Position numbers and translations under genes: made by a program. From assembly GCA_001724265.1 (NCBI GenBank), contig MEDY01000443.1:1-44337 (forward strand): a DNA stretch of 44,337 nt, in the 5' to 3' direction. Under the pieces are notes generated by a model, which ran no database searches, had not been told where the DNA came from, and worked only from the letters and a program-made list of their open reading frames with translations. Below are positions 1 through 44,337 of the stretch, in pieces (the stretch's first letter is position 1; every line of letters starts with the position of its first letter). This DNA is from Rhizaria sp. SCN 62-66. Lineage: Eukaryota.

Positions 1-550
1 GAGACCACGGATACCGTGGGTCTTGGGCTTACCGTAGACGATACCCTTGGAGTTGGGGCGCTTGGAGGAGCCGCGGCGAACACGGACACGGTAGATGACG
101 AAGCCCTGCTTGGCCTTGTAGCCCATGCGGTGGGCCTTGTCGGGGCGGGAAGGCTTGGAAGCGCGGTGCACAGTGGCAAGCTGGCGGAACTCCCAAGTGC
201 GGATGCGCATGACGAAGCGCATCACATCGGACTGCTTCTTGCGCCAGAGCTCAGTAAGATACTTGTAGGCACCTGCGGGAGGATTACAAAAGGGGAGGCA
301 AGAGACAAGAGGCGGATAGAAAGAAGAGAAATGAGCTAAAGTTTCTTGGCAAAAGATTCACAGATCCTCGTGACAGCATCTATAGTCCCTGGAGAGGCTT
401 TTCTAGGGTAGCTTGGGAAGAAAGAGCTCTTGGGCCAGCGCTCAGAGCTCCTCGGAAATGGTCATTTTCGGCGGGAAAATCCGTCAAATGCGAATGTGGA
501 CCTTATTAACAATGAGAGCAGCGCAAAATTGATTGTAGAAACGTACCCAT
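1..550 (-). CDS. RPL15: 60S ribosomal protein L15 (eL15), 5' part; exons 550-547 and 272-<1
   Basis: Spliced translation [69 protein letters not shown]...GIVYGKP is the eL15 N-terminus. Phase-1 intron 546-273 (GTACGT...CAG). Not in the ORF track; the gene runs off the left edge of the window. Confidence 0.97.
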
Positions 551-1181
551 ATTGTGTCTATCTCGTTTTCACGTGTCAAAAAGACCTGAATTGAGCATCA
601 ACTATGACCTGACCGAACCTAGTTGCGGCTTACTTTCCCCGCATAGTAGCCCGACGGGGGATTTTCCAAATCCACTTTTCCTAAGACCTCTCTCCCCTCT
701 TTCTCCCGCTCCAACGCAAGAAATTCTGACGTTTGGGCACATTTCACAGTATTATTGATTACTCTTTGAAAACAAGCTCAATTTCACTTGGATCAATTTA
801 ATAATATTTTAATTAAAGCGCCGAGTGTATTTGATTTGTTATTAGTTATTACTTTATGAATTTACTATGACAGATCTCTTGATTTTAGTGTTTTAGATAT
901 TCGCATTGCACTTAAGAGATAAAATAAAGGAAGCTAGAGCAATGAGGATGCTGTGAAACACGTTGTATTTTGTTTAAAAAAGAATCTAAGTACAACCAGA
1001 CCAGTGTCTAAAGCTAGAACAAGATATGCATCTGATTGATATTGATATTAATACATTCTTGTTCAGTATGGTACTGCGAGCCATGGCCTTGCAGCGGATG
1101 TTGTAGTTAAGCTTGACAGCACGCGGTGGCTGGCTTGATCACAGCACACGCACGCATAAGAATTCATTGTTGTCCATACAC

Positions 1182-2543
1182 TCACTTGCTGAACTTGACA
1201 GATTTCGACGTCGACGACGAGGACGAGGACGAGGACGAGGATGAGGAGTAGCTCGGACGACTGCTGCCACTACTAGAGCTAGAGCTAGAGCTAGAACTAG
1301 AGCTGGGAGTGTTGGCGGAGTCACCACGCTTCTGGCGCTCCTCAAAGCGCTCGAGCGCAACCTTCTGCACCTTGACGGCGATCTTGTGCCTGCGCGCCTT
1401 GGAGTTGCCGCCGCCGCCCGCGGTGAGCTCGACGTTGATCTTGCGCCCGTCGACGACGGTGTGGTGGAAGCCCAGTGCGTAGCTCAGGTCGCGCGCGTTG
1501 GAGAACTCGACGAACGCATAGCCCTTGACCTGCTGCGTCTCGCGGTGCGCGGGCATGCGCACGGAGACGTCCTCAGCCTTAGAGAAGAGGCTGCGCACGC
1601 CGTCTTTGTCCATGTCGTAGGGCAGGTTGCCGACGAAGAGCACATAGCGGCGGTTGCTGCGCTGCCGCTCCTTCTTCTCGCGGCGCTTCTCGTCGACCGA
1701 CTCGAGCGTGCTCTGTCCGGCGCGCGCGCGCTGCGGGTTCTTGAGCTTCGACAGGATGTCCTCGTCACTGTCACTGCCGCTGTCAGAACTGTCGCTGTCA
1801 CTGTCACTGCCGCTGGAGCTGCCACTGCTGCTGGACGAGTCCGAGTCCGAGTCCGAGTCGTCTTCCGACTCCATCATGTTGCCGGCCTTCTTGAGGGCCT
1901 TCTTGGCGCGTTTCTCGGCGAGCTTGGCCTTGGCCTCCTTGGCTTCCTTGGCGGCGGTCAGCTCCTGCACGACGCGGCTCTTCTTGGCGATCGCGGTGAT
2001 GTCGTCGTCGTCATCATCGTCGTCATCCGCCTTGCTCTTCTTCTTCTTGTCCTTCTCCACCTTCTCCAAGGCCGCCTTGTCCGCGGCGGCCTTGTCAGCG
2101 GCCTTCTCGGCGGGCGTCTCGCCCGTCAGCGACCGCTTGGCGTCCTCGCGCTTGGCCTTGTTGGTGACGCGGTACCACATGTCGACGAACTTGGCGGCAC
2201 CGAAGTGTTCGCGGCACGCCAGCAGCTCGCACATAATCTCCACGCCGGTGTAGATAACCAGCACGCGGCCCGTGGGCAGCAGCGAGACGTGGTCCGAGTG
2301 CAGATGCAGCAGGTTCACCAGCACCTCGCGCTGCTCCTGCGCCGTCAGCGCCTGCGGCGGCTCCAGCGACGACGGACCCACGACGGGGTCAGCCAGCTTG
2401 GGCTGCTTGAGCGAGTCGGACTCGCGGAAGTGCGCCGCCACAAATGCCTTGATCTCGGGCAGCGTCGGGGCCACGAAGTCGGCGGGGACCTCGCGCAGCG
2501 GCGGCAGGTTGGTGCGCCGGTGGAACTTGCGCTCAGTGGACAT
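1182..2543 (-). CDS. Nucleolar single-RRM protein, Nop6-like (~453 aa)
   Basis: C-terminal RRM (LFVGNLPY...KGYAFVEF) followed by RKINVELTAGGGGNS, which I recognise from Nop6-type proteins. Lys/Asp/Ser-rich middle region. ATG at 2543 follows a pyrimidine tract and AG; stop is TGA. Confidence 0.75.
   Translation of the reverse strand: MSTERKFHRRTNLPPLREVPADFVAPTLPEIKAFVAAHFRESDSLKQPKLADPVVGPSSLEPPQALTAQEQREVLVNLLHLHSDHVSLLPTGRVLVIYTGVEIMCELLACREHFGAAKFVDMWYRVTNKAKREDAKRSLTGETPAEKAADKAAADKAALEKVEKDKKKKSKADDDDDDDDDITAIAKKSRVVQELTAAKEAKEAKAKLAEKRAKKALKKAGNMMESEDDSDSDSDSSSSSGSSSGSDSDSDSSDSGSDSDEDILSKLKNPQRARAGQSTLESVDEKRREKKERQRSNRRYVLFVGNLPYDMDKDGVRSLFSKAEDVSVRMPAHRETQQVKGYAFVEFSNARDLSYALGFHHTVVDGRKINVELTAGGGGNSKARRHKIAVKVQKVALERFEERQKRGDSANTPSSSSSSSSSSSSGSSRPSYSSSSSSSSSSSSTSKSVKFSK
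1273..1303. repeat. (TAGAGC)n hexanucleotide microsatellite encoding poly-Ser in the Nop6-like tail
   Basis: About five tandem, slightly imperfect tagagc units are visible in the sequence. Confidence 0.8.
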
Positions 2544-2926
2544 CTGGGCTATGAAAGAGCGGTGCAGGAAGGGAAGACAGGACACGGTGAGAACTCGAAA
2601 TACAAAAATAAAGGTATCAGAGCAAGTAATTACAGAAACAAGAGCTTAAAAACACTTTGACGATGTTGGTTTCGAGCTCCATACGATTGCCGAGACGCAT
2701 TCCAGAGCGCCTCCATTGCTTGGTACAGTCGGCCGCCTCGGCCGCCGCTCCCGAAATCGGCTCTGGTCATGGCGACGAGGGGCTCAAATCATTGTCTGCC
2801 CTGCCTTTGTTTTATCGTCGATAGGCGTCTCATTTGACCTTACGATATTTCCGCTTTTTTTTTACTCAATTAGAGTTGCGCTTTTCTGCGCGCGTTAAGC
2901 TAGAGAGGATTCACGCGGCTTGTCTG

Positions 2927-5900
2927 ATGTCTATCATGACCGGCCCTTGCCGCCTCTTCTTTCTGGGCGCCGCGCTGCTGCTGCTGCTGCAGACTGCCGT
3001 CCCAGCCCTGGCCGACTCTTCCGCGCCTTTTTATCGTGACGTCGAAGTCGAAGTGACCGCCCCGTGGAACACAACTGAGATCTGGGCTGAGGCCCACGCC
3101 TTTTTCGACTCCGTCTCTCCTTCCCACGCCTGGGCCTTCGTCGACCACCTCGCTGACGCCGCCTGCCCCGCGTCCTCTTCCGCGGCCGCCCCCGCGCCGC
3201 TCTCCGACGCGCGCCAGTACGCCCTGGCCTCGGCGGCGTCGACGGCGCTGCTGGGCGCGCACACGGCGCGCCTGCTGCCGTACGCTCTCAACTTCTCGCT
3301 GCACTCGCCGCGCGTCGAGGCCGCGCGCGAGACGGCCGTGACCGCGCTCCAGCGCTGGGTCGGCGTCGGTGTTTCCACTGCTGCCGCAACAGCGGGCCCC
3401 GTGGTGCGCGGCGCGTTTGCGGCCGTGCTGGACTGCCCCGCGCTCGTGGCCGTGGGCCGCCGGCTGCACTGCGCCGACTCCGCCGAGGCCGCCGCCGCGC
3501 TGCCGGCCGCCGTCGCCGCCGCGGCCGCCGACCTCGCGGCGCTGCTCCCCGCCTCCGCCGTCGCCGCGGCAAGCAAGGACGAAGGCAGCAGTGTTCCCAC
3601 AGCTGCTGCTGTCGCGCGCGTGTTTGCCGCGCTCCCGTCCGAGGTTCTGCTCGCGCCTGTCGTGTCCTTTGACAGCCCGTACGCTCCGCCCACAGATCGC
3701 AAGACCGGCTACTCCAGCGGCTGGACCAACGTGGAGGCGACCGTCTCGCTGCCCGTGGTTCTGTTCGCCGACGCCGCCAGCGACCCTTGCGCCGTGGCAC
3801 GTGCACATAAGACCCTCAAAGCACTCGCCGACTCGACCGCCGCCGCGCCCGCCGCCGTGCCGGCCCCCGCTGGGCCGAGCGAGGGCGTCAACGTGCGCGG
3901 CGTCGGGTACACCGTGAGCTACGTGTTCCGCTCGCGCACCCCCATGGAGCTCGTCCCTGTGGCCGGCCATCAGAAGCAGCCCTCTGGCTCCGAGACCGAG
4001 ACGGACGCAGTGACGCCCCTGACCTTCCCGGGCCTTTGCCGCGACCGGCTTCGCAACCCCCACAGCGCGAGCGAGGTGACCGTGGGCGGCATCGGTTCCA
4101 CGAGTTCCGCCGCGGCGACCGTGGGCTGCCTGCGGTACACGACGCGCGGCAACGCGGGCACTCTGGCCGGCGTCACTGCGCAGACTGTGCTGGGCTTCGG
4201 CGCCGAGCTCGCGCTCAAGTCAACCGAGTACACCGTCATCGACAAGAGCGCCGCAGACGCCGCCGCCGCTGCGGCCGCGGCAACAGCGACGGACGCCGAC
4301 TCTGACGCCAGAGTGACTGCGCATGCGAGTGCGAAGGCGCAGGGCGAGAGAGAGGACGGCGCGGCCGCGCTGGGCCGCGGCCACACGCAGCTGCGCGCGC
4401 TGCTTTTCATCGCGCTCGCTGGCGACGCGGCGACCGTGAGTGCCGACGAGGTGGGCCAGTGGTCTCACTCGCTTGGCGAGGTCCTCAAGGTACGGATGAT
4501 CAAAACATGACACTTTGCACGATGTAGACTCTATCATATCACACCAAGTCAGAACTGAAGCAAATCAAATGAACTCTCTGCATTCGAACTTATTTCCTTA
4601 CAATACTCTTATTTGTACTTGTTTGCTGTATTTATATCAATAGGCGACTAGCCACGCGCCCCTGTCTGCGTCGGAGGACTTCTTCGCTGTCCCGCTGTCC
4701 GCGACGGCGCCTTCCGCGGCTGTTGCGGCTTTGGGCCCCCCGCACGCGCTGTCCGCGGGCGTCGACGAGCTCTCCGCGCGCGCCGCCGCGGCCGTGCTCA
4801 CGGCGAGCGACCCGCTCCGCGCGCTTGCCCGCGCCATTGAGACCTTCCCGGCGCTCTTCCTCCGCTTCAACGGCAGCGTCTCCACTGCTACGGCGGCAGA
4901 GGCTGCGGCAACCGCGATCGTGACGCCCGCGCTGGGCGCCAACCGCGCGCGGCTGCAGCGCGCGCTCGTGTCGGCGCTGCTGGCTGAGACCGGCGACCAA
5001 CGCACGGCGGTGATGTTGGCGTCGCAGCGCGGACCCGGCAACGCCGTCTTCATCGGCGGCGAGTCCGTCCCCGCGAGCAAGATGAACGTACGCCTATTTC
5101 GTATCTAAAAGTTGTATATCATGCAAATTGATTAATATCGAGCTGAAACTGAATGATGATGTGAATTATCATGATTTATCCATAATTTGTATGATTTGTT
5201 TGATTTCGCTAACATATTGTGCTTGATATCCATAATTTTGTCATTTTTCGCAGCCCTTTGACCTCGCGCCGGTGCTCCTGCGCCAGGCCAAGATGCTCGA
5301 CGCCGCCACCGCCGCCCTCGCCACAACTGACGATAGCAGCACGAGCGACAAGGAGACCGCCGCCGCGCCGGCCCCGGTCGACCTGAGTTCGCTGCTCACG
5401 GTCGCCCCGCCTGCCGCGCCGGAGTCGGAGCGCACGGCGGGCGCCGCTGCGGCCTCGGGCTGGCGGTGGGACGCCTTCGCCGCCGCGGACGCCGTTGCCG
5501 CCGCGCGCGGCGTTGCCTTGGCCCAGCGCTGCCCCGTGCCGCCCGCTTCGACCGCGGCCGCCGCGACGTCCTCTGCCGCCGCCACCGCCGCCGCTGCGGC
5601 CGCTGCAGCGCGCCTGTCCCCCGCCTCCGTGTCGTGGCTGGGCGACCTGGCCGTGGACCCGCGCTACGAGGGCTACCCGTCGTGGAAGCACGCGCTGTCG
5701 ACGCCCGCGTACCCGGGTCAGCTCGTCCCCGCGCGCGCCAACCTCCACGAGGCGCTCTTGGTCGCAGATCTGGGCTCGCTCGCGGGACTCAACGCGGTCA
5801 ACGCGCTGGCGCAGTTCGCGGCCTCGCGCGCGCCCGTGCGGCCCGGCGTTGTCGCCGTCACGGCCGAGGACCTCGTCGCCGTCGAGGACAATGAGGACGC

Positions 5901-8900
5901 CGAGCAAAACGCCAAGAAAAGTACGATCTTGTCACATTCGCGCAATCTAACATCTCTATGTCATTACTGTATCGACATTTTTTTTTTTTTTTTTAGTTTT
6001 TTTTTTTTTGTTTGTGTCAAATCCGTTCGCATTCGCAGCGCTGTCGCCCGCGCAGCTGATCGTGCGCGCGTGGCACGTCCTCGCGGCCGCGGCGCCGACC
6101 TCATCCGCGGCCTCGTCCGCAGGCGCGGCCCCGCCCCGCCGCGCGGGCGCCGCGAACCCAGTCTTTAACGCGGGTCCGATTGTGCTGGCCGCGGACTTTG
6201 TGTCGCGCGTGCTGGACGAGGCGCTCGTCGACGGCGGCAACCAGGGCGCCGGCGCGGCCGTGTTCGACCGCGCCTGGACGCGCGCGGGCGGTGACGCCAG
6301 CCCAGTCACGGCGGCCGCGGTCAAGCGCGCCTTCCGCGCCGCCGCCAAGCGCGCCGCACTCGACTCGGGCGACGCCGTCGGGGCCGACGACATCGACGCC
6401 GTGTGGACGGACCTTGCGACCTTCCGCGTTGCCGCCGCGCCGCTGCACTCCTCCGCCGCGCTCGACGCCACGCCCGCCGGCGCCGCCATCGCGCCCTACC
6501 CGCTCTCCACCGCCGCGCTGATCTGCAGCAACACTACGGGCTCCGTCTCGAGTTCCCCCGCGAGTACAGGCGACGCGCCGCTGGGTGCCAAGCCGTTCAA
6601 CTCCGCGGCGCACCGCGCGCAGTGGCGCTCCTCTCTGTCCGACGCCTTGGCGACCGTGCTCGTTGGCGGGCTGCTCGACCGCGCGCCCCCCGCGTACGCC
6701 GCCGCGGCCGCCGCGCTGGTCGCGCGCCCGCAGACGGGCATCCAGGACGCAAGTGCCGCGCGCGGGGTGCTCGCCGCGCTGCGCCCGCTGACCGTGGCCG
6801 CCGCCCCCGCTGCGGCGTCGGGACTGCTCAACGGGCCCGCGGGCGCCGCGCGCGCCGCCCGGCTGACGCGCGTGTCGTCCCGGCTGCCGTTGCTGGCCGC
6901 GGCCGGCGTGACGCACCCGTGGCACCCCACGACTTCCCCGCGCGACACGCTGCTCATCGCGCTCATGCCCTCGCAGCAGCTCTGGACGGCGCTCGCGTCA
7001 GGCTCCCAGGCGCTCGCGACGGCGCCCGACGACGGCAACGCGTTCGACCCGCGCCCGCTGGCCCGCGCCGCGCTCAAGGGCGCCGCGGCGCGCCTCAACG
7101 CGCGCGTGACTGGGCCCTCGGCGCACGAGCCCGCGGCGCAGGGCGCCGACGTGACCGAGACCGAGGCCGCGGCCGCCGCGGGCGGGTACCACGCGCTGCA
7201 GCGCACGTGCGCCGCGCTGGGCCAGGTCGCGCCCGCGGCGTGGGGCGCGCTCAACTGGCGCCCCGTCTCCGTCTCTGACGCCGTCACCGCCGACAGCAGC
7301 AGCAGCAGTAGCAGCAGCAGTGAGGCCGTGACCGTTTCCGCGGTGCTCACTGTGGACGCGGGCTCGGCGTCCTCGCTCTCCACCGCGGCCTCGGTCCTTG
7401 CGGCGCTGCGCCTTGCCCTCGCCTCGCAGTCCGCGGACTCTGACAAGAGCGGGCTGGCGGCGCTCGGCATGGCGTCTGCGCTCGCGGTCACCTCGAACAG
7501 TAACAACAACAACAACAATAAGAACGCCGACCCTGCTGCGACTGGCATGGCTCGTCTGGCCTTCGTCACCACGCCCGCCGCCGCTGGCTCCGCCGCCGCG
7601 GTTGTCGCCGCCGCGCTGGCCGCCGCGCCCACCCCCGCCGCCGCCGCGGCCGTGCTGGCCGCCGCCGCGCCCGCCGTCGCCGCTGAGTCCGCCACGGCCG
7701 CCTCGGTCGCCGCCGCGCTGGCCGCACCCGCGTCCGCCTCGGCCGAGTCCCTGCTCGCGACCGCCACGGCCGCGACCGCCGCGACCGTGTTCGCGGCGGG
7801 CTCCCTGGCGCCGCCGGTCGCCGGCGCCGCGACCGGCGTGACGCTGCTGGTCAACAGCCGCGCCGTCGCAGTCCCCGCGCTCACGGTCACTAAGACTAAG
7901 GCTTCCACGCTCTCTGCCGCTGTTGCTGCTGCTGATGGCGCTGCCGATAGCGCTGATAGCGCTGACTCGGAGGCGCTGGTGGATACCGTGAGCGCGGGCG
8001 CCCTCTGGTCGCTGCGCGCTGATGTCGCGCTGCTCGTTGCACACGCGCGCCGTTACTCGCCCGTGCCTCAGCTCGCCTCGATGCTCACGCGCACGACCGC
8101 CGGCGGCGCTAATGCAGTGCCGTTCTCTGCGGCGTCGCGCGCGGCGGACTCGGCGCTGTCGCTGGGCTGTGTGCTGGCGACTGCCCGCGCGGCCGGCTGG
8201 ACCAACGGCGCCGGGCTGGGCGGCGAGGGCGCGGCGCAGAGCCCGCTGAATCGGCGCCCGCCGGCGCAGGGCGCGCCCGAGGACGGCATCCCGCTCGCGC
8301 AGGCGGTGCCCATCGCCGAGTTCGACGCGCGCGCCGTCATCGCCGCCCATAGTAACGAGGCGGGCGAGGGCGAGACCAAGCAGCGCCCGCTGGCGACCGT
8401 GGAGGCGTACCTCTCCGTCACCGCCCAGTCGACGCAGCAGGTCGCCGGACTGCTGGTGTACCTGCGCGACGCGCTGGCGCTGCCGACGACGGTGGTGCTG
8501 CTGCCGGGCCGCCGCGGCGAGGGCGACGAGGCGCAGCAGAGCCCAGTCAAGCGCTTCTACACCGCCGCGCTGGCGCCGTTCCCGCTCTTCGCGCCGCGCA
8601 CAGGTGCGCGCCTGCCTCCACCGCCGGCGACGTTTGCGGCGCTGACGTCGGCCGCGCTGCTCACGCTGACGGTGCACACGCCCGAGCCCTGGCTGTTGTC
8701 GCTGGCCGAGGCCGACGACGACCTGGACAACCTGCGCCTCGCCGCCGCTGCGGGCGCGTCGCCCGCGCGCGCCGTCTCGCCGTTCGACGGCGCGTTCCTC
8801 GGCTCCGTTGCGCGCACCGCGCTGCCGCCCGCGCTCGTACACGCCGCTTCAGTCGCCCTGGGCGACCGTGGGCAGGGCAGTGACCGTGAGAGCGAGGGCG

Positions 8901-10790
8901 AGAGTGACCGCGAGCAGGTGATCGAGGTCGACGTCACCGCGACTGGCCAGCTCACCACCCGCCGCTCCGACAGCAACAGCAAGAGTGACTCTACTGCCAC
9001 TGCGAAGCTGCGCGTGTCGAAGCGCGTGGCCGCCGCAATCTCCCCGGCCACGCTCCCGCCCGTCCGCGCGCGCTTCGCGCTGAGCAAGCTGATCATCGAG
9101 GGCCAGGCCACCGAAGCGGGCCCCCGCCGCGCGCCCGCGGCAGGCGTGCAGCTCGCCGCACAGGCCCCCGCCGTGGCCGTGACCGCCGCCGCGCTTTCGC
9201 TGGCCCCTGTGTCTGCGGACTCGCTCGCAGGCGTGTCGCCCGCGGCCGCGGTGGTGGCCGTGGCGCGCCCGGCCGTCGCGGCCACGATCGCCATGGAGAA
9301 CCTGGGCTACTTCCAGCTGCAGGCGCGCCCCGGCGTGTTCGAGGTCACCGTCGCGTCCAACGGCCACGACAAGGTCTTTGCTGTCGAGCCCACCGTGAAT
9401 GCCAACGGTGGCACTGGCGCCGAGTCGGTGCTGTCGCTTTCTGTGCCTGTGCCCTCTGCCTCCGCTTCCGCTGAGTCCAAGTCCGCCGACTCCACTGCCG
9501 GCGCCGGCGCCAGCGCCTCCAAGACTGCGAGCGTGGGCGTGGTGGGCTCCCACTCGGCGCGCGCGTCTGCGCAGTCGGTGGCGGTGACGTCGTTCGTGTC
9601 CGAGCCTCAGCAGCTGCGGCTGCGGCGCCAGCCGGGCCAGGGTTTTACCCGCATCGAGGACGTGGAGCTCGACTGGAGCGACGCCAGCGCCAACGGGGTC
9701 GCCGCGGTGCCGTCGAGCGCGGCGCTGTACGCGTCGTGGGCATCGCCGCTGATGCAGCGCACAGTTAACAACGGCACCATCCACGTTTTCTCGATCGCGT
9801 CCGGACACCTTTATGAGCGCTTCCTGCGCATCATGATGCTGTCGGTCTTCAAGAACACCAAGAGCAAGGTCAAGTTCTGGTTCATCGAGAACTTCTTGTC
9901 TCCGCAGTTCAAGGAGTTCGCGCCCAAGATGGCCGCCGAGTACGGCTACGAGGTCGCCTTCGTGACGTACAAGTGGCCCGCCTGGCTGCGCGGTCAGGAG
10001 CAGAAGCAGCGCCTTATCTGGGGCTACAAGATTCTCTTCCTCGACGTCATTTTCCCGCTCGATCTCGACAAGGTTGTCTTCGTCGACGCTGACCAGGTCG
10101 TGCGTGGTGACTTGCAGGTACGTTTACTATTACTAGGAGTATCTTTTGTTCAATTTTAAACTGACTTAATATTAATTGATTCAATTATTGTCTTTACAAT
10201 ACTCAGTTTTTAAATCTCACGTAAATAATGTTACTTTGCTTTATATTCCCTTGTTTTTGCTCTGTTCATAGGAGTTGTTCGACATGAAGCTGCGTCCCGG
10301 CGCGCCCTACGCGTACACGCCGTTCTGCAACAACAACATGGAGACGGAGGGCTTCCGCTTCTGGAAGCAGGGTTACTGGCTTAACCACCTCCAGGGCAAG
10401 CCCTACCACATCTCGGCGCTGTATTTGATCGACCTGCGCCGCTTCCGCCGCCTGCGCGCGGGCGACATCCTGCGGTCTGTCTACGACCAGCTGTCCGGGG
10501 ACAAGCACTCGCTGGCCAACCTGGATCAGGACCTGCCGAACTTTGCGCAGCACAACGTGCCGATCCACTCGCTGCCGCAGGAGTGGCTCTGGTGCGAGAC
10601 GTGGTGCGGCGAGGCGACGCTCCCGGCCGCCAAGACGATCGACCTGTGCAATAACCCGGCCACCAAGGCGCCCAAGCTCGACGTGGCCCGCCGCCTCATC
10701 CCCGAGTGGCAGGTGCTCGACTCCGAGGCCGACGCGCTCGCGGAGCGCATTGAGCGCGAGCAGCGCGCCGCCGCGGGGCAGGGCGTCTGA
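2927..10790 (+). CDS. UGGT: UDP-glucose:glycoprotein glucosyltransferase (GT24); exons 2927-4489, 4644-5087, 5254-5920, 6039-10117, 10272-10790 (~2423 aa)
   Basis: N-terminal signal peptide; motifs [20 protein letters not shown] and [14 protein letters not shown]; catalytic domain [20 protein letters not shown]...[14 protein letters not shown]...FVDADQ...YHISALY...[10 protein letters not shown]...WLWCETWC...IDLCNNP. All four GT-AG introns keep the frame. The start could instead be ATG 2936. Confidence 0.95.
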
Positions 10791-11331
10791 GCGGGCGGCC
10801 CGGGTGAGGCTGTGCCATGAGGGCGAATGCGCTTGGTCGGTGTAGCGAACGTGTTTGGGAAGATAGAAGCACTTAAAGACGATTTGGGGTGCGCGCGAGG
10901 AAGTTGCCAGCGCATTTCCACCGGGCTATATTATTTGATACACAGTGATTTATTTTCATATGCGCACATTATACGACTTGAACAAGCTGTTTAATGGATC
11001 TTTATAAGTGACTGCACCGTGACTGTGGGGTAGACTGGCAGCGGCGACTCGTTGACTCGGTTTGTGGCTGGCCGACAGTGCGTGACGAACTTTCACTTCG
11101 CAGACAGTCAATACTCCGTTTTATACGCTAATGCGAAGATATTCTAAGATTGTCGACACATGTTTTTTATATGCATTATTCGCGCACTCTTGTATGGTTC
11201 CAATTCCCGTGCTGAACTGCTGTCTTTTTCGCTCTTTCCCCCTCTATGTAGCCTTAGTGCGACTCCGGAGTTCACCTTACTCCCAGCTCACGAGAAAAGC
11301 AGTCAGGCGTTTCTGACTTGATTATTCCATA

Positions 11332-14300
11332 ATGGTACGTGTTTTATTTTTGTATCGTTCTATTTTTGTCGCTAATCAGACACACTGCGCTTCTATAGCC
11401 CTACTTTGCGTGTGCTCACTCTCGTCTGTTCTTTGGCTCTCCGCTCTTCACGCTGCTTTCCCCTCTCTGCCTGCGCCTATCCACAGCCGCCCCGCCGTTT
11501 CGACAAGAAGACGGCCGTGTCGTTCCACCTGGTCCCGCGTCCGCTTGACGCTAAGTTCGACCCTGACGCGCCCAAGTACTCGCTGGAGCCGAAGCGTCTC
11601 CCGGTGCACGGCACCATCGAGGACCTGCTTCCCTCAGGCTTCCCCACCGAGCTCATCTCGGGCAACGAGCACATGGACCCCACGTACGAGCGCACGTACA
11701 TTAAGGGCAACGCCGTGGACGAGGCCGCGCTGACGCCCGCGCAGCACCGCGAGGAGGCGCTGCTGGAGAAGCTCGCCAAGCGTCGCGCCGCGGGCAAGAC
11801 GGCCGACTTCGGCGGCTGGTATTCCACGCGCAAGGAGGACGAGGCTGACCACCCGCGCAGCGCCAGCGGCGTCGACGACGCGGACGGCGAGGGCTTCGAC
11901 GGCGACGAGGGCGACGAGGGCGACTGGGACGAGGAGCAGTTCGCCGACGCCGAGGTGGTCGACTTCTCACAGGAACGTCGCTCCGCCGCGGCCGCTAACG
12001 CCGCTGCGAGCGCTGTGAACAAGGCACGCGCTGCCGCCGAGGCCGCGCGCCGCGACCCCACGCCTGCGAAGATCGCCGCCGCGGCGGCCGCCGCCAAGGC
12101 CGCGGGCCTGACCGCCGCGCACGATGACGCCGACAACGAGGAGGAGCTCCCCGACCTCGACGAGGACGAGGACGAGGACGGCGATGAGCACGGCGAGGAG
12201 GAGGAAGAGGAGGAGCAGGTGACGCCCGCGGCGCGCGCGGAGATGAAGAGCATCGCGCGGCGCGCATTGCTTGAGTACTCGCGGCGCACGGGCGAGCACA
12301 TCGCCGGGCTCACCGACGAGGACGACGACGACGACGGCGGCTACGACGCAGTGACATACGACGACAAGTCCGCCCCGCACGGCGCCGACGGCTTCGACGA
12401 CGACGGCGACGAGGGTGACCTGATCGACCTCGACGAGGACCTCTACGGCGACGAGGGCGACGAGGACGACGAGGAAGAGGAGGAGTCTGGCGCGGGCGCT
12501 GGCGCGCGTGCTGGTGCCGGCAAGGGCGAGGCCGCGCGCGAGGAGATGCGCGCTATCGCCCGCCGCGCGCTGCGTGCGTACGCGCGCCGCACGGGCGAAC
12601 ACATCGACGGGCTGACCGACGACGACGAGGACGACGACGATGACGACGATGACGACGAGCGCGAACGCATCGCCTCCGTGCTCGCTGCCGCCAAGTCCGG
12701 CGCTAAGAAGCCCGCTTCCGCTGCCGCTGCCGCCGCCGTTGCCGCCGCTATTGGCTCGAAGAAGTCCGCCACTGCGGCCGCCAAGAAGGCCGAGGCCGCG
12801 CCCGCCGAGAAGGCGAAGAAGCCGCGCCGCATCCTGCCGTACTCGTACGACTACAACAAGCACTTCCGACCCATCTCCGGCACCGGCCAGTTCGTCGGCC
12901 AGAACGGCGTGCGTGTGGACCCCGAGTCGGCGCTGCCCGTCGTCCCCGCCGTGCCGCACGATGACGCCGACCTGCACGAGCTGCAGAAGTCGGGCAAGGC
13001 GGCCGCGCTGCGCGCCAAGCACGACGGCGTCATGACCTCGGCGGCGTCAGGACTGGAGATCCCTGTCGTGGCGCCCGGCAAGGGCGTGCAGATCACGTCC
13101 GACTTCCTGGAGGCGCTCGAGATGGGCAACGAGGCCGGGTTCCTGGACCTTGAGGATGACTTCTACGAGCTGGCGATGCTTGAGCCTGAGGAGGCGGACA
13201 AGATTATCCGCGAGAAGCAGGCCAAGGCGCAGGAGCTCGCGCGGCAGAAGCGCAAGACGGACGTCATCGCGGCCGCCGCGGACGACAAGCGCAAGGAGAA
13301 GGCCCGTGCCGCCGCCGCCGCCGCCGCCGCCGCCGCGTCCGCCGCCGCCGCCGCCGCGCAGGCCAAGGCTAAGGCGAAGGCGCTGTCCCCCGAGGACGAC
13401 GGCGACGGGGAGGACGAAGATGTCGATGATGAGCTCGATGGCGAGAACATGGTGCTCGATGATGCCGGTAACCTTTACGAGGCGGGCGTTGTCATCGAGG
13501 ATGAGCAGGGCGTCTCGCTGTCCGATTCCGACTCTGAGGCCGGCTCGGACGACGACGACAACCCGGAGGCGATCATGCGCCGCCAGCGCCGCCGCGCGGC
13601 GCGCGCCGCGGCCCGCGCGGCCGCCGCGGGGGGCATCTACGACGACGAGAAAGCCTTTTTCGACGACAACGACCTGGACGACAACATGTCGTTCGACCCG
13701 CACGCGTACCTGCAGACGGGCGCGATCGCGACGCTGCGCGACGAGCTGGCGGCAGTGGGCGGCGCCGAGGCGCTCAAGGGCGTCAAGCTGCCCGCGGGGC
13801 TGAGCGCGGCTAAGAGCCAGGAGCTGCTGGAGAAGATGCAGCTCATGGCGCTCATGGAGGAGTACGACGACGATGGCGAGATCGGCGAGCAGCAGGACGC
13901 TGACGATGACGACGACGAGGCCTATGACGACGACGACGACTTCGAGGGCGACGAGGGCGATGACGCCTACTACGGCGACGAGGACGAGGATGGCGAGCTT
14001 GCCGACGAGGACGACGAGGACGCAGCTGAGGCCCGTCGCGCGCGCCGCGCTCGCGGCCCTGCCGGCGGTGCCCGCGCCCGCAAGGCGGCCAAGGCGGCGC
14101 GCGCGGCGGCGGAGATGTACGAGGACGAGAACGGGATGGCGGTGAATCCCGAGGGTATGGACATGGACGAATTCTTGGCCAAGCACACCGACGATCTCGA
14201 CGAGGCGACAATGACGGGCCCCACGCGCCGCAAGCTCCAGCTCAACGAGAAGCGCGTCGTCGTCATGTCGGCCGCCGAGAAGGAGGCCGTGCGCGCAAAG

Positions 14301-15131
14301 TCGCTCTCCACCCTGGCCTTGGTGATGGAGAAGCAGGCCGAGGAGGAGGCCGACGCGGCGGGCATTGCTCGCGCCATCGATGCGCAGTTCAAGCGCCCGG
14401 CCAAGGAGAAGTGGGACACCGAGTCGATTGTGTCGACTTACTCCAACACCAACAACATCCCCGTGCTGATCCGCGAGGTGCGCGTGCGCGCGGGCGCCAA
14501 GGGCAAGATCGCGCTCACCCGCGACGGCGAGATCCCCGCGGGCGTGCTCAAGAAGCACCGTGACCAAGTCAAGGCCTCCGCAGAGGCCGCGCGCGCCGCC
14601 AAGAACGCCGCCGTGGCCGCCGCGAGCGGGCTCGGCGCCGTCGCCGAGGCCGAGGGCGAGGACGAGGACGACGAGGACGCGGCCGCCGAGAAGCTGAAGC
14701 AGCAGCAGCGCGTTGGCGGGCCGATCATGGTCGACGAGGAAGACATGTCGTTGGCCGGCCGCGCCGCCGCCAAGGCCAAGGCGCTCGCCGCCGCGCGCAC
14801 GGCCGAGAACAAGGCCGCCCGCGAGGCCGCCGCTGCGACCGTCGATAGCGCCACGGCGACTGGGTTCACCTCGCTGGTGACCGAGGAGGAGGACGAGGAC
14901 GAAGACGATGACATGGGCGCGGGCATGGTTGCCGACACGGCCAACTTCGACCGCCGCGGGATGAGTAAGGAGGCCAAGAAGGCGCACAAGGCGGCCGTCA
15001 AGGCCGAGCAGGCCGCGGCGCGCCAGCGCAAGCGCGCGACCAAGGATATGTTCACTGCCGAGGGCCAGATCCAGGCTAAGATGCACGCCAACAACGCGCT
15101 CGGCCGCGCTTCCGTCAAGAAGTTCTTCTGA
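11332..15131 (+). CDS. LTV1: LTV1 40S biogenesis factor, expanded acidic form; exons 11332-11334 (ATG only) and 11487-15131 (~1215 aa)
   Basis: N-terminus MPPRRFDKKTAVSFHLVPR, central LEDDF and C-terminal EKWDTESIVSTYSNTNNIPVLI plus a basic coiled tail match LTV1 motifs. Intron 11335-11486 (GTACGT...CAG). Confidence 0.88.
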
Positions 15132-16167
15132 ACACGGAGACAGGCACCACATTACTGCAGCGCGTTGAATGTATCGCTCGATTGTCTTCAAATGTATTGG
15201 TCTGTATGTATCTAATCAAATCCTGTCATTACATCACCATCACTCTCAGCTTCGGTCTCTGTGACCGACCGGTGACTGCCATGCTGAGGGCGACACATCG
15301 ATACGCATATGGGAAGCAGCGAGCAGCTGAGTTAGGGCCATGGTGTTACGTTTCAGCAAAGCAGGTCAGTGCGCGCATGATGTCGCGACGATGCTTCTGT
15401 GTAACACCATGGAAGGCTTACTAGGAAAAACAAAGAATACAACAACAACAATAATATCAAGTTATTTCGGTTCAAGATCCGCCTTTAACGATACGCCACT
15501 CTGTGATGTAGATGTGGAGCCAAAGTTTGTATCTATTTCGCTTGCTTGTACGTATGAGTGTGAGGGAAAACAATGATGTGACACATCACCGTGACTGGTG
15601 ACGGCGGCAAAGCGAGCACCGGCAAAAAAGCGGCGTGCTTAGGCGCTCTGAGCCCAGTCTCAATGAGATGATTGCGGGATGATAAAGCCAACTTGGGATT
15701 TGTTTATGTTGTGACATGTTAGATTTTTTAAAGTATCTGTTTGCACGCTATTTCTTTAAGCTGTAAGTGGGTGGGATGGGGATGAAATCTAATCCGGCGT
15801 TTCCCCCCTTCGTGGAGATCATCGGAGCACGCCGTGCTTTTTCCGTGTTACGCCCCGTTTGTCCTTAAAGACGAGGATTAGCGCTTTAATGAAAAAGTAT
15901 AGCAGTGCCATTGTTCCGGGGCGCGGTGTTGCAACAAATCTATCTGCGCCGACGGTTTATGATAGGCTGGAGCGACGCTCTAAAATTTATTTCTTCCCTC
16001 TTCGAGAGCCAGCTAAGATCCGGATGTTACGCGGATACGCCCGTTCACCATCATAGTTCCTTTGCGTAGTTTTATTTCGTATGCATACTACGAAAACACT
16101 AATTAAATTATAATATCCTTTGAATTTTTCTCTATACCTTCCGCGTATATTGTGTCTGCATCGTAGA

Positions 16168-18079
16168 ATGCTCGGCCGTACCACGTTTGCCAAGGGCCTC
16201 CGTGCCCTTGCGGGCAAGACCACCGCCTTTACCCCCAAGTGCGCCTCTCTTTCCGCCACTGCCGCCGCAGTTACCCGCGCCCCTCTCCGCGCGCACGCTG
16301 TCGTGGCCACCGGCCCCCCGCGCGCCACCCCCGCCGCCGCTGCCGCCGCGTCGGCCTCGTTCGCTGCCTTCACCTCGAGCGCCACGTCATCCTCCGCCAC
16401 CGCCACCGCCGCTGCCGCTGCCCCCGCTGCTGCCGTCGCGTCCTCGACCATCGGCGGGTTCTCGTCCCCGCGCCTGCCCCGCGGCAACAAGACGTCGGTG
16501 ATGTTCACCCTGCGCGACGAGCCCGGCGCTCTGCAGGAGTCGCTCAACATCTTCGCCAAGCACAACATCAACCTCTCGCGCCTCGAGACCAAACCGTGCC
16601 TGCACTCGACCGACTACGAGTTCCACGTCGACTTCGACGGGCTGCCCTCGCACCCCAACGTGCAGGCGCTTCTGGCCGACCTGCGCGCGCAGGCGCACCA
16701 GGTGAACATCCTCGAGTCGAAGAAGGTCGCCTGGTTCCCGCGTCACAAGCGCGACCTCGACGTCATCGCCAACGACATCCTCGCCGCCGGCTCTGACCTC
16801 GACTCCGACCACCCGGGCTTCTCCGACCCGCAGTACCGCGCGCGCCGCGCCGAGCAGACCCAGCTCGCGCTCGACTACCGCTACGGCAACTCCATCCCCA
16901 AGTACGTCCACTTACAATGCAAGCTCAAGTTGAAACAAAAGATATATTCATTCACTGGTGTAAAGGCTAATTTATGAAAAGAGATACGAGTCATATATGT
17001 TTATATCTTGACATTGAGTTTGATTCATTACTCACTCATCTTTGTGTCGTCAACGTTTGTTTTGTTTTTTGTCTTGTTTGTTATCGCAAGGATCAACTAC
17101 ACGGCCGCCGAGGTGGCGTGCTGGGGCGAGGTGTACACGAAGCTGCGCGCGCTGCACGAGGAGCACGCCTGCGCCGAGCACATGCGCCTGCTGCCGCTGT
17201 TTGAGGCCAACTGCGGCTACCGTGCTGACAACATCCCGCAACTGCAGGACATCAGCGACTTCCTGTCTGAGTGCACGGGCTTCACCATCCGCCCCGTTGC
17301 CGGGCTGCTGTCGACGCGCAACTTCCTCTACGGACTCGCGTTCCGCACCTTTTTCTCCACGCAGTACCTGCGCCACCACAGCAAGCCGCTCTACACGCCT
17401 GAGCCCGACCTCGTGCACGAGATCATGGGCCACGTGCCCCTCTTCGCGGACCAGGTACGTGTCGATACATCTCTACAATGTAATGTTTTATGTGAGACGA
17501 CATTGACAGTGATCTAGGTATCTCTATTATCTATCTTAATAAGGACGTTTTTTTCTCACAATGCTTCTTGTATGGTGTTATATGCGCGCATTATATTCAC
17601 AGGACTTCGCTGACTTCTCGCAGGAGATCGGCCTGGCGGCGATCGGCGCGACGGACGAGCAGATCGAGGAGCTGGGCCGCTGCTACTGGTTCTCGGTCGA
17701 GTTCGGCCTCTGCAAGCAGGGCGACGCGCTCAAGGCCTACGGCGCTGGTCTGCTGTCGTCGTTCGGCGAGCTCAAGTACTCGCTGGGCATGGACCCCGAG
17801 GCCAAGCCCGAGCTGCGCAAGTTCGACCCCTTTGCGACGGCGAAGCAGACGTACCCGATCACGACGTACCAACCCATCTACTACGTCGCCGAGTCGTTCC
17901 AGGACATGAAGACGCAGATGAAGCATTTTTCGCGCTCGCTCTCGCGTCCCTTCAACGTGCGCTACAACCCCTATACGGCCACGCTCGACATCGACGCCAA
18001 CGTCAAGTGCGAGGATCACGTTGCCACTGGCAAGCTCGACGTCTACGGACAGGACAAGGGCTACGCCAATACCGTCTAA
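16168..18079 (+). CDS. PAH: Aromatic amino acid hydroxylase (phenylalanine-4-hydroxylase type) with ACT domain and N-terminal extension; exons 16168-16901, 17091-17454, 17603-18079 (~524 aa)
   Basis: ACT domain (GALQESLNIFAKHNINLSRLETKP); WFPR; LDSDHPGFSDPQYRARR; STQYLRHHSKPLYTPEPDLVHEIMGHVP with the iron-ligand His pair; YWFSVEFGL; KAYGAGLLSSFGEL. Two frame-preserving GTACGT introns. Confidence 0.93.
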
Positions 18080-18571
18080 AGGCTCCCATTGTATAAGTGG
18101 CCCTTCTTCAGGTCTGCCACAGGTCGACTGACTTGAGTGAGTGAGTGGCTCTAGCTACCTATGAGACTTCATTCACTTTCACTTTCACGTGTTTTTCAGT
18201 TCGATTATATTTTATTCCATTTGAAATTTTGTCTCTGCTGTTTCTGTTCTTGTGTGTTGACTGACTAGGTAGGCGCAACAACAACAGATAATGAGCTTTC
18301 TTTCGTTTCGTTACTTTTTTTACCACAGCTCAAACAGTTGTTGAATGATTACGTATAGTTATGCCAATTTAGAGTATTTAGATTCCATCATACAATTGTA
18401 TCCGTTTTAAATAAGCAAAAGAATGTAGGCAAAAAATGCTCTGAGCGAATAAGATGGATGTTAACATAAAATAGATTGTATTTGTTGTATACGGCCTTTG
18501 TCGTGCTGGCCATCCAACCTGCAGCTGCACTGCGCGCCTTAGAGTTTGCTGTCTCTTCCACACCTTTCCGT

Positions 18572-20644
18572 TCACTTGGCGAAGCGGTGCGAGCGGACGA
18601 CGTTCTTGTTGATACCGCGCGACTCGCCGGAGTACTCGTCGCCCTGCTTGCCCTTGTAGCGCTGCACCTGCGACTTGGCCTTGCCCTCGGCGACGCTGGC
18701 GCGGTGGCGAGACTGCGTCCTGACCGACTTGTACTTGGACGGCCGGTTGACGATGAGACCGCGGTTCTTCATGATCTCCGCACCGATGTGGCGGCGCTCG
18801 CCCTGCTCCGCCAGGTCACGCTCGTCGTGCTTGATCTCGTACTCGGCCTCAGCCAGCAACTGCTTCGTCTTGGCCGACGCAGAGCGCTGCGCAGCCGCCT
18901 CCTTGAGCGCCTCGTAGTACTGCGTGTCGGCGTCGTTGAAGTCCTCCTGCGTGTGCGCGCCGCCACCGGCGCCGCGGTCGTTCTCGTAGCCGTCATCGTC
19001 GCCGTCGTCGTCGCCGCCGTCGTCGTCCGAGAGCCCGTCGCCGATCTGCCCAGGGCGGCGTGCGCGGAGCTCCGCCAGCGCGCGCGCGTTGCGCTCGGCG
19101 TCGGCGCGCGCGCGCTTCTCGACGTGCACGATCTCGTTGAGGTCCGCGAAGTCGTCGAAGGCGTCCATGACCGAGATCTGCTCCGCCTGCTTGCGGCGCT
19201 TCTTGCTCTCCTTGGTGTCGTTGAGGCGCATGTAGTGCGCCTCCTCGAACTCGCGCCGGTCCTTGTCGAACTGGTCGAGCTTCGCCAGCCGGAGCGCGCC
19301 CGTGGTCTCTTCCTCGGGGCGGTCCGACATCTCGCGGCGCAGCTCTTGGATGAGCTGCGAGCCCGCGGCGCGGCGCGCGCGGCGCTCCTTCTCGGCCGCC
19401 GCGCGCCCGGCAAGCTTGGCCATGGCGGTGTCGTGCGCGATCGCCGCCGCGCCCAGCAGACGGCTGCCGCGGGACGCGGTGCCGGCGGCGGCCTCGTCGT
19501 CGGAGCCCATTTCCTCGTCACTGCCGCCGTCGCCCAGCGCGGAGAGCGCCTTCTTGCCGCTCTTCTTGCCCGCCGTGACAGTGGCGGCCATGGCGGCCAG
19601 CGAAGGCTTGTAGCCCAGCATCGCCGCGCCAGTCGCGGGGACCGCGGCGGCCGCGGCAGCAGCGGCTGCGGCGGCGTCGGCCACGGTGGTGTTGGAGCCC
19701 GCGCCGAGCGCGCCGGCCTTGAGCAGCTTCTGGACCTGGTAGCGCAGCTGCTTGTCCACAGGGCGCATCTTCTCGAGCGTGACGCGGATGTGCACGAGGC
19801 GCTTCACAACGGGGTGCGACGCCACGGATCGGCCCTCGGTGCGCAGCAGCAGGTAGAAGGCGAGGTTCACGCAGTACGAGACGAGGAGCTGGTGCTTGAG
19901 CTCGAGGAACGAGATACCGTCCTTGGTGGCCAGATCCGTGGCACCCGCGACCCCCGCGGCGGCGGCGGCGCGCACGCGCTCGAGCAGCGGCTGCACCTCG
20001 ACGCGGAGCTCCTTGACGCGCGTCGTGTACTCGTCCAACAGTGCCAGCAGCTCGGGCGAGTCTGCGATCACCTGGCGCACCTTCTCATCCTTGGTCAGGT
20101 CGCCGCCCGCAGCGGCGGCCGCCGCGGCGGCGGCCTTAGCAGACTTCTTGCCGGCAGCGGCGCCCGCGGCAGCGCCGGAGGTCTTCTTGGCGGCGGCAAG
20201 GACGTCTGCGAGGCCGAAGTCGTGCTCGCTGAGGGCCTTGGCCTGCTCGCGCTGGATCTTGATCGCCTCGCGCTCCTCGATGCGCTCCACCATCTCCTGC
20301 TCGTCCTTGTTGTACTCGCTCGCGTTATCGGCGTCGTAGTAGTCCTCGCGCAGCTTACCCCAGGACTTGCTCTGGCGCTCGAGCTCGGCGAGCTTCTTGT
20401 CGCGGATGCGGTCCCAGCGGCTCGAGTCCTGCGGGAGGGAATCCTCGTCCTCGTCAGAGTCGGCGAGCGCCATGACTTCGGTGTTGACGTGGGCGTCGTT
20501 GTCGTCGTCGGAGCCGTTGTTGATCTTGATTTCGTCGTCAGAGTCACCGAAGTTCTTCCAGGAGTCCTCGTCAACGTTGATTTTGGTCTCCTTGAGCACC
20601 GGCTTTGTCGTGGCCGCGATGGCAGCCTTCTTGCCGCGCTTCAT
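18572..20644 (-). CDS. UTP3: SSU processome component Sas10/Utp3 (~690 aa)
   Basis: SWGKLREDYYDAD motif; Sas10/Utp3/C1D domain (FLELKHQLLVSYCVNLAFYLLL...HPVVKRLVHIRVTLEKMRPVDKQL); Sas10 C-terminal domain (RHIGAEIMKNRGL...YSGESRGINKNVVRSHRF). The start is uncertain because a splice acceptor at 20656/20653 may link to a short upstream exon. Confidence 0.9.
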   Translation of the reverse strand: MKRGKKAAIAATTKPVLKETKINVDEDSWKNFGDSDDEIKINNGSDDDNDAHVNTEVMALADSDEDEDSLPQDSSRWDRIRDKKLAELERQSKSWGKLREDYYDADNASEYNKDEQEMVERIEEREAIKIQREQAKALSEHDFGLADVLAAAKKTSGAAAGAAAGKKSAKAAAAAAAAAGGDLTKDEKVRQVIADSPELLALLDEYTTRVKELRVEVQPLLERVRAAAAAGVAGATDLATKDGISFLELKHQLLVSYCVNLAFYLLLRTEGRSVASHPVVKRLVHIRVTLEKMRPVDKQLRYQVQKLLKAGALGAGSNTTVADAAAAAAAAAAAVPATGAAMLGYKPSLAAMAATVTAGKKSGKKALSALGDGGSDEEMGSDDEAAAGTASRGSRLLGAAAIAHDTAMAKLAGRAAAEKERRARRAAGSQLIQELRREMSDRPEEETTGALRLAKLDQFDKDRREFEEAHYMRLNDTKESKKRRKQAEQISVMDAFDDFADLNEIVHVEKRARADAERNARALAELRARRPGQIGDGLSDDDGGDDDGDDDGYENDRGAGGGAHTQEDFNDADTQYYEALKEAAAQRSASAKTKQLLAEAEYEIKHDERDLAEQGERRHIGAEIMKNRGLIVNRPSKYKSVRTQSRHRASVAEGKAKSQVQRYKGKQGDEYSGESRGINKNVVRSHRFAK

Positions 20645-21339
20645 TGGCTTGGCTGCTGGGCAGGAGGAAGAGAGCAACGAAGGAAAGAAGGGTGTGTTAG
20701 TGGAAGCAACAGGAGAAGTTAGAAAGAGTTATGCGGGAAATAACTAAAATTTATAAATACAATCGCTTATATAGTTTCCAAATTTCCGTGTTGAATAAGA
20801 AATTAACGATGACAGCGCTCACCCGACACCAATTCCGTCACGGTCCGATTCATCGGGCAAAAGAAGGCCGCGACGAGCTGCTCGCTCTGCGTTCGCAAAA
20901 AAACCACTTGGCCTCTGCTTCGACTTAACGAAGGATTTTTGTCAGAATGCCATAGGCGATTGGATTCAATTATACCGTGCGGGGGCACATAATGTCACAG
21001 TTATTTGTTTTGCAACGATTTCTCGTCAGAGCTCACTACTAATAGTAGTCGAAATACTCACGGCGGTGGGGTTTATCGCGCTGTTTTAGAGCATGTTTTT
21101 CGTCAACAGGCGAAGTTGCCTTGGCGGCGCCTTTGCTATGCCCGCGCTTCAAAATCTGGATTTCAGTCTTTACCTGCATGGTTTGTAACCACATACTGTT
21201 TTCGCTCAACGGCATTTATCTTATCTACTATGTACCGTGTCTTCATCGCTTGTGTCGTTCGTTTTACTCTTGTATAGGTTCACTCAAGGGGTTGTTCAAA
21301 TCCTGCGCCTCATCCTTCCCGCAACCTTGACGGAGCTTT

Positions 21340-22455
21340 ATGCCTCGTGTTAAGGCGCCCGTTAACCCAGCCACTCTTTCTGCCACAGTCGGCGTAGTAA
21401 ACCCAGTCTGTAAGCCTTCCGCGCCACTTTGCGCGAAGGTTTCCGCCCACCCCGCCGTCCCTACAGGCCCTTCGGCCGTGCCGCGCGAGCTTCAGTCTGT
21501 CGCGCGTCGTCCGCCGTCCCAGGCGAGCCAAACTTCTCCCGCGTCCGCTTCCGACGCCGGTTCCATCGATCCCGTCTTGCATTTAACCTCGTCACCGCCT
21601 GAAAGCACCGCCACTTCGTCAGACTCGGCCGCGACCCCGCTCGATACTTCGGCTCTCTCCCTGATGGCCTCGACCACCATCTCGCTGCCCGCCGCGCCCG
21701 CGCCCGCGTCCACGCGCGATGCGCCTACCGTCGGCTCTCCGGGCGCCTGCAACCGCACTACCACGCCCTCCAGCGTTACCGGCGCCGCGCAGCCGCAGCC
21801 GCAGCAACACCAGCAGCATCAGCACTCCGCCTCCGGCTCCAGCCCTTCCAACGCGACGGCCACCGCTGGCGCGGGCGCTGGTGGATCGCACCTGCAGCGC
21901 GGGCGCCGCGCGCGCAACCCCGCGCCGCCGAAGGAGCACATGCTGACCTGGCCGCGTCTGCCCGGCAACACCAACAGTAGCAATAATAGCACCAGCAACG
22001 GCGCCTCCACGTCCAAGGCGACTAACGGCGGCGCCGGCAATGGCGATGACGACGACGACGACGGCACCGCATCGACCGCGCACGACGCCGCCGCGCTGGC
22101 CGCCGCCGAGGCCGCGGCCGCCGCCGTTGCCGCGGCCGCCGCGGAGACGATCGCAGCCAACGCCGCGGCCACGAACGCGGGCGTGAGCTCCACTGGCACG
22201 CGTCAGGGCCAGTCGAGCTCGATCTCGACCAGCCGCAACACGAACCCCTTCCGCGGCGCCGGCAACAAGACCGGCAGCAACAACAACAATGGCAACAATA
22301 GTCACAGCCACCACAACGGCCACGCTAACGGCCTCGCCAACGGCAACGGCAACAGCAACGGCCACAGCAACGGCAACGGCAGCCACCCGCACGGCCGCTC
22401 GCTCTGCGGCGGCGCGGCGGGCAACACCACGCCCGGCGTGCCACCACGACCGTGA
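21340..22455 (+). CDS. Low-complexity S/T/A/N/G/H-rich ORF (371 aa), probably the 5' part of the downstream exonuclease-like gene
   Basis: Codon usage resembles the other genes (GCC/GGC/AAC rich); no recognisable domain. Its TGA overlaps the ATG of the next ORF. Confidence 0.6.
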   Translation: MPRVKAPVNPATLSATVGVVNPVCKPSAPLCAKVSAHPAVPTGPSAVPRELQSVARRPPSQASQTSPASASDAGSIDPVLHLTSSPPESTATSSDSAATPLDTSALSLMASTTISLPAAPAPASTRDAPTVGSPGACNRTTTPSSVTGAAQPQPQQHQQHQHSASGSSPSNATATAGAGAGGSHLQRGRRARNPAPPKEHMLTWPRLPGNTNSSNNSTSNGASTSKATNGGAGNGDDDDDDGTASTAHDAAALAAAEAAAAAVAAAAAETIAANAAATNAGVSSTGTRQGQSSSISTSRNTNPFRGAGNKTGSNNNNGNNSHSHHNGHANGLANGNGNSNGHSNGNGSHPHGRSLCGGAAGNTTPGVPPRP

Positions 22456-23588
22456 TGGGCGGGGCCGGGGGTGCCACATCCACCACCCCCACGCCCGCCG
22501 CAGCCGCCGCCGCCGCTGCCGCCGCCACGGCCGCCGCAGCCGCTGCCGCCGCCGCCGCCGCCACCGCGGCGGCGGTCGCTCTGTCGGCCGGCTCCGTCCC
22601 TATCTCCGTCCCTGGCGGCGCCAGTGCATTGACCGGCGCTGGCACTATGACTGGCGCAGGGCTCGCCGGGAGCGGCGGGATGTCGACGCCGCCGCTAGTG
22701 CTCACGCCCATCTCGGGGCTCACCTTCCCTCAGCTGCGCCAGCTCGCCGAGCAGGCGCGCCGCCAGCAGCAACAGCAGCAGGGCCAGCAGGGCCAGGGGC
22801 AGGAGGCGACTGCGGCCGCCGCGGCTGCCGCGACGCTGTCCGCGCTGTCGGCGGCGTCGTCCCCCGCGCCCGCGTTCGGCCCCGCCAACAACGCGTACGC
22901 ACACCAGTTCAACGGTACCGGCAACGGCACCGGCAGCGCAGCTGCGAGCGTGAGCGGCAGCGTAAGCGGCAGCGTGTGCGGAGCCGCGGCGACGCGTCTG
23001 CCGCCGCACCTGGTGGCGGCGGGCCTCCCGACGCCACTGCCGGGCTCGCTCTACATTGGCCCGCAGCAGCAGCAGCAGCAGTATCAGCAGCAGCTGCAGC
23101 AGCAGGCGGGGCTCTTCGGCGTCCTGGGCAAGACGCCGTCGCCCGCGCCCCAAGTCGCCACCCACGCCGGCAACGGCGCATACGCCACCTCAAACGCGGC
23201 CGCGGCTGCGGCGGGCGCGGTGCCCAGTGCCAACGGCTTCCGCGTGGGGCCCCTGGACCACCACTCCGTCACCGCGGGCTCCCCCGCGCCGTCGACGTCC
23301 AACACCTACGGCAACGGCCACGGCCAAGGCAGCTACAGCGGCGCCGGCGCCGGAGCTGCGAGCACCGTGAGCGCGAGCGCCGAGAAGCCCACCGGTCTGC
23401 GCAAGGGCCGCCGCGGCCAGCAACAGCAGCATCATCAGCAGCCACAGTTCCAGGACGGCAGCCTGGCGCAGCAGCAGCCGCAGCAGCTGCTGCAGCAGCA
23501 GCAGCAGCAGGCGCCGCGGCATGCCGCGCAGCCGAGCCGCGCGGCGACGATGACTGCGGCGATGGGCGCGATGCTGCGCTCGCACCAC

Positions 23589-23625
<37 letters not shown>

Positions 23626-26000
23626 GCGGGGCGGCGGCGGGGCAAAACAACGCGTCGTTCTCCAACGGCTCCCCCGGCACTGCGCACTCGCACATGCACG
23701 CGCACGGCGGCCATGGCGGCCACGGCGCACAAGTGCAGATGCAGATGCACATGCCGCCGTCGCCGCCGCTGCCGCTGCTGGCCCACCCGCACCTGCAGGC
23801 GCACCAGTCCTACACGGCGGCCGTGCCGGTCACCGGTGGCGCCTTCACCATGTCCCCGACGCAGCCGCGGCGGCCCGCGGCGCACCACGGGTCCGCCACT
23901 AGCACGCCCGTGCCCGTCGCCGTTTCCGTCGCCGCGGGCGGCACGGCCACGACCGGCGCCACGCCGCAGGGCTCCCCGGTCGCGCCCACGCTGCTGCACA
24001 CGCACTCGGGCGCGTTCCACGGCAACGGCGGCAACGGCAGCGGCGGCCACCTCGGTGTGGCCGCGCTGTCGATGCCCGACAGCGCCGCGCTGCCCCCGCG
24101 CTGCAACACCAGCACAGGCTTTCACTACGCCAGCGCCAACGCCGGCCACGGCCACGGCCACGGCACCGGACGCGCAAGCGCGAGCGCGACGCCCGTCCCC
24201 GGCGTGCCGACTCTGGCAGGCGTGGACGTGGCGCAGCTGCTCTCGCTTGTGGGGCTGCGCACCGTTACCGTGCCCACGCCCACGGCCACGCCCGGCGCGG
24301 TCTCCGGCGCCGTGCCGCTGCCCGTGCCCCTCCCCGGCTCCGTGTCCGCCGGCGGGGCCGCGCTGTCCAGCGTCGGCGCCCGTGGCGCGACGCCGTCGCT
24401 GACCGCGATGGACGTGCTGCGCCAGCACACACCCTCGGCGGCCTCGCACGCGTCCTTTGCCGGCTCCCACTCGCAGCTCACACAATACCAGCCGCAGCCG
24501 CTGCTGCAGGGGCCCGGCGCGTCGCCGCAGCAGCTCGCGCAGGCGCAGGCGCAGGCGCAGCAGCAGCAGTCGCGGCACACGGCCGCGCTGGCCGCCGCCG
24601 AGGCCGCCGCCGCCGCGGCCGCCGCGCTGACGCCGCAGAGCATGGTGCGCGCGTCCTCGGTCGACACGGGTCTGCAAATGCACATGCCACCCGGCGTTCC
24701 CGCCACCGCCGCCGCCGCCGCCGCGCCCGCGCTCTCGTCCGCTGCCACAGCTGTTCCCGCGTCCGCGACCGCGACTGCGGCTGACCCTGCTGCGCTGGCG
24801 TCGTGGCGGCCGCTGACGGACCTGTCGCTGCCGCCGCTGGAGCGGTGCTTCGCGCTGTCGGTGGCGTGGGTGGCGTCGGGGCCGAGCCACCTGGACCGCG
24901 TTATCGGCCAGGTCGCGCTCGTTGACTGCTCCGGCAACGTGCTGCTCGAGTGCAACGTGCTGCCATCCGTGTCCGTCGTCTCCGCGCTCACCCCGCTGAC
25001 CGGCATCGTGGCCTCGGAGCTCACGGCGGCCGAGGGCGCGCTGCCGCTCGACGCCGTACGCGAGGCCGTGCGCGACGTGCTGGCCGCCTTCGCGCCGCCG
25101 CTGACGGTGGACCCGGCCGCGCTGGGCGAGGCCGAGGGCGGCAGCATGTGGTCCCGCGCCGCGTCCAACCAGCCGCTCTGGTCGCGCACCTCCTCGGCCG
25201 TGCTCATCGGCCGCCAGGTCGACCGCGCCGTCGCTGCGCTGGGGCTTCGCGCGCCCGTCCCGCCGCCCGGCTCCGCGGGCGCCGCCGCGGCCGCCGCGGG
25301 CGCGCTGGCTGCCGTTGCGGGCCCCGGCGGAGACTTCTCCGCCTGGCTCGACACGTCGGCGGCCTGGGCGCTGCCCGACGCGCGCTACGGCCGCACGCTC
25401 TACTCGCTGCACCACGAGGCGCGTGCGCTGCTGGGCGCCGACATCGCGCCCGCCGCGCTCGTCGCCTCGGGCATGCTGCCGGGCAAGGGCGCGCTGGCCG
25501 CCTACGCGCCGCCCGAGCCGGCGGCCGCGCAGGGCGACGCGCGCACACACGCCGCGCACATGTCGGCCGCGATGATGGCGCTCTACACGCAGCGCCGCGA
25601 CGCCGACGCAGCCGGGCGCGCCGCAGTGGCCGCGGAGCCCGACGGCGCGGCCGCCGCGTCGCTCGCCGCCGCTGCGGGCGCGGGTGCGGCCGTGTTTGCC
25701 GCAACCGCGGCCGCCGGTGCCGCGGCCGCCGCGCAGGCCACGGGCTCGCTCTCCGCGAGCGACGCCGCCGCAGCCTCGGTGCCAGCAACGACGGGCACTG
25801 CGGGCACTGCGGGCGCGTCGGGCGCGGCGGCGGGGCAGCACCCGCTGAGCGCGGTGTCGGTGCCGTCGTGGCTGTGGGCGTTCCACGACAAGCTGCGCAC
25901 GACGAGCAAGACGGCCACGCCAGCGGCCCTGCACCCTGTCATTGACGGCGTGTGCTCCGGTAACAGGCAGACGTGCATCTGCGGCGCGCCCTACTACTAA
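22455..26000 (+). CDS. Q/A/G/H-rich protein with a C-terminal degenerate DEDDh (REX4-like) 3'-5' exonuclease domain
   Basis: From ~24846: CFALSVAWVASG...IGQVALVDCSGNVLLECNVLPSVSVVSALTPLTGI...VLIG...YSLHHEARALLG, ending in DGVCSGNRQTCICGAPYY. This is the RNase T/REX-like layout but without the acidic catalytic residues. Stop is TAA. Confidence 0.75.
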
Positions 26001-27632
26001 ATTACGATACGCACGTACGAGACAATTTCTGACTATCCGCGCACATGCACGCGTACGCGTCTAGCTTTGCGGAGCACTGTACAACCACACGGACAGCGAA
26101 TAATAAGTAGACTGGAAGCAGCAAGTTACAAACCACAAGTCATGGTGACACTCTTTGTAATGCCTGCCGACACACTGCGCTTCACTCCAGTCACAGTTAA
26201 CAGAAGACACGTTTTTTTTTCGATTAAAAAATATCTCACATCTGCACCAACAATAACAGCGGCAAATATTGTCCTCAGTTTGTATTTGTTGCAGCTCTTC
26301 CGAAATCGTACATCGTCCTTTCATCCCCACTATGCTACACCACATCATTTTCACACACTCAAGTCAAAACAAAACAAAATTAAACGACTTTTGTCCAAGT
26401 TAAATTCTTGTGGACGTTTACTTCTTTGTCTTCTTCCCACAAACAATCTCTTTTCGCTCGCTCGTTTACGTACCACATTAAACGCCACTCCACTAAATTC
26501 CATTTCATCTGTCGTGACCCACTCGTGACGACACACGCGCGCGCGTGAGATCACACTCATGCTCGCAACCGTCCTGCCGATCTTCGCTGCAGACAGGGCG
26601 GCTTGTGTCATTTCTCTCGCCGCCGTTTGTTGTGAATATATCGAGTACTCAACTGCCATTTGTAACTTAGTTAATATTTTCTTTTTGCGTGTGTTGTTTT
26701 TTGTTGTTTCTTTTTCTTCATCATCATTATTCGTCTTTTATCTCATGATGCTTCAAAACCCAGTCTTTTCTCGCAAAAGACTCTGTTCGAATCTCTCTCA
26801 CTCGTTCTTCTGTGCATACTTTTACATAATTCCTATTTGTATTAGATCTTTTTAGTCATCACTTGCGTTTTTTTGTGCGTGTGCGTTCCATTCTGTTCAA
26901 TAATGATTGATCTTGTCTCTCTTGTCTACTCTTCCTTTTATCTCGCATCGCCATCAGTTCTATCTTGGCTCGTTTTTGTTTATAGATTTGTTTTTCTTCC
27001 ATTTTATTTTACATGTTCTTCAAATCATTTTTTTCTCTCGGTTACGTCACATTTATTGATGCTAATAATTGATGATAATTTGTGTCTCAGTTCGAGTCAG
27101 TTGGGTCGTCTGACATCCGCATATTCTGCTCCACGGCGTCATAATCATAAGAGCACAAAATGATTTTGTACGACTATTGATACGCCTGTCGTCTACTGCA
27201 ACTATCTCTGTACAATCGCTATGCTGGAAGGTGAAAGTGGGTCACTGTTGACCAACTGTAAACTTGGAAGCATTACTTTACCTACGTTTTTTTTTTTTAA
27301 ATATGAAGCTTTACGAACTTCTTGGAAGTCTTACAAATACATTCTTAAATCATCAATAGTTCAATACGTCTAGGATATTTGCGAATCCAATTGAAGAGTA
27401 TTATTGAGCTTGATGTTCGTGTTATTATTTCAGCGTTAAGTCATGTTCAGAAGTTTATTATGCTATTATTTATGCTAAGATACAATCGTGGCCCGTTTAA
27501 TTCAAAATACTAGGTAGAATCTGTCATATTACATCAATCGTTGATGTTATTCTTACGTGCGTTCTTACAACTCCAAGATGCAGTCACTAAGCTGATTTTC
27601 ACGGTCGTTACAAATATTACATGCAATCATAA

Positions 27633-29339
27633 TCACTTCCCCCCTTGCTGCTGTTGCTGCTGCAGGTTCTGCGCCTGTTGCCGCATCATCGCCTCTTGCA
27701 CCGTGCGCACCATGTCTTCCATGCACATCACCGCGCCCGCCTCCTGCCTCAGGTCTTCGTCACCCTCGTCGTCGCCACCATCGTCACGGCCGTCGCTCAT
27801 CGCCCCGGGGCTGAGCGCGGACTGCGCCTGCACGCCTCCGCGGGGCTGTGGCTGCGCAGCACCGGCGCCGGACTTGCCAGCAGCCGTGCCGGCCGCAGCG
27901 CTGCTGTTGGCGGCCTTGCGCGCGGCGGCCGCGGCGGCTCCGGGACCCACGCGGCGGCGGACGCCGAACCCATCGTTGAAGCTGCCACTGACGCCGCCGC
28001 TGAGGCCACTATTGAGACCGCCGTTGAGAGTAAGACCGGAGCCGAGGCCAGTGCCCGGGCCAGAGCCAAGGCCTGAGCCGAGGCCTGAACCGAGACCAGA
28101 ACCGAGACCAGAGCCGAGACCAATAGCGAAGCCAGCGCGAGGACTACCTCCGAGACCGGCACCGAGTGTGCTGTTGCCGGCGGTCGTAGTGGTAGCGCTG
28201 CCGCTGCTGTCGGCCTGCTCGAGACTGGCGCGGGCGCGCTTGAGGTAGTCCTGGAAGGTCTCGACGGGCGCGTCGGCGCTGATCTGCGCCTGCGCGAGCG
28301 CGCGCGTGGCCGCGTCTGACGCGGGGTCGAAGAAGGCTGCGAACGACTCGAGCGCGGCAGTTTCCTCCTCGTCGTCCTCCTCCAGCAGAGGGTCGACAAT
28401 CTCGTCCTCTTCGTCGTCTTCATCATTGCGCTCAGCGTCGTCGTATTCTTGCTTCGCAGTCACGGCGTCACCGGCATTGACGCCTTCCGTGTTGTTGTGC
28501 GGGTTGACGGGTACAAGACCGTGGGCAACTGCGCGCGCGTTAGCCTTGGCCAGAGCAAGCGCAGCCGCAATGCTGCCAGGAACAGCATCGGCTAATTCCT
28601 GTTCTTCGTCGTCATCGTCATCGTTGTGATGACCCTTACTGTCGTTGACCAGAGAGAGCTGCTGCATCTTCATGGCAAGCAGCGCGTCTTCGTCAAGATC
28701 CCGCAGCGCGCGCAGGGCCTCGTCGTCCTCCTCCTGCTCGCGCTCGGCCTCGGCGGGGATCGCGGCGGCGGGGTAGCGCGTCCACCGCTTGGCGGCGAGC
28801 CAGATCTCGGCGCGCGTCGCCGCGGCCCACGAGGGCGCAAAGCCGAGCCCGACCCACGTGCCCTCGCCTATGCCCTCGGTCGACGCAGTGCCGGAGGCGC
28901 CCGCGGGATCGCTGGCGCCGGCGTCGGGGGCTGGCGCGGAGGAGTTAGGGAGGTCCGCGAGGGGCCGGAGCACGGTGCGCGGGCGCCAGACCAGACCGCG
29001 GCGGTGCTCGATCACGGCGGCGCGGCCGGCGGAGGACAGGGAGGCCGGCAGCGGGGGCAGCGCGGCCACGCGCGCGGCCTCAGCGGCGGCGCCGGCGGGG
29101 GAGAGGCGCGCGGTAAGGTAGAGCAAACGCAGGTCAGCGTGCGTGCAGTTCAGCGCGGCGGCGACGGAGGCCGCAAGCGAGCGAACGGGAGACGTTGAAG
29201 GGACGGTAAAGCGCAGGGCAGCATCTCTGTCAAGGGAAATCGAAGGAATGTCATTGGTGGAGCCGAACAGGTCGACCACGTAGATAGAGAGCTCGTCAGC
29301 GCCGGCGGATGCCGTGACCGCAGGCGGCTCTGAAGACAT
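27633..29339 (-). CDS. Hypothetical protein (~568 aa) with a possible N-terminal ubiquitin-like fold, acidic middle and GLGS repeats
   Basis: Long GC-rich ORF with gene-like codon bias, bounded by AT-rich DNA. ATG 29339 follows an AG acceptor. The segment LSIYVVDLFG...[31 protein letters not shown] resembles a beta-grasp pattern (tentative). Confidence 0.7.
   Translation of the reverse strand: MSSEPPAVTASAGADELSIYVVDLFGSTNDIPSISLDRDAALRFTVPSTSPVRSLAASVAAALNCTHADLRLLYLTARLSPAGAAAEAARVAALPPLPASLSSAGRAAVIEHRRGLVWRPRTVLRPLADLPNSSAPAPDAGASDPAGASGTASTEGIGEGTWVGLGFAPSWAAATRAEIWLAAKRWTRYPAAAIPAEAEREQEEDDEALRALRDLDEDALLAMKMQQLSLVNDSKGHHNDDDDDEEQELADAVPGSIAAALALAKANARAVAHGLVPVNPHNNTEGVNAGDAVTAKQEYDDAERNDEDDEEDEIVDPLLEEDDEEETAALESFAAFFDPASDAATRALAQAQISADAPVETFQDYLKRARASLEQADSSGSATTTTAGNSTLGAGLGGSPRAGFAIGLGSGLGSGLGSGLGSGLGSGPGTGLGSGLTLNGGLNSGLSGGVSGSFNDGFGVRRRVGPGAAAAAARKAANSSAAAGTAAGKSGAGAAQPQPRGGVQAQSALSPGAMSDGRDDGGDDEGDEDLRQEAGAVMCMEDMVRTVQEAMMRQQAQNLQQQQQQGGK
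28035..28125 (-). repeat. Degenerate 12-bp tandem repeat encoding (GLGS)n
   Basis: Translation GLGSGLGSGLGSGLGSGLGSGPGTGLGSG, with synonymous variation between units. Confidence 0.85.
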
Positions 29340-29723
29340 TTGGTTCTGACCAGGACGATAGAGGCAAAAATACGTTTTCAAGCGGTGAGTAATCGATGAA
29401 ATATATTTCAGTATCAATCACACACCGTACTGCAACTAAACCAAAATTGACGATGACTTGAGCGAGATATATGTGTTGGCAGATCGCGGCAGTCGTCAAC
29501 TCGCGAAGACGGAGCTGTCGACCACAAATCGGTTTTGCGACGCTGCTCCATCAACCACTTCAAGTCGCTTTCAAACCACGTCGATCTCTCATTGCAGGAC
29601 TGCTGTAATCACATATCACCGGTTGTAAATCACTTTTGATAGACTTAAAACACTCTTAGTCAAGCTGCACTTCAGCTTATACCCAAAGTTTTATCTTCAT
29701 TTTTGTTTTGAATGTTTAGCACG

Positions 29724-31232
29724 ATGCAATTCACTGCAACATCGCCAGTGACAACGGCTGCTGATACCAAGTCTCGGCATGTGCTTTCAATTGCACAGTT
29801 CCACCCACTGCGTATGGAGCTGCTCTTCCGCACTGCGTTTTTTGTGCGCTAGCTTTCAATTCTTCGGATTCCGCTCGAGGTCGCCAAAGGTATGTGATAT
29901 TCAAGTTGTCCTTCCAATCACTTGCTCTCAAACCACATCAGCAAGCTCATTCACATGTTCTCCCTCGTTTGACATCGTTTTATAGGCCGCCTGATGACCC
30001 TTCTGTTCTTGGAGCCTTCGACTCGTACCTCCAGCTCTTTCGCAGCCGCGATGCAGCGTCTGGGCGGCGCTGTGAATCACTTCACGCCAGCAACATCGTC
30101 CACCGTCAAGGGCGAGTCGCTCGAAGACACTGTGCGCTGCCTGCAGAGCTACTCCGACGTCCTCGTCGTGCGCCACCCCGAGGCGGGCGCCGCTGCGCGC
30201 GTTGCGGCCACAGTAGACCTCGCGAACACGGAGAGCTCGCAGATGCTGCAGCCCCTAGACATGCTTCACCGCGTGGACTCAGACAAGCAGGGCGACTGTG
30301 CCTCGAGCCAGCGCGCGCTGCCGCACGGCCAGTGCGTGGTGATGAATGCTGGCGACGGCGCGGGCGAGCACCCGACGCAGGCGCTGGTGGACGTCTTCAC
30401 AATGCTGTGCGAGATTACCGACCGGAAGCAACCGCGACTGCTGCCGCTGTGGCGCTTCGAGAGGCTGTCGGGGTTCACCGTCACGCTGCTGGGCGACATG
30501 AAGTTTGGCCGCACCACGCACTCGCTTGCGCAGGCGCTGGGCACTGTTGCAGGCGCAAACAGCAAGGACGGCGACAAGGAGCCTGCACTTACTGTCGTGT
30601 ACGTTGCCCCTTCAGAGCTCGCGATGCCCACCGACATCATCACCGCCGCCGCTGCTGCGGCGACAGCGGGCGCTGATGCCAAGGCAAATACCAAGACCAA
30701 GACGAATGCAAAGTGCGACGCTGTTGCAGCGTCCTCCCCTAACGGCGTCACCGTAAGCGGCTTGTGCCAGCGCATTGCCGACATCTCTGCGCTGACGAGC
30801 GCGCCCAAGAAGGGCGTGCCCTGCCTGTTGGCGCAGACCGACGTGCTCTACGTCACCCGCGTGCAAAAGGAGCGCTTTCCCTCTGAGGATGCTTGGCAGC
30901 AATACCAGCAGTCTGTCTCCACCACAGCCGCAAGCAGCAGCGCGAGCGCCGTTGCTGCAAGCCAGGCTGCTGCGTCCAGCTCCAGCGGGTACTGCATCAC
31001 CCCGGAGCTGCTGAAGCAGGGCGAGGCGAAGCCGACGCTGCGCGTGCTGCACCCGCTGCCCCGCGTGGACGAGGTGCCGCCCGCACTCGAGGCCACGGAA
31101 CCGCTGCGCGCGGCGTACATGCGCCAAATGCGCTGGGGGCTGTATCTGCGCATGGCGCTCATCGCGGAGGCGCTGGGGGCAACGGACGAGATCGAAGCGC
31201 TCTACGCTCGCGCGATGGGGCAGGCTGAGTAA
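29724..31232 (+). CDS. pyrB: Aspartate carbamoyltransferase (ATCase), stand-alone; exons 29724-29889 and 29986-31232 (~470 codons) with an in-frame TAG at 29850-29852
   Basis: Exon 1 reads MQFTATSPVTTAADTKSRHVLSIAQFHPLRMELLFRTAFFVR*LSILRIPLEVAK, joined by a phase-1 intron (GTATGT...TAG, 29890-29985) to GRLMTLLFLEPSTRTSSSF. Further motifs KGESLEDT, VVRHP, NAGDGAGEHPTQAL, GDMKFGRTTHSL, DVLYVTRVQKERF, HPLPR. An alternative in-frame ATG lies at 29712. Confidence 0.92.
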
Positions 31233-31402
31233 ACCTTAGCACAAATTTCTCTGCTTGATCATTTTGGGGAGAAATTCATATGGCATGGCAGTTTGATAGA
31301 TGGTTGGGTTTTTGATTGGAAATAAATATACACAGTTGTATTTGAATCCATCGATGTTTCTAAGTAGCAAACTATCTATGTCAACATTCCTCATCTTCCG
31401 TT

Positions 31403-34400
31403 TTAAGCGGTCGCGCCCTTTTTGCGCACCATTTGTTCCAGTTCCGCGACGAGCGAGCGGGGGAACATTTCCCAGCGGCCCCAGCACGTGACCACGCCGG
31501 CCACACGCTCGCGTGCGCGTTCGACCGCAATCGAGCCGGCCAGCGCGCGCGCCGCAGCCATGGCGCCGGCAACAGCGTCGGTTGCGACAGCCTGCACTGC
31601 GGTGCGGTACAGTGCGGCGCCGGGCACGGGCGCGCGGAGCGAGTTGTACAGAATGTCGGACAGCAACAGCAGACGCGCCAAGCGCCGCGGGAAATAGTAG
31701 TCGTACTGGGGTTGGAAGTCAGGCAGCGTTGCTCCAGAGTCGACATCATCACCATACTCGTCATCTTCCTCGTCAGCACTGTAGCCGCTGTCGCTGTCGT
31801 CATCGTCTTCGTCGTTGTCGCCGTCATTGCCGCGACGGCCACGATCACGATCGCGGCCGCGGTCGCGGTCACGTGAGTCGCGGTCATCTGCGTACCGGCT
31901 GCGCTTAATCACGAAGCCACCCTCGCGCTCATCGTCACGGTTATCGTCGCCGTCGCCAGTGCCGCAATAATCGCTGCGCTTGCGGTCCTTGCGCGGCCGG
32001 TTCGACACGTCTCCCGGCCCTGGCGGCGCGCAGACCGCGTCAACGATGACATTGACAATGCCGACGGCGTGGCGGGCGTTGTGAAGAGCGAAGAGCATCG
32101 CGTTCGCAATGCTGCCGCGCTGCAAAGTCAAGCCGCGCAGGAGCCCCGCGAGAGAGGACAGAATGCCGGCGGGCACGGGCCGCGGCGCGCGCGGGCCCGG
32201 CGCCTGTAGCGCAGAAGCTGAAGCGGCATTCACAACAGATGGAACGAGAGAAGGCGAAGTAGCCGTGGCCATGGTGGCGGACTCGAGGGACTGTTCGGGC
32301 ATCTGCGTGACAGGCACAGCGTAGCAGGGCTTGTTTGCATTGCGCGCATTGCCTGCGACGCCAAACCCAGTCCAGAGCGCAACAGGAGCAGCGCCCAACA
32401 CAAAGCGGCCGGTGACGCCAGCGCTCATCGTCGTGGCGTTCGTGGTCGCCGTGAGCACAGTCGCGGCGGTCGCGGCGGACGAGGGCGCCGCGAGCAGCGG
32501 CTGACCGAGGACCTGGCAGCCGGCGGGCAGACCGAGCTGTGCCAGCGCGGCGGCCGACACGCGCTCGCAGTCGCGACCGTGCTCGCTGTCGCTGCCACTG
32601 CGCTTCTCGGCGTCGCTGCTCGCGAGACTCGAGTCGGCAAAAGCGGACGCGAGCGCGGCGGCGGCGACTGGCGGCGCTAGCAGAACAGCGGCCTCATTTG
32701 CCGGCACAGGCGACTGCGAACCCTCAGGCAGCGAGGCGAGATGCGTGGTGAGGCTGCGCATGTACGCGTTATACACCTCGTCCATGCCATCATCGGCGCT
32801 TGCACTCACATCATCACTATCAGAAGAGCCGTGATTGCGCGCACTGGGCACACAGAAGCTGAGCTGCTTCAGCACGCCGCGCTGCTTCTCTCGCGCAGCA
32901 CTCACATCCTTGCCGCTCTCATCATCATTATCAACAGTGGTGGGAGCGAGTGCGGCGGTCACGCGCGCAGTGAGCAGCTTCTCGAATCCGGCCCCGCGGG
33001 CCGCAACGTAGCGCGCCACGATCGCCGCAGCCTGCGCTTGCTTATCCTTGTCAATGCTCGCGCCTGAGTTGTGAGAGTTCGTGACTGTGAGCGAGCAGTC
33101 AACAGGCACGCAGTAGACGGGCGTGAGCGAGCGCGCCTGCGCCTGCGACCGAGCCTGGCCCATCCCAACGGCGAGCTCTGCGACGGCGGCCACTGCGGCG
33201 GCCGCGTTCGCTGCAGCGGCAGCAGCGGCAGCAGCGTCGTCATCGTCGTCCTCAACACCGAGGTTCGCGTCATTCGCTTTACTCGCGGCGCCACCGCCAC
33301 CCCCGCCCGGAAAGTCCATCCAGCTGACGGCGGCGCCCGCGCCCGCGCTGGCGCCCGCGTTGCGCTGGCGCGCCCAAAGCACGGCCTCTCGCGTGGCGAG
33401 CGGCGGCGCGGCGGGGTCGACGGCCACCGCACGCGCCCACCGCACCGAGACTTGCCTGTCGCGCACATAGCGCAAATTCTCGGCCTGCAGCGCCGCCGCG
33501 GCGTCGGTGCGAGCGACGAACGCGACGAAGCCCGTCAGCCGCGCGCGCGCGCGGTCTTCGTCCGTGCGCGGGTGCATGAGCTTGACGGCAGCGATGTCGC
33601 CGTAGGCCGCGAAGCGCTCGATGAGCTGCGACTCGCTCGCGTCGGGCGGTAGGTTCGTCACGACCAGATTCGTGCTCGACGCCAGCGACGGGTCGTTCGG
33701 CGCGCCCGGGAAGCTGACGGGGCCGCCGCCGGCGCCGCTGCCGGCGCCGCTGTTCGCGGGGGAGGCGGAGGGCATAAGGGCACCGGAAAGCATGAATGCG
33801 TCAATGGCCTTGATCTTGCCCTTCGTCGACGAGCTTGCACCGGTAGTACCAAGACTCGAGCTGCTAGAACCAGAGCTGTTCGCGGCAGCAAATGCAGCGG
33901 CGGCAGTCACGCCCTGCGCCTTGCCGCCACTCGGCGCACTGTTGCCGTCCTCTTCGCTGTCGTCGTCTGCGGCGGCAAACGCGGCCGCGGCAGAGATCTT
34001 GCCCCTGCCCGTGGCCACCATCGTCGCCGCCCCCTTGCTTCCGACGCCGCTGCCGCTGCTGAGCGCAAGCGGGGCGGCGACGGCGGCCAGCGCAGCCGCG
34101 GCAGCCGGGTGCGCACCGGGCTTGCCGCGCGCCGCCGCCGTGGCCGCCGCCGCGCGCCGGGCCACGACGAGCGCGCGCAGGCGCAGTGCCTCGGCGTCGG
34201 CGTCGGCCTCGTCGTCGCCGCCGCCGGCGCCCGCAACCGTGAGACCGGGGCCCGCGCCGAGCGACAGCGGTACCGACGCCAGCGCGGCGGCGGCGGCGGC
34301 GGTCGCGGCCGCGGAGGGCACGGCGGGCGATGGCGCCGCCGCAGCGGCTGCGGCAGCGGCATTCGCAGAGCGCGGGGGCAGTGGGAGCGAGGAAAACGAG

Positions 34401-35935
34401 GCGGGCAGCCCGAGCGACGCGGCGTCGCCGTGAATGAGCCCGTCGTCACCGTGACTGCGCTTGTCGCCGTTGTCGTCGTCCTTGTTCACCACGCCCGCGG
34501 ACACGAACGCCACCGCCGCCCCCGGCGCGCCCCTCTTCTTACCCCCATGACCGCGACCGTGGTCCTGCCCGTGCTCCTGCCCGTGACCGGGGCCGTGGCT
34601 GCCAGAGGTTTCCGTCGCGGGCTGCACGACGTACTGTTCGACAAAGCTGGCCAGCAGTCCGCCGACCGCGGCGCGCTCGTCCTCAAGCTTCTCGGCGCGC
34701 TCCAGCAGCGCCTGCTCGCGCACGGCGGCGCGGCGGCGGGCGGCTTCGGCGGCGCGCGCGGCAGTTGCGTTGAGCGCGGCCGCCGACGCCGCGGCGTGCA
34801 GAGCGTACTCACTACCGCCGTCGTTGCTACCGCGGTCGGCGCGGGCCGCGGCGCCGTCGCCGTGGTGCGCCGCGAGCACCTCCTGCTGCGCCGCAAAGGA
34901 CTTGAGCAGGTATTGCACGAGAGCATCGCGCTGCGTCGCGCCCATCACCTCGCCCTCATTCGCAGTGTCTGTCGCGGCGTCTTTAGCGCCATCACCACCA
35001 GTAGCCGCAGGAACAAAGGCAGCGGGCTTGCCGACAAGGCCGACGGCGAACACAGCGGCGACGGCGGCGGCGACGTCATCGGCCGTGGCCACGGGGGCCT
35101 GCGGCTGCGCCAGCGCCATCTGCCGCTGCAGCAGCGCCAGCCGCCGCGCCTCCAGCTCCGCCTGCTGCGCAGGCAACTGCGCCTGCGCTTGCGGCTGCGC
35201 GAGGGCAAGCGCGTGCGTCTCCGCCTGCAGCTGCGTGTACTCGTCGGTGTAGCGCGCACAAGCAGCTTCCCAGCGCCGGCGCAGCGCAGCGTCGAGCGCG
35301 GCGGTGATCGCGGCCATGTGCGCGCTGCTCACGGTCACCTGGTGCTCGCGGTCACTCTCGCTCTCGCTTTCGTGCTCGCTGCCGCTGCCACGGTCACGGC
35401 TACCACCGCGACTGCGAGAGCGAGAGTGACTACGGCTACGGCTATGGCTGCGGCTGCGGCGGCCGCGTTGGTTGCGACGGGCCTTGCGGCGGCGACGCTT
35501 GCTATTAAGATTGCTGTACTCTTGGCTCTTGTCGTCGTTGCCGTTGCCACGGTCCTTGTCGCGGCGAGGACTGGGACTACGGCTATAGTCACGCCGGCGA
35601 GGCCTGTCCTCGTCGCCGCCCCTATAACCGCCACGCGGAGATTGCGAGCGTGAGCGAGAACGTGAGTATGAACGACGGCGCTCGCGAGAGTCAGGAGGAG
35701 AGCGGTCGCGGTTGCGGTCAGTGTCATATCTACGATCGCAGTCGCGATCGCGCTCCCGCGATCGCATGCGTTGAGAGTCACCAGAAGCGCGGCTGCAGGG
35801 AGACGCGTCACGCCATTCGGTGCGAGGCGCGTGGCGGGCCTCGTGCGAGCGCTGGGGAGAATGCCCGTGCTACAGGGGCCGCTGCTGTTGCGGCGGTCGT
35901 CCCTGCGACGGGTGGGGCGAGGTGGGGTTGGACAT
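31403..35935 (-). CDS. U2SURP: U2 snRNP-associated SURP protein (SR140/U2SURP-like): RS region, RRM, SURP/SWAP-like segment, CID; in-frame TAG at 35870-35872 if translation starts at 35935
   Basis: RRM STNLVVTNLPP...YGDIAAVKLMHPRTDEDRARARLTGFVAF; SURP-like IVARYVAARGAGFEKLL; CID LLRGLTLQRGSIANAMLFAL...RLARLLLLSDILYNS...RVAGVVTCWGRWEMFP. The ORF track starts at ATG 35767, but the frame continues through one TAG to ATG 35935, where GC-rich sequence begins. The 5' end is the less certain part. Confidence 0.82.
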
Positions 35936-36712
35936 CTACCACCGACACCGGAGCGGAGGAGATACTGAGCTAGTTGAGGAGTGAAAGCAAAACAGCAGGG
36001 TGAGAAACTAGTCATACAATGTTGGAGCAACTTAGACACTTGTATACAGAGCAATGCAAGATGTGTACACGCGCAAAAGAGAGGATAACCAAGCTCTGGA
36101 GTGAAGTTGAGTCGAAAAATCAGGAGCTGGATTGACGGGATAGGTGTCGCCTGAAGAACTAGTATTTAGATATAATATGAGTCGGAAAAAATGAAAGTAG
36201 ATATGGCAGGATTGCAGCGAGTTTGACGATGTATGGAGCGTGCTTCAAGATGTTTGAGATCACCACAAGTGGGTCGACTGGGTGGGCCGAAAAAAGTAAG
36301 CCGCATTTCGGCAGCGATGAACGCGGAGACGCAAACTTGACTGGAGTACTCACAGAACATCGTAATAGAGCAGACAATTACTGCCAATAGCAGATGCTGT
36401 AGGGGAATATATCATATTAAAATTACATTTAGCCAGTGCGGTGCTAGAGCTCAAACGAGGGTGCTCTTGTTTCAATTCGGAGCCATCGGCTCGGCCCGGT
36501 CTCGTTGTCCTTTTGCTTCCTCTCACATCTGCTCCTTTCTCTTTAACTCTTTGTAGCCTCTACCTTACTCTTTCCTGACACAAGCCCTTGTTGCGAGTGT
36601 TTGTTACTCCCCGCGTGTTCCTCGTTCCGAGCCCACCCGCGCGCTTTCCCCCCTCTCCCTGTCAGACCGACACCGGCTCTCCCGCGCCCCGCTGTCACCT
36701 TAAGTCTCTGCC

Positions 36713-37357
36713 ATGTCGACCGCCATCACTGCCGAGGACGTGACGCGTCTGTTCCGCGTGCGCCGCACCGTGCTGCAAATGCTGAACCACCGCGGGTACA
36801 TCGTGCTCAAGGACCAGCTGGAGATGACGCTGGACCAGTTCAAGGCCGCCTTCGTGGACCAGTTCAACGACAACAAGCTGCGCGACCGTATCGAGCTCAT
36901 CGTCGCCAAGAAGGACGACGCCAACAAGAAGCTCATGGTCTTTTTCGGCAACGCCACGCGTCTTGGTGTGAGCGACGTGCGCAACTTTGTCTCGCGCCTC
37001 GAGACCGAGTCTGCGCAGTCGGCCATCATCATCGCCGAGTCGGCGCCCACGCCCGTGTTCAAGGACAACATCAATGTCACCAACGCGGCCGGCGTGTACC
37101 ACCTGCAGATGTTCGAGGACAAGGAGCTGCTGGTCAACATCACCGAGCACGTCCTCGTCCCGCTCCACGTCCCGCTCTCCAAGGACGAGATCAAGGAGCT
37201 GCTGCAGAAGTACAAGCTCAAGCTCTCGCAGCTGCCGCGCATCATGCTCGACGACCCCATCGCGCGCTACTACGGGCTCGCCAAGGGCGACGTCGTCAAG
37301 ATCATCCGCCAGTCCGAGACGGCCGGCCGCTACGTCACCTACCGCACCGTGCTTTAA
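36713..37357 (+). CDS. RPB5: RNA polymerases I/II/III common subunit RPB5 (214 aa)
   Basis: RLFRVRRTVLQMLNHRGY at the N-terminus; ELLVNITEHVLVPLH...QLPRIMLDDPIARYYG...VVKIIRQSETAGRYVTYR at the C-terminus. Confidence 0.98.
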   Translation: MSTAITAEDVTRLFRVRRTVLQMLNHRGYIVLKDQLEMTLDQFKAAFVDQFNDNKLRDRIELIVAKKDDANKKLMVFFGNATRLGVSDVRNFVSRLETESAQSAIIIAESAPTPVFKDNINVTNAAGVYHLQMFEDKELLVNITEHVLVPLHVPLSKDEIKELLQKYKLKLSQLPRIMLDDPIARYYGLAKGDVVKIIRQSETAGRYVTYRTVL

Positions 37358-37629
37358 GCGGGTCGGCGACGCAGGGTGCGCTCAGCGCGGCCGTTAAGTT
37401 ACTATTTTGCTATGCGACAGAGGAAGGAGGTATTATTTGAAGGATGGAAGAGCGTAATTTTTTTCACCATACACTAGACTTGTTATTTTCGTCATCTGCT
37501 CGATACATTGCGCTGATGGTATTTTGTGTTGCGTATTCTCTTTATTTTTATTTCTAACATTTGTTCACACTACATCTGTGTCGCCATATCGCGTCTTGCG
37601 TTCGAGTAGATTCTCGGTGTGTCGTGGGC

Positions 37630-38901
37630 ATGGATCTGTTCAGCCCTGTCCGCCTCACGCCTGGCGGCCGCCCCGTGCTTTCTGACAATGAAATCGAGCT
37701 TGTGTTGTCGACTCCCTGTGACTTGTATGACGGCGCGACGAAAAAGTACACCCGTGGTGTTGCCATGATCACCAGCAAGCGCTTGATTTACCAGCACACG
37801 ACTGCCAATGTCAACGTCTCTCTCGACCTCGCCGCCTTCGTCCGCTCTCTCTCCTCCGAGACCCCTTTCTTCGGCACTCCTAAGGTCATCTTCACCACCG
37901 TCAACGGCGCCAAGGTTATGATCAACTTCCCCGCCAACGCTGAACGCGACCGTTTCCGCGCCCAAGCAGACCACGCGCTCACCGACGCCCGCGCCACCGC
38001 CGCCGCTGCCGCAAAGAAGCCCGCCGCGGGCTCTCCCGCTGCCCCTGGCGCCCCGCCGGTCCCCGCGCATCCTTCTGCCGAGCCCGAGCCGGAGCCGGCG
38101 GCCGAGGGCTCGCTGGCCGCGCGCGGCATCGCTGGTATCCTCGCGCGCCGCGAGGCCGAGCGCAACACCGCCAACGCGACGCTCGCCGAGGCCTTCTCGG
38201 ACCTTTCCTCGCTCATGGCCAACGCGCAGCGCGCCGTCCAGCTTGCTGAGCGACTCCAGGCCAAGTCCGCCGCCGCGAGCGCCGCTGCGGGGACGTCGAC
38301 TGGCGGCGCGGGCTCTGGCGCGCCCTCCGCGTCTCAGGACGGCACGGCGGCAGCGTTGCTCGACGCCGCGCTCTCGCTCGGTATCGCGAGCCCTGTGACG
38401 CGGGCGGGTGCGGGCGCGGCGTTCCACGAGCAGCTCTCGCGGCAGCTGGTCGACGTGCTGGCGCCTGTGCTGCCGCGCGCGGGCGGCTCCATCGCGCTGC
38501 CCGACGCCTACCTGCTCGTCTCGCGCGCGCGCGGCAGCGAGCTGGTGTCGCCCGAGGACTTCCTCGCTGCGTGCCGGCTGTGGGCCGCGCTGCGGCTGCC
38601 GCTCGCGCTGCACACATTCCCCGCCACGGGCGTCGTTGTCGTCACTGCGCCCGGCGCAGACGCCGCCGCAGTCGCCGCGCGCATCCTCGCCCTGCTGCGC
38701 GAGCCCGTCTCTGCCAGTGCGACTGCGGGCGGGGCTGTTAGCCGGTGGCGCGGTCTCGCCGTGGCTGAGATTGCGGAGGCCGTGGGGGTGACCGTGAGCA
38801 TGGCGCGCGAGTGCGTGCGTGAGATGGAGCGCGGCGCGCGCAGCGTTGTGCGCGACGAGGGCGACGCAGCTGTGCGCTACTACGCCAACCAGTTCTGGTG
38901 A
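37630..38901 (+). CDS. VPS36: ESCRT-II subunit VPS36 (GLUE/PH domain plus EAP30 winged helices, ~423 aa)
   Basis: GLUE-like LYDG...GVAMITSKRLIY; GIAGILARRE...LAEAFSDLSSLMANAQRAVQLA; SLGIASPVTR...FHEQLSRQL...RARGSELVSPEDFLAAC; terminal YYANQF. Confidence 0.93.
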   Translation: MDLFSPVRLTPGGRPVLSDNEIELVLSTPCDLYDGATKKYTRGVAMITSKRLIYQHTTANVNVSLDLAAFVRSLSSETPFFGTPKVIFTTVNGAKVMINFPANAERDRFRAQADHALTDARATAAAAAKKPAAGSPAAPGAPPVPAHPSAEPEPEPAAEGSLAARGIAGILARREAERNTANATLAEAFSDLSSLMANAQRAVQLAERLQAKSAAASAAAGTSTGGAGSGAPSASQDGTAAALLDAALSLGIASPVTRAGAGAAFHEQLSRQLVDVLAPVLPRAGGSIALPDAYLLVSRARGSELVSPEDFLAACRLWAALRLPLALHTFPATGVVVVTAPGADAAAVAARILALLREPVSASATAGGAVSRWRGLAVAEIAEAVGVTVSMARECVREMERGARSVVRDEGDAAVRYYANQFW

Positions 38902-40182
38902 AGGCGACGGTTTGCTTGTACTACGCCCACGTGCACTGGTGGTGAGTGTGCTACTCAGCCAACTCGCTCTTGTGATAGGTTGGTGTTTCGTGCGCAAATG
39001 CTTTATCACGCAAACTTACTCTTAGTGTCGCGTTGCGATGTCGTAGCGTAATCTACGATTCTGATCCCGTTCCTTTCTTGTCCATCCTGTGTTTACTTGG
39101 ACGCCGTTCTCTTACCTAGTTTCATATTCTATAGTTTATTCGATTGTCACTGTCATTGTTTAAACCAACTCACAGCTCGTGTCTGTGAAACACCGGTTTG
39201 ATATTCGATACACAATCACTTTTTTTCTCCGTGCCGTGGTATCATGCACAACGCTCGTATGAATTCGTCGCGAGTGTTAGTGTGTTACATGTAGTATTAC
39301 AATAGTGCAACGTTGTATTATTCAGAAACGCGTACACACACATACAAAACACCTACATGATAAACCGGGACGGATCTTTAGGAAACCAAACGAAAAGAAA
39401 CAAGCACCCGCCTCTTACAGCGATACAGCGATAGGAGAGGCACGGATATGATAGCAGTGAAGATGGCGAGGGCGACAGAGGAACATCACCAACAACTTAG
39501 GTACAGTGGTAACATCATGCGACCGAATTGAAACAGATCAAATAAGGGAGAACAAACAGAAATGAATAAAAAAAACACATACGAAAAAAAAGAGGAAGGG
39601 AGGAATCAACATCGCCACCGAGTGCTCGTGGTCGCACGTTGTCACCAGTGCAGCGATGCTGGTATCACAAAACAAAACTTGCATATAAAAAGAAGGGAAT
39701 GGGGGAAGGAACACTAATACTAAGAAAAACAGTTCAAGTAGTGGTTCAACAATAACTAAAACGACAAGCAAGTCCATTTAAAAAAAATGAACAAGAAGCA
39801 GAAAAAACAAGAAAGCGGACTTCAACACACGCGACTTTGAACTGTGTGAGAGCTCTTTGTGTTTGACACGAGAGTTACATTATTCCAAAGAGTGTAACCA
39901 CACCAAAGAGCTGAAGCGATGCTCGTGGGCAGCAAGGGAGCGAATATCTTGTCACACACGCAGCGAGTGTGCTAGGAAAGCAGCACATTCGGCACGCATG
40001 TCCTGGTTGAAACAGAGAGAGCTCAACCTTGTTGCACGTCTGCACACAGCGTGAGTGCGTCGGTGCGCGCGTATATCTTATGTTGCTTTCAACTTTGCTC
40101 CGTACTCTGCGTTTTGCTCTTGCTAGCTGTTGAACACACATATTCACACCTACACGTTTACATAACCTCAGTCACGTGTGCA

Positions 40183-41967
40183 TTACACGCGGGGCGAGGG
40201 CGCGGCGGCCTCGGCAGCCTTGATCTTGTGCTCGATGGCTGAGTAGCGCGTCTTGTCGCGCTGCAGCAGGTCCTTGCAGGGGCCGAGCAGACGCTCGAAG
40301 GCGCCGCGGTCGAGACCGACCACGCGTACGGCCGACTGCGCGATCACGTTGGCCGCGCGGGGGCCCGAAGAGAGCAGTGCGAGCTCGCCGAAGTAGTCGC
40401 CGGGCCCGTACGACATGACGGTGCGCGGGACCGTGTCGCCGTCGAGCACTTTGGTCGCGACGGCGGAGCCGTCGAGGAGGATGTAGAAGCGGTCGTCCTT
40501 GGTGTCACCCATGGTGACGATGTACTCGCCCGCCGCGCACTCGCGCTCCACCAGTGCGTCGGCAACCTTGGCGCGCTCGTACTGGTCCAGCGACTGCAGC
40601 ACGGGCACGTTCTTGAGGAACTCCTCGTACTTGGAGCGCTTCTCGGCCGTGGAGCGGAGCAGGACGCGGCGGAAGGTCTGGCGGTCCATCGCCCACAGCT
40701 CAACGGTCGGCGACGCGGCCTTGATGCTAGCGGCGCGCGGCACGTTGTACATGAGCGCGAGCTCGCCGAAGGACTCGCCGTGCTGGTAGATCTTGACCAT
40801 CTTCTGCTCGAGCCCGATCTGGAGGTAGGTCTCGCACACGCCCTGGCCGACGACGTAGAAGTCGTTGCCCTCCTCGCCCTGCTTGATCACCCAGTCGCCC
40901 GCGGAAAAGACCTTGCGCTCCATGGCGTCGATGACGATGCCCATCTGCGCGTCGTCGAGGTCCGAGAACAGGATGTTGGACCGCACGGCGAGGCGGATCT
41001 GCTCGCGGTCGCTCGCCGACTTGGGGATCACGCGGTACGGGTCGTTGCTCAGCTCGCTCGGGTTCACCGTCTCGGCCGACACGCCCGGGCGCCGGCTCCC
41101 GCCGCGGCGGTTCTTCTGCGCGTCCTCCGGCGGCAGCGCGAAGACGGGCATCTCAGACGACGACGGCGGGCTCGCGGCCGCGGCGGCGGCGCGCCCTGCC
41201 GCGGCGGCCGCGGCGGCGGCCGGGTTGGAGCTGCCAGAGGCGTCCGAGGACGCCGAGGACGAGGACGCCGCAGACGAGGAAGACTTGTTCTCCTGCGCCT
41301 GGTAGTTGCGCAGGTACTGGATCATGAACTGAGGTGTGCGATGAGAAGATCGAAAAAAAAAAGGAGAACAAGAGGTGGGTTTGTGGGTGAGCGCGCGTGC
41401 AGGAATGAAAGAAGTCGAGGAGGGTTTGTTGCGTCGGAAAATTCGTCATACAGCGCGGCGGTGTTGCGGTCGCGCGGGAAAGGCGGTCGTGCCGTGTCGC
41501 ATCGCAGCGGTCGACGCGGGTCCGATAAAACACACTACAACCGCTTGCCACGCCCCTATCGCATCATTAAGTTCGTGGGAACAAAAGCGTAAAACAGCAT
41601 AGCCGTGCAGCGCAAGAGCACAGTCCCTCGACAAGCACGGGCGCAGAAGCCGGCTTGGCGAGAAACGGCTTGATGTCTCGATCGACCGAGGACATCAACG
41701 TCAGAGCCGCTGGACGAAGAAAACAAGGCCAGGGGTGGCAGGGGCAGCAAAGACGAGACAAGCTCACAAGCCAGTGACGGGAAGACAGCTCTAAACAATA
41801 CAAATGGCGGATTGCGCCGAAGAGAGTGGGGCACGTACCTCGACAGGATCCTCGGGGCACTCGGCAAAGATGGATGTGAGCATGCCTTTGACGACGTTGC
41901 TGAGGGTCTGGTCCGCGTACTGCGTCAAGCGACGCAACTCGCGGTCATACTCGTTGTCTTGGTTCAT
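40183..41967 (-). CDS. PKAR: cAMP-dependent protein kinase regulatory subunit; exons 41967-41839 and 41328-40183 (~424 aa)
   Basis: Dimerisation/docking domain split by the intron (IFAECPEDPVE|FMIQYL); inhibitor site RRPGVSAE; two cyclic-nucleotide-binding cassettes FGELALMYNVPRAAS and FGELALLSSGPRAAN. Intron 41838-41329 (GTACGT...CAG). Confidence 0.96.
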
Positions 41968-41972
41968 CGAAC

Positions 41973-42300
41973 CTGGGAAGCAGAAAAGAGCACAAAGCAA
42001 AGAAGGGGCATCAGCGTGTGAGGAAAGGTAGGAGTAAAGCCAGTCTCAAGAGAGGGGTCACGATACAGAAAATACGACGACGAGGATGTCAAGTAGGAAA
42101 AGAGTTATGAAATAAACAACAAAAAATAAGTCCCATATATCGACAAATACAACGGAAAATAATACTATCGACGCCAAGAACCCCAGCGAGGCGCAACAGA
42201 ATTCGCTCTGGCCAGCACGAGTCGAGCCACAGTCAGTCTCTGCAACAGCAACGGTTCCAGTCGGTGGCATCGTCGCTGACCGATCTTGAGACGCACTTAC
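41973..42300 (-). other. Probable 5'-UTR intron of the PKA-R gene
   Basis: Donor GG|GTAAGT at 42300 and a pyrimidine tract ending TTCCCAG at 41973, 5 nt before the ATG. Confidence 0.55.
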
Positions 42301-42608
42301 CCGCTCACGGTCACCTGGGTCAGACAGCGAGCGAGAGGGCCGCCACGGCACGCGAGACTTCGGTGATGTTTATGCTTTATTTCGTCCGACAAGGGATGAG
42401 TATAATATATTACCAAAAATTACATGACTTGATACGTATGGATCTAATGTTCAACTTTTGAAACAGTGTGATCCTGCCCTCAGTAAGGCAAGACCCGAGA
42501 CTCGTGCCAAAGCCCGTTTATTTGTGTTTTGTGGTGTTCCTATTGCTCACTTTCTTGCCTGCCATCCGCCCCTTTTCGCCCCCGTGACAGTCTATCCCCT
42601 TCACCACC

Positions 42609-43346
42609 ATGGCTGAGGTTACTGCTCCTGCTCCCCGCGCCGTCCCCAGCGGCCACCGTGTCTTCATCGGCAACCTCAACTACTCGACCTCTTGGGAGGC
42701 TCTCAAGGACATCTGCGCCAAGGAGGTCTCCGACGTGTCGTTCGTCCGCATCCCCCTGCGCAACGGCCGCTCCTCCGGCACCGCCATCGTCGAGTTCCCC
42801 ACCGTCGAGCTCGCCGAGCTCGCCATCCGCACCCTGAACGACATCGAGATCGACGGCCGCCGCATCTTCGTCAAGCACGACGAGCCCCCGGCCGTGCGCA
42901 TGGCCGCCCGCGCCGCCGGCGCCCCCGGAGGCCCCTCCGGCGGCTTCGTCCGCCCCGCGCGCCCCGCCCGCACCGAGAACGCGCCCCGCCCCGCGTCCTT
43001 CAACGAGTCCGGCCGCAAGAAGGTCTCTGGTGAGGACAACACCTCGATCTTCCTCTCCGGCCTGCCCTTCTCCGCCTCGTGGCAGGACCTCAAGGACCTC
43101 TGCCGTCCCTACGGCGACGTCGAGTACGCCGACATCTACCTCAACCACGAGCGTCGCTCCCGCGGCGTCGGCGTCGTCCGCTTCGCCGAGCAGGCCTCCG
43201 TCGCGGCCGCTGTGACCGCCCTCAACGACACCGACTTCCGCGGCCGCGTCATCCACGTCCGCAAGTACGAGCCCCGCGCGCCCGTCGCCGCCGCCGCCGA
43301 GACCGCCGAGCCGGCTGCCGCCGAGCCCGCCGCCGAGGACGCGTAA
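42609..43346 (+). CDS. Two-RRM RNA-binding protein of the GBP2/HRB1/hnRNP M type (245 aa)
   Basis: RRM1 RVFIGNLNYSTSWEALKD and RRM2 IFLSGLPFSASWQDLKDL...RSRGVGVVRF; the SWQDLKD helix motif is characteristic of this group. Strong codon bias suggests high expression. Confidence 0.85.
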   Translation: MAEVTAPAPRAVPSGHRVFIGNLNYSTSWEALKDICAKEVSDVSFVRIPLRNGRSSGTAIVEFPTVELAELAIRTLNDIEIDGRRIFVKHDEPPAVRMAARAAGAPGGPSGGFVRPARPARTENAPRPASFNESGRKKVSGEDNTSIFLSGLPFSASWQDLKDLCRPYGDVEYADIYLNHERRSRGVGVVRFAEQASVAAAVTALNDTDFRGRVIHVRKYEPRAPVAAAAETAEPAAAEPAAEDA

Positions 43347-44337
43347 GCGCGCCCTCGTACGGGACTAATCTGCAAATATTATTCTGTACACATGTGCGTG
43401 CGTGTGTTCTCCAAGCGGAACGCTCACACGCCCGCACTTGCTGCCACGCGGATACAGCTCGCATGCGCACGCTCTGACTGCGTGCGCCACGGCCTGCCTC
43501 GCGCGGGACTGACTCGACCGACCGACTGGCGGCGACCGGCGGCGACGCCTACGGGCACGGTCGCTATCTGAGGGGGGATTGATAGGAGGTATTTGTTTAT
43601 GGATCTGTCCAGCTACACATCTTTGTGGCACGCACACACTATGAAGCTTAAACTACCCGGATGCACGCTTTGTTAACTCGTCGCACAGTAGATGAACAAC
43701 GTCTCTCTGCGGCGTATCGTAAGACTTGTGCACAGGTGTAACTCGTTTACATCTTGTGTCTGCGTTTGATCGTCAACATGTTTGTTGACTTTCTTTCAAT
43801 TGCTTAGGTGTGCGTGCGTGTGCGCGGGTGTGAAGAAGAGGGACGAGCCATATGTAGTAACTGCTACGCCACGACCACTGACCGTGGGGGCATGAGTGAA
43901 TATGAGGACATCGGGTAATATTTAGTTGTTGTTTCATGGATAAGTGGGGATAGAATCAATGCATTAGGATGTAATAAAACTGTTTAAGACGTTGATTGAT
44001 AACAATAACCGTGCGACTCGTGATATTTTGAGAACCCCAACGGAAGGGACGGGGCAGGTAACTACAATGTGAGATTGCTAACCATTTGCGCACAAACACG
44101 ACGGCGATTTTGTGTGATAATAGTGTTTATGGATTGAATATGATGTATAATGGAGATATCGAAAATTATTATGACAACGAGGTTAAATGTAGTGAGCATT
44201 CAGTTTGTTAGAACGAAGTGGTGGCAGTGGACAGCTTGTTGTGGACTAACTGACCTTCTTTAAATGTGCATTTACACAATTCTACGACTTGCTCTTCATG
44301 CAGAAACCTCGGACTTGCCCACAGGGGTTAAGTTTGT

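What the first reader, a model, noticed from the sequence alone, without database searches (positions are those of the whole stretch)
29850..29852. In-frame UAG inside the conserved N-terminus of ATCase: candidate stop-to-sense reassignment of UAG only
Seen: from ATG 29724 the frame reads ...RHVLSIAQFHPLRMELLFRTAFFVR-TAG-LSILRIPLEVAK and splices through a canonical intron into GRLMTLLFLEPSTRT. Known: the CAD/Ura2 ATCase domain begins HxLSxxQF...LF..A..xR.......LD.LKG..M...FxExSTRT. By eye the peptide fits this without gaps on both sides of the TAG, and starting at ATG 29994 would remove the first strand and helix of the fold. The catalytic motifs downstream are intact, so the gene does not look decayed. 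Inference: UAG is decoded as an amino acid. Decoupling of UAG from UAA is rare in nuclear codes (reported cases include UAG=Leu in a rhizarian, UAG=Gln in Iotanema and a few ciliates). The aligned column is variable, so the residue cannot be read from this site.
Basis: partly seen in the sequence, partly recalled or inferred. Interest (0 to 1): 0.92.

Follow-up and report, generated by a model that had tools for sequence, protein, structure and literature searches.

The report
In-frame UAG in a protist ATCase gene
An uncultured wastewater protist carries a real UAG stop codon inside the conserved start of an essential pyrimidine-synthesis gene, and the little other DNA available from it suggests that it reads UAG as a rare amino-acid codon while still stopping at UAA and UGA.

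Summary
TAG 29850-29852 is in frame with ATG 29724 in exon 1 of a stand-alone aspartate carbamoyltransferase gene (intron 29890-29985, stop TAA 31230-31232). Adding exon 1, with X at the TAG, raises the family-profile score from 286.9 to 307.3 bits, and the alignment runs ungapped across the TAG. None of 200 shuffles reached that score. Assemblies from other studies carry the identical stretch, so a sequencing error is unlikely.

No genome is held, so code inference rests on about 11,000 codons:
- None of 13 complete genes in the window ends in TAG (7 TAA, 6 TGA).
- A second in-frame TAG lies in a Sel1-repeat gene on a small contig (L002), linked to the window by a shared dispersed repeat. The repeat motif and a 51%-identical homologue both continue past it.
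- A third, weaker candidate lies in the 5' part of an RRM/RS protein gene.

My best reading, at about 0.6, is that UAG is a rare sense codon and UAA and UGA are the stops. The amino acid, the tRNA, eRF1, mRNA evidence and the taxon are all unresolved. UAG as a sense codon is far sparser here than in published UAG-only codes.

The parts
29724..29889 (+). ATCase exon 1: start codon, an 18-residue leader, then the conserved first strand and helix of the carbamoyl-phosphate domain. It holds the in-frame TAG.
   Evidence: Adds 20.4 bits to the family profile score with an ungapped alignment. 0 of 200 shuffles reach that score.
29850..29852 (+). In-frame TAG, codon 43 of the ATCase reading frame.
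   Evidence: Identical in X2 and X4 contigs. The aligned column is variable.
29890..29985 (+). Intron, 96 nt, GTATGT...TTATAG, AT-rich (GC 0.41).
   Evidence: The junction restores K-G-R-L-M in register with homologues. Read through, it hits TGA at once.
29986..31232 (+). ATCase exon 2 with the catalytic motifs. The terminator is TAA at 31230-31232.
   Evidence: (OTCace_N 1e-30, OTCace 8.5e-11). A polyA-RNA library contig covers 30221-30492.
29812..29817 (+). GTATGG, a possible alternative 5' splice site. Joined to the same acceptor it would remove 174 nt in frame, including the TAG and 26 residues of helix 1.
   Evidence: Read. The resulting product scores 287.5 bits, no better than exon 2 alone. 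9 of the 10 introns I read begin GTACG. Use of this site was not tested.
35870..35872 (-). Candidate in-frame TAG in the 5' part of the 1488-codon RRM/RS-rich protein gene, 21 codons after ATG 35935-35933.
   Evidence: GC rises from 0.48 to 0.73 exactly at that ATG, and the frame stays open into the long ORF. No homology support. Under the standard code it could be a short upstream ORF.
44060..44337 (.). Dispersed repeat at the window's right end. It links contig L002, which holds the second in-frame TAG, to this organism.
   Evidence: Depth is 97-200 against about 6 elsewhere in X2 and X4. Copies 94-96% identical lie on L002-L005.

Best explanation
The window is nuclear DNA of an uncultured eukaryote (protist) found in bioreactor and wastewater metagenomes. 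In this organism UAG is most likely not a terminator. The ribosome reads it as an amino acid, while UAA and UGA end translation.

Shown: the TAG is real, fixed and in frame; the flanking peptide is homologous on both sides; every terminator seen is TAA or TGA; a second gene has a TAG within a conserved repeat.

Inferred: a decoding agent exists (a tRNA with anticodon CUA, or efficient near-cognate reading together with an eRF1 that ignores UAG); the sparse use of UAG reflects an early or weakly used reassignment; the amino acid remains unknown.
For: (1) The ATCase TAG is flanked by homologous sequence. Scores are 307.3 against 286.9 bits, the alignment is ungapped, and 0 of 200 shuffles reach the score. 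Without exon 1 the Pfam domain starts at position 39-43 of 148.

(2) The same sequence stands in contigs of X2 (different study and year, with SNPs elsewhere) and of X4. Runs of 2015-2025 from three studies hold 98-100% of its words.

(3) Terminators: 13 of 13 complete window genes end in TAA (7) or TGA (6). The EF-hand gene on L003 ends in TAA. TAG makes up 22% of stop triplets in the window's non-coding DNA, which gives P(0 of 13) of about 0.04.

(4) Second case: on L002 the Sel1-repeat frame reads ...GWGIRRDQNAAK-TAG-WFRRAELAYA-TAA. Pfam's best Sel1 stretch is residues 196-225, spanning the TAG at residue 220. The only close homologue, P0247 (51% identity), runs on through that column, keeps the W after it, and continues for 30 more residues.

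(5) Third candidate: the TAG 21 codons after the first ATG of the RRM/RS gene.

(6) The three TAGs share no following context (CTT, TGG, CAC), so a common readthrough signal is not apparent.
Against: Sense UAG would be extremely rare. There are 2-3 sites in roughly 11,000 codons, summed from ORF lengths. The four longest frames (1402, 1251, 1223 and 1488 codons) contain none. Published UAG-only codes use it often (PMC5304391 passages; PMC11687900 abstract).

Exon 1 has weak coding composition: GC3 is about 0.5, and -0.45 bits per codon against +0.43 for the start of exon 2. The 5' ends of some other genes are also weak: Vps36 first 55 codons -0.40 bits per codon and lower GC3 at several 5' ends. 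UGGT, PAH and g14 start at +0.57 to +1.08.

Fourteen terminators are a small sample.

L002's assignment to the same organism rests on a shared repeat of about 95% identity and on similar composition. Its TAG could be a recent 10-codon truncation.

No tRNA gene lies in the window. No eRF1, no genome and no RNA contig across the TAG or the splice junction were available. A second ATCase or CAD copy elsewhere cannot be excluded.
Confidence: 0.6

Rival explanations
1. The organism uses the standard code and this ATCase copy is a recently inactivated gene, or yields only a truncated product from Met 29994. The L002 TAG is an ordinary stop or a recent short truncation, and the absence of TAG terminators is sampling noise.
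For: There is only one homology-backed TAG in the window. Exon 1 has the weakest coding composition of the gene, and many of its otherwise conserved columns are substituted. P(0 of 13 TAG stops) is only about 0.04-0.25, depending on the assumed TAG share. The window was flagged because of this TAG, so that site alone carries little weight.
Against: The rest of the gene is intact, with all catalytic motifs and no other stop or frameshift. A polyA-library contig covers part of exon 2. The TAG is fixed in samples of 2015-2025. This reading needs a second coincidence: a TAG inside a Sel1 repeat whose motif and homologue continue past it. Among the gene ends I could read, none shows TAG as a clear terminator.
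Confidence: 0.17
2. The code is standard overall, but UAG terminates poorly in this organism or in these messages. The ATCase is made by readthrough using near-cognate tRNAs, without a dedicated tRNA(CUA) and without a true reassignment.
For: Very low use of UAG both as a sense codon and as a stop fits a codon that is avoided in both roles. The base after the ATCase and RRM-gene TAGs is C, which I recall as a leaky context in eukaryotes.
Against: An essential enzyme that depended on inefficient readthrough at codon 43 would be costly. The three sites share no downstream motif. I recall no example of obligatory readthrough this early in a housekeeping enzyme.
Confidence: 0.13
3. The TAG is removed from the mRNA by use of the upstream GTATGG at 29812 with the same acceptor. 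This is an in-frame 174-nt intron, and the protein would lack 26 residues of helix 1.
For: GTATG matches the GTAYG 5' splice-site pattern of this genome. The skipped length is a multiple of three, so the frame is kept.
Against: The skipped segment aligns to the family (E71, F74, A77, R81, K94, G95). The shortened product scores 287.5 bits, which loses all the gain from exon 1. It would delete a core helix. 9 of the 10 introns I read start GTACG.
Confidence: 0.05
4. Assembly or sequencing error at 29850-29852.
For: None was found.
Against: Identical contigs come from X2 and X4, with no alternative letter reported at the site. X2 differs from the window at other places, so it is not the same assembly.
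Confidence: 0.02

Closest known systems
Rhizarian exLh (Sainouroidea), nuclear code with UAG = Leu and UAA/UGA as stops (PMC5304391; passages read)
   Same: UAG is read as sense while UAA and UGA terminate. It is a non-ciliate protist found only through sequence data. No TAG terminators were seen there (56 UAA, 15 UGA).
   Different: exLh has 384 in-frame UAG in 71 genes, mostly at conserved Leu positions. Here there are 2-3 sites in about 11,000 codons, none at a conserved column. The taxon is unknown, and no tRNA or eRF1 data exist.
Iotanema spirale (Fornicata), UAG = Gln (same paper; passages read)
   Same: UAG is decoupled from UAA in a nuclear code.
   Different: UAG is used often in conserved genes there, where hyperconserved columns allowed the residue to be inferred (passages read). 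Here the genes are GC-rich and the residue is undetermined.
Phyllopharyngean ciliates with UAG = Leu or Gln (PMC11687900; abstract and outline read)
   Same: The UAG-only reassignments were found by mining metagenome-derived eukaryotic genomes. UAA is kept as the stop.
   Different: Those are ciliates with widespread sense use of UAG and identified suppressor tRNAs. This organism has roughly 60-500-nt GTACG-type introns and GC3 near 0.9, which I recall as unlike ciliate genomes. No suppressor tRNA was found in the 44 kb available.
Amoebophrya sp. ex Karlodinium veneficum, context-dependent stop codons (PMC12005148; passages read)
   Same: In-frame stop codons occur in essential genes, are argued not to mark pseudogenes, and persist across isolates.
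   Different: All three stops are involved there, with about 13.6 per affected gene. Here only TAG is involved, and it is rare.
Programmed stop-codon readthrough in organisms with the standard code (recalled, no call)
   Same: A single UAG within a functional reading frame is translated.
   Different: Known cases extend C-termini or make minor isoforms and rely on a downstream signal. Here the codon sits at position 43 of an enzyme core, and no shared context is seen.

Membership tests
Nuclear code variant: UAG sense, UAA and UGA stop | In-frame UAG inside conserved coding sequence of several unrelated genes | tested here: met
   ATCase and the Sel1-repeat gene on L002. A third site, in the RRM/RS gene, is a candidate only. 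That makes two solid sites, one of them on a contig linked only by a shared repeat.
Nuclear code variant: UAG sense, UAA and UGA stop | UAG absent from genuine gene ends, UAA and UGA present | tested here: met
   0 TAG, 7 TAA and 6 TGA in 13 window genes. L003 ends in TAA. The sample is small: P is about 0.04 under a 22% TAG share.
Nuclear code variant: UAG sense, UAA and UGA stop | A tRNA gene with anticodon CUA | not testable with these tools
   No tRNA gene of any kind lies in the window, and no genome is held.
Nuclear code variant: UAG sense, UAA and UGA stop | eRF1 N-domain changes that fit loss of UAG recognition | not testable with these tools
   No eRF1 gene lies in the window or the loci, and I had no way to link one to this organism.
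Nuclear code variant: UAG sense, UAA and UGA stop | UAG kept in mature mRNA and translated | tested here: inconclusive
   The polyA-library contig covers only 30221-30492 of the gene. No listed contig or joint covers exon 1 or the 29889/29986 junction, and 146 joints and 3783 pieces were not shown.
Nuclear code variant: UAG sense, UAA and UGA stop | One consistent amino acid at conserved aligned columns | tested here: inconclusive
   The ATCase column reads T33 I18 A17 E14 N7 D5 V4 G4 Q3 S3 L3 H1 M1, of 113. The Sel1 homologue has T. Both columns are variable.
Aspartate carbamoyltransferase catalytic chain (Pfam OTCace_N + OTCace) | Both Pfam domains score above their curated thresholds | tested here: met
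   OTCace_N scores 107.2 bits (cut-off 29.9) and OTCace 42.6 bits (cut-off 29.4).
Aspartate carbamoyltransferase catalytic chain (Pfam OTCace_N + OTCace) | Substrate-binding motifs STRT, HPTQ and HPLPR (motif names recalled) | tested here: met
   They lie at residues 12, 129 and 356 of the exon 2 product.
Aspartate carbamoyltransferase catalytic chain (Pfam OTCace_N + OTCace) | Complete N-terminal strand and helix before STRT | tested here: met
   This is met only if the TAG is read through. Exon 1 aligns ungapped to profile positions 17-60. From Met 29994 the domain starts at position 43 of 148.

The most novel reading that the evidence does not exclude
This is an independent UAG-only reassignment in an unnamed, GC-rich, intron-bearing wastewater protist, caught at an early stage. 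UAG has already vanished from gene ends but is used as a sense codon only about once in 4,000-5,000 codons. It might specify an amino acid not yet linked to UAG: Thr is the commonest residue at the ATCase column and is the residue in the one Sel1 homologue, which is a lead only.
Probability: 0.4. Interest if true: 0.85.

Novelty: new member of a known kind. Interest (0 to 1): 0.72.

Why it matters
Nuclear codes in which UAG and UAA have different meanings are known from only a handful of lineages. Nearly all of those were found after the new codon had already spread through the genome. An organism in which UAG has left the terminators but is barely used as a sense codon would be a natural snapshot of the intermediate stage that the codon-capture and ambiguous-intermediate models argue about. 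The models could then be tested directly through its tRNA set, its eRF1 and ribosome profiling.

There is also a practical side. Standard gene callers truncate such genes. The database version of this ATCase starts at Met 29994 (P0002), so the proteins of this lineage are systematically mis-annotated.

Tried and rejected
- tRNA and Rfam scans of the window: 0 tRNA genes and 0 family matches.
- Read laying (after a busy-machine failure). All four runs were contigs. None of the 15 listed joints (146 more not shown) is a real intron; the listed ones join GC-rich low-complexity stretches. Splicing and RNA retention of the TAG therefore stay untested.
- Exon 1 alone against Pfam: no hit at E up to 10, because the peptide is too short.
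- Close relatives of the ATCase that might show the ancestral codon: none. The next best hit after the window's own protein is 38% identical.
- The dispersed repeat as a handle to more of the genome: 5 short JGI contigs in the metagenome scan, 0 in viral contigs and 0 in genome contigs. L001 has no clear gene. L004 and L005 show no coding-like composition.
- PKA regulatory subunit as a taxon marker. Relatives at 75% and 62% identity exist, but they are unnamed metagenome proteins. The genome-contig scan returned only 41-43% hits in bacterial MAGs.
- P0247 in viral contigs: nothing.
- Taxon from Rpb5 (Atlas: nearest cluster mostly Euglenozoa) and from eL15 against PDB (the top rows score within a few bits of one another; by recall of the entry codes the kinetoplastid and Euglena chains rank lower). 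The two signals conflict, so I assign no taxon.
- High-GC3 TAGs flanked by open frames elsewhere. Except for the RRM/RS site, all lie in the antisense or shifted frames of known genes. On the antisense strand, NNC-TAY codon pairs read as TAG.
- A codon-usage model could not pick the frame in the RS-rich 5' region of the RRM gene.
- Literature. Two full-text searches (terms: UAG, reassignment, nuclear genetic code, Rhizaria; and UAG, stop codon reassignment, eukaryotic, metagenome-assembled genomes, activated sludge) listed no paper on a UAG reassignment in a wastewater or activated-sludge eukaryote. I did not consult supplements.

Full report
**What the window is.** No whole genome is held for it. 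The 44,337 bases alternate between GC-rich coding blocks (GC 0.65-0.85, third-position GC often above 0.9) and AT-rich spacers and introns. Pfam and reading-frame inspection identify the following genes:
- eL15, on the minus strand and running off the left end
- an RRM protein
- UDP-glucose:glycoprotein glucosyltransferase, in five exons
- a 1251-codon ORF with no family
- phenylalanine-hydroxylase-like Biopterin_H with an ACT domain
- Sas10/Utp3
- a low-complexity 1223-codon ORF
- a 594-codon ORF
- the ATCase
- a 1488-codon RRM/RS-rich protein
- Rpb5
- Vps36
- a PKA regulatory subunit
- a two-RRM protein

It is eukaryotic nuclear DNA. Introns are about 60-500 nt, and 9 of the 10 I read begin GTACG. 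The stretch is held by bioreactor, wastewater and activated-sludge runs of 2015-2025 from several studies.

**The observation.** TAG 29850-29852 lies 42 codons after ATG 29724. The 96-nt intron 29890-29985 (GTATGT...TTATAG) joins exon 1 in phase to exon 2, which runs to TAA 31230-31232.

I built a profile from 112 homologues (290-360 aa, out of the 119 listed non-self hits). It scores the spliced product, with X at the TAG, at 307.3 bits, against 286.9 for exon 2 alone. The first aligned block runs ungapped from profile position 17 to 138, straight across the TAG.

Two hundred shuffles of exon 1 gave 290.0 ± 1.9 with a maximum of 300.1. The two other frames gave 289.9 and 289.1. The homology on both sides of the TAG is therefore real.

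Pfam places the start of exon 2 at position 39 of 148 of OTCace_N, and the Met-29994 product at position 43. The product that the database holds (P0002, 412 aa) therefore lacks the N-terminal part of the domain. From established ATCase structures (recalled) I take that part to be the first strand and helix. STRT, HPTQ and HPLPR are intact.

**Is the base real?** A 1086-nt contig of X2 (a different study, 2025) covers 29295-30380 with no difference. X2 differs from the window at 15 other listed places and at two 1-base deletions, so it is not the same assembly. It covers introns and spacers evenly, so it behaves as DNA.

A 4175-nt contig of X4 covers 29577-33751 with no difference. X4 may be a source of the window. 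A sequencing or assembly error is very unlikely.

In the polyA RNA library X6 the only listed contig on this gene is 30221-30492. No listed contig or joint covers exon 1 or the splice junction, and many rows were not shown. Whether the mRNA keeps the TAG is therefore untested.

**Does the organism stop at TAG?** With no genome, I used what was there. All 13 complete genes of the window end in TAA (7) or TGA (6). For Sas10, Rpb5, the UGGT glucosyltransferase domain and Vps36 the Pfam match reaches the end of the family model close to that stop. TAG makes up 22% of stop triplets in the window's non-coding DNA, so 0 of 13 has a probability of about 0.04. That is suggestive, not decisive.

Within the long frames there is no TAG at all: the 1402-, 1251-, 1223- and 1488-codon ORFs are open under the standard code. 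A scan of every sense-strand TAG found only one further in-frame candidate. In the RRM/RS gene, ATG 35935-35933 is followed 21 codons later by TAG 35872-35870, and the frame then runs open into the 1488-codon ORF. GC jumps from 0.48 to 0.73 exactly at that ATG. With no homology and a low-complexity sequence, this stays a candidate. Under the standard code it would be a short upstream ORF.

**A second gene.** The window's last 280 bases have 15-30 times the depth of the rest in X2 and X4, so they are a dispersed repeat. A 26-base piece of the repeat found five short JGI metagenome contigs with copies about 95% identical.

On L002 a GC-rich Sel1-repeat reading frame (GC3 0.78) reads ...GWGIRRDQNAAK-TAG-WFRRAELAYA-TAA. 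Pfam's best Sel1 stretch is residues 196-225, across the TAG at residue 220.

The only close homologue in the 5.8-billion-protein collection is P0247, at 51% identity over 223 residues without a gap. It passes through that column (T), keeps the following W, and continues for 30 more residues. So the coding sequence continues past a TAG in a second, unrelated gene.

There are two caveats. L002 is tied to this organism only by the repeat and by composition. And a recent 10-codon truncation would look the same. The EF-hand gene on L003 ends in TAA.

**Weighing the readings.** The ATCase site alone carries little weight, because the window was chosen for it. The follow-up evidence is independent of that choice: no TAG among 14 clear terminators, and a second TAG inside a conserved motif among the two extra gene ends I could read. 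Both point the same way.

Against a full reassignment stands the rarity of sense UAG, 2-3 sites in roughly 11,000 codons. The rhizarian exLh has 384 in 71 genes (PMC5304391, passages read), the phyllopharyngean ciliates show 'widespread usage' (PMC11687900, abstract), and Amoebophrya has 13.6 stops per affected gene (PMC12005148, passages read).

My odds are:
- 0.60 that UAG is read as a (rare) sense codon genome-wide
- 0.13 that UAG is leaky, without a dedicated tRNA
- 0.17 that the code is standard and this copy is inactivated or truncated
- 0.05 that the in-frame alternative 5' splice site at 29812 removes the TAG; that product loses all the profile gain (287.5 bits)
- 0.02 that it is an error

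**Which amino acid?** Unknown. The ATCase column is T33 I18 A17 E14 N7 D5 V4 G4 Q3 S3 L3 H1 M1, of 113. The Sel1 homologue has T. Both columns are variable, so the shared T is no more than a lead.

**Which organism?** Unresolved. The ATCase stands alone, between genes on the opposite strand. From recall, that argues against animals, fungi and Amoebozoa, where it is fused in CAD.

Relatives of the PKA subunit at 75% and 62% identity exist only as unnamed metagenome proteins. The Rpb5 Atlas neighbours are mostly Euglenozoa. In the eL15 search against PDB the top rows score within a few bits of one another; by recall of the entry codes the kinetoplastid and Euglena chains rank lower. These two signals conflict.

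Two full-text searches, with the terms given under Tried and rejected, listed no paper describing a UAG reassignment in a wastewater eukaryote. I did not consult supplements.

**Verdict.** If it holds, this is a new member of the small class of nuclear codes that separate UAG from UAA, and it is unusual for how sparsely UAG is used.

Noticed in passing
window 44060-44337; L001-L005: A dispersed repeat of at least 280 nt lies at the contig end. Its depth is 15-30 times single-copy depth in two runs, and its copies are about 95% identical. It probably caused the assembly break. Its nature (transposon end, LTR or subtelomeric element) is unknown.
   Followed up: partly
window 546-549 and 272 (minus strand): The eL15 gene has a 4-nt first exon (ATGG) followed by a GTACGT intron. 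The second exon restores MGAYKY. The gene runs off the left end of the window.
   Followed up: partly
window 16902-17091: The first intron of the phenylalanine-hydroxylase-like gene seems to end in AAG rather than YAG, if the conserved IPK|INY junction is kept.
   Followed up: no
window 22329-22455: The low-complexity gene at 21331-26000 changes its open frame within a GC-rich stretch, with no AT-rich intron. The frame ending at TGA 22453 overlaps the 1223-codon frame that starts by 22329. This may be two genes, an unusual intron or a frameshift.
   Followed up: no
window 30180-30330, 30540-30790, 30900-30990: The ATCase carries three Ala/Ser/Thr-rich insertions relative to its homologues, giving about 470 aa against about 310-340. 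The profile match is split into four blocks around them.
   Followed up: no
whole window: There is an extreme composition contrast: third-position GC is up to 0.9-1.0 in exons, against 0.25-0.45 overall GC in introns and spacers. GC3 is weaker in the first 50-100 codons of several genes. TAA is half of all terminators despite the GC bias.
   Followed up: partly
window 10788-10790: The UGGT frame ends ...AAAGQGV-TGA with no KDEL- or HDEL-like ER retention tail. The last exon may be mis-modelled, or retention may work differently.
   Followed up: no
L006-L008: Three contigs filed under bacterial MAGs (a Gammaproteobacteria MAG, a Metamycoplasmataceae MAG and a Burkholderiales MAG) encode eukaryote-type PKA regulatory subunits at 41-43% identity. 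They are probably eukaryotic contigs binned in error.
   Followed up: no
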